A stretch of 63,578 bases of DNA, the filler included, from Reticulomyxa filosa (Eukaryota > Protista > Foraminifera), in the NCBI GenBank assembly GCA_000512085.1. It is 14 parts of 14 records of this genome, joined end to end, with 100 filler letters (N's around TTAATTAATTAA, not from the genome) between each part and the next. Parts side by side here need not be neighbours in the genome. Positions count along the whole stretch, not along the records: positions 23,007 to 37,459 come from ASPP01023434.1; 13 more parts are not named here. One strand, 5' to 3'. Positions within the stretch are counted from its first letter, which is position 1. Each line of letters begins with the position of its first letter. Below, one piece after another: positions 1 to 63,578 of the stretch. The notes beneath the pieces were generated by a model. The model searched no databases. It had not been told where the DNA came from and saw only the letters and a list, made by a program, of their open reading frames with translations. Made by a program: the position numbers and the translations under genes.

Positions 1-35
<35 letters not shown>

Positions 36-120
36 ATTTTATATTGTATCGATTTTGGCAAAAAACAGAGTCTTGTATCAAAGTAACAGCACTTTGCAAA
101 AAAAAAAAAAAAAAAAAAAG

Positions 121-1552
121 AACGTTTTTTCCCATCAGCAAATCCTGGACGAAAGAAAAGAAACGAAAAACTATTGGGAAGAAGATCAAGTGTCATTGTT
201 TTTACGTTATCACGACACATTGTCAGAGCTGTCCGTATGCGGCGGCGCGTCTGAAGCGAACGCTCGTGCTGATGGCAGTAACTCGGCGACGAGGACCCTT
301 GCGGACGTGACGACAGTACGTGAGAGCAAAGGGGATGGAAATAACAACCAAACAATGGACGAAACGATAAAGACAGTGCAAAAGTTCAAAGAAGAAACAA
401 ACAAAAAAATCGTGGATAGCTTGTATCATTGTCTGTTAGCAACTCCCAGCGAATATATTCAAATGGAACACTCGGACGAGTTCCTCCCTTGTCGTCTGTC
501 CGAAATCGAGCTTGTCAGTGGCATCCCTCAACAAACCCTAACTCACATGTTTGGCCAAGTGTGTGCCATTGGCACTTTGTTCCACAAATGCAATCACCAT
601 TCTCTTCGTGATAACAACAATGTCATTCAAGTTAATGCTCCTCTTTTCTTTGTACATATTTCAAAAACGTATACGTGCGCGCACATACACACGCAAAAAA
701 AAAAAAAAAAAAAAAAAAGTGTGAGGGAAGGAATTGGACATTATTTAAACTTTTATCGCGAATGTGTCATTGCGCTGCCCCAAGTTTTGTTGCGCCAACA
801 TGGACAGACAGACCCAGAGACGGAGCCAGAGACAGGGAATGGATCGAATGACGAGTCCTCTTTGGAAGATACGATAATGGACATGCTACTACATACCCAC
901 TCGCTGAAAGCGATGCTGCAGAGTCTGCTCGAGCTTTTGCAGCTGCTTTCTGCCTCGTGTGGAGAACACACCGCCAACGTTGACGTCCTCGAAACTTTGT
1001 ATCAAGCGGTCCAACTGTCGCATTCAAATAGCTACGCTTATGCCTTATACTTGTTCTTGTTCAAATGCGCCATCAAACCTGTTTTGGATACTATCAGCGC
1101 TTGGTACTTACTCTCACTAACTGTTTGACGTATACGTTACATACATTATATGTACATATATATACACATGCATATATGTATACATATATATATAATGTAT
1201 GTAATCTATACAATTTTTATGAATGGGGAAAAAAATAATAAGGATATTTCGTGGCGAATTTGTGGACAAAAAAGAGGAATTGAGCACATGTGGAGGAAAG
1301 GATGCGAAGGCGACGTTCAACAAATTGCCCGATTTTTTGAAACGATATCAGCCGAGTATCGATCGGTGTGGATGGTCACTGCGCATTTTGTTGGGCGAGG
1401 ACGACGCGCGAATGCAAACGCCGCGGTTGTGGTGGCAATCTGCCGTCCATGAATTGATGATGACCTCAACTGCTACGCTACGAATTGGGGTAAACTTTCG
1501 TGATATTCAAACCATCACTGCGATTTATCAAGAGTTTCATCAAATGCAAAAA
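121..1552 (+). CDS. Gamma-tubulin complex component (Spc97/Spc98 family, GRIP1 region), partial, multi-exon
   Basis: Splicing GT 1104..AG 1242 joins ORFs 55..1128 and 1223..1651 into LFKCAIKPVLDTISAW-IFRGEFVDKKEE...LPDFLKRYQPSIDRCGWSLRIL, matching the GCP pattern P..l..Wi..G.l.D..eE..P.Fl......G.sl..L. Both ends truncated; the paralog (GCP5-like?) is not certain. Confidence 0.75.
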
Positions 1553-1687
1553 GCTACTTATTTCAATGCACATATCTACATATATATATATGTGTATATG
1601 TATAAATATATATATACATATAAATATATATATATATTTATACGTATATGACATATTTGGAATATATTTTGATGAGTTGATTTGGAG

Positions 1688-1787
1688 NNNNNNNNNNNNN
1701 NNNNNNNNNNNNNNNNNNNNNNNNNNNNNNNTTAATTAATTAANNNNNNNNNNNNNNNNNNNNNNNNNNNNNNNNNNNNNNNNNNNN
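1688..1787. other. Artificial contig linker
   Basis: N44-TTAATTAATTAA-N44; stops in all six frames. Confidence 0.97.
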
Positions 1788-2039
1788 ACTCTTGCTTCTT
1801 TTATTTCACTTTATTTCTTTTTTTTTTTTTTAAAAAAAATAAAAGATATTGAAAAATATATTTAAAAAAAAACATGATGTTTTGTTTCAAAACTGGTGAT
1901 TGTGCAAGGACATGATAAAATAACATTTGTAACCAAATGGCTCGAACAGCATCACGATATCTCAATACCTTTCAATCGTCGAATTTCTTCAATTTTTTTG
2001 AATCAATATAAAGTTGTTGTTGTTGTTATTGTTAATTTC

Positions 2040-2424
2040 ATGTTTTTTTAGTTGTTTCGCAAATGATATCCCATTTTTGTTGCGCTGAGTACCGATTCAA
2101 ATCTTTTGTGAGTAAATCCATGACGGCTGTAACACTCACAATCTCTGGCATTTTCAAATCTTCGAATATTTTGTACTCTTCTGCACTGCAGGTGCAATTG
2201 AGTATCTACATCGTTGGATTGTTTCCATTTGTTATGTTTTTTTTTTTAAGATTCGTGCTACCAAGGGTAATCATTGATTACTAGGAAAATACATAAAACA
2301 CACATACGCACACCTTTTTCAAAATTCTTTCAATCAAAGCAGAATAGCTTTCTGTTGAATCTTTTTGACATTTTTTCAGCACTGTCTTTTCTTTTTTAAT
2401 TTCTTCGCTATCATTCTGCGACAT
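2040..2424 (-). CDS. Small hypothetical spliced protein
   Basis: Minus-strand MSQNDSEEIKKEK...NFEK, then a GT donor and a second open exon (ILNCTCSAEEYKIFEDLKMPEIV...). No recognisable family. Confidence 0.3.
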
Positions 2425-4113
2425 TGGTCAGAGGCTTTATTTTTTTATTTTTTTGATAAAATGCAACTCTCAATACAATTCACTACTTTTGTTTACTTGG
2501 CTTCACTACAGAAACAAGCTAAGAAGAAAAGATGAACTTGAATTGTTGCCACCGGCTAAAATAATTTTATGAGCAATTATAAACAGACCCTTTTTGTTCT
2601 TGAGCAGAGCGCTTTTTTCAAGTACAAAGTTTTCTCGAATTCGCGCAAGTGTAAACGTGAAAACTTTATCCAACGAAAAAATTCCGATAAACCAAAAACC
2701 AATGTGCTTTAGATATTATCCTTCATAAAAACTAGTATTCAATCATTGAATTTTTAGAGATATTGATAATATGGTAATGCTTATTTCGGTACATTCTAAA
2801 AGAATTTCTGGACGTTTTTACAAATTTGTCGATGATTTCAATGAACTTGTCTCTACTCTGTTTTCATGATTGCTTTCACTTTTTATGAAATTTGCTAACA
2901 GATGTCTATCAAACGCCTGTCCAAATAAGTTTTGGATGACAGAACATCAAGTAATACGACAAATCTTATCAAAATAGTATATCAAGAGATCGTGCTAAGA
3001 ACAAAACATTACATTAAATGTATCACAATCACGTACTTTTTTGTTGTATGTAAAGTTTTACAAGTGGTTGTAACATTTCTTTGTATATATATAGTCCTAC
3101 TAAAATAAGGCTTGATACACACAAATTATTCTATTGTTAGAACTAAAAGTATTTCAATAACGCAAATTGTAAATATTTTGTTAGAGGTAGATTTCATTAC
3201 TTTTGCATTTTGTTTTATTCAAAATTTTAACTTCATTTGTTATTTGCCCTTTGCTACATAATATCAATGAATGATTTTGCCTGTTTGTCCAGAAAGCGAA
3301 CAAAAAAATTATATTTATGGAATATCGACGAAAACTGAATAAAAAATATTATTATAAATGTTTTTTTAATTTAAATGATCAATTTATGTATTGCTATCGA
3401 ACAATCTGAGTCTTATTGTAAGTGTTTAAATAATTTTTCGCTATATTATTTAAGAAAGTTTCTCTCTTATTATTTTATTAAATGAAATGAAACGAGCTAA
3501 AGAGTAACAAAATGATGACCAATGATACAAAAGGCTAAGCTATAAAAAGATTACACAATACGATACCAAAAATGTAATGGCCTGCTCTTCAACAAAACGG
3601 TTTAATCGTGCGTAGCAAACAAATAATTATATTTGTTTGTCACAAAGTAGCAGGTACTGATAAAATTTTGTACATATTTTAAAAAAAATGAATTGATATA
3701 TATGGACTAAAACAAGAGGTAATTAAGAACAGAAATGATATTGTTACTCATTTTTTTCAGAAGAATACATTTCTGTCATACGCTTACCAAATATATTATT
3801 TTTACCATTGCAACAGTTTTGAAGGAGAATCCTCAGTTAAAGGGTTTTTCTGGTTTTTGCAATAATTTTTTTAAACCGAACATGCTGCATCAAATCAGAC
3901 GTGTTTATTGCCAAATCTGGAACTGAATGTTGTTTTTTCCTCTTCAAATCAGGTTTTTGAACTGAACAACCACCGAAATGGGGCGTTGTGTGTCTTTCGT
4001 ACGGTTGCCTGATACCCAAGAAGACAGAATACTTTTGGGCATGCGAAAAGTGGGTTTACACTAACAACATTTGAGCAGGAGACAGTTGTTGAACACTTGG
4101 CAAGATCAATGGG

Positions 4114-4213
4114 NNNNNNNNNNNNNNNNNNNNNNNNNNNNNNNNNNNNNNNNNNNNTTAATTAATTAANNNNNNNNNNNNNNNNNNNNNNNNNNNNNNN
4201 NNNNNNNNNNNNN
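4114..4213. other. Artificial contig linker
   Basis: N44-TTAATTAATTAA-N44. Confidence 0.97.
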
Positions 4214-4214
4214 C

Positions 4215-7200
4215 GTGAATTGTTGGAGAATAGCCACAGCCCGTAAATTGGCAGAAAGCCAACGATGCGAGTTGCCCATCGACACGAATTACTGCATAAC
4301 GTATTTGCACTTGATGGACGAGGACTTGGCGAAGGCGACGATGGGTGGCGAGGCGGAGCACATAAACGAGGACATATGGAAGAACGTGTATGTGAAATAT
4401 GTCGACAATGTTCCTCCGTACGTGTTCAAGCAGCACCCAGTGTTGAACCCGAGAGACAAGAAGCACTACGACGATTCCTGTTTCCGTGTCCGAGACCGTT
4501 TGGCCATTATTTACGCCGCCGTTACCAATGACATTCAAGAACATGGAGCGGGGATTCGTTTAGATAGTTTGTTTTTTTTTTTTTTAAATAAAAAAAAAAA
4601 AAAAAGGGGGGGACAGAAGCCCTTTTTCCTCTCCCCTTTTGCATGAACTTTTTTTTTTATTAAAAAAAATAAATAAATAAATAACAAAAAAAATAAAAAA
4701 AAATAAAAAAAGGTGTGGCGACGTACCAAGCAATGGGAGACCATTGTGTGAATGACCTCTTTCCATTACACACAAGAGAGCAACTGGACGTGATGCTGAA
4801 TCGACTGTTCAGCTGGGACCCGCAAACGTATTTGAACCTGCCATTGGACGAAATGCGAGAGTACTTTGGAGAATACATAGCAATGTATTTTGCGTTTTTG
4901 GAGTTTTTCACGAAATTTCTGATCCCGATCGTGGTGGTGGGGATCGTGTTCTTCATCCTGCAGTTGGCGACGGGCAAGGTGTTGGTGTGGGGTATCGAGA
5001 TGTTTGCACTGATGGTGATCGTGTGGGCAGTGTGTTTCCCAATCTTTTGGAGGAAGCAAGAGTATTACTGGGCTATGCGTTGGGGTCAGTTGCGCTTCGA
5101 CCTGGAAGAAGGCACGCGTCCCGAGTTTGAGGGCACGTACCAGCGAAGCGCGATCGATGGATCGTTGATCGAGTACTATCCGCACTCGTTGCGCAACCAA
5201 AAGCGTGTGTTGTCATTCACCATTGTGGTGTGTTTTTTGGTGGCGTTGGTGGTCAGCACGGTGGGCGTGGTGGCGCTGCGTGTATGGGCGGCACGTGCGG
5301 ACAACCCCAGCACGGACTACATTGTGAGTGTGGTGAATGCATTGGTGATCATGTTCTTCAACAACATTTACGGCGTGATTGCGGAGAGAATGAACGAATG
5401 GGAAAACTATGAGACGGAGACGCAATATGAAAACAACCTTATCATTAAAGTGTTTGTTTTCCGCTTTGTCAATTCGTACGCGTCGCTGTATTACTTGGCC
5501 TTCTTTCACGCTTTGAAAATTTTGACAGTCGCTTGCATTGCGAACCCGAAGAGTGCAGCAAAGAGCTGGCCTCGCAATTAGCAGTCATCTTTTTGACACA
5601 ACTGTTTGTGTCCAATGCCATTGAACTCGGCAGTCTGTGGTTTGCGCGTGTATGCAAAGGTGGGTCGGCGTCATTTGAAAGCGATGACGAAGGGTCGCGT
5701 GTCTGGAACGAGTACAAGTCCGAACGCTACGATCGGACCTTTGATGACTATAACGAACTTCTCGTGTCGTACGGATACTGCACGCTGTTTGTGATTGCGT
5801 TCCCTTTTGCCCCCTTTTTTGGCTTCCTCAGCAATATTGTCGAGTCGCGCATCGATGGCTACAAGGTATGCCACTTGCTACGACGACCCTTTCCTCGACG
5901 TGCTGACGATATTGGCGCATGGCAGTTTGCCTTGGAAGGCATGGCCTGGGCTGTCCTGGCCACCAACTTGGGACTCATCTGCTTCGCCAGCAACGAACTG
6001 CGCATTCACTTTGGCATTCACAATCGCGAGTTTGAAGAAGTCGTCACGGTCATTTGTGTGTTCATTATCATCAGCTGCTTGTGGCAACTCCTCGCTCGCT
6101 GCTTCAAGGACACGCCCACCTACGTCGATGAACACATTCGTCGCATGAACCACATCGAACACCAACTGCAGAAACTTTCCCAAGAGGTCGAACGCTTCTT
6201 TGACGACCTGCGCGAAGACGAAGTCGCCGGATGGGAACAGTGGAACATCCAGTATGTCCTCGCCTTTTTGCAAAAGGTTTTGGTCAAAAACGGGGTCGAA
6301 TACGAACAGATCAAGGCCATCTTCAACAAATACAATATCAACGGAAAAATCTTTGCCAAACTCAAACAAGATCAGCTCACCAAGTACGGAGTCAAAGATC
6401 ACATGATTGCGGAGCTCATCATACATGCACGTCAGTTGCTAATACGCCATGCGAGCAAAGTCAAAATACAAGCGAGTATGTTTGAAGAATTGGCTAATCA
6501 ATCATCTACTGTTGAGTAATATAATATATATGTATATATATATACATATACATATATGTACATATATGTATATATATATATAATGTAAAAAAAAAAAAAA
6601 ATCAATATATTATTAATCAACTCAGTATGGTGTTCCAGCAGTTCAATCGAACGTAGGAGAATTGAAACCTCAGACAGCTACACATGCTTCTACTGGAGAT
6701 GGAGACGAAAGTGGAGGTGCTGGCCCGGTGTTTGAATTCAACAATGAACATTTATTGCAGTTGGCAAACTACTTCGAAACGGAAATGACCGGACAACTGA
6801 AAAAGAAATTGTGGGAAAAGGTAGACAAGGATGCCTCATCGATGATTGAGTCCAACGAAATGACACTGTTTTTATACTTTTCATTCGTCCTCTTCATCAA
6901 AACCAAATTCCCACAGTCGGGCATTCCAAAAAAGATGACACCAACTTCCATCGCCGCATTTTGTCGCCTTTGAAGAAATGGCTCTTGCATTACAAAGTCA
7001 GCAATCAAGGTCTGTCTTACGATGAATTTGACAAGTATTTTTCAACTTGGATTCGTGAGTACCACAAAGAGTTAAAATCTTCTTCCAGACCATCTCAATT
7101 CCAAGGATACTCGGGAGATTCCATTGGCGCTGATAGCCGTAAGCAGACACTTCTTGGCTTTGATGGTGTGGACGATGAATCCAAGTCTCTCTCCAAAGAC

Positions 7201-7587
7201 AGCTCAAACCAACATCTAAAACGCGTTCCACGTGAGCAATGGCCGAAACCTTCTATCGAATGGGAACATAAAATGAGTGATGTTGCTTTGACTTTGGCCA
7301 AAACTGATGCACAAACGAAAGCTCGCTTGTGGGATAAAATCGATAGCAAATCAGCTGGCAAATTGGATGCGGACAAATCTTTGGTTCGCTTTTTATATCT
7401 TATTCTCACTTATCACGTGAAAGTCGAATCTCGAAATGCCAAAGTACCCAAACTAGAAGAATTGCAAGCTTTGTTAGTTGAAATCGCCCTGAAAATTCGA
7501 CGAAAATTGCCAAATGAAAACTCTTTATCTAAGCAAGACTTCGTTGATCATTTTGCCAGTTATTTGAAAGACGCTGCTAAAGAATAA
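4215..7587 (+). CDS. Anoctamin/TMEM16 family channel or scramblase with C-terminal SAM and two EF-hand-like repeats; 5' partial
   Basis: Anoctamin motifs FPLH, PLDEMREYFGEYIAMYFAFL, WENYETETQYENNLIIKVFVFRFVNSY, C..EL..QL..I, DDYNELLVSYGY, NIVESRIDG, PFPRRADDIGAW. Introns 4558..4712 and 6511..6625 restore the frame. Single-base frameshifts near 5512 and 6930. Confidence 0.9.
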
Positions 7588-8266
7588 ACATCACAAAATC
7601 CAACAATACCTGTGGTCTGTGTCAATTATTTCGTCGGTGCAAGTTTTTTCTTTGTGTTTTGTTGTGTCTTGTTTTTTATGGTTTGTTTTCATTTTTCCCA
7701 AACGCTCAAATAAAAAACTCAACGGGAAAAAAAGCCTTTTTGGTAGGTTTTGTGAAATAGTGAGTTCTTATTCTTTCACACATGCTTTTTTTCTTATTTT
7801 TGGAGGATCTAATTGAATATATTTTTGCCTTCCATTGGGGTTTCTTCAACGTAAACAGAATGTGGTGGTTGATTTTTCGTTAAGTAAGTATCCTTTTGAG
7901 AAATGAATATCCACAAAGGACCTCTTTCTTGTTTGGGCGTTTTCCTCTTTGTTTTTGGATTCGAGGTTTTTAAAAAGATACAAATTTGTCATAATATGAA
8001 ATCAATCTATTTTAGGAGGATGTTAGTAGCTGTTTATATAAATAAAGAAACGTGCTAAGAGGATGAACCTTCACATAAAGGTTCGATTTTTGTTTATGCT
8101 TCAGCAACCGAATGCTAATAAGAAATGCAGAGAACATTTTTTAGATACCAAATTTTGAAGATGTATGAAGGAGTATCCACGCACAGTTCATGTGCCAATA
8201 AGCAAAAAAAATAATTTAAAAATAGGCACATAAATAACAAGAAAAACAACTCAAGTTCCAACGTTG

Positions 8267-10970
8267 TTAATTTTTTTGGTTTTTGTTGGCATAGCTATCA
8301 TCTGGATTCACGTACATGTCACTAGAAATATTTATTGAATACTCTTCATCCTGTCCTTGCGCCTCAAAGCCGTAGTTCCATCTGCCACGACTGCTAATTT
8401 CTCTCTCTCTGTCATCGTAAGTTTCTCCGTTGCCATCGCCGTGATTCTGTCTGTCTTTATTTGTGGAGACTTTGAGTCTACCATTTCGCTGTTTGTGTCG
8501 TTTATCCACGCTTCTGTCTTTCTTTTTAATATCTCGGTCTCTTTGTCTGTCTTCCTCTCTTTGTCTATCTTTGTCTCTCGCTCTAAAGCCAGAGCTTTCT
8601 CTTCGCCGAAAATTATCATCTGTGTATTGTTCTGATTTTTCTCGATGTCTTTTGTGATGTCTCCTGTTCGACCTTGATCCAAACGTCACCAACAAATGGA
8701 TAAGTAAACATTAAAAATAAATAAAACAAAAATTATGATTTAACGAAACAAACGTGAATCAAAACAAACAAAGATACCTTGAGCGAGATCTCGATTTGGA
8801 GTGAGTATTTGATTTACTCGGACTTTTTGCCCTCGGTCTATCCTCGGACTCTGAGCTATGTGAGCGGGTATGATCCGAGGGTGACATAGAATGCGATTTG
8901 GATTTAGTGCTATGGTTGTCAGGTTCTTGATCATGTTTAGCAACATCTTTTAATTTTTTGTGCTTTGCATTTTGTTTGTCTCCTTCATCAAGAGTTTCTT
9001 CTTCTTTTTCGTGATTCTCTTTGGGTCGTTCTGGGAATGTTCCTTTAGTTTTGTCTGTTTCAGCTTCAGTTTCAGTATCTTTTTTTTTTCAATATCCGAA
9101 GCATGGCTATTATTCAAATGTTCGAATTTGTCTTTGGCCGCTTTGTCGTCTGTTTCACTAACCTCCCCATCTTCAGGAACTTCTCCATCTTCGGGAACAC
9201 TTCCATTCATGTCTTCTGTCTTGGGCGTTTTGATGCGTTTGCTCTTGCTACCTGGGCCGCTACCTGCATCTTCATCCCTAATGACGTCAGACTGCAGCAT
9301 TACACTATGCGGTCTTTTTTTGGAGGATTGATCCTCTTTCGGCGACCATACGTACTTCCACAGCTCATCTTTTTGTTCCTCGCTCAGCGACAACAGCAAG
9401 CTACGATACGAGGCAATCTTGTCAATGTCATTTGCATTTGATACAGACTCTGCACTTGCTCCCACTTTCTGCAGCACGTCGGTCCACGACATGTCCGGAG
9501 TCAACTGGAAATCGCGGACCATTTGTTCGAATTGCGCAATGGTTTGTGCAGACACATTGGGAGTGACGAGAGAAGAGGGCTTTTGCTTTTTCTTGCTGTG
9601 CTTCGACAACGACTTTTGTTTACGTTCCAAGTATTCGTAAAGGATCATGTAGATCACGTGGTCTGACATGTTCGCAAACGTTTCATCACAACACTCTTTC
9701 AACTTGTCTTTGAATTGTTTCATTATTGAATTCACAGTGTCTTGTAATGTCACTGTCAATTCTTTGTTCTTTGTTATTGTTATTGTTGTTGTTGTTGTCG
9801 TTGTCGTTGTTTGTTTTGCCATTAGTGAAGCAATTTGAGTTTCAAATAAAACACACATACACACGCACAGATGTATACACACACACACATACACACACAC
9901 ATAAAGACAAAAACTCTTTCAACATTTGTTATCCAAAGCAATACCACTATTTAATTGTTTTTTTTGGTTTTTTTTTTCCCCCATTTGCTTCAGCACGCAA
10001 AGACAAAAAAAAAAAAAAAGATAACTTTGAGCCACTTTTTAAATTTGTTTCTGTCGTCTTTGATTTTTTCTTTGATTTGTTCCAAGTGCGTTGCAAAGAC
10101 GTGCTTAATTTTGGTCGACTGTTGCTCTTGCATCACTTTGTATCTTGGGTCGTTTTCTAACAATCCCACGATTTTTGTCCATTCCGAGTTGCAGTGCAAC
10201 AGTTGCTTTTCTGACAACTCGTTTAGTAATTCCTTTTTTTTAAAAAAAAAAAAAAAGTGATCATTTTACAGATAAGCTTACCATCAGAAATACATAGCAC
10301 GTATACATATACATATGTATAATAAGTATATGAAAATAAGCCAATTGTATAAAATACAAAACTTTGAATTGTGTTCGTTGCTCTCTTTCTGCTTGTCTCT
10401 TTTGTTCTTTGATGGCTTTTAATTTTTGTTCTTCCTTTTCTACAACTTCATCTTGAATATTCTCAAAGATCTGTACATATACATATATATGCATATATAA
10501 ATATATATATATATATGTATATATTTGTGTGCATTTCAAGAAACAAAAGAAAAAGACAAGACGTACTTTTCGACATTGTCGACTGGACAAAAGAGTGACC
10601 CACGACTCACGCATGAAAGGCAGATCGTTTTCTAAGTTTTCCCAAACGCTGTCTGTTTTGACCATTTCCGATTCGCGTAGCAATTTCTCAAATTTTTGTA
10701 TTGCTTCATCTCTTTATTTTTTTATTTTTTATTTTTTATTTTTTTTTTCTTTCCCCCCCCCCTCCCCCCCTTCCTCTTTCCTTTTCGAGGAACATTCAAA
10801 TTGAAAAACGTATAATGAAAAGAACAAAGCAAAACTTTTCTTGCTGTTTTTGTTTGCGATATTGTTCGCCTGCGCTATCTCTCCATCGGTCGTACCACTC
10901 CTCCCGAAGCGAATCCCTTGCCACGGCTTTATAGGCTTCTTCTTCTTGTAATATGTGCTTCACATGCCTG
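8267..10970 (-). CDS. PRP40-like FF-domain pre-mRNA processing factor, 5' partial, multi-exon
   Basis: Tandem FF repeats (KFEKLLRESEMVKTDSVWE; FKELLNELSEKQLLHCNSEWTKIVGLLENDPRY; QFEQMVRDFQLTPDMSWTDV), EDGEV motifs and an R/S/D-rich tail. Intron e.g. 10233..10362. Confidence 0.75.
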
Positions 10971-11031
10971 TCCATGTATTGGGATAGTAATGCAATGCAT
11001 TTATGTTATCGGTATTTTTGTGTGAAAATGA

Positions 11032-11065
<34 letters not shown>

Positions 11066-11076
11066 AAAAAAATTTT

Positions 11077-11176
11077 NNNNNNNNNNNNNNNNNNNNNNNN
11101 NNNNNNNNNNNNNNNNNNNNTTAATTAATTAANNNNNNNNNNNNNNNNNNNNNNNNNNNNNNNNNNNNNNNNNNNN
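11077..11176. other. Artificial contig linker
   Basis: N44-TTAATTAATTAA-N44. Confidence 0.97.
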
Positions 11177-11269
11177 CATGACTAACAAGCTGTCTGGAAT
11201 ACAACAAGGAATTTTATTTGGAAGAATACGTATGTGAATGTCGTGTCGTGAGGCTGGCTAGCAATTTGG

Positions 11270-12120
11270 GATAAATCATGATACAGTAAAAAAAGTTTAC
11301 ATCAGCATACTCAAGAGTGGAACGATTAAACGCAAAAGAGGCTCTGGATGTCCTAAAACGTGGATTGATAGATGCTAGGCTTGCGAATCGTAATTTACTC
11401 TGTAAGGCACAAACAGCAGTAGATTTGCAGCGACTACTCGCACGAACATATAAAAGAGCGTTCTCCGTGAGCACTGCGAAGAACATTTTAAAATCCCAGT
11501 GTTTAAATGGTCGCATACGTATCAAAAAGCTTCGGTTAACTAAGTGCCATAAAAAGTTACGTTTAGTTCGCCAAAAAACACAAATTAGGGACCAAAATTG
11601 AGTGTAGAAAAGTGACTTTTTCTGATGAAACGAAAATAAATCGTTTCTGAAGTGACAGAAAAGAATACATTTGGCGAAGACCTAATGAAATAATTTCCGA
11701 CCGTACTACTAAGCCTACTGTGAAAGTGATAGGGCAAAAGGAGTCGGTGATGCTGCCAAAATCACAGGAACTGTTAACTCTGAGTTGTATAAAGAGATTC
11801 TCGCTGACGAAATGTGGAACTTTTGTCAATATTGTCTCGAAGAAAAGTATCAGGAGGACTTTATCTTTCAGCAAGACAATGCATCTTATCACAAGTCAAA
11901 TTTAACTATGAAATTTTTGGAGAATCATCGAATAGCGCTATTAGAACATACTCCGCGGCCCAGACCTCAATCAAATCGATAATCTGTGGCAAATTATAAA
12001 GATGAAGATCCACCAAAACCATGCGGTTAAATCTTTGGAGCAGCTTTGGGATGTGTTTGAGAAAGAATGTGAAAAGATTAACAAAGATATTTGTAGAATG
12101 TTAGTGGAGATGGTGCCTCA
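11270..12120 (+). mobile_element. Degenerate Tc1/mariner (IS630-Tc1) transposase
   Basis: Across frames: KVTFSDETKINRF (D at 11624), IWRRP..PTVK, YKEIL, FIFQQDNASYH (D at 11875), PDLNQIDNLWQIIK (11978), LEQLWDVFEKECEKI. Stops, frameshifts and a deletion are present; no TIRs seen. Confidence 0.9.
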
Positions 12121-12182
12121 ATTCCAGTCATTTTTGAAAATTTTTTTCTTCAAACAACTTTTCTAAATTTTTGTTTATTGTT

Positions 12183-12282
12183 NNNNNNNNNNNNNNNNNN
12201 NNNNNNNNNNNNNNNNNNNNNNNNNNTTAATTAATTAANNNNNNNNNNNNNNNNNNNNNNNNNNNNNNNNNNNNNNNNNNNN
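12183..12282. other. Artificial contig linker
   Basis: N44-TTAATTAATTAA-N44. Confidence 0.97.
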
Positions 12283-13377
12283 CTTTTTCACTTTTGACAC
12301 GATTTTGGTTGTTACGGCAATGGCATCCAATTTATAATTAATGCGTGAGGGAAATGTGAGAAAATTTTGGAAGAAAAATGACAATTATAATCAATTTGCT
12401 GACAATTACCACAAATGAAATGTATGTCATTCTGATAAGAAATTGAAAGCAAGAACGATTTGTAAAAGATACAGTATGTATTGTTATTTCATATACAAAA
12501 TATTGTACACCATCTTTTTGTTTGGTATAAAGCAAACAACAAAATATTATGCAACTTTTCTCTCGTAACACCTTTCAACAACAAAGAACGAAGCAAAAGT
12601 GGCCAGGAAGCACAATTAGCTTTTAGCTTTTCAATCTGTTACAAATCAGCACTTGCGTAAAAGAATTTAAAGACAAGTAAGAACATGAAAAGAAAAAAAT
12701 TAAAAAATTGGAACTAGACACTTTCTTTGTAAGCGCTTTCTTAATGAATTAGAAACAAAATTTCAAAGTAAAAGAATAAATCTTCATGTACCGATCAACT
12801 TTTTTGAATAAAAAATGAATATTGTTCACAAGAATGTGTGTCATTTTTATTTAAGAAACGTGTTACAAGGCGGATTGTAGTTCAATTTTTTGTAACGTTT
12901 GTCTTTTAAAGCAAATAACATAAATTTACTTAATACTGCTTCCACATCTGAAGTGAATGTCGTTGTCCGCAACTAAAGTTTTTAGTAGTGTTCGTTGCTG
13001 AAGGATTTTCAAAAAAGAAACTAAAGACACTGCTGAACAAAAATGTATGTGTTATTTTATACTGATTGATGAAGCACATATTATTAAGTCTATTCAAAAT
13101 AAGAAAGGTCATTATCGTGAAAAAATTGATTTAAAAGAATTTGAAAAGCTTTGATGCAGCATTTATTCTTTTTTCTATCGACATACATCTTTTTTTTTCC
13201 ATAGATATTATAGAACTAAATACGTCCTTATAGCTTTTTTTTGTTTGTTTAAGAAATTCCAAACTCAAACAACAGCATAAATTCAGCAAAAAAAGAAGTC
13301 ACGAGTCATTGCATAGTCTATCAAAATAATGTAATTAAAATAGAATTCTTTCTTGACAATCAAATACTAATTTGAAA

Positions 13378-14194
13378 ATGGCAATGTATAGCAGACAGAA
13401 TTGTGACCCCAAATAAAAAAACTATGACAAAGAACGATAATGCTTTGGATAGCACAACTTGGGAATCAATCGGGCAACTGGCAAATCAAGGCCATGGAGC
13501 CAATCCAATAGCTAAAGTAAGTGATAATAGAAAGGAGAATACCACAAATCCAGCCTCTGTTTCTTCAGTGACTGCTTCAAGTTCTCGACTAATTCCAAAT
13601 CCAACAGGAGCACATGGCTTTGGTTTGCGAAACCTGCCATTTAACGCCCCACGAAAGAAAGAGCTGCTATCCTGTTCAGGTTTTTAGGGACATTGCCTTT
13701 ACTTTGAAGCCTTTGCAAAGAGAGCAGCATTTCTCCTTCCCTTCACCCTCATGGCACAAATGTATAACCTCCAACAGGAACAAAGCAATCAAGCCATCCA
13801 GCACATACTCTCCCCTCCTCATCACTCGCAAAAAGGGATTCACAAAGCCTGCTTTCCGGTGGCACGAACGCTACAGCTGACAGCAGTTCAAACTTCGCCC
13901 AGCCGATAGGAAAGCGCAAGCTCAGGTTTGTGTGTATGTTTATATACATGTATACATATATATATATATATTCTCAGATATGATGTATGTTTCTGATTGG
14001 TTGACAAAACATCATTTCCGATAATTTTTTTTTTTCAAACCAATAAAAAAAATTTTTTTTTTTATTTGCAAAGACTGATCACAGAACAGCCAAAGAAAGA
14101 AGTAACAAACAACAACATGACAACAGAAAAGATGAAAAGTGCAGAAGTGAAAGCAGAGAGCAAAGAGACGACAGAAGCATCTGTGCAAACGCCC

Positions 14195-14230
<36 letters not shown>

Positions 14231-17200
14231 CCAACGCCAATATCAGTAACAGCAAAGATAGAAGGGAGTGAAGCATCTATGATTCAACTCTTGTGTGATT
14301 CGCAAAGAGAGAACGCGCGAATGAGAGTGGAGCGGAAGCGAAACCGGAAAGAGTATTCGCAGCACGAGAGTGTGGAGAAGGAGTTACAGTGCAAAGTGCA
14401 GGCGTTGGAGAATGCGCTGAGTGTGGACTGCAGCGCAGCAAAGAGCAGCAAAAAGCTGGAACAGTACGAGACGCAAGTGAAGCACTCGAAGGACGTCATT
14501 CAAGAGCTGCAGAGCCAGCTGCAGCAAATAAACCAAGAAAAAGTCCTTCAATCCAAACACGCGGCGAGTCTGCAAAAGCTGGCCAATCGCCATGACGAAC
14601 GCACCACCTACTACAAAATCGCTTATGGCGAAATCAAAGCCAAATTGGAAACGTCCAAGCAGTCGCCATACTCTTCTCTACCGCCTTTATCCTCATCAGG
14701 TGTCAATACTAATATCAATACCAATACCAATACCAATACCAATATCAATACCAATACCAATACTAATATTAATATCAATGTCACGTCGGCCAAAAAGAAA
14801 CAACTTACTGTCCCACTCAAACCTGCCGTCGGCGTTAACAGTAACAATGACAGCAATAGCAACAGTAGCAATACGAGGAAACGGAAGGCAGATTGCTTGG
14901 AGCCTTCGTATGACCACGACAGAGTGGTCAAAGCTGAGCTTCGTGACGACATTGCTGCCATTCAAATTATCAATGGACAGGTAGGTGTGTATATATATAT
15001 ATATATATATATATGTTTGTTCTTACATTGGCATCGACACCACTCCTCTTTCTTTTCAATCACTTTTGAGTTGTGTGAATGAAACAAAACAAAACAAAAC
15101 AAAAAGCAATCGAAACGACGGCGGTTAAATCATAGCCAAGAGACTGAAAAAACAATAGTCCCGGTCAAAGTGGAGCCGAGTGAAAATGCTCGCGCGATAT
15201 CAATGCCGCCGTTTGCTGGCGGTGCAAACACAAGTGCAAGTGCGATGAACAAGATGGAGAAGATTAATAACACGAATAAAACAGATAAGATGGATAAGGG
15301 CAATGGCGATGGACTCGACGTGGTGATTGCCGACGTGGTGACGAACAGACTGGAGAAGAGTAATAGCAATGGCGACATGAGAGACAACCTGGAGATGATC
15401 GGGCGGATGCACGACATGGCCAGTAGAGAGATGATGATTAGGATAGGGCCGTTGGCGAGACACGTGACTTTGCAGACTTTGGAAAACCTGTCCGATCCTG
15501 CACTTGACTTGGGAAGGCTCATGCAGGCCTTGGCCATCGACACAAAGACTCAAGGCAATGCCAGCTCCAATCTATCCGTTCGACAACTGGCCGACCTGAA
15601 ACAAGTCTGGCACTTGAGCAAACATAACAACAATCTCAGTCCTTTCATCCATTACTTGGGTCAGCTCTTGAGTCACTTACAAATTGGACATTTGTCGTCG
15701 TTATGTTACATATTACATATAATATATATACATATATATACATATATATGTATATATATATTATATGTAATATGTAAATTTTGTTGTTTTTTTTTTTTTA
15801 GTGTTTTGATGAAGAAACATGTGCAATTGTGGGATGTTGGTGAAACAGTGCCATTTATGTGGTGAAGATATTGACGGCAATGCTGAACGGACAGGCGGGG
15901 ACTTGGTTTTGTCAGCAAATGTTTGAATCACTGGCCACTCAAAAAAAAGTGAGGACAGTCAACAAAACACCCAGCTTATTAAACCGTCTCTCTCGACGCA
16001 TTCGCTGTGGCAATAAACAGCAAAGTAGCAGCACCATCTTGGCATCGATGCTCCAAGACTTGTGTCAAAAAAATAAAAAAACAAAGGACGTGACAATGTC
16101 ACCCCACTTTCCAAAGGCAATGAAAGATAGTAGTAGTGGGTCTTTGGAGGAAAATGAAGACACAAAGCATAACACGTCGATAGAGCACTTCCCCAATCTC
16201 ATTGTATTACTGATCCAAGTACTGAAGAAATGTCAAGTGTATTTAACACAACTGACCACCAATGCGTCCTATCGCTATGGCAATTTGCAACGGTTTAGAC
16301 ATATGAAAAATGAAACGGTGATATTGGAGAGTCAATGCTTGCATCTCTTGCACGTGTTTTGGTCGTATTCGCAGTATTGGGATATGAGTGATGAGAAAGA
16401 GACGACCTCCGAAATTGTTACGCTTATCAATCGGATTATAGCCGACAACATGTCCTTACTTGCATCCAAACTGATTGGCATGGAGATGCTCATACAGCTG
16501 CTTCATCGACGACGTGAAAAGGATGTCAATACTATCGAAGGTATCACCGCTGACGTCATCAGTACTGTGATCTCTTCTTTCATCCAATATCACACTGAAA
16601 TCAAAATGGAAAGGATGAACGATGGAAATGAGGATTGGCAGGACGATAATGATCATAGCAGTGACAATCTTTTGAGCAATAAAATGCGGACAAATTATGA
16701 GCAAAAGAGAGGACAACAGTATGAATTCTCTGTGCTGCAGTTCTTGAAACAAATAATGGCATTGCTTTTGGAATGGTGGAAGTGGTGTGGTCAGAATGGA
16801 TCGTGCTTAAACGAATGGCTAGATCGAACATGGATTTTGAAGGAGATAGACCCTCGTTTGGATCACAAAAGCAAATCTATTAAATATCAACCTGTAAGCA
16901 AGTCTTTCGTGTATATTTTGGTACAGTCAACGCTCATGCATATTCATTTGCTTACCAACCATTACTCTACTTATCGTTTTGAGGTGGTTGAAAACGAGCC
17001 ATTACTACGCACTACTGCTTCCACTGCACAAAAAAAAAATGATTGGGCAAATAAAAGTGCTCAAGACTATATTGCCCAATGCTACAATTTTAATAATACT
17101 TATTCTCCAAAGCATTACTACAATAGTTTGTTACCTTCTGTGCTTCCGAAACAAACGCTTCCAACTTTGGAAATGGAGAGACTTGACTTGATAAAGGTAA

Positions 17201-17439
17201 CTCTACATTTGCTAAAAGTTATAATTGAAGATGTTGAAAATCGATGTAAAACGAGAAAACAATTTGAAGAATCTCTTGACCCATATTTCAGTAATTCGTG
17301 TCGTCATTTTTACCATTGGATTTCACTATTAAGTGAACATATTCAAGTACGTTCCGATACTTTAGCTTCTTTGGCATTTCAACTTCGTAATATATTAACA
17401 ACTGCATTTGATGATGACGATATTGAAATTCTTAGATAA
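13378..17439 (+). CDS. Large hypothetical protein: disordered N-terminus, coiled coil, alpha-helical repeat-like C-terminus
   Basis: Collinear ORFs 13403..13687, 13997..15082, 15170..15865, 15859..17439. The GT 14981..AG 15106 intron is in frame. Coiled coil at ~14280-14650. Several apparent frameshifts. Confidence 0.65.
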
Positions 17440-17767
17440 TTTTTTTTTAATAAAATTTCGGATTATGTCAAAATAATGTTTTTGGAATTTGTTGGAGATA
17501 TTTTACTTTGTTCAAATAAATTTATTTTTCAAAAATTTTCACAAAAGATTTTCATCTGGTTCGAATTTAGAAAGCCTTATACTAACATTTCGATTATGCA
17601 CTCAAAAAAAAAAAAAAAAACACAGCATAAAAAAAAAACAAAACAAAACAAACACTTCGACCAAAGAGTAAATACACTAAGAACAAAAAAAATTTATAAC
17701 AACACTTGAAATGTGTGTTTCCTTTGAATATTTTTATTTTAGTAATGTTGTTTGTTCAATAGCTCTT

Positions 17768-18317
17768 CTACAATTTGGTGGAAGATCTAGGTCGGACTGG
17801 TGATGCTGTCGCATTCGTGGTTGGTGATACTTGGTGATGGGTACTTTTGGGGTCAAGAGTCGAAGTGGCACTAGGTGTTTGAATATTGGAAGGAGTCAAA
17901 GAATAAGTATGAATAACTCCACTATTGCGCTGGTATTTTCGACTTGCACTTTTAGGACGATTGATTTCTCTTTCGTCAATTTCAGTGCCTTCATCTAACT
18001 GTTCTTGAAGTTTGCGAAGTTCTTGCAAGTCACGTTGCTGTTTTTGGAACTGTGCCTTCCAAATTTCATCTGTGGTCGCTTCCAAAATGGAAGGGCTTTT
18101 ATGTTCCCGACTTGGTTGGGTATCAATGTCCAACGACTTTACTTTGTTCAAACTTAACGTCGGACTATTCATGCTCTTGCGACTTGGGCTCTCCATTCGT
18201 TTTTCTTCATTATCTTTTCCATTAATCTGTTTTGTCGTCGTTGTCGTTGTATTTGTGACATTTGTGTTTGTGTTTGCGTTTGTATTTGAAGTTGCGTTTG
18301 TCGTTGTATTGGTCGTT
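17768..18317 (-). CDS. 3' fragment of a hypothetical S/T/P-rich protein with a short coiled coil
   Basis: Open frame from the contig edge to the stop at 17768; EIWKAQFQKQQRDLQELRKLQEQLD. Confidence 0.5.
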
Positions 18318-18417
18318 NNNNNNNNNNNNNNNNNNNNNNNNNNNNNNNNNNNNNNNNNNNNTTAATTAATTAANNNNNNNNNNNNNNNNNNNNNNNNNNN
18401 NNNNNNNNNNNNNNNNN
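18318..18417. other. Artificial contig linker
   Basis: N44-TTAATTAATTAA-N44. Confidence 0.97.
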
Positions 18418-18489
18418 AAATTATTATAATTGTAAATTATTATAATTGTAAATTATTATAATTGTAAATTATTATAATTGTAAATTATT
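18418..18489. repeat. 16-bp tandem repeat (AAATTATTATAATTGT) x4.5
   Basis: Four exact copies plus a partial copy, at the contig start. Confidence 0.9.
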
Positions 18490-18498
18490 TTCATTCGA

Positions 18499-18984
18499 TT
18501 GATAACAGGTACGGTGAAACCTAATCGCTATATACGTGTAGCCATATTGCCAGAATGGGTAGGTTGGGAGTGGGAACGGACAGGGTCCCCAGCCGTCGCA
18601 GTGATCATTCAAACCTGTGTTAATGCCGTTTTGGTAGGCTTGCCATTTGACAATCTTTTGTTAATCAGCACTGTCATTGGATGCTTCACTTATCTCACCG
18701 AATTTACTGCATTCATTGTGCTAAAATACACCGAACCTGACGCAATTCGACCTTACACTGTGCCTGGGGGCATGTGGGGTGCCTGGGCGGTCACTGTCAC
18801 CAAAGTGGCTTTGGTATTTGCCGTATTTGCTATGACCATTTATGACTATCCCTACATCTTTTTGTGGTGCATTTTGTACGATATATTCCTTATTGGGTTG
18901 TACTTTGGAAGGAAAAGATTTTTTCCAGACATCGATCAACGCATCCTTTCTAACATGCAATTAAATGAAAACACGTTGCGATAA
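18499..18984 (+). CDS. APC-family amino acid/polyamine transporter, C-terminal part
   Basis: G.P.VA..., FDNLL, LTEFTAFIVLKYTEPDAIRPYTVPGG followed by two TM helices; typical of the LAT/PUT C-terminus. Confidence 0.8.
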   Translation: MITGTVKPNRYIRVAILPEWVGWEWERTGSPAVAVIIQTCVNAVLVGLPFDNLLLISTVIGCFTYLTEFTAFIVLKYTEPDAIRPYTVPGGMWGAWAVTVTKVALVFAVFAMTIYDYPYIFLWCILYDIFLIGLYFGRKRFFPDIDQRILSNMQLNENTLR

Positions 18985-19579
18985 GGTAATGGATTCAATG
19001 GAGAAATCGAAACAATAATGATAAAAATGAAACACGATAGAGGAGGGGAGGAACAACATGGTGCATTTATGCAAATTTTTAATTCACAAAACTTTTTATA
19101 CATTTGCTTTTTTTTTTTGGTTCAAACTTCACAACGCTTCTTTGCTGGAGAAGCACGCAAATGAGTTTTAGATTTAAAAGCCCGCGGCTGAGTATGAAAC
19201 TTCTTTGCAGTATTGTAATACTAGACTGTCATGCTCATAGTAGTGGATGTATCTTCAAAAGAGGTTGTTAGCTAGCATTCATAGCCATAAACTAGTACGT
19301 TCATTTTTTAAAAAGTTTAATAATTATCAAAAAATTTGTTTCTGCTATTTAAAATATTTGCATAGTTTCTTATTACACAAAAAGTCTATGGCTTGGTGAT
19401 CAAATAAAGACCTATCTTGACCAACTTTTTTCTTTAATGTGTAAAGATTCCTTTTTATTCCATTTATAAAGCGTTGTTAAACTTAAAACAAATAATAAAT
19501 GCACATATTTCCAGTTTTTTTTAAAGGTATAAGGAGAACTTCCAACAAAAGAAACAAAGAGTTGCATCGATTGCAACAC

Positions 19580-20531
19580 TTAAGTACTACTTGAACTAAA
19601 CCAGCTCCGAACACCAGATTTAGTAGACGAGACACGCCTTTCTTGAGGAGCTGGTTTATCTTGAGCAAGTTTTTGTGCTCGAAGATTTCGAGAGTCAATC
19701 CAATTTGTGAGCCTGTCAATATCGCTTGATAATACAATGCGATAATTTTTTTCTTCGAGTCGATCGTATCGATAAATCAAGTTGTATTTGCAATTTCCTT
19801 CTTCTCCTTCTTCTGTGCTATTCGCATTGCTTGTGGTTTCTTCTGTCAATCCAAGTGCATGAATACTGTATCCACAAATAACCATTAATATCTTTTATTT
19901 CAATCTTCTAATTCAAAAAGAAAAGGGGAACATTTAGAAACTTTTTAAAAAAAACGTCAAATTCCCAAGAATAACGAAATAGCAATCGAAGCCATTTCCC
20001 ACGTGCGTATCTCAAGCCAATGGTTTTGGATTCTTCTGTTGGTTTCCATAGCTTTGCCTGACTAGGGATCGCATGTATAGTATCAATATCTTTTTCTTCA
20101 AGATCCTGATCTTTTGGCACCCAACGATCCAAGCAACAGTAATCAACCAGTTGATATGTGAGGCTTTCGTACAAGTCATCGTAATGTGTTACTATAAATC
20201 CTTTTTGTTCTATTGCTTCCTCCTCATTGCTTTTTTCTTGTTCGTCATTTTTTGGGTCCTTTTGCGCTTCAACTGCTACCAAACCCAGAACTTGTGCATC
20301 ATCCAAAAATTGATAAAATGCATGTCCATTTGCAAATTCGTATTTCATCATATTCCCACCAGCTACCAATAATTTAATTTTCTTTTGCTTCCCTGTTGTC
20401 ACACTTTCTTTGTCACTTATCTCCGAGATACATTTGTGTTCCAACAGGGAACTCAACCTATTAAATTTTTCAGGTCTCGTTTGCAGACAGATTTGCTCAG
20501 CAAAATCTGATTTGGACAGGAAAGACGTCAT
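19580..20531 (-). CDS. Hypothetical protein, 2 exons
   Basis: ORFs 19908..20531 and 19580..19885 are joinable by a short GT-AG intron (~19891-19955). Confidence 0.6.
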
Positions 20532-21874
20532 TTTCTTTTGTTTTCTTCCTCAGAAATGTTTTTGGTATTAACGCGATTGAAAAAGTAATTCTAACAAAAA
20601 ACAGCACCTTTCACAGTACTTTGCGTTCTTTCTCAAATACAAGCCGTGTTCGTCAGGTCGTTTTGTTCTTTTGGGAACGATAAAAAACAGAAGTAAAATA
20701 CTTTAATACAATAATGTCCTTTTACTGTCAAAGTCAGAGAAACCAACTGAAGAAAAAACGATATATTTAAAGCGTAGCTGTAGTTGTTTTTAGAATCACT
20801 GGCAAGAAAGATGAATTGTGTCATCTAATTAACAAAAGGAGAAGATAAATGAGTAAAATCTCTCTAAGTATATATTTTATTTTTACAACATTGCAAAGGC
20901 AAGCAATTATTTGTCTCGTTGTACATAAAACATGCCGTATTCCTGTCACTCTACTGTGCCCGTCTCAGTCCTCGTTTGTTAGTATCAGGAAATTTTTTTC
21001 ACAGGGGTGATCCTTGAATAAAATTTTTTTAGCCAAAACTGTTTTGTTGCAAATGTTAAAAGTTAAGCCATAACCAAAATAAAATATCATCTTTGCCAAA
21101 TCTTATTTCACAAGTCAGTTTCATTATGAATTGGACTGACTTTTTGAAATGGCGCAGAGTAACGCAAAACCGCGGTGAAGACTTTGCTTTGGTAGTGCTC
21201 TTGTTATGCACTTCCATTCATTCCATCTTCGTACAACATTATGTCTTTTTGCTCACACTATAACAATGTTTGTGTTTCAATAGGTATTCAAGTGGATTGA
21301 TACCATTGAAAATTACTTGCGTCGGTAATTTTCTGTTGAAATTTTTTTTTTTTGGAATGGTGTCGAGCTCTTTTGCTTTCATTTTATGTCATTTACTTCA
21401 CAATTTAAAAATTTGTTCGTGTAAACACATTTCATTTATGTGTTAATAATTTTGAACACTCGTTGTCGAAGGCTTGTTTATAAAAGGCGTTCGTATCGTT
21501 AATTTCAGCGTTTTAGTACCTTGTTTGTACAGACGATTAACATTCAATTAGCGAAGATTTTGTATTCGTAATTGATATATTTTTCTAGAAGCAAGAGTGC
21601 TAGAAAAATTTCAAAATTAATATTTGATTTGTTTCAAATGTAAAGCAGGGAAAAGTAAGAGTAGTTTTTAACCAAAAAATATACAACCCCATTTTTAAAA
21701 TTTCTCTGGAAGATTTTTCTTCAGCCGAGGCAAAAAAGAATTGTATTGAATTTAATGCAATTACATTATATACACTTGAAAAAAATGCTTAAAAAATCGT
21801 CGTGACAAGTGGCACAGATCCTGTTTTTGAAAGAAAACAATAATTAACAAAAAAAAAAGGCTGCTACGTGTCAG

Positions 21875-22886
21875 TCATAAATGGCAGGTGTTTACTTCGG
21901 AGAGTCTCCAATTGATATAATTATCCAAACTTCGCCACCATAGCACGGCGGCAGCTGAGCACAAGCAAACAAATAATTGTTTTTTTTCTTTCTGGGCTCC
22001 CTTTCATGAAGCAATAGTAAAGAGTGGGAATAAAGGTATACATACTCGCAACAAATAAATGCCAAAATTGGTGTGAATGCAGCCAAATATCAAACTTTCC
22101 AGGAGCAAAGCGTTCAGGGATTCGGTAATGGAAAAAGACAAAGCCCAATCCATAGAAAAAAAACATACCAAAGGCACCAAAAGCTAAATGAACAATTTCG
22201 GCCCACGTCGCAAAAAGCATCCAATGGACACATGGGATAGTACCGCTTGCAATGGTCAAGACCATAACCATTTGTCGTACTCTCCAGGGAAACTTGTGTG
22301 GGAATACAAACCACAAGGGAATGATACTGAATAATATACTGCCAAAAATTATCAAATACAACGATTGGAAGAAGGGAAAGCACTCGAAGCTCACATAAAT
22401 GCCACAAATGAATGATCCTGTCACCAGGCACCATATTCCTATCATTGTCAACCCAACACAATAACGACGCATTACCCTCCCTTCTTTTCCCTCCCTCCCT
22501 CCGTTATATACATATATTTTTAAGCATATAAAAATATAATGTATGGATATACATACATATATAATATATATATACATATATTATATATGTATACGTATAT
22601 TTATATACTTTTTTTTTTTTTTTTTTTGCACTTGTGAAGAAACCTAACCGATCAAATCTAATTGCAAAAAATAGGGATACAAGTGGGGCCATGCGACTCT
22701 CCCGATGTGATAAATGCTGCTGCAGATGAAACACCCGATCATTGAAATCACCATGGAATGCAACAAGAAGCTGTGCAAAGCAAACGGTGTTATCTTTGTG
22801 CCTTGTGTGATAAACACTTCTGTAAATTCGCTGACTAGGTAAATTAAACATGCCAAGCCCGGGAGCAAGTGGGTGTAGATATTGCC
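21875..22886 (-). CDS. PAQR / hemolysin-III (adiponectin/progestin receptor-like) protein, 5' partial
   Basis: NIYTH, CSSIYH, LQLDLIG, RIPERFAPGKFDIWLHSHQFWHLFV (Zn-binding His motifs). Confidence 0.9.
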
Positions 22887-22906
22887 TACGTTTCCCGCAC
22901 CCCCCC

Positions 22907-23006
22907 NNNNNNNNNNNNNNNNNNNNNNNNNNNNNNNNNNNNNNNNNNNNTTAATTAATTAANNNNNNNNNNNNNNNNNNNNNNNNNNNNNNNNNNNNNN
23001 NNNNNN
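22907..23006. other. Artificial contig linker
   Basis: N44-TTAATTAATTAA-N44. Confidence 0.97.
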
Positions 23007-23024
23007 AAAAAAAAAAAAAAAAAT

Positions 23025-25300
23025 TCTTCACAAATATTCTCTCTTTTACTGCAATAAATTTCAGAATTGATGTCTGCGATATCAATTCTTATCCATTCAC
23101 ATTTGTAAAAACCAATGTTGGGATTGTCTTGCAGAAGTAATCTTTTCTTGTTTTCTTGCTCTTCTTCCTTATTTTCAGATAGATTTGGAACAATCGTCGA
23201 GCCTCTTTGTAAAATTTGAGTCTTTTATTTCTTACTTGATTGCATCCTTTCGTTTTCAATATTGTCATCATCTGGTTTTGATCTTTTCAAACTCTTTTGA
23301 TCAATTGGTTTGATTTCAATAGACTGTTTTCTTTTATTTACATTTTCAATCATTTTTTCATCACTATTAATCGAATGATTGACTGTCCTTGTACTTGGAC
23401 TATGCGACTATATATTATCATTAATTTGGTTTGTCAATGATAACAATGAATCGACAGTCGATTTACCAACCGACTTTGCCTTCCATAAGCCTTTAAACTA
23501 TTATTTTCTTTCGAGTTTGTTTGTATATTTCCTCTTGATTCGCTTGGAAATGATGTTATTGTTTATTAAAGATCTTGATATTCGGTCAGAAAATTTTGCA
23601 AGTGGACTTCACTATTCCATAAAAAAACTTTGCATCGCTTTTTTTGCGTCCTGGCTGATTGTGACTTGATCTCCAAATGATTGGCCTTCCACTGGCCTTA
23701 TATATATTCAAATTACTTAATAACAATAACAAAATTCCAATGATAATTCCAGTGATAATTCCAATAAAATTTCAATTAAAGTCTAATCTAAAATTCTTTC
23801 TAAATAACAAATTTGTAATATCCTTTTGATTTTCCAATGACCCTCTTCAAGGGTTTCAAATAGATATTCAAATTAATTTATCCAAAAAATTTCCAATAAA
23901 ATAACTTTATTTCAGAAAAATTCCTAAGTAAATATCTTTCAAAATCTCAAATACCTATTTTCAAAATTAATTTTTGCTCTAATGTTCGGACCTTGGAATA
24001 AAATCCGTTGATATTATTCTGGAATACCAATAGACTGCTGATCATAGATTTGCTTGCATGTTGGTATTCTCAATGTTAATTTCAATCCCCACCTGCATCA
24101 ACATTGGGTTAAGTGATTGCAATAAGTATTGTGATTGCTGGAATGCTGACTTAATCTCTGCCAATTTACGTCTTAGCGATGATAGTTCATTAGCATCAAA
24201 TTTCTTATTCTGCAGCCTTTGATCTTTGTTATTTTTTCTTTTATTCTTCTTTCTATTGGCTCTTCTTTGGTTTTCGAAGTCCATTATTATCTTTATTTCC
24301 ATTTAATCTTTTTTCTTTGCTTGCTGCACATTTAAAAAATAAATAAATTATTGTCATTCATCATTGGTAACCAAAAGCCAAAAGTATTGAAAGAAACAAC
24401 CAACGCTCTAGTGAAGGGACAAAATGTCCAAAATACATCTCCCATAGTGGCATTGCCAAAATTCAAGATAATTTACCTCGTGAAAAACGTTCAGCAGCAA
24501 TAATTAGTCCTTATGACTTGCAAAGAGCTGCTGTTTTCTTTAGTAAATCTGGAGGCTTTGTGATATCAGCCGGTCTGATAAAAATCTACGTTGATAGTTC
24601 CACAGTTCTACGAAAGAAATATTAAAATGTTTTTGTTTGTTGTTTATGTTCATTTTTTTTCATTGTATTTCTTTGTATTAAACCTTTATTCTACTTTTGC
24701 TATTTGTCTCTTTGGTGTGCATGAATATGCTCAATGTCGTATTTATTGATTACTTGTAAGTCATCGTAATTTTGGTACTGTATTTCGTGTGATTGATGTA
24801 CTTGGTTACGATGTTTTTTTTTCGCTTTTTGGAATTTCAATATTACAACATTCTCCATCATCAAAAAAAAGTAATTGTTTGATGAATACGTACTCCTTCC
24901 TTGTAAATTTAATACCAAGCTTCTATTGCTTTGAGAATCACATAACATTGCAATGAATCACTTGTATGCTGTTTTCGATATAATACACACTTGTGTTTAC
25001 TTAGATTATTTTTGTTTCGTCATTTGCCACTCTTGGTTTGTCAATCTGCAATATTTACATACTTTACTTTTCTTTGTACATTCACTATCAATATGGTTCA
25101 ATCTTTAACATTTCCTGCATTCATATCTATTCACGTCATGATCAGTCACTGCTTCTTCACACTTTTTCTTGTTACTATAATACTTTTCTGGACAAAACAT
25201 AATCGAAGATTATGATGCACGTGTCCAAATTTGAAGGTCAAAACCTCATTTTTCCTTTCTTTTGATTGTGCCATAATGATATTTTTGTATTCCTCCTAAG
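23025..25300 (-). mobile_element. Decayed non-LTR retrotransposon (ORF1 with three CCHC knuckles; possible start of AP-endonuclease ORF)
   Basis: 24945..25119 translates as CRKC*RLNHIDSEC / CKYCRLTN..SGK* / KCVLYRKQHTSDSLQC, the triple zinc knuckle of LINE ORF1. A basic plus coiled-coil tail lies at 24042..24302. A stop-riddled frame at ~23030-23700 ends near IGF/FTNVNG, resembling APE motif I. Confidence 0.65.
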
Positions 25301-25601
25301 CCGTAAAGTGTCCTAAGGCTGGTCTCAATTGTTTTAAATAGAAAATGAAAACATTGCTCACTTTAGAAAAAAAATGAATTATTGATATTAATCTAGAAAT
25401 AATAAATGGACATTAACCTGTTTTAATATTGAAATTATACGTTTTAGATCAGATTTTTTAATGTGTGGGGAAGACCACAAAACTCTAAAAGCGATGACAA
25501 AACATATCCTTTGAGGATTTTTGTTCGCGTCAGAAGGGAGAATAAAGGAAAAAAGAACTCTAACTGCACCAATGAAAAAAAACCAAATATAAAGAATAAA
25601 A

Positions 25602-26870
25602 TTAAGAAAAATTGGGGTCCCAAACCCAGCAATTGGACAACCATTTTTCACCTTCAAGAACAGGCATAGCCTCATGTAAGGTCAAGGTATCGGCGTTCCC
25701 GTCTTCCAACATATTATAAAACATGACGACGGAGCCTTGTCCAGGATGAACCTTCAAGTCAATACGCGGGAAGTGTGTTTCCCCACCGCTGCTGTTTGAA
25801 ACTTGATTATTGAGATATATCAAAAAAGTGAGAAATCGCATTTGTTCGCGATTATTTCTCCAGTCGTGGTGGGGGCGATAGTATTGCTTCAATTGATAGC
25901 GTACAACCTGAAGACTCTCAGCACCAATGGTATCCCAGAGATGAAAATGGTCGATGTTAATGGCGTGAGCAATTCTCCGAAAGATCCAATCAACGGCTTC
26001 GGTGAACGAACGTTTGACCCAAGCTGTGCTCGACGTTCGGGTGAGGTCTTCAAAGGCCTGTGCACCCACTTGAGAGCGTCGCAACAAAGGCTGTGCCAAG
26101 TCGATAATGTGTTGACATTCAAATGGACTCAAAAAATTTTTCAAAAGAAGCACTTTCGGTTTAACCGACAATACCGACCATTCCAAAGTGATAGGTTTTT
26201 TTTCTATCAAGCATTTTTTCAATTCCTTTTTGTTGACAAAGGATTGTGGATAACACTTCAAATGAGTATAGTTAGTTTTCACTTGGAATGTCTGTCCGAT
26301 TTCGGTCACTGGATACATATAAAGGACTGGCTTTGGCCGCGGATAAAAAGATTCCCATTCAATCCCTTTTTGCTCTTTGTAAAATTTTTGAAAGGCTGCT
26401 GCTTCCTTCTTCAATTTCTCTTCTTCCAATTTTCTTTGCTCTTCAGTTTTAAATATCAACTGGTTCACACCATATTTCATTGTTGTCCAGTACAATTTCT
26501 CGTGTGAATGTCCTGGGTGTTGATAGTAGAACTGATGTCCTTGGTACGTGCCGATCTTTATTACCTCATTTGGGCGTAGCACACCTTGCAACACTCCATC
26601 TCGTCCGTTGTCATAATACAGTTCCACCACTTCATCGCTTTCGTTGATAAATTCTACCCAATATTGCTGCGGAGGAGGACCTGGCACTTGCGTGTATTTC
26701 AGTGCTGTTGGTGGCAACTCGTCCGGAACACTGTCTAAGTCTGCCAGCCTACGATCCTCGTTATGCGTCCTCCCGTCACTGTCCACTGACACGGTTTCTA
26801 TTTCTTCCTGTCCTTTGCATAACGCAATCAGTATTAAAAAAATTAAGGCAAGAAGTGAGTAATGTCCCAT
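25602..26870 (-). CDS. Secretory prolyl 4-hydroxylase alpha (2OG-Fe(II) oxygenase) with N-terminal VHL-beta-like domain
   Basis: Signal peptide; LSVKPKVLLLKNFLSPFECQHII, RTSSTAW, ESLQVVRY, YRPHHD (HxD), TFLIYLN, GGETHFP, LHEAMPVLEGEKW (distal His and 2OG Lys). Intronless, 422 aa. Confidence 0.92.
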   Translation of the reverse strand: MGHYSLLALIFLILIALCKGQEEIETVSVDSDGRTHNEDRRLADLDSVPDELPPTALKYTQVPGPPPQQYWVEFINESDEVVELYYDNGRDGVLQGVLRPNEVIKIGTYQGHQFYYQHPGHSHEKLYWTTMKYGVNQLIFKTEEQRKLEEEKLKKEAAAFQKFYKEQKGIEWESFYPRPKPVLYMYPVTEIGQTFQVKTNYTHLKCYPQSFVNKKELKKCLIEKKPITLEWSVLSVKPKVLLLKNFLSPFECQHIIDLAQPLLRRSQVGAQAFEDLTRTSSTAWVKRSFTEAVDWIFRRIAHAINIDHFHLWDTIGAESLQVVRYQLKQYYRPHHDWRNNREQMRFLTFLIYLNNQVSNSSGGETHFPRIDLKVHPGQGSVVMFYNMLEDGNADTLTLHEAMPVLEGEKWLSNCWVWDPNFS

Positions 26871-27425
26871 TACAAATTGACCCTTTCTTTTTTTATTAAA
26901 GTTTTTTTATGGGTTCACTGTCAAAGTTTTTTAAAAGCAAACAAGTGCCACAAAGTAAGGGTCTACTTCACAAAAATTGCTCAAGCAATCTCTAATTTGC
27001 TTTTCCCCTGCCAAAGAAAAGTTACTTTACATATTAAATATGGATAAACCTCAAGGGAAAGCAAGGTTATTGACTTCCATCGCAACATAAACTTATAAAA
27101 CAAGCAAGCCCTGAAAAGTTGGTAGTATGTGTTGATTTTTTTACGCAAGTGGTAAAAAAAAAAGGGGGACAATTATTTTTTGTACGTTGAAAGGGGCAAA
27201 AAAACCTTGCCTGATCGAAATTTAGTAAATTTGTAAAAGATATCTCGTTATTTTACAAGCTCAACAAAGAACAAAAAAAAAAAAAAATTCGTGAAGAAAG
27301 AAAAACAAAACAAAGTGCTAAGACAAAGAACCACCGGACAAGTCTCTCCGTCAATGAATTCAGTGTACCAATATGTATCTTATCTGTCAATATTTCTTTG
27401 TTCGTTTGCTTCTCCTTCTTTGAGT

Positions 27426-28418
27426 CTACTTATCCGTTTCATCGAGAGTGATGGCATTGGCCGGTAGTTTTTGCGAGGTGAGTTGCATGTGCGCCTGCGT
27501 GATACGTACTTTGAAGCGTGTGAGAATGGCTTGATGTAAGGAGTTGCAAAAAAAGAGGTAAAAGAGCTCGGTAAAATTGAGTGAGAGAAACAAACAAGTG
27601 AGATTGACAGCACAATCAAGAGCAATAGCGACGAAAATGAAAAGTTCTAAAGGAAAGTTTGCGATCTTGACCAAAAGACCGATAGCAATGACAACCACGG
27701 TCACGCAAGTGCTCGTGAGTGCAAGCGATGCCAAAATGGTATATCTGGTCATGACTTGAATTAGAGACAGTTGTTGGTTGTTCAGCTCCAAAGTGTTGTC
27801 GGGATTGATCATCATACTATATCTCGAACTCGCTAAGTACAACAGCTTGCCCACAAATAAAGACACCAAATGCACAACACTGCCCATGTACAACAGCGTT
27901 GCTGTGATCGCCAAAGATACAGATGTTGTGCTGGCGTGGTTTGGAGTCACTTTCATTTGCAAGAATGCATATAACACACAATAAATTGGAACCGGCACCA
28001 ACAGGAACAATCGTTGCCGACGCGACAATCGTAGTCGTGGTGAGCCTTGGAACGTATAATGCAGCCTACCTGCCAACAATATGTATACACCAATCAATCC
28101 TAAATAATACATTGGCGTGCCCGTCATTGCCAACCCTACTGTCACTTGCGCTTGCTCGCCTATGCAGAATCCAAATGCAATCGGGGCCATCAACGAATAT
28201 CCGCTCCAACATGTTGCACAAAATATTGTCATCATCCAAAAAAATAACGAAAAGCTCACTCTGCTCGTCCACAGATACTTTAACAACCGTCCGTACATTG
28301 TCGTCACAATTATTGTACCAACACCACATATGCAAGCGCTTACCCATGCCACGGGCTTGGTTGTTGGATCATTACACACCTTTATACCCCAATCCAACAG
28401 CTGAGCATACGTTACCAT
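27426..28418 (-). CDS. Seven-transmembrane GPCR-like orphan protein
   Basis: Intronless 330 aa; seven hydrophobic segments, RL after TM3, D..VN in TM7, and a Cys-containing helix-8-like tail. Confidence 0.7.
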   Translation of the reverse strand: MVTYAQLLDWGIKVCNDPTTKPVAWVSACICGVGTIIVTTMYGRLLKYLWTSRVSFSLFFWMMTIFCATCWSGYSLMAPIAFGFCIGEQAQVTVGLAMTGTPMYYLGLIGVYILLAGRLHYTFQGSPRLRLSRRQRLFLLVPVPIYCVLYAFLQMKVTPNHASTTSVSLAITATLLYMGSVVHLVSLFVGKLLYLASSRYSMMINPDNTLELNNQQLSLIQVMTRYTILASLALTSTCVTVVVIAIGLLVKIANFPLELFIFVAIALDCAVNLTCLFLSLNFTELFYLFFCNSLHQAILTRFKVRITQAHMQLTSQKLPANAITLDETDK

Positions 28419-28669
28419 TGTAAATTGATGCTAGTGTTTTTCAATTGTTGCGTAAAAAAAGGGGCGAAAAAAGCACACGGTACATTTTTTAGTCACAGAG
28501 ACGACCACTTCTTTTTAAATTAAAGTTTTGCGTTTCTATAAGGCACGATTTGATTTTTGCGTGCGAAAATTTAGAAAAATAATTCGACATGCAGTTAAAT
28601 GTAAATGTTATAGAAAATTTTATCTTTCGCTTCACAATTCGGATTTAAAAAACATTGCAGGAAAAAAAG

Positions 28670-31600
28670 TCAAGTCTTTACGTCTGTGTTTGTTGGTGCT
28701 TCATTGTGCGTTTCCGATTGTTTTGTATCCTCTTCGCAGACTAACTCAATGGTCTGCTTATCGAATTCGTCCAGCTTTCTCATGGACATGATGTGCTCTA
28801 CCAAGACCAACTTGTGTTTAACTTGTTTTTTTGTGTTGAATGTAAAATAGTATTATATCACATGCGTGTATGTATAATTTTAGAAAATAGGGATTCCCTT
28901 GTCTAAAAAAAAGTTTTTTTGAGGAATAAACTTGTAGTTTGGGAAGGACTGATGTAAGGATCGGTCTTTTTTTCTTCGTTTGCAGTTTCTTGTGGTAGAG
29001 TTTTATTCTCACTATCAGTGTCTTTTTTTGTGTCGTTACAATCCTCAGATGTATATTGATAGGTTTGGACATGACACGCAGAATCAAGCATGATACTGTC
29101 GTTTTTAATAAAATCAACAACTGCTTTTGCGAAAGGAGATTGCGAAATGGGGGTACGTATTTGATTTTGCCGTTGGTATTGCAGCTTTTCTTGGAGATTG
29201 TTTCCCTTCAATGTCTCTTTCACATTTGCGGACAACGGATCGTGGTTCATCACTTTGTTGCCGTTGGTCGAACCAAAGCCAAACAAATTGCCCATGAAGG
29301 ACACGGTCTGCGTGGGCACGGTCAAGGACGATCCGACAAGAGAGTCGCCTTTCGAATGTGCAGGACAAGGAAGTGAGGCATTTTTTACTGGGGCATATCC
29401 AATTAACATGAAACTTGAAAAAGGTTGGAAACAGCGTTCCACAAAGCGATTCATAATACGCTGTTGAGCAGATGACAATATCAGCGCTTGTTTACCTAAA
29501 GCATCTGGAATTGATTTGCATAAATCAAACAATGAACGATCATGTAATGATATTCTTTCAAATACTCTGTAGTATTTCAAACCAAACATTTCTGATAATT
29601 TAAATTAAATATACATACATACATATATGTGATGTATGCATACGTGTGTGAACTAAGGTTTTCGAAATCCCAAGCCCGTATTAAAAAAAAGTTGAAAGAA
29701 CCTGCAAGCCATGACATTGCGCAAAACAATATTTGCAAAACGAGCCGTGAACAATGTTAGCAAATATCTAAAGACAGGACAAGGCAGCAACTTTTTTGGG
29801 GAAAAAAAGAAATTGTCCAAACGACTGTTGAGAAAGAGGCCCAAGCGCTTCGTGTCTATGTCTTCGTGGATGTTAAAGTATGCTGTGTTTTCAAAACGAC
29901 TTAGTAACAGTCGACAAATGATATCCAATAGTTGTTCTTCGATTTTGCGAATTTTGGAAACACTGTTCAATGCATTGATCCCTGCAAATTCCTCACGTAA
30001 ATGCTATTTTTATTTTGTGAACAATAAAATGATCATTCATTAATATACACATTTATTTATTATTATTATTATTATTATTGTGATTGATACCTTTTTGGAC
30101 TCTGTTTCTAAAGTTTCAATAAGTTGACAGGCACTCCGTAACGTGTTGAAAACAACACAAGTATAAGTGATCAAGTCTTTGATAAATATCGCGTCCAATA
30201 ATTTGGTATTGGCTTCGATTTCATGTAAAATTTTCTCGTCGAAGCAATCCCTCTTGGATGATCTTTCAATCCAGTGACTAATTTCATAGTTGATATACAT
30301 CAATTGCTCTAATTGGGATCCACCTACTTTCTTCACTTCATTTAGCAAATTTCTGCAGTAATCTTCAAGCATAGCCGCGCATCGCTGTTATTTTTTGTTT
30401 GTTTAAAAAAGATGTGTTTTCTCTCATATATTTTTTATTTTTCAACATCTTTGTAAGACAAAAAAAACAATTTTATTACCGTAATCAATTGCGACAAGTA
30501 AATATCATGATTGACAGCAGCGCATTTGTTAACTTTGTCGCTGATGATATGGCCGATGGAAACAATAGTTTGCAAGGACGTCAAAGCGTTACTTTTGGGG
30601 TCTTGCAAATTGAGCAATACGTTTTTTTCTTTTAGCTCCGCAAACGATTCCTGTTGCTGTGCTTTGGTACACTGCACTTTTAACTCACTTAAGCACTGCT
30701 CAATGAAATGATTTAAATTTCTTTCTAACTGCTTTGTGAACATTCCATCCACTTTTTTTTGTATGTGTACGTGTATATATGCATACGTATATGTGATAAA
30801 TGATTTATGCAAAAAAAAAAACAGAAAGAGCCTTGTATAAACAATGCACAATAGCAAAAAAAAAAATAGTAGGGAGAAAAGTGTTAACGTGATGCAACAA
30901 AGAGCTTGTGTGATGAGTCTTGTGGCAAACGCGACATCATTTTGTCAGTGGACAAAGGGTGTATATCCACGACCCGACGCAACTGACAAGGGCCATCCCC
31001 TACTTGTCTCTTTTCGCATGCAGAAATGCGTGTCCAGAGAGTGGAGTCATGGGAACTCTTTTTCACTCCAATGAACACAAACGATTCGTTATCTGACGGC
31101 AGTTGGGATGCGTCAACTTGCAATTGCTTCCATTGTCCGTGATGACTAACCTTTCCAATTGCATAATGCACTGTCATCACAACAAGTGAGGATTCGTTCA
31201 CTGTGCTACGTATTTGTTATTGTTTTAATCATTTATCGTACCATTTTTCATTTATCAACATCATATACATATATACATGTGTGTAATATCCTATAAAAGA
31301 AACCTTAAAAATTTTTCAATTTGTGCGTTGAAATCATTTTTTAAAACATTGACATCAAACGTTTCCGAATGCCAAGTATTGCGATTGTCGATGCCGATGG
31401 CAACCACACTCAGTCCATTGCCGCGTTTGCGATAGTCTTTGTCATCAATTTTGATCCACGAGACGGGGAGTGCTTGGTCTTTATCACACCAACTTCGAAC
31501 GTCCACCTCAATGCTCAAGATGCTTCGTAGCATATCGTCCATCAGTTCCTTTTCAAATTCCGAAAAGAGACGTTGCAATTCTGTCAACACCTCTATGTCC

Positions 31601-34600
31601 ATTGGCTGACTGTCCAACAGATCATTTATTTCATTGATAACTATACATATATCATTATTACATTGTTGTAGCGAACAATAATTTTTGTTTAAAAAAAGTA
31701 ACTTTGTGCAGAAAAGGTAGTTATCAATTGCGTCATAATATCCCAGCGCTTTGGTAAAAAGGGACGAAATTGACGTTGATATTGCTCTTTAATCTTTACA
31801 TATTGCACTCTATATTTCTATGCATTTGTTCAGTTTATTGTTTTAATCAGAGATTATCTTTTGTTATTTGATAAACGTAGTTGTCTCGTTAACTGACAAT
31901 ACTTTGTCCAAATTATTCAAGTGTGCCTGCTTATGACCGATCTGGAGATGATGATTGAAGAAGGGAGAGATAAGAGGTGAGAAGAAAAACAAACAAGCCC
32001 ATTCAAGTAACACAAATTAACAGAGCAAAAAAAAAAAACAGACCAATTGTTGAATGATGTAATTGACAATCTTGTCTTTGCCAGACGGTATTTCTTCCAT
32101 GAGTAAGCAAGCGCGATTCAAACGAACAATGGTGCCATCGCTCATATTGTCTCGGGCATAGCAGACGATATCCTTGAAAATGAGATCTCTTGCCTCTTTC
32201 ATTTTGGCATTGAAATCAGTTTCTGCTTGGGAAAGATCTAACAGAAAGAGGAGCATGTCAAAACATGATTACAGTTATTATTTGTGATCGTTGTAACAAA
32301 TCAAAACTTCGTAATGTTTGCACAACATCCCGTTTGGTAAGTAGGATTTGCAAACCCAAACGCAGATCCTCCAATCTTTCATACCAAGCAATGGCCTTGC
32401 GCACACTGTTGTCCGTTTCAAAGTCGCTAAACTCTTTTTTTCCTTCGGACAAGAGTCGTTCCAAATGTCGGATGTTTCGCAACGTTAAATACCAAACTTG
32501 CTCTATCTTTTGAATTGTCTCAATCCCGTCCCAACTCACATCCGCCATCGACTTTTCGTCAATCGGCATGCTCTTCATTGACAACAACGAGTTGGAATTG
32601 CAAACAGAAGAATTGCTGTCGCTGTCAATGGGTAGTGGAACAGAGGCAGACTTATGGTCTTTTTTCTCATTGCCATTGCTATTGTTATTGTTATTGTTAT
32701 TGTTACCGTTGTTATTGCTAGTACTATAGCTATTGCCATTGCCATTGCCATTACCATTGCTATTACCATTGCTATTATCATTGCTAGTACCATTGCTATT
32801 ACCATTGCCATTGTCATTACCAGTGCTATTGTCAATCAAATCTCCCGATGACTTTTCGTCTTTCAAAGTGTCATTGCTCACTTCGAAAAGATTGAATTGA
32901 AACACGTGTTTGATCTTTTGCACCCATTCATCGCATTCTTTCGTATCTTTGCAATCCAAATGATACATTTGATGCGGAAATGACAAATCAAAACTGCGTG
33001 CCCCTCTTCGCGCTTTTTCCGACCGTCCAAGTTTGCGCACCGATTGCAGCAAACCTACTTCAATCGTCCCTACACGCATAAATACAAATACTTTTTGGTG
33101 AAAACTTTTTAACAACAAAGACAATACTTGAATGATCAACTTTTCAATTTGGTGCCATTGAAATACTCCAAATTTCGATTTCCAGTTAATACAAAAAACG
33201 CCTTTTGAACGCGCGACATGGTAGACTTTCTTATTTTGAAGTAAAGCCATATTTCATGGCACGATACAACGATTCCGCCTGGGATATGTGTGAAGCGGAC
33301 AAGGAGGGCAGGATTTCGTCCAAATTGCCGTGCATTTGATCTCCAATGCACATCATTGGAGTGGTCAACTCCGCGCCAAGACGAGACTGACAATACACAC
33401 TCACTGCAGGCGCCCAAGGCAGACACGCTTCACTGTTCCACACTTGTTCATTACTTCGTGTTCGAACACATTGTTTGCCTTGCAAATCTGTTCACATATT
33501 AGTTAACGTTTGTTATATTTATACAAATATATACATATATATATGTATATAACAATCTCTTAACTATTGAAAATGTAACACACCTACATACTCTTCGGTG
33601 ACCTGCATCGGACTGAGCTTGCTACTTGATTGCTCGCACAGCTTCAAAATTCGATTGGTATATTCTCTTCGCACGCACACGTACCGAGGAACGTCCAAAG
33701 GCGATAAAATATGCTCCCGCGCGGCTGAATTCGCGTAGCCATCAATTGGTAGTGCAATGTCGCCCAATGCAACGTAGTCTTGTGGTGGCATTGCCCTCCA
33801 AAAGCTTCCCAGCGGCACATCCTCGGCTGTGTGGATATATGCATGTGACAACAGTAAACACACAAAACACTTCACTTTTGAATGGAATTAACATTTGTTA
33901 AATTTGGATTTTTGTGGCATGTTCTTTGGGTCTCGTGCGCTCCAAATGCATTTGAATCCAAGTGGGGCTTTGAAAGCTTCCGGATCATTTCCACCCGTTT
34001 TGACGATAATCAATTTGCCCATATTTGGCACGGTAAGTGGATGTTGCCAGTCATTCACCGCGATATGTCCAACCATGTACTCATTTGGGAACAACACGGG
34101 CTCCCACACCGACAACTTTTTCGTCGCGTTTTCCATTAGCGATTCTGATGTCCACACGCATCGAAAGATCGATGTATACGATATTACCAATGGAGAGTCC
34201 GCGATCACAGGGACGTGGCCTTCTCGAAACGAATTTGCTTGTATCCTTTTTTTTTAAAAAAATTCTTTAACTTTATAAGTGCCTCTTGTTTAGAGAAGGA
34301 AAAATTTGGAGTTTAAAACAAACAAAAGGAGTAATAGATATATCGTCACGGATAATTACATGTGTTGTGATTTCCAACGGGGAACAGTAAAAGCAGGACG
34401 TTGATTGGCATGTTTTTGTTCTGGAACAGTTAGACACATGAATGGCATCGGAACAGGGGTGTACACTCCGTAAATGTACTGCTCTGCCAATTGCACAAGA
34501 TGGAAATGACTTTTCTCGTGATGGAGGATCTCTCGAATCACTCGGCCATCTTCCACGTATTCATTGCGCACACATCCCAAGTACTCCATGTGATATTTAT

Positions 34601-36823
34601 CCTTCAAATGTCCTACACTCCATTTCAGTACATTACAAAAAAAAAAAAAAAAAAAGAGTTGTTCATGGCAACAGTGTAACAGATTTAATAAAATATATAT
34701 CTTTTATTTGTCAATTTTTTTTTGTTTTCTCCCTCCTTCTTAACTCTGTTCAAAGTAGGTCAAGATACGATCAGGAATGAATTCTGCAGGTATCTCTTCC
34801 TCTTCTTCAACACACACCGATCCCAATGCAGTATAGCCAGGTGGAGGTTTCAATATCATCCAATATCGATGTGCTTTTGTTTCTTCGACTCGTTCATGTC
34901 GAACAATTTGTAGTCTTTTGTTTTTTTTCGCAATCTCTTTTATTTAAAAAATAAATAAATAAATAAATAAATTCGGACAAACAAAAGTATAAAAAACAAC
35001 TGTTGGGGCGGTTTGATGGCTTCTTTGTCTCGACAATTGGAAGCAAAGAGAAAAGGAATGTTGTTATTGGGATTGATTGCTCTGGTCAACAACAAATGTC
35101 CAAAAAAGAAGATATTGGGCTTTTCCTTGACAAGCGCCTGCGGACGCAGAGGAATGCTGTTTTCGATCCACACTTTTTGCGCGAGAATCGGACTATCTCG
35201 AACGGGCGATTTCACGGACGATTGCGTGGGGACTTGAATATGTTGCGCAATATACTTGGACACATCTGGACACCAAACGGAGAGTTTGTTGTGATGGTAT
35301 CGCACAATTGGCTCTGACATCATCGTCTCGATATCGCACAAACTCAATCGAGACGACGTTATGTCAAAACTGGGCAGCGCCGATGTGCTTATGTGTTCGA
35401 ACGACCAACCGATTCCCACTTTCACGACGGGATATGGAATTGACAGCTGTGCTATGCCCCAATTGCAAAAAAAAAAAAGAAGAGATATCAAATAATGAAT
35501 CCATATGATATAAAAAAAAAAGGTCTTTTAAAATGAATTCGATTAGTAAGCTGTTCGTTTGACTTCATCGGTCAATGGAGACGTGAATCGATTTGTACGC
35601 GAATTGGACTTGTTCGTACTTGGCTCTTCGGCTTCGCTCTCGGACCAGCCGTCGGCCAAGTCCAAAGAATGTCTTCCATTGTATGGTTGCATGGGCAATG
35701 GTTGAACCAATGTGATTTTACCATTTTTATTTGTTTGCACAGTTAGTTTTTTCTTGTCATTATTGTTATCATCACTGTCGTTGTCACTATCATCCTCGTT
35801 GTTGCTGTCATTGCTATGATTCGCATCGTCGTTGCTCGGCTCATTTGTGCCTGCTTGCTTTTTCTCATCGCTCCCGTTATTTGTCGACATTTTCAACTTC
35901 TTCACTATTTCTGACTCTTCTCCCAACACTCGTACGCGCTTCCATTTGCGTCGTCGCACGTTGTGATTCAATTTTCTGCTATTGCAAGTCTGCGGAGATG
36001 TAAATTCTATTTTTTCCCATTTATTTTTATGTTTTATTATTTCTTTCTCTTTTAAAAAAAAAAAAAACAAACCGTAGCCATATTGCCAGCCTTTTTTGTC
36101 TGTACGCTCATCTACATGCACTTTCCAATCATCTTTCCATTCCCACGTTACTGCCAATGCCGCTTCTGCGTCTTTTTTTGTCCTTTGCATATTTGTACAT
36201 ACCATAGGCGCATATGCATATGCATATGCATATGCATATGCCATATGCATATATCATATGCATTGTACTCAATTGCACGCAAAAGACAACTCTTCTTTAC
36301 ATAAAATATACACAAATAAAGAATTACCAACGCCTTGCGTTTGTATCGCACCAATGAGGTGGGTCTCCGGGCTTGTAAGGGGAAGTCCATCTTCCGCCCA
36401 TTTTGCGCTCGTTTTCGACTAATATTGTAACAATATTGGTCACTCCTCTCTCTACTCGACACACACGAGGTCTTCGATGAATCTTTTGTCGGACCAAATA
36501 ACAGTGCTTGTGCTCATGACTCCATCCAACCTCGGGCTGCCACGCGTTTCCAAATGATTTGGAATATCTCCATTCGCTCGCACTCCACTCATCCACCCAA
36601 ACCCATCGATCCTTCCCATTGTCTCTATTTATCGTTGGCAAACCGATATTTTTCGGTTCATCACATGCCTCATAGATCGTATTGGTGAAGTGGTCTGGGT
36701 CGATGTTTGATCGAGGACACGGCCCCCAACCTTTCTGTTTCCAATTTTGTTTTCATGTTTGGGAACTTTTTTTTTCTTAATATATATGCTTTGTGCCTTT
36801 ACATACCAACAACCAGCGCTCAT
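28670..36823 (-). CDS. Very large multi-exon protein: 2x DysF, Vps62/DUF946-like repeats, PH domain, Sec6/CATCHR-like helical C-terminus
   Basis: DysF: ENERKMGGRW..DPPHWCD..WEWKDDW..GWQY..VRRRKWKRVR. Vps62-like: LSVWEP..GHIA, GSFWRAMPPQDYVALGDIA. PH: FFVL..LEYF..GTIEV..SFDL..YHLDCKDTKECDEWVQKI. Last exon VEHIMSMRKLD with stop at 28670-28672. All exons are collinear on one fragment; the single-gene model is inferred. Confidence 0.7.
36211..36240. repeat. (CATATG)5 palindromic hexamer microsatellite, intronic
   Basis: Five exact copies, with degenerate copies flanking. Confidence 0.9.
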
Positions 36824-37459
36824 TTTCCAAAACTATTTCCCAACAAAGTTCCATCCAGCAAACAATGAATGATTCGTCAAATTTTAATAAGGGATAGCAC
36901 GAAGTTTTTATTCATTTGTAGTTCGTCATTTTGTCTTATATTTTTTTTTTTAAGCTGCTCAAACAGCACTTTTTTTGGTATTACATTCGTCCTTAAAAAC
37001 AATTCTTTTAAAATTAATAATTTTATTTCAGTCACATATCTATCAATATTAGAAATATAAAATCATAATGTGGAGAAGCACATAAAAAAGTTTAAAACTA
37101 ATTCAACTTCATGTGGAGCAATCATGAATAATGAAGTTAAATCTTTTCCTGTTTTTTTAAAGAAAAAAAGAAATTAAATTAGTATAAATTGAAAAAATAT
37201 CGATAACGTGATACAACTATCACACCAAAGTGAAAATAATTTTTAATGAAATAAATTATATTTGAAACATTGAAGGCAAAAAGTCTATTAAAAGAAAATA
37301 TTTCTGAACAAATTTCATCTTATTGTTCCTGTTTTTATTTTTGTTAGTATTGCAAACAAAAATAAAAAGGCATTTGTTAAAGAAAATGACATTTAACGTT
37401 TCCAAGAGCTACAGCATGTTGCAAAGAAAACTGAACGCCTAAAACGATATCTTATGATG

Positions 37460-37559
37460 NNNNNNNNNNNNNNNNNNNNNNNNNNNNNNNNNNNNNNNNN
37501 NNNTTAATTAATTAANNNNNNNNNNNNNNNNNNNNNNNNNNNNNNNNNNNNNNNNNNNN
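37460..37559. other. Artificial contig linker
   Basis: N44-TTAATTAATTAA-N44. Confidence 0.97.
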
Positions 37560-37658
37560 AATAATAATAATAATAATAATAATAATAAACTCAATGTTTA
37601 TATCTCCGAAAACGTTCCGGAAACGAGTGAAAAAGAAAAAAAAGAATCGCGCAATATC

Positions 37659-38363
37659 ATGCAGCACGCTCCTCGTATCCCCATATTGAATGTAAATAAC
37701 GGGAACACAGATCATGTACGCATTTGTGGCTGGATAGACAGTTACGCCAAAAAATACGGCGTTGGCTACTTGCTAAGTAACAAGTGCATGGGCGTGTATT
37801 TCAACGACTCCTCGAAAATCGTGATGTGTCCGGACAAACAGACTGTATTCTACATTGACAACATTTGCACGGGCAAGGACGAGGAGCAACAACGATCTTC
37901 GATTCAAGAAATGTCAATTGGCAATTATCCGTCCCATCTCGCTAAAAAAATGACATTGCTGCTTCATTTTGACAACTATTTGAGACAAAAATGCGAAAAT
38001 GAGAAAGAAAACAAAGAAGAAGAACGCGAAAAAGAAAAAGAAAACGAAAACGAAAACGAAAAAAAAGAAGAAGAAGTTGGAGGGGGCAAATTTGAGCGTG
38101 ACGAAATTGTGTTCGTTCGCAAATATGTCAAAACGAAATATGCCATTTCATTTCGATTGAACAACAAAACTGTACACACAATTTTTATGGACAAAACACA
38201 AGTTGTTGTTTTTACAAACAGTCAGACAATTGTTTATATTGATAAACATCAAAACAAACAATCCATGTCGCTTTGTCAAGCCTTCAATTCACAGTCAAAA
38301 GACTTGCAAAAACGAATGAAATACACTCAAAAGTTGATCGAAAAAGGTTTTAGATCGAGATAA
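37659..38363 (+). CDS. Polo-like kinase C-terminal polo-box domain (PB1+PB2), 5' partial
   Basis: WIDSYAKKYGVGYLLSNKCMGVYFNDSSKIV (PB1), LAKKMTLLLHFDNYL, FVRKYVKTKYAISFRLNNKTV (PB2). Confidence 0.9.
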   Translation: MQHAPRIPILNVNNGNTDHVRICGWIDSYAKKYGVGYLLSNKCMGVYFNDSSKIVMCPDKQTVFYIDNICTGKDEEQQRSSIQEMSIGNYPSHLAKKMTLLLHFDNYLRQKCENEKENKEEEREKEKENENENEKKEEEVGGGKFERDEIVFVRKYVKTKYAISFRLNNKTVHTIFMDKTQVVVFTNSQTIVYIDKHQNKQSMSLCQAFNSQSKDLQKRMKYTQKLIEKGFRSR

Positions 38364-38923
38364 TAATGTGTTTTTTGGTCCATCTATTTAAACTTTGTTA
38401 GTTTGATTTTTGTTTAATTTTTGCTTTTGTGCTTTTTGTATTTTTATCTATTTAAAATTGAAACAATCATATGGTTAAAAAATCATCTATGATCGTAAAT
38501 GTATTCATTATTTCGTCTTTCAAACAAGCGGGGCTCACGTAAAATATTCTCCTATCTTTAGGAGGTTCAACAAAAGCGATCATAACTACTTTTCCGTATG
38601 TTCGTGGTTGATAGTATTGTTAGTTTTGCAAAATGTAAATGAAGTATTGTGATGACTATTTCTCCTGTTTCCAATAAAAAAAATTGAAAAAGACGGTGGT
38701 AACAAATCGTAGAGAAAGATTCAATAATGAAAAACTCAACTGAGGTTAATGTAGCACACAAAACAACCAGCACGACAACACAAACGAAAAGGACGCGTCG
38801 TACAAATCTTTTTCATACGTTCGTTTTTGTTCAAACTCAAGATACGCCCTTCTTTTTTTTTTTTTTGTAGTAAACTTTCGTATCTCATTGTTGGTGTTTG
38901 TCTTTTTTTTACAAGTGCAAAAA

Positions 38924-39710
38924 ATGTCGTTGCTGCTGAGAAGATCATTCTTAAGACCAGTGAGACATTGTGGTGCTGTTTCGATCAAACCAACTAGACG
39001 TACCCGACAAATATCAAGTTATGTTCACAGACACATAGGACCGCAAGCCGGAGACATGGAGAAAATTCTTTCAACATTGAAAGTGAAAAATTTGGGTGAG
39101 TTAATGGACAAGACAGTGCCTTCGCATATTCGATTAAAAAAAAGGTTGCAATTACCTGAAGGTATTTCAGAAGTGGAAGCATTAAGCGAATTAAAAAAAA
39201 TAATGTCTGGAAATGAGATTTGGAAATCATTTATTGGCCAAGGTTATTATAATACGATTACTCCAACTGTGATTTTACGAAATATAATTGAAAATCCTTC
39301 TTGGTATACTCCATATACTCCATATCAAGCAGAAATTGCACAAGGACGATTAGAAATGCTGCTTAATTTTCAGACAATGGTAAGTGATTTGGTCGGTAAA
39401 CCTTTATGTAACGCAAGTCTATTGGATGAAGCTACAAGCTGTGCGGAGGCTGTTCATATGGCTTGGAGCAGCGTTCATGGGTTGACCAGCAAAGGAGACG
39501 AACGTAACACTGTCCTTGTGTCTGAGAATGTACATATCCAAAACATTGCTGTTATTCAAACGAGATCAGAGCCGTTAGGAATTCAAGTCAAAATTGTCAA
39601 GGACAACCAAATTGAAGCGAGTCTCGATGAGCATGTATTTGGTGTGTTAGTTCAATATCCAAATACAAATGGTGATATCAAAGACTTTGGCGCATTGACA
39701 AAAGAGGTTG
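38924..39710 (+). CDS. gcvP: Glycine dehydrogenase (decarboxylating), glycine cleavage P protein, mitochondrial, 3' partial
   Basis: Arg-rich transit peptide MSLLLRRSFLRPVR; RHIGP, SFIGQGYY, RNIIENPSWYTPYTPYQAEIAQGRLE, NASLLDEAT, VQYPNT. Confidence 0.95.
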
Positions 39711-39810
39711 NNNNNNNNNNNNNNNNNNNNNNNNNNNNNNNNNNNNNNNNNNNNTTAATTAATTAANNNNNNNNNNNNNNNNNNNNNNNNNNNNNNNNNN
39801 NNNNNNNNNN
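39711..39810. other. Artificial contig linker
   Basis: N44-TTAATTAATTAA-N44. Confidence 0.97.
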
Positions 39811-40500
39811 TGACTTTGAATCAATTTCTTTTTATTCAGTTTTTCATTTTTTTTATTGTTACTCAATTCCAAAATTTGCATTTTCTTTTGCAAGCTCTGA
39901 GAGTATACTCTTTCTTGCACTTTCAGTTTTTCAATTTCTTCGCTGCCCATTTCAACACATGTGTTTTTGCATATTATGTTCCCATTTGTTGCCGTGTCCC
40001 ATTCATCCGAGCCATCGCAACAATCACAGATTCCATCATTCACAAATGACGACAACACATATCGTCCGTAATATCCTTGATTTCGACAATAAAACTTTCC
40101 ATTGTTGCACGCATTTGTGCCTTTGTATTATCATTTTAAAAAAAAAAAAAAAAAAAAATAATGATTTTTACATTTGTACACAATGCATTGATTTCAGATC
40201 ATACCAGGCTCATCCAGCCCTGTTTCTTCGCAGTCACAGTAGTTATCGTTGATAAAACTTGCTGGAATTTGTTTGGCAGATGGACCTCCACAAGAAATAA
40301 TTTCATGGGTGTATACCTCACAAGCTGTAAAAATTCAATTTTCCTTGCATCCAAAAGTGTACAGAAATCTCCGACTTTTTTTTTGTGTCATTGAAACAGT
40401 TCACTTAACACTTGGGATGAGCACCTCGCACATTACAATTACCATTGCTCAAAAAAGGGAAGAAAACAAAAAAAAGCGAGATTGTTATCTTCCAGAGCAT
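39811..40500 (-). CDS. Glucosidase II beta subunit (PRKCSH-like), 3' partial
   Basis: Signal peptide MLWKITISLFFVFFPFL, VRGAHP, INDNYCDCEETGLDEPG, SSFVNDGICDCCDGSDE, C.NTC, then coiled coil. Confidence 0.88.
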
Positions 40501-40938
40501 TGATGCAACGTTTGATTGGTTTTATCTTCAAAGATTTTTTTTTCAGGTACCAGATTTAATACAAATTATGGTCCTCCCCCCCCCGTCGTATGAGTTTTTC
40601 ATCACTAGTTTTATCAGTCAAAAGCTGAAAGATGTTACGACGTTAACAAATCTATTTATTCATTTGCACATTAATAACATTTGTTCGCATGATTGACTTG
40701 TTCTTCAAAAATGTATTGAAAGAGGCTCAACAATAAAACGTTTTTGGTTCAATATAGGATGGCCGCCGTCTGCAAAATTTAAGTTTTTAATTTTTGGAAA
40801 GCAAGTTGCGTTGAAGATTGCAAGAGGCAGAAGTTTATGTATTTTGAACAGTGGGGCAAAGTTGTGAATACAGAACTCAAAAATCACAGGCTTTTTCAAT
40901 GGTGTTTTAAAAATAAACAACAAAAACCAAGACAAGCT

Positions 40939-40969
<31 letters not shown>

Positions 40970-41046
40970 GTAGGAGATAAAAAAAAAAAAATGGCTGTTG
41001 AAAAAAGTACAAACAAAAAAAAAAGATGAAATAGAAGGATGAAGGG

Positions 41047-42736
41047 TCAGACTTGTTGGATAGTGGCATCGACTGGTGGAACCGAATTTGCATCGAGTGA
41101 ACGCGAAGAGTTTTTGTGATTTCCCCAAATATAATGCAAAAAGCGAGAAGCAGTGCTTTGTTTGAAAGCAGGCTGAGTTAGTTTTTGTGAGGCCGTGTAA
41201 TCGAGTTTTGCGTCCGCAGCCTCCAACTTTGGCTGTTCGTGTTCTTCCCATTGCATGCGTTCGAGCAAATATCGCGAGAGATAGTCATAGACGCGCCAGA
41301 AGGGGAGCTTCTTCACTCTCACCATTTGCAAAAGAGCCTCAGAAGAAACGTCAACATTGGGATGTTGTATCTTCAGAGCCGCACAAGTCAAGTGTAGATA
41401 CTCCTCATACGCGTCATTGGACTTGAGTTCTTTGCTACTGCCATTCTGTTGTACAAGTGATGATGTTTTTGCGATATCAGTTACATTCAATTTCTCTACT
41501 TCTTCTTCTTCTTCTTCTTCTTGTTCGAGAGCAGGTTGATTATGATGGTAATGGTGATCGTGCTGCTGACAAATATCGACATTAATGGTTAAATTATTGT
41601 CATTCTCACTCATTTGTGAGGAACGATCACTCGTGTCCTCCTCCTCCTCCTCCTCCTCCTCCTCTTCTTTGTCCATAAGTGGGAGTTTAGGAAGTTGCTT
41701 CAATTCCTCCAACAGATTTTGTTCGTCTTCATTCACATTGTGATTAGTATTGTCATTGTAATCCCTATGATCATGATCATGGTAGTGATCGTGATCGTGA
41801 TCGTGATCGTGATCATTGGGATTAGAGTGCATCGAAGCCAGGGTATACTCGTGACCTACTCGACTCAATTCCATCTGATAATTGAATGCCAAATTTGGAG
41901 TCGCTTGACCGTGACAAAACGGAGTTATGCTCGGTGGGAACAGATGCGGTGTATGCTGAGCCACTTGGGTCAGATGCGGGGTGTGTTGAGCCACTTGGGT
42001 CAGATGCAATACTTGCTTTTCCAATGCAAGCTTTTCCACAATTAGACACTGCACGTACTCGCTCAAATTCTTTTCCTTCTCTTTCAACTCATCCATTTCT
42101 TGCTCATATTTTTTCATATCATTCTGCATCGAGGTCAGCGCTTCGTAGTAATTGCTCAGAATGAATGTGTCATTGCCGTTGTCTCTTTTTCGTGTCCCTT
42201 TTCTTCGGACTTTTCCTTCGCTTCATGCGATTGATTCGTTGGCAAATTTGTTCCGTTTTTATCTTTCTCATTTTTGCTTTCCTTTTCTTTTTCTTTTTCT
42301 TTTTCTTTGTCCATGCCTTGCATGGCGCTATTGCGTCCCTTTCCATATCTTTGGACATTGACTCGATCATTATTTCATAACTTATTATGCGGTCCGTCGC
42401 CAATGCCAATTTTTCTTCCATCATTGTAAGCTCGCTTACCAATTGCGCATTTGTCGCCTTTAGGCTCTTCATTTCTTCTCTGTAATGGGCCTCTTGCAAC
42501 TTGCATGTTTCCAAACATATCCTGCTCTCTGCTAACTGGGCCTTGTATTGCTCTATCTCCATCTTGTACTGGTTGTTCTCTTCCATCACTTCCAGTCCTG
42601 ATTCCATCAGTGCATTCAACTGATTCTCTTTGCTTTGCAGCTCTTCTTCCAAGAGCTTCAAATGAGAAACAGCTTCTCCAAGCTCTAATCTATCTCCAAC
42701 GTCAATATCTTCTCTAAATTCGTTGCTCACTGACAT
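41047..42736 (-). CDS. Coiled-coil protein with a CC1-box-like motif (BICD/BICDR/HAP1-type N-terminus?)
   Basis: ORFs 42170..42742 and 41047..42129 are joined through frameshift(s); long heptad region with KENQLNALMESGLEVMEEN. Confidence 0.6.
41941..42007. repeat. 30-bp tandem duplication encoding HLTQVAQHTP x2
   Basis: cagatgcggtgtatgctgagccacttgggt / cagatgcggggtgtgttgagccacttgggt / cagatgc. Confidence 0.9.
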
Positions 42737-43153
42737 GTTCAACCCCTAATTTATTTCTAAATTTTTACAAGATAAGCCCCATCAATAACTAAAGATTCCC
42801 CCTCTTTTTCTTGTTCCCGTTTAATGCTGCAAACTTTTAAATCATATTTCACTTGCAATAAAAAAAAAAAATTGAACAAAATCCGTCATTTGAAATAAAA
42901 TGTAATTGAAATTTTTTCTCTTTTTTAATGTTTTTGAGGTTAATTTGATATTTCTTGGCATGCCTCTGGTCATAGTAATAATTTTAGAAGAGACTATAGG
43001 AATTTAACAAGAACGTGAACATTCTCTTCCGCTGTTGTCGTCACAAAACTAGATCAGAAACTTTGTACCGCTCAAGAGTGTGACAGTGCCTCACAAGCAA
43101 TAAAAGGAAAAAATTCAGATTTTTTTATCCCTCTTGAATCCATTGGATTGATA

Positions 43154-43568
43154 ATGACTGAAACTGGACTGCTTGGGGAAGAAAAACATGATCCTTCAAT
43201 TGAGCCGATAAATAGTCCCCGGAAAATAAAGAATGTAGCAGTGGAGTTGGTAGAAGTGGAAGAGTCAGAAGGTCCCTCGACAAGGATTGACCGAGAGTTA
43301 GCAGCAGAGCGCGTTCCAACAATGACTTTCAGCAAAGGGACGAAAAACGGAAACGGTTTGTCAAGACAAGATGTGATCGCACAGCACTTTAGCGTAATGC
43401 GATTATCATCATCCTCACCAAACGCAAACGAAGATCCAAAACACCAAATGGTGAGAATCAATCCAGTCAGTCGATTTTGGTTGGATATTGTCGGTTGGAT
43501 TCTCACTTTATTTGTTCTCCCGTTGTCGTTTATTATTGGCAACCTAGTATCACCCTTTATCTTTGCAG
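43154..43568 (+). CDS. First exon of a hypothetical membrane protein
   Basis: Hydrophilic N-terminus, then FWLDIVGWILTLFVLPLSFIIGNLVSPFIFA; GT donor at 43569; truncated by the linker. Confidence 0.55.
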
Positions 43569-43626
43569 GTTCGTGTCTTGTCTGTATTACTTATATTTTA
43601 TACGATATGTATTTTTTTTTTTTGGG

Positions 43627-43726
43627 NNNNNNNNNNNNNNNNNNNNNNNNNNNNNNNNNNNNNNNNNNNNTTAATTAATTAANNNNNNNNNNNNNNNNNN
43701 NNNNNNNNNNNNNNNNNNNNNNNNNN
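43627..43726. other. Artificial contig linker
   Basis: N44-TTAATTAATTAA-N44. Confidence 0.97.
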
Positions 43727-44495
43727 GTGCGCCTGTCCATTTCTCATCCCCCCTAAATACTGTTTTCAGACACTACGACAAGAATTGAGATACCCTTTTT
43801 GACCTCTGAAACGTCAAAGCACTCTGAAATTTGATTTGAAGAAGGGGCATGGGCAGCGCAAATGGTGATACGAGTGAAATTGCTCGTGGTGCGGTTAGTG
43901 GGCGAAGCGGAGCTGACAAGACAAAAAAAGATAGCCTTGCCCGTCGTAATGGGAAAAAAATTGAATAGTAAAAAAAAAGAGTGATAATAAAAAAGAAAAA
44001 AAAAGAAAATTATTATGTAGAAAATTAAAAGTGATAAAAAAAATATCAAAAAAAATTAGATTTGTCTTTGTACTTTATTGTAAAATTGTTTGATTTGTAC
44101 AGACCTCATCATTACATGTTGTATATGTTTAGTTTAACTTTTTCTTTGTGTTAGCATATCTTTAGAGAGATGATTATAAGTATATCGAAATAGACATAGT
44201 CCACCACAAAACGCAAATAAATGTGCCAAAAATTGTCATAACGAACAAAATTCAACTTTACTTTTTTTCTGTAAATATAATAAACTAATAGATTTGCTAA
44301 TTCTAAAGTATGTCGAGTTTGAGCAAAAGTGGGATTAAATATTGATTTTCCATTAGAATGATTATTCCTCTAATGTTACTTTGGTTGTGCATTTCGTTTG
44401 AATAATAAAACATGAAAGCGAACACTGCGACAAAGTGACAAAGGCATCACACGTGCAAACATAATTACTTAAAAAAAGACCTTTCAACAAGTATG

Positions 44496-45524
44496 TCAGC
44501 AAGAGCATGAATTACCATTATTAGCGTTTTCAACATTGACAACATTGACAGGATTAGCAGCATTGTTAACGTTTCTCGGGGTCAAGAGAATAAGTTTGTA
44601 AACGTGTACTGCAAAATCAAGAAAAGATGCAGAGACATTTGCACCAGAGGCACAAGAAATTTCAAAGAATTTGGCATTGTTTTGTATCGCAAAGTTGAGT
44701 CCATCTTCGGAAGGGATGCGAGCTTGCTCTTTGGAGTCCATTTTATTCGCGACAACCGCGATATGAATGTCACGCCCTGTTTCGTTGATATCTACGATCC
44801 AGTTCGAGCAACTTTTCAATGTTTCTCGATCATTGACGTCATATATCAATATGGCGCCATCAGCTGCACGAATGTGGTTTTTTGTGATTGGAGCGAATCT
44901 CTCTTGTCCGGAAGTATCACACAGTTCCACCAAAATGGCGTCATGCATTTCGTTTGCTGTTGTGTGTTTTTTTTCCTCTCCAATTTATAATGTAAAAAAA
45001 TTTGTAATGTAGATCCAACTGAGTTCAATAAATACACTTGCGAATTCAATACCGACCGTCGGAGGTTGATGCTCTGAAAAACGGTCAAAATTGACTCTGC
45101 TAAGAAAAGAAGACTTGCCCACCCCACTGCTTCCGACTAAAATCAGTCGAACTTTTGGAATTTTCCCTTGATTATACAGTTTTTTGAAATGTGCATATTT
45201 GTTTCGATCGTGAGCCAAAACGATCCTTGATGAAGATTTGGGGTATACCAATTGTTTCTTTTGAGAGACCCATTCTTTCAGATAGGCTTTCAGTCGACAA
45301 CGGTCCACTTGCGAAGTTATTTCTAGCTCGTTACAGAAGTTACGATAACTTGTCTCTTCCAAATCGACTTCCTCTAACTCGGGCATTCCGATCCCATTTT
45401 TAGAAAAGTTCTTGGAAAGACGAAACAAGTTACAGTTTTTCAAAAATTCATCCAGTTCATTCGAAGGCTGATCTTCTTTCTTTTCTTCGTCCACATTTTG
45501 AGAGTTTTGTTCTTCGGCACTCAT
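44496..45524 (-). CDS. Rab-family small GTPase with N-terminal SAM-like domain
   Basis: G1 GSSGVGKS, G2 TVGIEF, G3 CDTSGQERF, G4 NKMD, G5 EISCA, C-terminal CSC prenylation motif. Intron 44957..45019 joins the two ORFs in frame. Confidence 0.88.
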
Positions 45525-45772
45525 CAGTCCCACTTGAACTAAGATATTCGGTCCTTTTCTCTCAAAATGATCAACAAAAAAACTACCCCACTTTACAAAA
45601 ACAGACTATTCTTATGTCTAAGTGCACATCAAATGTTCGTTAAAGCTCTTTCATCCAATTTTGTCATTCGCAGGTTTTATTTGAATTAGTGGAAGTGTAG
45701 ATTGAAATTTTTTAACTTTTGTATTTTTCTGCCCTTACATGTACTTCGCCTTGGTCAGTTTGAAAAAACAAG

Positions 45773-46944
45773 ATGCATAATGAATCTTCGAACCACAAAC
45801 TAGAAATGCAAAAGACTGAGAATTCAAAACAGCCATTATTGGCAAATGGTGTCCACGAAACAGAAGACCCGTTAGTCAGTCAACTGCCAAAAGAACTGAT
45901 AAAATATGTGGAAAAACCAGGCCAAAGAAAAGAAGCCATTGCATTTGTAAGTCGACCGCCACTGTACGAAGGATTTCATTGTTGCTTATCAGCACTGTTG
46001 TGTTGCTATTCCTGGTCTCGGATGGTCGTGGTGAAACAGGTTTTTTTTTTTAATACGTAAAAAAAAAAAAGGATCATTATGGATTGTGCATTTTCGAGCT
46101 TTTTATTGTTTTTGCGTTGTAATGGGAAAAAAAGGGTCAAATTGCGTTGACTCAATTTGGTGACGAGCCTCAGTTATTAGGACCAGGCCGACATGTATTG
46201 TTAAGCCCATGGAATGAATTACTGGCTGTCAAAGATGAGACAGATCAAATCATCCAACACGGTCCTAATTTTATTATCAAGGTGAAAAGGGGAGAGTTAG
46301 GATATGGCATTGATTTAAATGACGGGCATCCGATCCTATTATCTCAAGGTTTACGTACAGACAATTCAAAAAAAAAAATTTCTCACCTTTTTTTCCCCCC
46401 CCCCCTCTCTTCTTCGTAGCTTTGTTCTTTTTTTTTTTCCTGACCTTTTGAATACGTAATCAAATTAACCTTAGTGATTGTTTTTGTTGTATTCCCTAAC
46501 TCCCATTCCAGGAAAACACGTCATCAGATCAAATACCTTTTTATTCAAACAATTTGTCACATTGCGTGATCGTCGCACCTTTTTGGACCAAATCGAAATT
46601 ATTCGCGTGGAAATGGGTATTAAAGAATGTTTTTCTTTTTGGAGGGATTTTTTTGTTGACTATTTAATCCTTACCGTTCCTTCATCTCTTTCTCTTCTCT
46701 CTCTCCTCAAAAAAAAAAAGGGTGCACGTATATACACGTTAATATAAAAATATTGAATGTTGTGAATAGGTTGGGTTGGATACTGCTATCGTGCAGGAGC
46801 TCTGACAATATTGGAACCAGGCTTGCATTTGATTGCACCACCAGACAGATTCGGCGATTTCTTGTCCACCCAATTATCAATCATCGATTTGCCCGAAGGA
46901 GTACATGATACTTCGGATTATGTGCCATTGGCAATCAAAGCAGG
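45773..46944 (+). CDS. Vacuolin-like SPFH/Band-7 protein, 3' partial, multi-exon
   Basis: Three repeats of V..G.(I/L/V)(A/G)....G....L.(P/Q)G.H (VKQGQIA..LLGPGRH; VKRGELG..LLSQGKH; VEMGWVG..ILEPGLH), then the SPFH motif TSDYVPLAIKA. Confidence 0.75.
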
Positions 46945-46963
46945 TGAGGTCGAACAAAACAAA

Positions 46964-47063
46964 NNNNNNNNNNNNNNNNNNNNNNNNNNNNNNNNNNNNN
47001 NNNNNNNTTAATTAATTAANNNNNNNNNNNNNNNNNNNNNNNNNNNNNNNNNNNNNNNNNNNN
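46964..47063. other. Artificial contig linker
   Basis: N44-TTAATTAATTAA-N44. Confidence 0.97.
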
Positions 47064-47672
47064 CATTTTTTTCAAGCTTTGACTTGGATTGTTTCAAAGG
47101 CAAAAGTCATTTATATTGAAATTCGAATTTAATTTTTTTTGTTGTTGTTAATCCAAAGCATTGCAGATTATTATGTTATTTTTTTTACTTTTGAGTGAAT
47201 AAAGAACAGGAATTCAAAATAATAAAAACAATCTGAATTTGTTTTGATTGTTTACTGATTATGAGATTTTTTTTATTATGCTCTTCTCTTTAAAAAAATT
47301 TTGAATTTTTTGTTGCAAAAGAGAATCAGGAAAGACCGTTAATCAATTTTTAATTGTGATAAAAAAAAATAAAAATATTTAAGAAAGGATATACTTTCTT
47401 TGTTTTTTGATCATTAACAAAAAACCTTTTCTTTCCAGTTAATCCTTTGGATCAAAAGTAGTAAGTTTCGATTGATAAAATTAGAGTGATTCTGAAAACT
47501 TTTTATCCGTATTAGAATTATTAAAATCTTAGCTTACAGATTTACCATACTTTAATCAAGCAAAAATAAACGTAAAGTTTACTTTTCTAAGCTGACCATA
47601 TTTATCAGGAAATAATTTAACAATTTTTTAAAAAATTTTTAACCTTTTTAATATCTTCTGCATACTACCAAC

Positions 47673-48320
47673 ATGAGTACTCAAAACTTGAAGGATTTAC
47701 CCATTCCACTTTTTGACTCATGTTTGTATCTTATACAAACATGAACTCCTCATTTGTGGAGATTTTAAGCAAAGAGATTGTTATTCGTATCATACACTCA
47801 AAGACGATACAAGTGTGTCTGTGAATATCCAAGTGATATTACATTAGACGGGCACTGTGCAGTGATGACAACAACAAAGACAACGATGAAATCACTTTGT
47901 TGTCTTTTGGCGGATCTAAATATTCAAAGAAGCATACATTGGTAATGAATTATGTAAATGTTTGAAGTAAGAATAGTAGAAGGAATACATTTAAGAAACG
48001 GAAACAACGCAACCAATGGATTCCTTTCACAAACAATCAAAATAATACAATTTGCGTTGGAAAAAATGAAGATTATTATCAAGGAGTACGTGCAATGGTT
48101 GGTTATTATAAAAATAATATTAGCATGTTTAATTTAAATACATTTCAATTTATTAAACATGATACTTTATCACTAATGATTGGACATGCTATATCAAAAT
48201 CTAAAATTGGAAAAGATAAAATCATAAAAATGGATACAAATATTTTTCTCGTAAAAATATTAATTAAAAAAACATCTTTATTACAAACGAAAAAAGAAAT
48301 GAAACTTTACTCTTGTTAGT
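47673..48320 (+). pseudogene. Decayed Kelch-like beta-propeller gene (Reticulomyxa-type expanded family)
   Basis: Across frames: LKDLPIPL, KHELLICG, RDCYSYHTLK, CEYPSDITLDGHC, EITLLSFGGSKYSKKHTLVM, NQWIPFT; multiple stops and frameshifts. Confidence 0.75.
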
Positions 48321-48579
48321 CTTTCAATACCTTTTTATTGATGACAAACTGGTGTTAATTTATTTATTACTCATCATTTTAACAATATTTCTAAATTGAA
48401 TAGAAAGCGAATGACACGAAATATTTTCTAATAGTCAAAGTAACCATTTTTTCACCACACATCATCGAAAAATTATGACAACATATAACTATGAAAAACA
48501 AGCTCAAAATTAGCTGACATTAGTAAGTATCATTTTCATCTTAGAAAGCTAGTTGTTGTCATAACTTTGTGGTTGAATC

Positions 48580-48880
48580 AGTCGAAACAAGAAGAGATAC
48601 AAACAAATATTAAAAATAAAATAGGATGGATCCATGAATTTGACAAGCTTGTTGTCAAATATGTTATGTTTTTTTTTTCAATTTAATAAAAATATTTAAA
48701 TATTATCATAATTAAAATTTAATACCTTTTTCATACTTAAAGTATTTGATTCGTCTAAATTACTCAAAACATTCATTGGACACACAAATAGCGTGTATAG
48801 TATTGATTATTCAATACTTGATGATCATCAATTTATTTATCCTGGATCAGATGATAGAACAGTTCGTGCGTGTGGTATGT
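48580..48880 (+). pseudogene. Decayed WD40-repeat gene fragment
   Basis: KIGWIHEFDKLVVKY, intron, SSKLLKTFIGHTNSVYSIDYS..DDHQFIYPGSDDRTVR, then breaks off. Confidence 0.8.
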
Positions 48881-49735
48881 TAAAGACAAAAAAAATTGAA
48901 TTGTTGGGAATACAACTGATGTTGGCGATTTCAAAATTTTAACTTTCTCTTTTAAAAAACTTTATTTACAAAAATACAAAATCTATTTTCTTTCGTTTTT
49001 CATTTTTGCCATTTACATATATATCTGTTTTTGTATTAAACCAACATATAGTTTTTTAAAAAAAATGAAAAAGGGACATGTATCGAATGGAAAAAACTTG
49101 GATGACTGTTCAAAAACTGATGAAATTGCTCAAAAGGTATTCACAGAAAAGAGATTTCAAAAAGAGGATAGCAAATGCAGACTTGAAAAAGCGTTGTCCA
49201 AGTATACGACGAAATCAACAGAAAGTGAAACTCCAGTTTGATTGAGGCGAAACCTGCAGCTGCAGAAAAAGAAAAGAAAGAGAGTTTAATGGAAAATATT
49301 GGATTACTGAAGAAATGCAATAAGTCATTTCGATTTGAACACACAAATAAACAATTTTAAAAAAAAGGACAGTTTCTTGAACGACGTGGAAAATTTACAA
49401 TCGAAATGACGTATTAAAAAGTTGCAAGAGCCAAATTAAAAATTTTATTGAGATGCAATCATTTATGACTGCGAATCAATTGTGTCCAAATTCACAAGCT
49501 TGCCAATGCCTCAGCTCTCTTTGAAAATGGAGAGTTGAAATTGATACCAAACCTTGCTTTGCGACACGAGATTAAATTTTTAAAGTCAAAGCAGTAACCA
49601 AGCTCACAAAACGTTAGTTGTTAAGTTTGCGGTCGAGTAATTATTGCATTGAATATAATACCAGTTTCATTCAAAAGTGTGAATGTTACATGGTTTGATT
49701 TTGTTTGGTTTCGATCAAGTGTTAAAAAGCGACAA

Positions 49736-49835
49736 NNNNNNNNNNNNNNNNNNNNNNNNNNNNNNNNNNNNNNNNNNNNTTAATTAATTAANNNNNNNNN
49801 NNNNNNNNNNNNNNNNNNNNNNNNNNNNNNNNNNN
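49736..49835. other. Artificial contig linker
   Basis: N44-TTAATTAATTAA-N44. Confidence 0.97.
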
Positions 49836-50099
49836 CAGCACTTTTTCAATCAAACGCACAAAAAAAAAAAAAAAAAAGAATATATATATATATATATGTA
49901 TATGGTATATACATACACATATACATATATGTACCTATGGGAAGTATATAGCTTTACATACAGTTACGTATACCGTATGTACATACATATGCATATGTGT
50001 ATGTATGCAAAACAGAGATCGATTATTGTTGTTGTTGTTGTTGTGACGAAAACAAAGAGGAGGTGGGGAAAAAGCAAGCAAGAAGAAGGAAGAGAGAAA

Positions 50100-51095
50100 C
50101 TCAACGAAGGTTTAGCGTCAACAACTGGAGACGACGGACTAGACAAGTTTTTGGGCGCAGCATTGTCAAGTGACGCAGATATTGCACTGGGCGTTTTTGA
50201 TTCGACGGGGTTGTTTGCATTTTTGCGGCCAAATAGCTGAGACAATGAACTAGCGGCTTGTAATGGACTCATTCCCACCAAATCCACGCTCCCTTCTTTT
50301 CCCTTGTCTTTTTTGTCGGTTTTATCCAATTTCGGAATGGCGTCGAGGTTTGGTAGTGAGCCAACTGTATTTTCCATCGCCAAACCGCCCATCCCTCCGG
50401 TGACGGATATGCCTCCTCCTCCTCCTCCTCCAATGACCCGCGTGGCAGTACCGCCAGCAATGGAGATAGACAAGCTAGAAGCAATGCTACTGCTGGCGCT
50501 CGATCGAAAGGTGCTGTTGCTGTCAAGCGAGGACGACGATACACTCGATACGCTTGTGTCTGTACGATCACGATGATTCAATTCGTTCATGTTGTTATCT
50601 TCTCCACGACTCGATGGCTGCTTCGATTCCGCTTCGATCGCCATTCGAAAGTCATTTTGTAGTTTAATATGTCCCGGCACTGTGTTGCGCTTCACCGCGT
50701 CAATGCCTTCCTTTGCTTCGGACTTTGTGTCTCCCAAAGGTACTGCGCTTTGCTGGACATTATTGCTCCCCGTCTTCCCCTTTCTGCTTGTGCGTGAAAC
50801 TCTTGCTCTTGTTTAGATTGGCTGGTAATATTGGCAATGGCTTGCTTGGCGAACTTGGCAATGGACGATCCTTTGGAGAAGGGGTCACACTTATTCTTGT
50901 CCCTTTGCCGTCAAGCAATCCTTTGCTGCTTGGTGTTGTCTTTATCTGTGTCAGCTGTTGCTTCAGTCGAGTGTTCTCATCTTGCAACTCTACAATCACT
51001 GCTTTCTGTGCTTTCAGTGTCGCTTGCAAGTCCTGGACACTTAGATTTTCTAAACTGGACCGATAACGTTCCAGAGTCGTTGAAGGGCTACTCAT
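50100..51095 (-). CDS. Hypothetical protein: N-terminal coiled coil plus S/P/G-rich region, 3' partial
   Basis: ORFs 50760..51095 and 49964..50737 joined by a +1 frameshift. Confidence 0.55.
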
Positions 51096-51665
51096 CGCAA
51101 ATACAAATACAGCATGAACAATTATTTCTATAAATCTTTTAACATTTCCTTGCCAAATTCTCGTATATTGTACGGGTTCCCATTCTGTTTTCGTTGTAAC
51201 TATTTTTCTTATAATTTTAATTGCAACAATTTTTTTGCTTTTATTTTTGCAAATAATATACTCATACTGTTGTATTCGATTTTTTTCATTTTTATTATAC
51301 TTTGAAACAAGTATAGAACTGAAATAAAACGTTTCGAAAACATAATTCGTAAGACAATAGATAGCGTTATATTTTGTTTAAACGTATATCCAATTTACTT
51401 TTCTATGGAAAAAATGCGGCACTTTCCAAAACGAAACGGCCAAAACACGTTTCTTGCCCCAACTCCCAAGATTCATTGAATAAAAAAAAAAATTCACTTT
51501 CGTTCAATTGCTCATTTTCAAGTTTGCCATTCCGCTGATGTTGTAAATTTGGTTCGCTTTTTTTTTTGCATTTATTAGATAACTGTTGACAACTTATATT
51601 CTTCCCACTGTTTCAACAAGCAGCATATCTGTGTACGTGTTGGTACAGGAGAACAAATCTGCACA

Positions 51666-52169
51666 ATGTTGAATCGTAACCTCCAAGACTACAATACCTT
51701 TGATCATGTCCCCATAAAAAAAAAAGAAACTAAAAATCGCAAAGCATGTTACATTGTGCTTGCGCTATTTTTAGCCGCTTTATGTGGAGCAGCCCTGTAT
51801 TTAACTGGGATGGCAAAGTATCAACGCAGTGGTTTAAAGATAACAGTTTCCGGAGCAAGCACGGATGTAATTTTTGCAACATCAGCGTCGATCAAGAACA
51901 TCTCAGTGGCGGTTAATGACACCTTGGCAGAACCTGGACATGTAGTGGACACTATTGTCACTACTTCGCAGATTGTTGCAAATGTAACCACGCAATTGCA
52001 GTCGCAAGTCACTCGTATTTCTGATGAAATAAAAGAAGGCACTTCTTATGCCCATAAATGGGTTACAAGTACGGTTGAAGCGTTAGAAGACGTTGGAAAG
52101 AATATCTCTTCTGCGGCAACAATGGTTAAAGACAAAATTCGCGATGCAGTATCCGGAAGACACGGATAG
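51666..52169 (+). CDS. Small single-pass (type II) membrane protein with amphipathic helical ectodomain
   Basis: Basic KKKETKNRK, TM ACYIVLALFLAALCGAALYL, then a T/V/S/A-rich helix; intronless 167 aa. Confidence 0.65.
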   Translation: MLNRNLQDYNTFDHVPIKKKETKNRKACYIVLALFLAALCGAALYLTGMAKYQRSGLKITVSGASTDVIFATSASIKNISVAVNDTLAEPGHVVDTIVTTSQIVANVTTQLQSQVTRISDEIKEGTSYAHKWVTSTVEALEDVGKNISSAATMVKDKIRDAVSGRHG

Positions 52170-53823
52170 AAAGGGGTGCAGAGAAAAATTATTACACTAA
52201 CGAGTTGGATGTTGGACCGAGTGCTGCGACAACAATGCAACAAAAGTTCTAAGAAAGCTTTTTGTGTGTTTGTTTTTTTTTTATGTTTTAATTTTATTTT
52301 AAAAAAAAAATGGACAAATAAACAAAATGGCTACGTACAATTCTGCCGTTTGTTTTGTGCCAAAACTTTATTTTTTTTGTTGAGTGTAAAGAACTTATTG
52401 TTTCTTGTGTTGTTTGTTGCTGTAGTTTAATTTTATAAAGACGAACAAAAAAGAATTTTTTTGTTTGTTTGTTTGGTTTCCAATGTTTTATCTTTCCTTA
52501 ATTTTATACATTTACTTGACGATTCAAAAGGAATCTCCACAAATCTCATCCATGTGCTCTTGTATGTTCTCGCAAATTAAATTGCAATTGATGGTCCTGC
52601 ATTTCAAATGTTTAGTTTTTTCAGCAAGGGGGGACGATTCATGTACGCTACTACTGAGCGTTTTTGCTGGGAAGATTGAAGAAAAAAAGTTAATGCCCTG
52701 ACAATAAGTCCATTGTCATAAAAAAGACAAGAAATTTATTTGAGAAAACAATTCTCTGAAATGTGGAATCAATCCTATGAGTTATACTGAAATAGCATAC
52801 GTAATGGCTAATACATAGAAATCTACTTTACAATACGCCAAAAAAAAATGCACAAACAGAATTATGCAACACACAATTTTCAAATCTATCCGTTTTCAAT
52901 AAGGACTTTGTTTTGCACAAAATTGTAAAAATTAGTTCATTGTAGTACTTTTCGATAGAAAATCACTTAAGACAAGAAGGTGAGTAAGCGAATAACATTT
53001 TAAAAATAACGACAAAAATTTGTTTTAATACACATGCCAATCTTTTATATATACGGCTCATGTTCATACCCTATATTACTTTACCAGAACAAAAAACCCG
53101 AAATTTTCTTATTATCACAAACCAGTTTTACGTTCAATACTACACTTTTCCACTTGTGAATTTTTGCTTTATTTCTCGTTATTTCTCTTTTTTTTATGTA
53201 GATGACATAACGATTTGTCGTAGGAAAAATATAATTTGGGTAAGCGACTCCAGAAAAACAAAAACGTGTGTCAAACCATAGCCAAACGTGCTGAATGCTT
53301 ATTGCTATCACCTATTGATAGAGATAAATGCTTTAAGCGGTTCCGAAACTTCCAAATTCCGCCTCTTTTTTACTTGCGAAAAGTACAATTATAAAAATAT
53401 AATGATATTAATTTAAGCAATGCGTCAGAGTTTCTGTTTGTTTTTATTTATTTCTTTCGCTTATCGAGCAACAATAATATTTGCTTTAGGACAGAAAAAA
53501 GCAAGAATTTTGGATTCTTGTCATATGACAATGAAAACAAAAATAACCAATTTTTTACACATGCCAAAAATTCTGAATAAGGGATGAAAAAAGATGCAAT
53601 GTTGGAAATATAATAATTGTGTGTTACTATTTGAGCGCATTTGTCTCACTTATTTACTATCCTCTAGCCATAAGCATTGTTTCTTTGATCTTTTTTTAAG
53701 TTTTAAAATGGAAAATCGAATTTTTTTTTACGTAAGAAAAAGGTGAAAATTACTGGTTGTTTTTTTTAAATTGGGAAGGATCTTTGTGTGGTTGAGGAAT
53801 TTTGTTTTTTTCCCTCATTAAAA

Positions 53824-56800
53824 ATGAATTCAACATCCCCCAACTCTAGCACCTCAGAAGAAACGCACAAGTACTTAATAGAGTTGTTGCAAATGATGTT
53901 TGGCTCCAAGCCTGGCCCTGACAAACTGGAGAAATGCAAAGAGTATTTCTGTTTGAACAAACATAAACCAACCCAGCCTTTTTTTTCCCTCTCCCAGTCT
54001 TCTTCTCTCCTTTGTGTTGATCTTTTTCATAAGCGGGAAGCTTAGTCAATAAAAAAGAACAAAAAAAACAAATGCACACACGCACACAACACATAAAATG
54101 TACAGAGAATTCATGAAGGTATTTTCAAAGGCATTTGTTGATAAAACGGAGCAGAAGAGTGGAAGCAAGAACGAATTGTTGGGGAGTGTAAGCGACCTGG
54201 ACAAACCAGAAGCAAAAGGGAATGAGAACACATTGACACCGAACATAGACCAAATGAAGGAAGAAGACGAAAAAAACAAAAATGCAACGACAGTCTCACT
54301 TGCACCAAAAAATTTTGTGGAGCATGAAGAAGAAGAAGAAGAAGAATTCAACCAAACCATGGCCACAACCATAACCACGATCACAACCACAACACCAATA
54401 CCAGACCTAAATAGCACACCTGTTTGTGTGGATGATATGAGTGTGAACACGACTAATAAAGATACATTGCAACCACTGGGATCTCTTGATGATGACCATC
54501 CAGGATCTGTCGCTGTCGAAGCTATGACCACCGACACGACGATGACAACGGTGATGGCAACGACGACGACGACGACGATGACGACGGCCAAACCTCTTGA
54601 TACAGAATCGAAATACGAAGAGCCCACCGCACGCAGCTCTCCTCATTCGTTGCTATCTTTTCGTTTGTTAAGTGGGGGTTCGTCGAACAACACACCCGCA
54701 CTCACCACTTTGGCGATGGCAAACACTCTTCCACAAACCAGTGCTTCTACCAACCCCTTTCCACCCGTTAACGTCGCTGCATCACATTTTGTCACGAAAA
54801 TATTACGCAAATTAATATTGGTGCTACTGGCACACCACCCCAATGGTGTGCATTATGCACAGTTGGAAACTGAATACAAACGCATCGTCAAAGACAACTT
54901 GGTAATTACTGACGATATCGAGTATCTCTTGTTCAGCTATCGAAACATTTTAATCACTCCCTGTGTAAATCATGGATATTTACTGACGTTGCATCATCAG
55001 GTTTGATCTTTTTTTGTTGTTGTTGTTTTTCTCTTTCCTTCATTTCATATCTGTTCAATCTGCAAAGTATTGAAAACATAGCATATCAGTATACAAATAA
55101 TTGGTTAAGCAAAACAAAAAAAAAAACAACTAGGCTGTTCAAACTCTTATGGAAGAATACCCCACCGAAGATATCGCTGAGGTCGTCTGTGAACATATCA
55201 ACGCGATCGTTGGCTTGTTTCCTTGTGGCATTTTATCTGAAATTTTGGACGAAATGATGTTTAATTTTCACGGATACAAGTGTGCAATGTTTTCCATTTT
55301 TTTTTTTTTTTTTTACGGTTGCAAAATTGTACCGGAAAACGGTTTTCTTTTCTTGAAATTTAAAAAAAAAAAAAAAAAAAAATCGCAAATGAATTTCCAA
55401 AAGGTTGTCACAGCTTTTGTCGGATCCACAAGAGTTTGTATTGAAAAAATGCAATGTAATGGTTGACAACAACAAAGGGTCATTAGTTTACTTGCCGATC
55501 ACCAAGAAGCAAATGGCACCAACTGTTCCAAATTTTTTAGCAGTTTTGTACATTGCAGAGAAAAAGAACAAAACAACAGCAAAAAAATTATTGATAACAA
55601 CTTTTTTTTTTCTTCCCATTTGCTGCTACGTATACGTCATATTGACAACACAGGTTTTACCTTCACCTATTGGCTATCGTGAAGTGCTGATGGCGTTGCT
55701 AGCACATTACGCCGAACCAATCAGCACGGAAACATTGGAACATGAGTTTCGAGAGTTGTTTGGGATGCCATTGAACGCATCTTCGCCGTTTATAAACCGT
55801 GTGTTGAAAAAAATCAACGATCCATTGTTGAATCAACAAGAGAAAGACGTTCAACAACAGCATGTAATGGATGTGTTGAACGACACTAAGTCATCCAGCA
55901 CTAGCATACGTAGCAGTTTGAGGAGTAGTTATAATTCATTGAAGTCGATGGTGCGAAAGTTTCGTCTAGCTGAAAATTTCAAATTGCATTACGAAAAGAA
56001 TCGTGCCTTGTTTGAGTTATTTTGTCCCAAGTGTCGACAGGACATTATTCCAGTCAAATCACCTTTTAAAGTTATTAAAAAAAAACAAAACAAAACAAAA
56101 AAATTATTAATTTTTTTTTTTCTCTCGCATGTTTACCGTCGACAGGAAGATCACAAAGTTGTGTTTCTCGGTGGATTCGCGCATGGAACGTCCATCCAAG
56201 AATTGGAAGAAGGATTGGCGAAATATGGTCCGAAAATGGTTGATTGTAGCGGTATCACTTATTCCAATTATGGATGGGCATTTGTGAAGCTAGAGACGGC
56301 ACAACAAGCAGAACAGTTAGTTTTATCTTCTCCAATTCAAATTCGAGGGCGAAATATCGACGTTAGACCTTTTATTGATCGAAAACGGGTGGTATGTTTT
56401 TTCGCACGTTTTTTTTTTTGCTATTGTTGTTATTGTTTGTATTTACTTCCTGTTCACATTTCAAAAGTTGGAAAAACTTGGGAAAGTTTTTTTTCAGGTT
56501 TTTTTTTTGTTTTTTATAACAGTCGTAGTCGAACACACTTGATAGAAAAATCATCAACAAAACCGGCCCTCAGACATTGAACTATTGAACGCAGTCCTCG
56601 AAGCGGTTCACCAGACTCTCTCCGGCCTGACGCTCGCTCAACTGCAAGCCAATTTGTTTCATAAATTTGAATATCGAGTCGACGGCTCGGAGATCATCAA
56701 ATTGGTGTCAAAAAATGCCAAGTTGTTGCAACTCAAGCGCCATCCCATTGAAAGAATCGTCCTTACTCCAGTTAAACTTTACGAAAAAGGAGAAGAAGAG

Positions 56801-57286
56801 AAAAGAAAAAAAAACAAAATAAAAAAACTTTGAACAATTTTTTATGCGTTATTTTATTTTTTTTTGCAACTACAGAAAATGGACCGTTTAGGTATTGAAG
56901 AATTGAAATGGAAAATACTCAAAATTTTTACAGATGTTGAAGAGACGAAAAGTAATACGAAAGAAGATAAAGAGATTTCTCCGAAGCAAGAGGAAAAGGC
57001 AAAAGAACAGAAGGTGTTGTCGTTAAAGGACTTTGAAAATGAGTTTGCTCGGCGCTATAAAGCATTCTTAGATCCAAAGCTTTATGGCTATGAAACTGTA
57101 TATGATTTGTTGCGGTCAATGAATGATATCTTATGTTTTCCTCGACTTTCTGCCTCTTCTTCTTCCTCTTCTTCCCCTTCTTCCTCTTCCTCCCCTTCTT
57201 CCTCTTCCTCCTCTTCTTCTTTGCAGCCTCGAGTACCTCTGCCACCCAGCAATCTAATACTTTGGTATTTGATCCTGTTTTGCCAA
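53824..57286 (+). CDS. Multi-LOTUS (OST-HTH) and RRM RNA-binding protein, 3' partial, multi-exon
   Basis: LOTUS-like: LILVLLAHHPNGVHYAQLETEYKRIV; LMALLAHYAEPISTETLEHEFRELFG; LSLKDFENEFARRYKAFLDPKLYGYETVYDLLRSMND. RRM: VFLGGF (RNP2), YGWAFVKL (RNP1), IRGRNIDVR. Confidence 0.75.
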
Positions 57287-57386
57287 NNNNNNNNNNNNNN
57301 NNNNNNNNNNNNNNNNNNNNNNNNNNNNNNTTAATTAATTAANNNNNNNNNNNNNNNNNNNNNNNNNNNNNNNNNNNNNNNNNNNN
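57287..57386. other. Artificial contig linker
   Basis: N44-TTAATTAATTAA-N44. Confidence 0.97.
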
Positions 57387-58540
57387 TGTAGACCAAGCAA
57401 AAAACTGTCGTCTTATTTAATAGCAAATGCTGCTGTTCACAAAAAAAAAAGACTGACTTTACACCAGCAATAATCCGCAACAAGGGAAGAGATCTATCCA
57501 CAGCACCATCTGCACCCACAACATGGGTATGACCCTTGCCGGAGACCGTAGGGGACCAACTGTCAGCACTGATAACCGACATTCAGGACGCGTACTGAGA
57601 AGTGACCTTATTATAAATTTCATTTGGGTAGTACCAGTACGATTTCACGCACCAAAATTATTATAGCATTTTGTATATTTTTTCACATCTAACTATTATA
57701 CTGACTTCATCAGAAAATGTGTTGTTGAAAATGAAGAAATGGAAATTTGTCACTTTTAATTGCTTGTGGCTTTGCTTTCAAGTTCTGCCAATTTGTCAGT
57801 CTGGTCATTCGTCCTTTTTTTGTTTACAAGAAATACTTTTGCTTCAAACAGAGAATGATGAGATCAACGAATTACTAAAAATGACTCTTTAGTTGGTAAC
57901 AAAGTAATCACAACTTCATTGTGTAGAGAAACATTCACATATAGATAAATCAGAATGTGGTCCTAATTGACTCAAAAACTTTTCAAAACTACGCCTCTTA
58001 AAAGCGTCCTTTGTACAACTGTTCCCTTTTGAAATGATTACTTTCAGCTCTCGGTCCTGAAAGGTTAGAAACAATGAAACAAATCAAAGGTAAAACGCTG
58101 ACCAAGTAGTCAACCTGTTTTTTAAGTCAAATTACCTTCACGAGTTGTTCTTGTTTCTTCCTTAGAAACACAAATTATTTGCGGCACAAAAACATTAGAT
58201 AGCATTTGTTTTGCGTTTACAAAAAAAAAAGAAACGAACAAAACTCAGCTAATGACCCTGTAAGAAGGGCATACACAATTTTTAAGCAAAAATGTTTCAA
58301 AAAAATTTGAATAAACTGTTGTCTGATTTACCTGTTTATTTGTCGTGTTATCATATTTTTTATGACAACGACTGCTGTAATGATGCCATGTGACAACAAT
58401 ATTTTGAAAAATAATATGAAGAAGCAACAAGACTATTAAATTCAAAAAAAAAACACGCACAGCGGAATTTTCATCAAACAGTTTTCAAGCGTTGACTTGG
58501 TAGTGTTTTGCTGGTGTTCTAGGTTATTAATATAGTGTTT

Positions 58541-58802
58541 TCACAGATTCAACAATTGGTCCATCCATTCATCACTGTATTTTTCGAGGAGATCTTCTTT
58601 ATCCCTCCTCATTTGGCTTCGAAGCTCAAAAAATTTATCATCTTCTTTGTGTCCTCTATCACTTTCGTGCAGCGACTCCAACCAGGTTGAGTCATCCAAC
58701 ATATCAACATGTGTAGATTCATTCAGCAAAAAAGCTGAAGTCATCGATAACACTTTCTTTCTTTGCGAGCGAAGATTTGCAAAGATTCGTTGCGTGAAAC
58801 AT
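58541..58802 (-). CDS. Small acidic hypothetical protein
   Basis: MFHATNLCKSSLAKKESVIDDFSF joins LLNESTHVDMLDDSTW...EWMDQLLNL via a +1 shift in the A6 run at 58728-58733. Confidence 0.35.
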
Positions 58803-59889
58803 TTACAGGTTTACATTTTAGTTGTTCTGATCACTTATTTTTTTTTGTACTTTGTAACTTTTTTGATTTTTCTCGAATTGTATCAAACAACAGCTTTAGA
58901 TCTACTTTGCTTTGTCCCTTTGTCGCTTATGCAAATATATCGAAAACATCTTTAAAGACAAAAAAAACTTAATAACAGACTCTTTAAACTATCTCAGCCA
59001 CTTACATAAATGAAATTTCTTCGGCAATCCGGGAATATAAATTTTCTCCTTGTAAAGTTTGAAAACAAGGATTAAAACAAATGATTCAACATAAAAAAAA
59101 AAAAAATCTGGAACTAGACCCTTTTTAAGGAACTCTTCAACTCATCATAATTTTTAAAAAAATTTTCAATTCAAAAATAAATTTTTATTTATTTATTCGT
59201 TCAATTAATAATTATTGAGCTGTTTTATCAATCAAATGTGTTGGAGGGGGAGCGCAGTTCAAGTTTTTTTAGTTTCAAGCTTTAATGTCTTTTAACGACA
59301 ACAGCAAAGCTTTTGTGTTTGACTAACTTGTAAAGGAACATGGAGAAGGAATTTTTTGTGGATACACGCAAAGTTTTGCGTGTTCGTTTGTTATCAAACT
59401 AGCTTTTTTTCGGTTTTAACATTTACCACTTTCAATAACGAACAAAAAAAAAATTGAACGTGTTCATGAATTTTGTGGCAAACAGTTGGGTCTACTTTAA
59501 AAAAAATTAATGGTCTACGACGTCGACCACAATTGGTATCCACCAATGAAAGAGAAACGTCATCACAACGAAGACTTTACTAACAACTTCTCCAAAAATG
59601 GACAAATTCTTTTTTTTTTATCCGCAATGTTGCTGCTTGGTGGCCTGATTAAAAAAGTGCTACGTCAGATTATGAAAATGCAAATATTGTATTTCTCAAT
59701 TACATTTTTTGCTGAAAAAGAACATGATGTACTGATATACTTTGCGGACAAATTGATCGAAAGAAATTAATAGACAATCAACAGCACGTTTTCCGTGTCA
59801 TTTATTTATAAAATCAATTGAGTATTGATCCATTTTATTGTAAAGGGAAAAAAGAATTTGTATAAATTTATTCTTTTGTTCAAAACAAA

Positions 59890-59989
59890 NNNNNNNNNNN
59901 NNNNNNNNNNNNNNNNNNNNNNNNNNNNNNNNNTTAATTAATTAANNNNNNNNNNNNNNNNNNNNNNNNNNNNNNNNNNNNNNNNNNNN
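59890..59989. other. Artificial contig linker
   Basis: N44-TTAATTAATTAA-N44. Confidence 0.97.
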
Positions 59990-60026
<37 letters not shown>

Positions 60027-60093
60027 GTAACAATTTCTTTTTTTTTTTTTTTTTTTTGATTGGTTGACTAAAAAAATAAATAAATAAATAAAC

Positions 60094-60790
60094 CTGTATC
60101 AACACATTGGTGCAAAGACTTTTGGAGTTTGCGTTTGATGTATTCGCGAGAATATTGTTTGGAGAACGCACCCAATATCCGATGCACACGGGCGTTTATT
60201 TGATTTTCTTTTTGTTCGAATTCTACCAACTCTGTTTTAAAAGTTCAATGTGCGATGAATGAAAGAGAGAGAGAGAGAGAGGGGTGGGGAAAAAAAAAAT
60301 AAAAAAAAATAGCTTAAATAAATAAATAAAAAACTTGGATCTTTCATTTGCTCTTCATTCAAAATGGCGGCTTCTTCCTCCTCAATTGTATGCTTTGGCG
60401 GGGGTGGTATATCCGTGTTACTTTGTGACCACGTAGGGACATCCTCAGGAACAGTTGGAATAAACTCATTCGTCATCAGACCCATTGGTCGGATGTAGTG
60501 GTCACTTTGACTGTTCTCATGATTTACCAATGCTGTTATATGCGCTGAGGGGTCGTCGAATGGGGACTCGTTCAGTCCATTTTCACTCAGAGGCGTTTCC
60601 ATATTTTCAAAGTGTGTCAATTCTGGGGAATCTTCCAACAGATGATGCAGAACAGAGGTATTTTTGCTGGAGCTCCATTTTTCTGCTTGAGGAACTATCA
60701 TTATGACAATAATGAGCCCAACCGTTACCCCGTTCACTTTTCTAAAGTTCCGTCTTACTTTGCCAGTTTCTTTCCTCTTTTTAAAACCAA
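60094..60790 (-). CDS. Hypothetical protein, 3' partial, at least 2 exons
   Basis: ORF 60237..60737, then an AG-flanked exon ELVEFEQKENQINARVHRILGAFSKQYSREYIKRKL followed by a GT donor. Confidence 0.5.
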
Positions 60791-61339
60791 TGATTCAAGT
60801 TAATGACTGATGAATTTTGAAAAATTTGGACTATGCAACAAAGGTACTTATTGTTATTTTAAAAAAAAATTATGTTTTTTTCTCCACAGCACAAAAAAAA
60901 AAACATAGCTTCCAACCCTCAAATGCTTAAACACAAAAAACAGTAAAAAGACCATTAGACTATTCCCAAAAATTTGCTATCACTACCACGAGAGAAAAAA
61001 AAAATACAATGATAATTGCTCCAAAACGAAAGTGCGACAAACAAAATCAAAAATGCAACGAAACAAAAGAACACAAAACAATAAAAAAATTACATTGCCT
61101 TAAAAACAAAATGAGAGCACAATAAAAGTAAGAGAAGCACTTCAATACAAAATTAAGAAATAAACAGCAAAAGGAAAAGCAGAGCGATGACATAAGGTTT
61201 GGGCATTTCAGTTTTTGTTGGTGTGACTATACACATAAAACGAGCAAAAGGTATTCTTTTAACACAAGTACAACTTTAAGAAATATTTTTATAACATGCA
61301 CATACATATATATGTATACGTAGATATACGTATACTTAA

Positions 61340-62434
61340 AGATGAAAAAAAAAAACCGGTGATATGTACGCACACAGGGTTGCAAGAATGAAACCAATTT
61401 TATTTAAGTGACAAAATATATATATACGTATACATATACATATATATATATTTTTTTTGTGAGTTGTTTCGAAACTATGAATTACAGGTGAGATGTCATG
61501 TGCAGAAACCAATTTAGCAACAATTAATAACTCTTTGTCCGAACAGGTATAAAAGCGACCGAGTGCGTGTTGGCCTTGCAAAGTAGATTGACTTTGGTGA
61601 TCACTGTGAAAGGATAGATCAGCTACGTCATTGTTGTTGTTGTTGTTATTGGCATTGGTATTGGAACTAATATTGATATCGATATTATGATAATTATCAT
61701 AGCTAGATTCAGATTCGTTTTCATCTCTGTCTTCGTCAGTGTCATCATCATCGTCATCGTCACTGCTGCTATTGCGCGTTTTGCGAATTTTTTTGTGTTC
61801 CAGCTCATATCGCCTTGGTGGATTAAACCTCTTGCGTTTGTAGCGATTCTGCTTTCTCGTATTTCTTGTCGGCGCTATCAACTCCGATATTAACCGCTCG
61901 TTCTCATTCTCATCTTCGTTCTCTATTTTTCTTCTTTCCTCATTCATCTTTGTTTCATGGATTTTCGACTCGTGTTGCAATGCAAACTCTTTTTTTTTTT
62001 TTATAGTGCACTTCTTGTTTAGGAGTGGATGTTTGCTAACTCTTTTTTTTTTTTTGAAACGTACGTTGCAAGATTTTACGTAGCATCCGAAATGTTTCAA
62101 TTTTCCATTGCTTTTTGATTTTACGTAAACCCTTTGGATCCCGTTGTTTGTTATAGCTACTCTCGAAATCAAAATATGGTACTAATTCCGTTCCGCAAGT
62201 TGGGTACTCCAACAACTCTACAATTTCATTTTTGCACTCTCCACCAGCAAACATTTCAAACAAATCAACCTTTGGCAACTCTTTTGTTGTTGACGTCATC
62301 GGGGGGCCTTCAAAGCCCATACACTTTAACAAGCGAATGGAAGTATTACCGACTGCTCTTCCCATTTGACCATAGTTTCCAAATCTCATGCAGTCAAAGA
62401 TTAGAAAAGGAGAGACTGTTATATTTTTATCCAT
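61340..62434 (-). CDS. Hypothetical protein with basic NLS-like and acidic stretches, multi-exon
   Basis: ORF 62036..62434 can be spliced to the 61336..62172 frame (EFALQHESK...); KRKR, poly-D and poly-N. Confidence 0.55.
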
Positions 62435-63351
62435 TTTGAATGGCTATTGATTTTTTTTAGAGGGTGGGGCAAAACACCGTTTTTTCGTTTTATTTGGTTT
62501 ACAATTTTTGAAGTAGCTAAGAAATAAAGCTTTGACACGTCAAATCTGGGCTGTTAAACTTTAATTTATTTGTGGTATGAATGATATCCATAAAAACAAT
62601 TCTTATCGAATAAGATTTTTGTATAAAAACAGTTTAAATTGGCCAACTGGTGCTTTAATTGTTTTTCTTTTAGAAGTTTTGTGAAATATGTAAAGTTTAT
62701 AAAAAAATAAATTATCAGCCAATTTTATCATCTAAGAGATGTGTCCTTTGCAAAGTTTCATAAATAATTACAATTAATTATCAAATTTTGAGTGAAACAT
62801 GAAATTTATTCAAATTTATTTGGTAGTTTGATCAAATTTATAGCTAACTGACAAAAAAACACATAATTATCATTTGTTCTGGAGCAGTTTTAATTGTTGG
62901 CAAGTATATAAAGACAATAATACTTCTTTCCGTTGTCGAAGATTTGTAGGTCTTGAAAACAGTATTTCCGTTTGATACTTTCTTGTTGTTTGTGCTACTG
63001 AGTTAGAAATGTCACAACTCATGCGCAAGACGAGACAAGGAGTCTGAAGATTTTTTTCCGGTGTGTAGAAATCCTTCTAATTGTGTTGGATAAGTTGTAA
63101 AATCGTGTTTTCTCTCACTTGGCCGCTTTAACGTCTACATTTTTTGAGACAATCATTATTGGAAATAATATCAATAACCCATAACGCGAAATGCCAAACT
63201 CCAACTTCCATATCTCTACTTTTCGCAGCGTACCAAAAGGCAAACATAAACCAACTCAAAGTTAAAAAACACCAAAAAGAAGATTTTTTTATTGTTTAAG
63301 AAAACGTTCACGCGATATCCTACGCATCAAAAAAACACAAAAAAAAAAAAA

Positions 63352-63578
63352 AAAGAAATCGAATCTAAAACAGACAACAACTTCAAGCACGGGAACGGAC
63401 GTGCAAATCGCCGCCGACAAAACTGTCGAATGTTGTATACAAGTTTCCGTTCAGACCCGGACCCATGGGACGGCTCTCCTCCTCGCACTCCACCATCAAG
63501 TGACGACGATCTTCAACACGATGAACAACGGTCTTATAAGCCCCAGTGTTCCCAAACTCCGATTGCCCCGAACAACAA
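63352..63578 (+). CDS. Open exon running off the window end
   Basis: Stop-free frame KEIESKTDNNF...DPDPWDGSPPRTPPSSDDDLQHDEQ. Confidence 0.3.

Follow-up and report, generated by a model that had tools for sequence, protein, structure and literature searches.

Animals sense oxygen through a pathway whose key step is the recognition of hydroxyproline (Hyp) by pVHL, and most PROTAC drugs use this recognition as their handle. To our knowledge, the evolutionary origin of this recognition is obscure, and we know of essentially no Hyp 'readers' outside the animal HIF pathway. A gene of the foraminifer Reticulomyxa filosa, located in the window analysed here (a stretch of 63,578 nucleotides made of 14 parts of assembly GCA_000512085.1 joined end to end, filler included), raises the question of whether such readers exist elsewhere. 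Indeed, a hydroxyproline-making enzyme, a prolyl 4-hydroxylase (P4H), appears to be joined in the encoded protein to a module built for hydroxyproline recognition. What is the origin of this module, what does it bind, and what could it bring to the enzyme that carries it?

Organisation of the gene and its catalytic domain

The coding sequence (25602..26870, minus strand, as for all features given below) appears in the list of open reading frames as a complete single exon with an ATG start, encoding 422 aa followed by a stop. This is exactly the reading frame claimed by the first-pass annotation, and an identical 422-aa gene call is found in the public record ASPP01023434.1. The full-length model of the protein is contiguous (pLDDT 82.1, pTM 0.74), and this whole-chain pTM suggests that the predicted domains have a defined arrangement. 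The protein starts with a signal peptide and an acidic stretch predicted to be disordered; a beta sandwich of seven strands (about aa 66–141), a long helix (aa 143–168) and an intact P4H come next, in this order.

The signal peptide (aa 1–20, 26811..26870), predicted by reading the sequence, has a hydrophobic core at aa 5–17 and small residues before Q21; in the full-length model, the N-terminus is a helix (aa 6–16) followed by disorder. The N-termini of the fusion relatives described below are likewise hydrophobic and, judged by sequence alone, signal peptide- or signal anchor-like. The acidic spacer (aa 21–58, 26697..26810) shows no conservation in alignment A3 and is predicted to be disordered (pLDDT <50 for aa 16–58 in the full-length model). 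The VHL-beta-like sandwich (aa 66–141, 26448..26675) includes the peptide aa 72–116, whose residues had been correctly read in the first pass but whose nucleotide range (about 26660–26451) was slightly overlong at the 3' side, the true range being 26523–26657. The sandwich is followed by a single long charged inter-domain helix (aa 143–168, 26367..26444), identified from the translation and by DSSP on the full-length model (pLDDT about 90). A short coiled coil had been proposed here; the prediction gives one helix of 26 residues.

The P4H consists of an N-terminal extension (aa 172–235) and a double-stranded beta-helix core (aa 236–417), which together span 25620..26357. In the Pfam search, it matches 2OG-FeII_Oxy_3 (PF13640) with 57.3 bits for a cut-off of 27 (E 3.3e-15), and the P4Hs of the PDB matched by the protein include 3itq from Bacillus anthracis (E 6e-26), 2jig (1.4e-19), 7zsc (1.4e-17) and 5c5t (1.6e-15). 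The putative iron-binding His334-x-Asp336 (25863..25871, HHD in the translation) is aligned with H127 and D129 of the B. anthracis P4H, and the distal iron-binding His399 and the 2-oxoglutarate-binding Lys409 (25644..25676, HEAMPVLEGEK in the translation) are aligned with LTLHGGAPVTKGEKW of the same enzyme. H334, D336 and H399 are nearly invariant in alignment A4 (19 relatives). In the N-terminal extension, Cys206 and Cys220 belong to the A3 consensus, and this conserved pair, like the hydrophobic N-termini, speaks for a secretory protein; W172, P177 and R178 are kept among the fusion relatives. With the Pfam and 3itq matches and the whole HxD...H...K set in place, the intact P4H domain reported earlier stands: the protein is a predicted prolyl 4-hydroxylase of the P4Hc type whose catalytic residues are intact.

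By sequence, the closest catalytic domains are those of Cr-P4H-1 from Chlamydomonas (2jig) and of the P4Hs of B. anthracis (3itq) and PBCV-1 (5c5t), which share the same HxD...H...K residues but, unlike the R. filosa protein, have no N-terminal binding module. In plant P4Hs, an ShK domain at the C-terminus or a membrane anchor at the N-terminus is frequent. The alpha subunit of the animal collagen P4H (C-P4H) is a lumenal P4H whose catalytic domain (CAT, 7zsc) is homologous to that of R. filosa. Both proteins carry an N-terminal non-catalytic module that plausibly binds Pro/Hyp-rich peptides, and both have a helical element before the catalytic part. However, the accessory part of the collagen enzyme is made of a TPR-like helical PSB domain and a dimerisation domain, whereas that of the R. 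filosa protein is all-beta and of VHL type. Furthermore, P4Ha_N has no Pfam match in the R. filosa protein at E≤10, and there is no sign of a PDI beta subunit or of a tetramer for this P4H.

Relationship of the N-terminal domain with pVHL

Direct sequence searches do not connect the R. filosa domain with VHL. The Pfam family PF01847 (VHL, gathering score 21 bits) gives no match at E≤10 with the whole protein, aa 1–234, aa 62–145 or aa 56–150; phmmer searches of the PDB and Pfam with the domain as query yield no VHL match at E≤10, and a word-index search with aa 55–235 recovers the R. filosa protein alone. As the pairwise similarity with pVHL is not above chance (phmmer, E≤10), its significance comes from profile and structure evidence only.

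An exhaustive search among 1.8 billion proteins retrieved 50 relatives of the domain. Of the 70 domain copies of the family, 12 match Pfam VHL (best E 1.5e-6), every other Pfam family being matched by a single member only. The relative P0029, which the R. filosa domain finds by phmmer at E 8.5e-6 among the same 1.8 billion proteins, is the only one that passes the Pfam VHL cut-off (26.2 vs 21 bits). When the family profile is compared with the PDB, pVHL (72–126) is the sole natural protein matched, with a marginal E-value of 0.08–0.5. The alignment is collinear and places the F.N.S, DG loop and Y.GH.[WF] motifs at the same positions. It reproduces residue for residue the manual alignment drawn in the first pass, with its single gap at pVHL F91, and pairs the following residues (pVHL/R. 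filosa): F76/F74, N78/N76, S80/S78, V83-V84/V81-V82, N90/N88, L101/L98, P103/P100, I109/I106, Y112/Y109, G114/G111 and H115/H112.

The AlphaFold (AF2) model of the domain (pLDDT 92.9) has seven strands, like the sandwich of the human pVHL beta domain (PDB 1VCB, 1LM8, 4AJY; PF01847). In the Foldseek comparison with the PDB that had been proposed as a check, all the best 50 matches of this model are pVHL, with a prob of 1.00, an E-value of about 1e-4 and a TMq that reaches 0.68. VIA-align, which is independent of Foldseek, also ranks pVHL first (Z 9.9/9.7, next fold at Z 7.9) and superposes residues 11–92 of the model on pVHL 68–156, with an rmsd of 2.8 Å over 79 residues. Sequence identity in the structural alignments is 18–20%. 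Atlas searches also agree with VHL-beta homology.

The resemblance could in principle be convergent or due to chance, the domain being a generic Ig-like sandwich of an orphan family unrelated to VHL. The absence of a direct significant VHL match for the R. filosa domain, the profile E-value of only about 0.1 and the identity level in the structural alignments fit this explanation. It is nevertheless highly improbable: the 12 members that match Pfam VHL are independent, no other family recurs, one member lies above the curated cut-off, two independent structure aligners put pVHL first, and the F.N, GH and aromatic residues occupy identical positions in a collinear alignment. The N-terminal sandwich is thus very probably homologous to the VHL beta domain, though divergent from it. 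Relatives, family profile, Pfam VHL matches, domain model, Foldseek and VIA-align all converge on the architecture originally put forward, a secretory-type P4H fused to a VHL-beta-like domain.

The resemblance with pVHL is limited to the beta domain. Indeed, pVHL has an alpha domain, a BC box and a Cul2 box, whereas the R. filosa sandwich is followed by a single helix and then by the P4H. VHL_C is absent (the Pfam matches of the protein are 2OG families only), and helix 143–168, as read from its sequence, is devoid of the BC-box pattern, which we take to be [STP]-L-x3-[CSA]-x3-hydrophobic. This helix occupies the place where the alpha domain of pVHL starts. A role as substrate receptor of an E3 ligase was considered and rejected: the alpha domain and the BC box are missing and the protein is of secretory type. 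As its predicted signal peptide leads to the secretory pathway, it cannot serve as a cytosolic E3 substrate receptor.

Distribution of the fusion and of related modules

The VHL-P4H fusion recurs across SAR lineages, in at least two branches of the supergroup. VHL-like and P4H domains are combined in at least 34 proteins, whose sources are foraminifera, chrysophytes and one pelagophyte, as the first-pass annotation had guessed for other protists; the fusion is found in the genera Nonionella, Bolivina, Chromulina, Mallomonas and Pelagomonas, diatom fusions being indicated by Atlas clusters only. In the Pelagomonas protein CAH0378632.1, the equivalent of the VHL-like domain lies at about aa 70–160. 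The closest relatives of the R. filosa protein are foraminiferal. The ordinary P4Hs retrieved (P0066–P0090) are without a VHL-like domain, and related VHL-like copies are also present in a cytoplasmic-type MORN protein. One candidate, P0002, was rejected as a paralogue from the same genome: it sits in another assembly, GCA_003358065.1, and adjoins a RecR-like gene.

None of these fusion proteins bears a VHL annotation, and the literature searched, which covers few subscription journals, contains no paper that describes such a fusion. The sole paper on a 'VHL-like domain' in this literature deals with retron-associated bacterial genes.

VHL-beta modules with partners other than P4H occur in Planctomycetota and Verrucomicrobiota, where VHL is fused to Peptidase_S9/DPP-IV, LRR or SASA esterase. 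These bacterial modules have the same fold as the R. filosa domain (TM by query 0.68–0.74) and, like it, are accessory to extracytoplasmic enzymes, some of them proline-specific. They carry the Pfam VHL annotation, whereas the P4H fusions do not, and no ligand is characterised for them in the literature searched. As bacterial VHL-beta modules are found on acetylesterases, sulfatases, LRR proteins and S9 peptidases, with further related copies in the MORN protein, the fold need not bind hydroxyproline.

The putative pocket, its ligand and their significance

The beta domain of pVHL binds hydroxyproline through W88, Y98, S111, H115 and W117, and Ser111 and His115 hydrogen-bond the 4-hydroxyl (pVHL-HIF structures 1LM8/1LQB). 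For these five positions, the HMM alignment gives Y86, Q95, T108, H112 and F114, respectively, in keeping with the Y/Q/T/H/F pocket initially mapped by hand; in addition, G111 is the equivalent of G114. T108, G111, H112 and F114 lie in the motif GTYQGHQFYY (aa 107–116, 26523..26552), located by translation and HMM alignment to pVHL. The equivalents of Trp88 (as an aromatic residue), Ser111 (as Thr/Ser), Gly114, His115 and Trp117 (as Phe) are kept, but that of Tyr98 is not.

Within the VHL-like domain family, conservation is highest at the residues predicted to correspond to the pocket. Among the 70 domain copies, conservation reaches 90% or more at G111, H112 and F114 only; position 108 is T or S in 61 copies, position 86 is aromatic in 67 and the equivalent of His112 is present in 63. 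Four of the five pocket equivalents are thus chemically similar to those of pVHL and show strong conservation across family members, unlike the Tyr98 position, which is occupied by Gln95 in R. filosa and variable in the family. The pelagophyte proteins have a W/Y/S/H/F pocket, provided that a one-residue shift is accepted at Y98. The replacement of Trp117 by Phe gives a shallower putative pocket. In the domain copies proximal to the P4H, the H112 equivalent is invariant, and in proteins with two copies, some distal copies have a degenerate pocket while the proximal one is intact.

This pattern bears on the possibility that the domain is structural or oligomerising, or binds a partner protein or a glycan, GH.F being kept for folding only and the domain having no role towards a peptide substrate. 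Several observations suit such a role: the beta-sandwich fold is common (lumenal domains of HGSNAT and PepT and CBM-like domains are among the other VIA-align matches, at Z 5–8), bacterial VHL-beta modules are carried by glycan-active enzymes (SASA esterase, sulfatase), and helix 143–168 could drive dimerisation. However, a nearly invariant surface His accompanied by Thr/Ser would be unusual for a purely structural role, the pocket decays only in some distal copies and never in the one adjoining the P4H, and the fusion partner is repeatedly a P4H in distant lineages. A structural role therefore seems improbable; the VHL-like domain is probably a peptide-binding accessory module.

The nature of the peptide is a more delicate question. 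The PSB domain of C-P4H binds both Pro-rich (PPG) and Hyp-containing (POG) peptides (PMC12433258). The VHL-like module could, in the same way, capture an unmodified proline-rich substrate (polyproline-II) and have no 'reader' role. In C-P4H, the binding of Pro-rich peptides by the PSB domain serves substrate capture (PMC12433258); the loss of the Tyr98 equivalent, the presence of Phe in place of Trp117 and the fusion of bacterial VHL-beta modules to S9/DPP-IV peptidases, enzymes that are proline-specific and target the unmodified residue, point in the same direction. Yet the module retains the hydroxyl-bonding pair (Thr/Ser and His, the latter always present next to the P4H), of which a pure Pro binder would need neither member, so that mere proline binding is rather unlikely, although a genuine contender. 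As for specific binding of hydroxyproline by the VHL-like domain, it has an even chance or slightly less.

In the proposed mechanism, a rigid helix would link the P4H catalytic domain to the N-terminal VHL-like module, whose conserved Thr/Ser-His-aromatic pocket (equivalents of pVHL Ser111, His115, Trp117 and Trp88) would bind a 4-hydroxyproline residue within an extended peptide. Through this module, the enzyme would be anchored where a proline-rich secreted substrate is hydroxylated already, and the anchored catalytic domain would hydroxylate neighbouring prolines; we infer in this way both the Hyp binding and the processive hydroxylation. Taken as a whole, this explanation, a secretory P4H tethered to its product through a VHL-like Hyp-binding module, is the one towards which the analysis leans. 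Likewise, it is on balance plausible that the R. filosa protein is a soluble enzyme of the secretory pathway, lumenal in the ER/Golgi or secreted, with its VHL-like module acting as a Hyp-peptide tether.

The natural fusion of a P4H and a VHL-beta domain constitutes 'Rosetta-stone' evidence that the fold is functionally linked to hydroxyproline independently of HIF and ubiquitin. The fusion recurs in at least two SAR branches and retains the hydroxyl-binding Ser/Thr-His pair. The family, with at least 34 members, escapes current domain annotation. The fusion also provides a testable model in which monomeric protist P4Hs would be processive without the animal PSB domain, and a possible reagent, a small secreted domain that may be Hyp-specific. 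More tentatively, the VHL beta fold could be an old and widespread Hyp-recognition module, fused in the secretory P4Hs of SAR as a processive writer-reader pair for wall or matrix proteins, and in animal pVHL a Hyp reader that already existed could have been taken into a ubiquitin ligase. If this is true, Hyp recognition would not have evolved anew for the HIF pathway.

The gene, its surroundings and its catalytic half

The AT-rich piece at window positions 23007-37459 (G+C 29-43%) matches the public contig ASPP01023434.1, part of assembly GCA_000512085.1, from the freshwater foraminiferan Reticulomyxa filosa. On its minus strand, an uninterrupted ORF (25602-26870) encodes a 422-aa protein identical to the deposited gene call. 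The first-pass annotation had described this product as a prolyl 4-hydroxylase (P4H) fused to a domain resembling the beta domain of the VHL tumour suppressor (pVHL). Re-reading of the protein confirmed this observation, including the peptide, the residue numbers and the pocket motif; only the nucleotide range assigned to the peptide was slightly overlong.

Directly upstream of the P4H gene, a 330-aa ORF (27426-28418, minus strand), called as a 290-aa product in the public record, has the look of a multi-pass membrane protein and no Pfam match. Elsewhere on the contig, an imperfect tandem repeat of ATTGCT-like units (32669-32831; period 6/12/36 nt, about 13 copies of the 12-nt unit) sits within another 330-aa minus-strand ORF (32258..33250), whose sole match is a weak one to PH_2 (E 0.003). 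Two short microsatellite-like arrays consist of (GCATAT)n at 36210-36263 (about 9 copies) and of a 12-nt unit at 23731-23780 (about 4 copies).

The P4H domain is intact, as had been claimed. Pfam recognizes 2OG-FeII_Oxy_3 at aa 320-417 (57.3 bits for a cut-off of 27), and phmmer against PDB sequences matches aa 234-417 to the P4H of Bacillus anthracis (E 6e-26), Cr-P4H-1 of Chlamydomonas (E 1.4e-19), the catalytic domain of human C-P4H-II (E 1.4e-17) and the P4H of PBCV-1 (E 1.6e-15). H334-x-D336 and H399, which bind the iron, are in place and aligned, as is K409, the lysine for 2-oxoglutarate; H334, D336 and H399 are nearly invariant in 19 relatives. An N-terminal extension of the P4H (aa 172-235), ahead of the core, carries a W..FYPR..P motif and the cysteine pair C206/C220, both conserved.

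Relationship of the N-terminal domain to the VHL beta domain

For this domain, direct tests fail whereas family-level tests succeed. Searched alone, aa 56-150 give no Pfam match at E<=10 and no VHL among the PDB matches, and the earlier manual alignment to pVHL (26% identity) is therefore not significant by itself. When 1.84 billion cluster representatives were searched exhaustively with phmmer (E<=0.001), 50 related proteins emerged, most of which carry 1-3 copies of the domain according to local iteration. When 70 aligned copies were each scanned against Pfam, 12 matched the VHL beta domain (PF01847; best 1.5e-6) and no other family was matched by more than one copy. One relative, P0029, recovered by the window domain at E 8.5e-6, reaches 26.2 bits (Pfam's VHL cut-off being 21) over exactly the homologous segment. 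The profile of the 70 copies finds human and mouse pVHL as the sole natural family among PDB sequences, at a marginal E of 0.08-0.5, with a contiguous alignment over pVHL residues 72-126.

An AlphaFold2 model of aa 56-150 based on the same alignment has seven strands and a mean pLDDT of 92.9. In a Foldseek search, the best 50 PDB matches are pVHL chains throughout (E ~1e-4, probability 1.00, TM by query <=0.68). VIA-align, run without Foldseek against 48,161 representative chains, also places pVHL at ranks 1 and 2 (Z 9.9 and 9.7; model residues 11-92 on pVHL 68-156, 79 residues, 2.8 A), followed by generic lumenal and CBM-like sandwiches (Z <= 7.9). Two ESM Atlas searches concur, grouping the domain near clusters bearing PF01847, and also near diatom 2OG-oxygenase clusters (435 and 544 aa). 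Homology of the N-terminal domain to the VHL beta domain is very probable.

A reading of the protein as a pVHL-type ubiquitin ligase subunit was considered as well. However, the sandwich is followed by one charged 26-residue helix (aa 143-168) and then by the P4H domain, VHL_C has no Pfam match in the protein and the BC-box pattern is absent. Furthermore, the N-terminus consists of a hydrophobic signal peptide and an acidic disordered spacer, which sets the protein topologically apart from the ubiquitin system. This reading was therefore rejected: the protein carries a VHL beta domain but is no pVHL orthologue.

The HMM alignment reproduces the pocket mapping made by hand. W88 of pVHL corresponds to Y86 (aromatic in 67 of the 70 copies; Trp in 23 of 39 copies compared), Y98 to Q95 (variable, Q/M/L), S111 to T108 (Thr/Ser in 61/70), G114 to G111 (64/70), H115 to H112 (63/70) and W117 to F114 (66/70); only G111, H112 and F114 occupy columns conserved at 90% or more. 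Without exception, copies adjoining a P4H domain have the His and an aromatic W88 equivalent. In two-copy proteins, the pocket is degenerate in some distal copies (P0013, P0054), the proximal copy being intact. In pVHL-HIF structures, Ser111 and His115 hydrogen-bond the 4-hydroxyl of hydroxyproline (Hyp), and retention of their equivalents is the main argument for the predicted recognition of Hyp over Pro. This prediction must be read with the lack of a Y98 equivalent and the Trp117 to Phe replacement in the window protein. Pelagophyte proteins have a Tyr one residue ahead of the aligned Y98 position; counting it, their pocket reads W/Y/S/H/F, versus W/Y/S/H/W in pVHL.

Distribution of the fusion and other partners of the module

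Both domains occur together in at least 34 proteins, bearing out the suggestion that similar fusions exist in other protists. Among full-length relatives, the closest come from foraminifera (Nonionella stella, Bolivina argentea), consistent with the source of the window, and other named sources are Chromulina nebulosa, Mallomonas marina and Pelagomonas calceolata (CAH0378632.1); ESM Atlas clusters add diatoms. A word search with a profile of seven full-length fusions found further full-length relatives, including P0052 and P0053 (~50% identity). The fusions carry one or two VHL-like copies and a signal peptide or signal anchor, and the ordinary P4Hs from the same search lack the VHL-like domain. 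None of the fusions has a precomputed PF01847 annotation, their Pfam VHL scores being sub-threshold (e.g. 18.5 bits in Bolivina), and full-text literature searches returned no description of the architecture. The architecture joins two known domain families in a fusion that had not been annotated before.

The closest relative of the domain itself in the exhaustive search, P0002 (47% identity), comprises a VHL-like domain and the beginning of the P4H extension (GCA_003358065.1, PJEL010099844.1, 1220-1891); its 2-kb contig also carries a gene resembling RecR (Toprim, RecR_C), a neighbour that looks bacterial and is odd beside a gene of eukaryote type. In the 104-aa fragment P0041, the C-terminal end of a P4H (GEKW..W.W motif) precedes a VHL-like domain, which suggests a reverse order in some relatives or an extra downstream copy.

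Related modules also have other partners, and two cases are caveats to a Hyp-reading role. The first is found in PVC bacteria: in Atlas clusters of Planctomycetota and Verrucomicrobiota, Pfam-annotated VHL beta domains are joined to prolyl oligopeptidase/DPP-IV (S9) peptidases, but also to SASA 9-O-acetylesterases, sulfatases and LRR proteins. The second is the occurrence of tandem VHL-like copies in a cytoplasmic-type protein of 1,449 aa with MORN repeats. Two such proteins from public run assemblies (~1,450-1,510 aa), P0003 (L003:207-4556) and P0008, have three tandem VHL-like domains (aa ~380-632 in P0003), MORN repeats, weak PDZ/WH2 matches and a cytoplasmic-type architecture, the GH.F motif being retained in the aligned copies. 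P0043, a 2,340-aa ENA protein with a signal-like N-terminus, matches the N-terminal half of the domain in part, nine times over (aa 648-1494) and at a spacing of almost exactly 100 residues; it looks like a repeat protein sharing only part of the fold. In a haptophyte Atlas cluster, the VHL-beta fold accompanies a ShK domain, which also occurs on plant P4Hs.

A predicted reader of hydroxyproline on a hydroxylase

These analyses establish the domain composition, both homologies, the intact catalytic and pocket-equivalent residues and the recurrence across lineages; they support the earlier interpretation as regards architecture, homology and distribution. The whole chain reaches a pTM of 0.74 although ~58 residues are disordered, which points to a defined arrangement of the domains. 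Hyp reading and processivity are plausible predictions: the VHL-like module would hold an extended peptide via Hyp in its conserved pocket, the enzyme would thereby stay on partly hydroxylated proline-rich substrates, and this retention would lead to modification of neighbouring prolines. In animal collagen P4H, a peptide-substrate-binding domain, whose exact role is debated, binds PPG and POG peptides (PMC12433258). That domain is TPR-like and unrelated to the VHL-like fold; the protist enzyme may use another fold to the same end.

Follow-up and report, generated by a model that had tools for sequence, protein, structure and literature searches.

Does the stretch of about 8 kb that is coding on one strand of a fragment from Reticulomyxa filosa, an amoeboid foraminiferan, specify a single large protein or several small ones, and what would such a protein do? 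The window, i.e., the whole stretch of DNA that was analysed, is 63,578 nucleotides long with filler included, and the fragment in question derives from contig ASPP01023434.1. In GenBank, the locus is described as six "hypothetical proteins" of 215, 368, 643, 102, 224, and 228 amino acids. Direct reading of the sequence gives a coding region of many exons, which runs along the minus strand from an ATG at 36854 to a TGA at 28670 and matches the span of the ~8 kb gene proposed at 28670-36823 in the initial annotation. When 21 exons are joined across 20 GT-AG introns, which are 62-179 nt long and have a GC content of 0.15-0.37, the result is a reading frame of 2,037 codons that is broken at one point (36854-28670, minus). 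The six annotated proteins most likely belong to one large gene, as far as gene structure can be read from the DNA.

The best explanation, to which we give a probability of about 0.55, is one cytosolic protein of ~2,040 residues that extends from DysF domains to a helical rod and acts as a putative membrane tether. In order from the N terminus, it would contain two DysF domains, an acidic linker, Vps62/DUF946-like beta-repeats, a PH domain, an Asn-rich linker, and a Sec6-like CATCHR rod, where the rod would be interrupted by a domain of ILEI/FAM3 fold (lectin-type) and followed by a conserved helix at the C-terminal end. The combination of DysF, PH, and Sec6-like rod with an inserted ILEI domain has not been described before, and the architecture is new. 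The features are as follows, in the direction of transcription.

36807-36854, minus strand: exon 1, with the ATG and the first motif of DysF#1 (MELCWEIVLENERWLL), then donor GTATGT; direct reading, without GenBank annotation.
36444-36734, minus strand: remainder of DysF#1, W/R-rich, at the beginning of exon 2; motifs DPDHF, WVWVDEW, W-RY, and VRQKIHRRPRV.
35920-36443, minus strand: DysF#2, in three exons (36443-36328, 36182-36073, 36006-35920), with motifs ILVENER...DPPHW, WEWKDDW...GWQYGY, and VRRRKWKRVRV.
35564-35919, minus strand: acidic Asn/Asp/Ser-rich linker; the unspliced frame stops at TAA 35547-35545, and the 215-aa GenBank model ends here.
35447-35563, minus strand: putative intron GTCAAACG...CACAG, 117 nt, phase 0, of intron-like composition.
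33268-35446, minus strand: Vps62/DUF946-like beta-repeats with three clear W..P..P..Y..LG motifs, exons 4-9 (35446-35001, 34914-34769, 34612-34360, 34245-33893, 33826-33592, and from 33453).
32893-33262, minus strand: PH domain, reaching from the last part of exon 9 across an intron of 71 nt (33140-33070) into the start of exon 10, with the conserved C-helix Trp (DEWVQKI).
33234-33237, minus strand: frame break in an A4 run (TTCAAAATAAG), a one-base shift inside PH strand 1, located by L003 alignment.
32540-32892, minus strand: Asn/Gly/Ser-rich low-complexity linker, in the same exon as the C-half of PH and the start of the rod.
31513-32539, minus strand: N-terminal helical part of the rod, exons 10-14 (to 32308, 32237-32044, 31926-31898, 31809-31703, and from 31640), collinear with P0007 and L003.
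30968-31512, minus strand: ILEI/FAM3 (GG-type) alpha/beta domain, split by a 98-nt intron (31303-31206); AF2 and Foldseek.
29389-30751, minus strand: predicted Sec6-like CATCHR helical bundles, exons 16-19 (30751-30480, 30384-30091, 30003-29702, and from 29566), by tblastn collinearity with P0007.
28932-29388, minus strand: low-complexity tail of exon 19, with a conserved block FAKAVVDFIKNDSIMLDSACHVQTYQ (29133-29056) kept in P0007, L003, and L004.
28670-28821, minus strand: terminal exon, with conserved helix KHKLVLVEHIMSMRKLDEFDKQTIELVCEE (28819-28730) and stop TGA 28672-28670; tblastn.

The order DysF-DysF, Vps62-like repeats, PH, and CATCHR had been proposed before, and the domain evidence bears it out. 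The Sec6/CATCHR part, previously regarded as the weakest, has gained the most support. It belongs to a rod+ILEI module that forms a family of at least five paralogous loci in R. filosa, with one further fragment in a marine metagenome. One of these paralogues, P0007 (RFI_06289), is only 25%-30% identical to the window and matches Pfam Sec6 (PF06046) over profile positions 313-445 with E = 3.3e-6, at 26.3 bits and thus below the gathering threshold (GA) of 29.7. The window's own exons, scanned singly, gave no Pfam Sec6 match, and no Sec6 was found when a profile of the paralogues was compared by sequence with the PDB. The window's own product (P0002) matches Pfam Vps53_N with E = 3.5e-4, and in the AF2 model of P0002:225-622 residues 8-241 are all-helical.

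In a language-model feature search (Atlas), the nearest clusters were all CATCHR subunits among the matches listed, and the corresponding shape search gave Vps54 and DIL clusters with TM 0.61-0.64. The AF2 model of P0007:555-775, made with the window exons in the alignment, has pLDDT 67 and pTM 0.69, and when it is compared with the PDB the highest TM (0.50, probability 0.99) belongs to Sec6 (2FJI). VIA-align of the same model places the MUN domain of Munc13-4 at the top (Z 9.8, 191 residues aligned), where it should be noted that the Z values of the CATCHR matches, 7.4-9.8, are ordinary for helical models and that the model is the paralogue's, not the window's. The matches of at least 175 residues that reach the C terminus of the model are all CATCHR proteins (Munc13-4, Tip20, Sec8, Munc13-1, and Sec6), so that its full-length matches are to this fold only; two Exo70 structures also match, over 153-155 residues. 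These models show the rod as a predicted CATCHR fold, whose successive helical bundles superpose on solved structures of CATCHR/MUN subunits. The long helical region of the initial annotation is not continuous, since an alpha/beta domain of ILEI fold is inserted at 31512-30968.

When the window's own product is modelled by AF2 (P0002:225-622), this inserted domain occupies residues 244-392 with pLDDT ~64-83. The top 21 Foldseek matches in the PDB are all ILEI-fold structures (FAM3A/B/C, the POMGNT1 stem, and TMEM2), with E from 1.5e-6, for FAM3B (2YOQ), to 1e-3. TM by target is 0.56-0.74 for stand-alone ILEI-fold domains; full-length TMEM2 and POMGNT1 have lower values because of their length. 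The Pfam ILEI profile (PF15711) is matched by P0002 over positions 1-88 of 90 (E = 0.0048, 17.8 bits), and by the paralogue P0006 with 31.7 bits, above the GA of 27. The predicted structure thus shows the inserted domain to be of ILEI/FAM3 fold. The domain had been overlooked in the earlier reading of this DNA.

The gene ends in an exon that matches paralogous loci in tblastn (L001 with E = 3e-7, L003 with E = 4e-6), and P0007 matches the equivalent exon in L004; the splice phases are consistent. The terminal peptides quoted earlier are indeed present, and three paralogues conserve them. The splice then implied directly after 'DSIML' is wrong, as the exon continues to ~28932.

Upstream of the rod, the motif (F/Y/V)W..(P)..P..Y..(L/V)G occurs in three clear copies, in exon 5 (E5, ~34865-34812), exon 7 (E7), and exon 8 (E8, ~33803-33753). 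The E5 and E8 repeats resemble each other with z = 4.8 over shuffles, and E8 is 51% identical to L003 69-257. The Pfam Vps62 family (PF06101) is matched with E = 0.0045, and since the score of 15.9 bits lies below the GA of 22.1 and the match covers no more than profile positions 28-118 of 541, the region is filed as Vps62-like repeats rather than as a member of the family. There is also a faint precomputed Vps62 match on the 368-aa GenBank model, while the other exons and the paralogue gave no match to the profile. Hence, of the Vps62-like repeats proposed before, the repeats themselves stand, but their Vps62 identity is reduced to a weak and partial resemblance under the Pfam cut-off. The PH domain, placed at ~33260-32890 in the initial annotation, is supported at ~33262-32893: the region matches Pfam PH_2 with E = 0.0028 (18.4 bits, below the GA of 22.2), the L003 equivalent of its N-half matches Pfam PH (PF00169) at positions 2-35 with E = 0.19, and ETO10501.1, one of the GenBank models, is named PH domain-containing protein in UniProt. 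The Trp expected in the C-terminal helix can be seen in DEWVQKI, and the domain is divided by an intron as well as by the frame break.

That Vps62-like, PH, and rod parts are carried by one gene is supported by the sequence of the paralogous locus L003, where one ORF extends from SFWRAIPPKGYVALGD to the N-half of PH and another from the C-half of PH into AIRWYEDL, so that Vps62-like part and PH, and PH and rod start, are joined pairwise. In the window, one stop-free stretch (33253-32261) covers the C-half of PH, the linker, and the start of the rod, and the single exon that contains the C-half of PH also contains AIAWYERLEDLRLGLQILL, which is homologous to the N terminus of P0007. The gene is collinear with L003 from exon 8 through the terminal exon.

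Of the two DysF-type domains proposed at the N terminus, the second is confirmed and the first is less certain. The C-half of DysF#2 gives six PDB matches at E<=10 (phmmer). DysF domains account for four of them: myoferlin 2K2O at the top (E = 0.0059), myoferlin 9H6X (0.058), and, more weakly, TECPR1 8P5P (E = 0.25) and dysferlin 4CAH (E = 4.7). DysF-like spacing is restored once a 66-nt in-frame intron is removed. On these matches, DysF#2 is a DysF domain, similar to established DysF structures. DysF#1 has motifs collinear with those of DysF#2, and a profile of the two sequences had dysferlin DysF as its sole match (E = 0.42). Exon by exon, the similarity of DysF#1 to DysF#2 did not exceed that of shuffled sequences (z -0.1 to 3.0), and its assignment, which follows from ordered short motifs, is probable rather than firm because DysF#1 gave no Pfam or PDB match. 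No DysF exon, scanned singly, matched PF06398 (Pex24p / TECPR1-like DysF) even at E<=10. Introns split both DysF domains, and Trp accounts for 7.4% of 215 residues. Exon 1 has a coding score of +0.40 bits per codon, compared with -0.2 to -0.8 upstream.

The critical point for the single-protein reading is the join between the DysF and Vps62-like parts. The initial annotation had proposed one gene throughout; this holds for the Vps62-like, PH, and rod parts, but the DysF domains may belong to a gene of their own, because their frame meets a stop at 35545 that is bridged by a putative intron only. Consider two neighbouring genes, both on the minus strand, where the first encodes a DysF-DysF protein of ~340 aa (ATG 36854 to TAA 35545) and the second a protein of ~1,660 aa with Vps62-like, PH, and CATCHR with ILEI parts, starting from an in-frame ATG-ATG at 35323. 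The GenBank models break at the same place, and DysF was found upstream of the rod family at no paralogue or metagenome locus searched. RFI_06289 is a gene of rod+ILEI alone, so this module can exist independently of the N-terminal parts. Spacers between R. filosa genes can be just 63 nt, and adjacency of the two parts therefore proves little. The donor of the putative intron (GTCAAA) is non-consensus, with the stop six codons beyond it; GTC donors are also used by two introns of this gene that the annotation supports. Against two genes, the 41 codons that precede the ATG at 35323 are open and exon-like (+0.52 bits per codon), and the 117 nt before them are intron-like (GC 0.28, coding score -0.03 to -0.66) and bounded by phase-compatible GT...AG. 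Since the 41-codon stretch has no in-frame ATG, it would go untranslated if the Vps62-like part began a gene of its own. We consider two genes possible but the less likely outcome, and splicing of the DysF exons onto the Vps62-like part through the 117-nt intron probable. That all six GenBank models are correct, as independent small genes, is how the ASPP01023434.1 record was deposited, and it is very improbable: model boundaries fall inside individual domains, introns and wrong frames are translated (ETO10501.1 begins out of frame over the N-half of PH), and the CATCHR rod, which in the paralogue RFI_06289 is contained in one 1,085-aa model, is distributed over four. Continuous L003 ORFs also cross two of the supposed gene boundaries.

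The frame break in PH, which had been missed before, bears on whether any full-length protein is made. The uninterrupted L003 ORF aligns to frame f2 up to 33234 (score 115, ~22 sd above shuffles) and to frame f1 from 33249 onward (score 51, ~6 sd). Because PH is broken as assembled, the window copy could be a pseudogene, i.e., a decaying rod+ILEI paralogue; the break falls inside a conserved PH strand, and with at least five family copies redundancy is plausible. However, it is the only break in 2,037 codons, the remaining exons are open and coding-like with conserved motifs, and it sits in a homopolymer run. A similar A-run shift in another contig of the same assembly (L004, ~2008-2023) points to an assembly error, which is what we infer for the break at 33237-33234; decay of the gene is unlikely.

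For the single protein, a function in tethering or membrane repair is suggested by analogy with known systems. DysF, PH, and possibly the beta-repeats would select a membrane through its lipids, vesicles or SNAREs would be caught by the CATCHR rod in the manner of Sec6, M-Sec, and Munc13, and the ILEI domain would supply a further, possibly glycan, ligand. A more daring idea, which we regard as doubtful, is a damage-sensing tether that would read two signs of membrane rupture at once. Sphingomyelin exposed on damaged membranes is bound by TECPR1 DysF (PMC10476172), and the tandem DysF would similarly sense exposed lumenal or outer-leaflet lipid, while a cytosolic ILEI/GG lectin-fold domain would sense exposed glycans by the logic of galectins, and the Sec6-like rod would then bring vesicles for patch repair or fusion of reticulopodial strands. 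If so, the expanded rod+ILEI family would be a foraminiferan invention that maintains a naked pseudopodial network, constantly tearing and re-fusing.

Among known proteins, Sec6/EXOC3 and M-Sec (TNFAIP2) likewise have a C-terminal rod of CATCHR fold, and Sec6 is the best Pfam match, obtained in the paralogue and below GA. In M-Sec, an N-terminal PI(4,5)P2-binding region is coupled to the Sec6-like C terminus, so that a lipid-binding part precedes the rod as in the R. filosa protein (PMC5024327). CATCHR proteins undergo lineage-specific domain gain and duplication, and M-Sec/EXOC3L have expanded in a lineage-specific manner, like the rod+ILEI family (PMC8290106). The R. filosa protein is ~2.5 times larger than Sec6 or M-Sec. 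We know of no Sec6 protein with a DysF, beta-repeat, PH, or inserted ILEI domain. Exo84, Sec3, and CAPS/Munc13 share the logic of a lipid-binding PH (or C2) domain directly upstream of a CATCHR/MUN rod (in part PMC8290106) and are not known to have an ILEI insertion or DysF; no sequence-level match to these families was found, and the R. filosa protein has no C1 or C2 domains. TECPR1 also combines two DysF domains and PH in one cytosolic protein, whereas in R. filosa the DysF pair is tandem and N-terminal, tectonin beta-propeller repeats and ATG5-binding region are absent, and the effector would be a tethering rod instead of an E3-like adaptor. With Vps62/DUF946 proteins (yeast Vps62/Tda6, plant DUF946, and the plant VPS13 insertion), the R. 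filosa region has the repeated W..P..P.GY..LG motif in common, while the C-terminal three-quarters of the family profile are not detected in it. The inserted domain has the fold of FAM3/ILEI/PANDER, the POMGNT1 stem, and the TMEM2/CEMIP GG domain, at 11%-17% identity. To our knowledge, all solved members of this fold are secreted, lumenal, or extracellular, whereas here the domain sits among otherwise cytosolic domains.

Positions 23007–37459 of the window are the reverse complement of the R. filosa contig ASPP01023434.1 (14,453 bp; GCA_000512085.1). Over the large gene considered here GenBank has six gene models, all on its strand:

36190–35543, minus strand: GenBank model of 215 aa
35323–33888, minus strand: GenBank model of 368 aa
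33250–30884, minus strand: GenBank model of 643 aa, ETO10501.1 (here P0002)
30743–30435, minus strand: GenBank model of 102 aa
30372–29653, minus strand: GenBank model of 224 aa
29589–28903, minus strand: GenBank model of 228 aa (here P0001)

Judged from the sequence, this six-gene annotation is untenable, because its cuts run through the PH, ILEI and CATCHR domains. Exons 1 and 2 carry no GenBank annotation, and one DysF domain is left unannotated. The public annotation of R. filosa thus fragments long multi-domain genes, here giving six models for one or two genes, and from this follows that such architectures are invisible in protein databases.

The minus strand was instead read in its three frames with R. 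filosa paralogues as guides, so that exon junctions rest on sequence and homology. The resulting model extends from an ATG at 36854 to a TGA at 28672–28670 and has 21 exons separated by 20 GT-AG introns of 62–179 nt (GC 0.15–0.37); its splice phases all agree, and the frame it yields has 2,037 codons and is broken at one point only. Searches were run with single exons or with database proteins, and the joined model was used only for frame continuity, residue counts and exon comparisons. An earlier model, from a simple dynamic-programming gene finder, skipped the real exons E2 and E6 and chose wrong donors, and was replaced by manual, homology-guided junctions. A reading of 31788–31702 in frame f1 was dropped for the annotated f2 exon 31809–31703, which matches the paralogues P0003 and P0004. 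The splice directly after DSIML that the initial annotation implied is contradicted by the paralogues, which keep the LDSACHVQTYQ that comes next. The N-terminal features of the model are:

three exons, minus strand: DysF#2 (ILVENER...DPPHW / WEWKDDW...GWQYGY / VRRRKWKRVRV)
35563–35447, minus strand: putative phase 0 intron of 117 nt joining the DysF exons to the rest, GTCAAACG...CACAG
35446–33268, minus strand: Vps62-like region, exons 4–9, with W..P..P..Y..(L/V)G motif repeats
33262–32893, minus strand: PH domain

Two DysF domains had been proposed, and of these the second stands. When its C-terminal half, read through a 66-nt in-frame intron, is compared with PDB sequences, the best match is the inner DysF domain of myoferlin (2K2O, E = 0.0059), with full-length myoferlin (0.058), the TECPR1 DysF domain 8P5P (0.25) and the dysferlin DysF domain 4CAH (4.7) among the further matches; four of the six matches at E ≤ 10 are DysF, and the identity of DysF#2 is established at the sequence level. 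DysF#1, which consists of exon 1 and the first 97 residues of exon 2, is a probable DysF domain, in that it has the five motifs of DysF#2 with their order kept. It has no match in Pfam or the PDB, and in an exon-by-exon comparison its similarity to DysF#2 is no greater than for shuffled sequences. Tryptophan accounts for 7.4% of 215 DysF residues. With exon 2, a feature search of the atlas returned nothing usable and a PDB sequence search no meaningful match, and Pfam scans with single exons returned no DysF, Sec6 or ILEI family. A (GCATAT)n microsatellite lies at about 36205–36250 (minus strand), inside the 145-nt intron between E2 and E3a.

The repeats of the next region are clear in three copies (E5, E7 and E8), and a comparison of E5 with E8 gives z = 4.8. 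The Pfam Vps62 profile is touched by exon 7 only (E = 0.0045, 15.9 bits against a cut-off of 22.1, profile positions 28–118 of 541), with no match in the other Vps62-like exons or in the paralogue, and exon 7 finds no relative among PDB sequences. What remains of the Vps62 assignment is the motif repeats and a partial likeness, but not family membership: by sequence, the region resembles the N-terminal repeat part of the Vps62 family without belonging to it.

The PH domain, which contains the frame break, is recognisable, as had been noted: Pfam PH_2 matches it (E = 0.003), its invariant helix Trp is present, and the name in UniProt agrees. In the paralogous locus L003 (ASPP01049092.1) one unbroken ORF runs from a Vps62-like repeat into the N-terminal half of the PH domain; it aligns to window frame f2 up to 33234, about 22 standard deviations above shuffles, and beyond that point to f1. 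From this switch it follows that the window is without one base in the run TTCAAAATAAG (33237–33234). A 38-nt intron (33267–33230) bridging the frame change was considered and rejected, as L003 aligns without gaps both to MKYGFTSK in f2 and to RKSTMSRVQKAFFVL in f1. The break could be real and the locus a pseudogene, but an error of assembly is the likelier cause. At another paralogous locus, L004 (ASPP01006310.1), the frame shifts in an A-run at about 2008–2023, where the ORFs overlap and leave no space for an intron; the likeness to the window at 33237–33234 suggests assembly errors in this genome.

The long helical C-terminal region had been read as Sec6-like, and modelling points the same way. 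Pfam Sec6 matches the paralogue P0007 (RFI_06289, 1,085 aa) with E = 3.3e-6 and 26.3 bits, slightly under the gathering threshold of 29.7, and Pfam Vps53_N matches the window's own P0002 with E = 3.5e-4. Since many-exon MAFFT alignments to P0007:470–935 were misaligned, folding used only the clean sub-alignment A2 of P0007 with window exons. The AlphaFold model of P0007:555–775 is all-helical (pLDDT 67, pTM 0.69). Foldseek finds no significant match to it; yeast Sec6 (2FJI) has the highest TM by far, 0.50, with probability 0.99. By VIA-align the near-full-length matches are all CATCHR proteins, with Z values of 9.8 for Munc13-4, 8.2 for Tip20, 7.8 for Sec8, 7.7 for Munc13-1, 7.6 for Exo70 and 7.5 for Sec6; since helical models commonly reach such values, the argument for CATCHR rests on the consistency of the matches. 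The nearest atlas clusters listed by features are all Sec6, RINT1, COG4, Vps53, COG7, COG2 or exocyst component 4, and by shape Vps54 and DIL give TM 0.61–0.64. The last exon and the FAKAVVDF block are kept in three paralogues. PDB sequence searches with the C-terminal exon, P0007 and the A2 profile gave no meaningful match, and a word search with the C-terminal exon gave the window's own ORF or nothing.

The helices are not unbroken, since a domain of ILEI fold, overlooked in the initial annotation, sits inside the rod. Pfam ILEI scores 31.7 bits in the paralogue P0006, over its cut-off of 27, and in P0002 covers 88 of 90 profile positions (E = 0.0048). The AlphaFold model of P0002:225–622 (pLDDT 68) begins with eight helices and continues into an alpha/beta domain, for which the best 21 Foldseek matches in the PDB are all FAM3A/B/C, the POMGNT1 stem or TMEM2 (FAM3B 2YOQ best, E = 1.5e-6; TM by target up to 0.74). 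A PDB sequence search with the ILEI-front exon gave no meaningful match. When the exon at 31701–31294 was searched exhaustively against proteins, it matched only the R. filosa paralogues P0003, P0004, P0006 and P0007 and two tiny environmental fragments, one of them on a TARA Oceans scaffold. A marine-metagenome scaffold (TARA_SAMEA6044303 scaffold_836345, 574 bp) encodes at 122–493 a fragment of 123 aa that is 27% identical to the helix and ILEI-start exon, so that the family of rods with ILEI extends beyond freshwater Reticulomyxa.

That the whole is a single gene holds in part. The Vps62-like, PH and rod parts are, as read from their sequences, one gene, because ORFs of L003 are continuous across both junctions and because window exon 33069–32308 combines the C-terminal half of the PH domain, a linker and the first helices of the rod, the latter homologous to the N-terminus of P0007. 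The rod with ILEI can also stand alone, as RFI_06289 at locus L001. An unrelated ORF at 903–2891 of that locus (ASPP01005288.1), with a RanBP2-type zinc finger and an RBR/IBR-like part, stops 63 nt ahead of RFI_06289, so that intergenic spacers in R. filosa can be very short. The DysF frame meets a stop at 35545, and we put the probability that the DysF exons are fused to the rest at about 60%. For the fusion speak the intron-like size and composition of the 117-nt gap, the use of GTC donors twice elsewhere in the gene, and 41 open codons past the gap that contain no ATG and precede the first one of the Vps62-like part; these codons score +0.52 bits per codon (exon-like), and the gap scores -0.03 to -0.66. 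Against it speak the non-consensus donor and the absence of the junction from the paralogue and metagenome loci in word searches and metagenome scans: in word searches, DysF exon 2 and exon 4 retrieved the window's own ORF or nothing, and neither DysF exon 2 nor an exon-8 alignment had a match in the metagenome scans.

Sec6, M-Sec, Munc13 and CAPS, all CATCHR tethers, have central roles in exocytosis and in forming membrane protrusions, and the sensing of damaged membranes by DysF domains has been shown only recently. Foraminiferan reticulopodia continuously fuse, split and reseal, and we know of no molecular basis described for this. To our knowledge the proteins with an ILEI fold are all secreted or lumenal, and some of them bind carbohydrate. 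Among CATCHR tethers the present gene has an architecture that is new, real and poorly represented in public annotation; that DysF is fused to the rest, that the gene is intact and what its product does are proposals from sequence and analogy. By such analogy, a membrane would be recognised from its lipids by the DysF, beta-repeat and PH modules at the N-terminus, and vesicle tethering or SNARE organisation would fall to the rod. The DysF domain of TECPR1 senses sphingomyelin on damaged membranes (PMC10476172), M-Sec, a driver of nanotube formation, has an N-terminal region that binds PI(4,5)P2 and a C-terminus like that of Sec6 (PMC5024327), and CATCHR proteins with PH domains, lineage-specific domain gains and duplications have been described (PMC8290106). 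The ILEI domain could, though this is an unlikely reading, be a sensor of glycans on ruptured membranes; no earlier case of this lectin-type fold is known outside the secretory or extracellular space, and its place in a rod would put it in the cytosol. As the initial annotation had supposed, no described protein with the whole combination was found in the literature, nor a paper joining DysF and Vps62 in one protein or one on the Reticulomyxa exocyst. With DysF and PH sensors on a Sec6-like rod, the protein would serve as a natural experiment on how tethers are directed to particular membranes, and the modified tethers of this lineage-expanded family are concrete candidates for a part in reticulopodial fusion and resealing.

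Downstream of the large gene, at 27380–28418 (minus strand), lies an annotated hypothetical protein of 290 aa that starts about 250 nt past the large gene's stop; the 330-aa ORF there matches no Pfam family. The interval 23007–25600 is AT-rich (GC 0.29–0.32), with short ORFs only and no gene called in the public record. Between them, at 25602–26870 (minus strand), an ORF of 422 aa, whose C-terminal part is a 2OG-Fe(II) oxygenase domain (E = 3e-15 for Pfam 2OG-FeII_Oxy_3), is a separate gene on the same strand.
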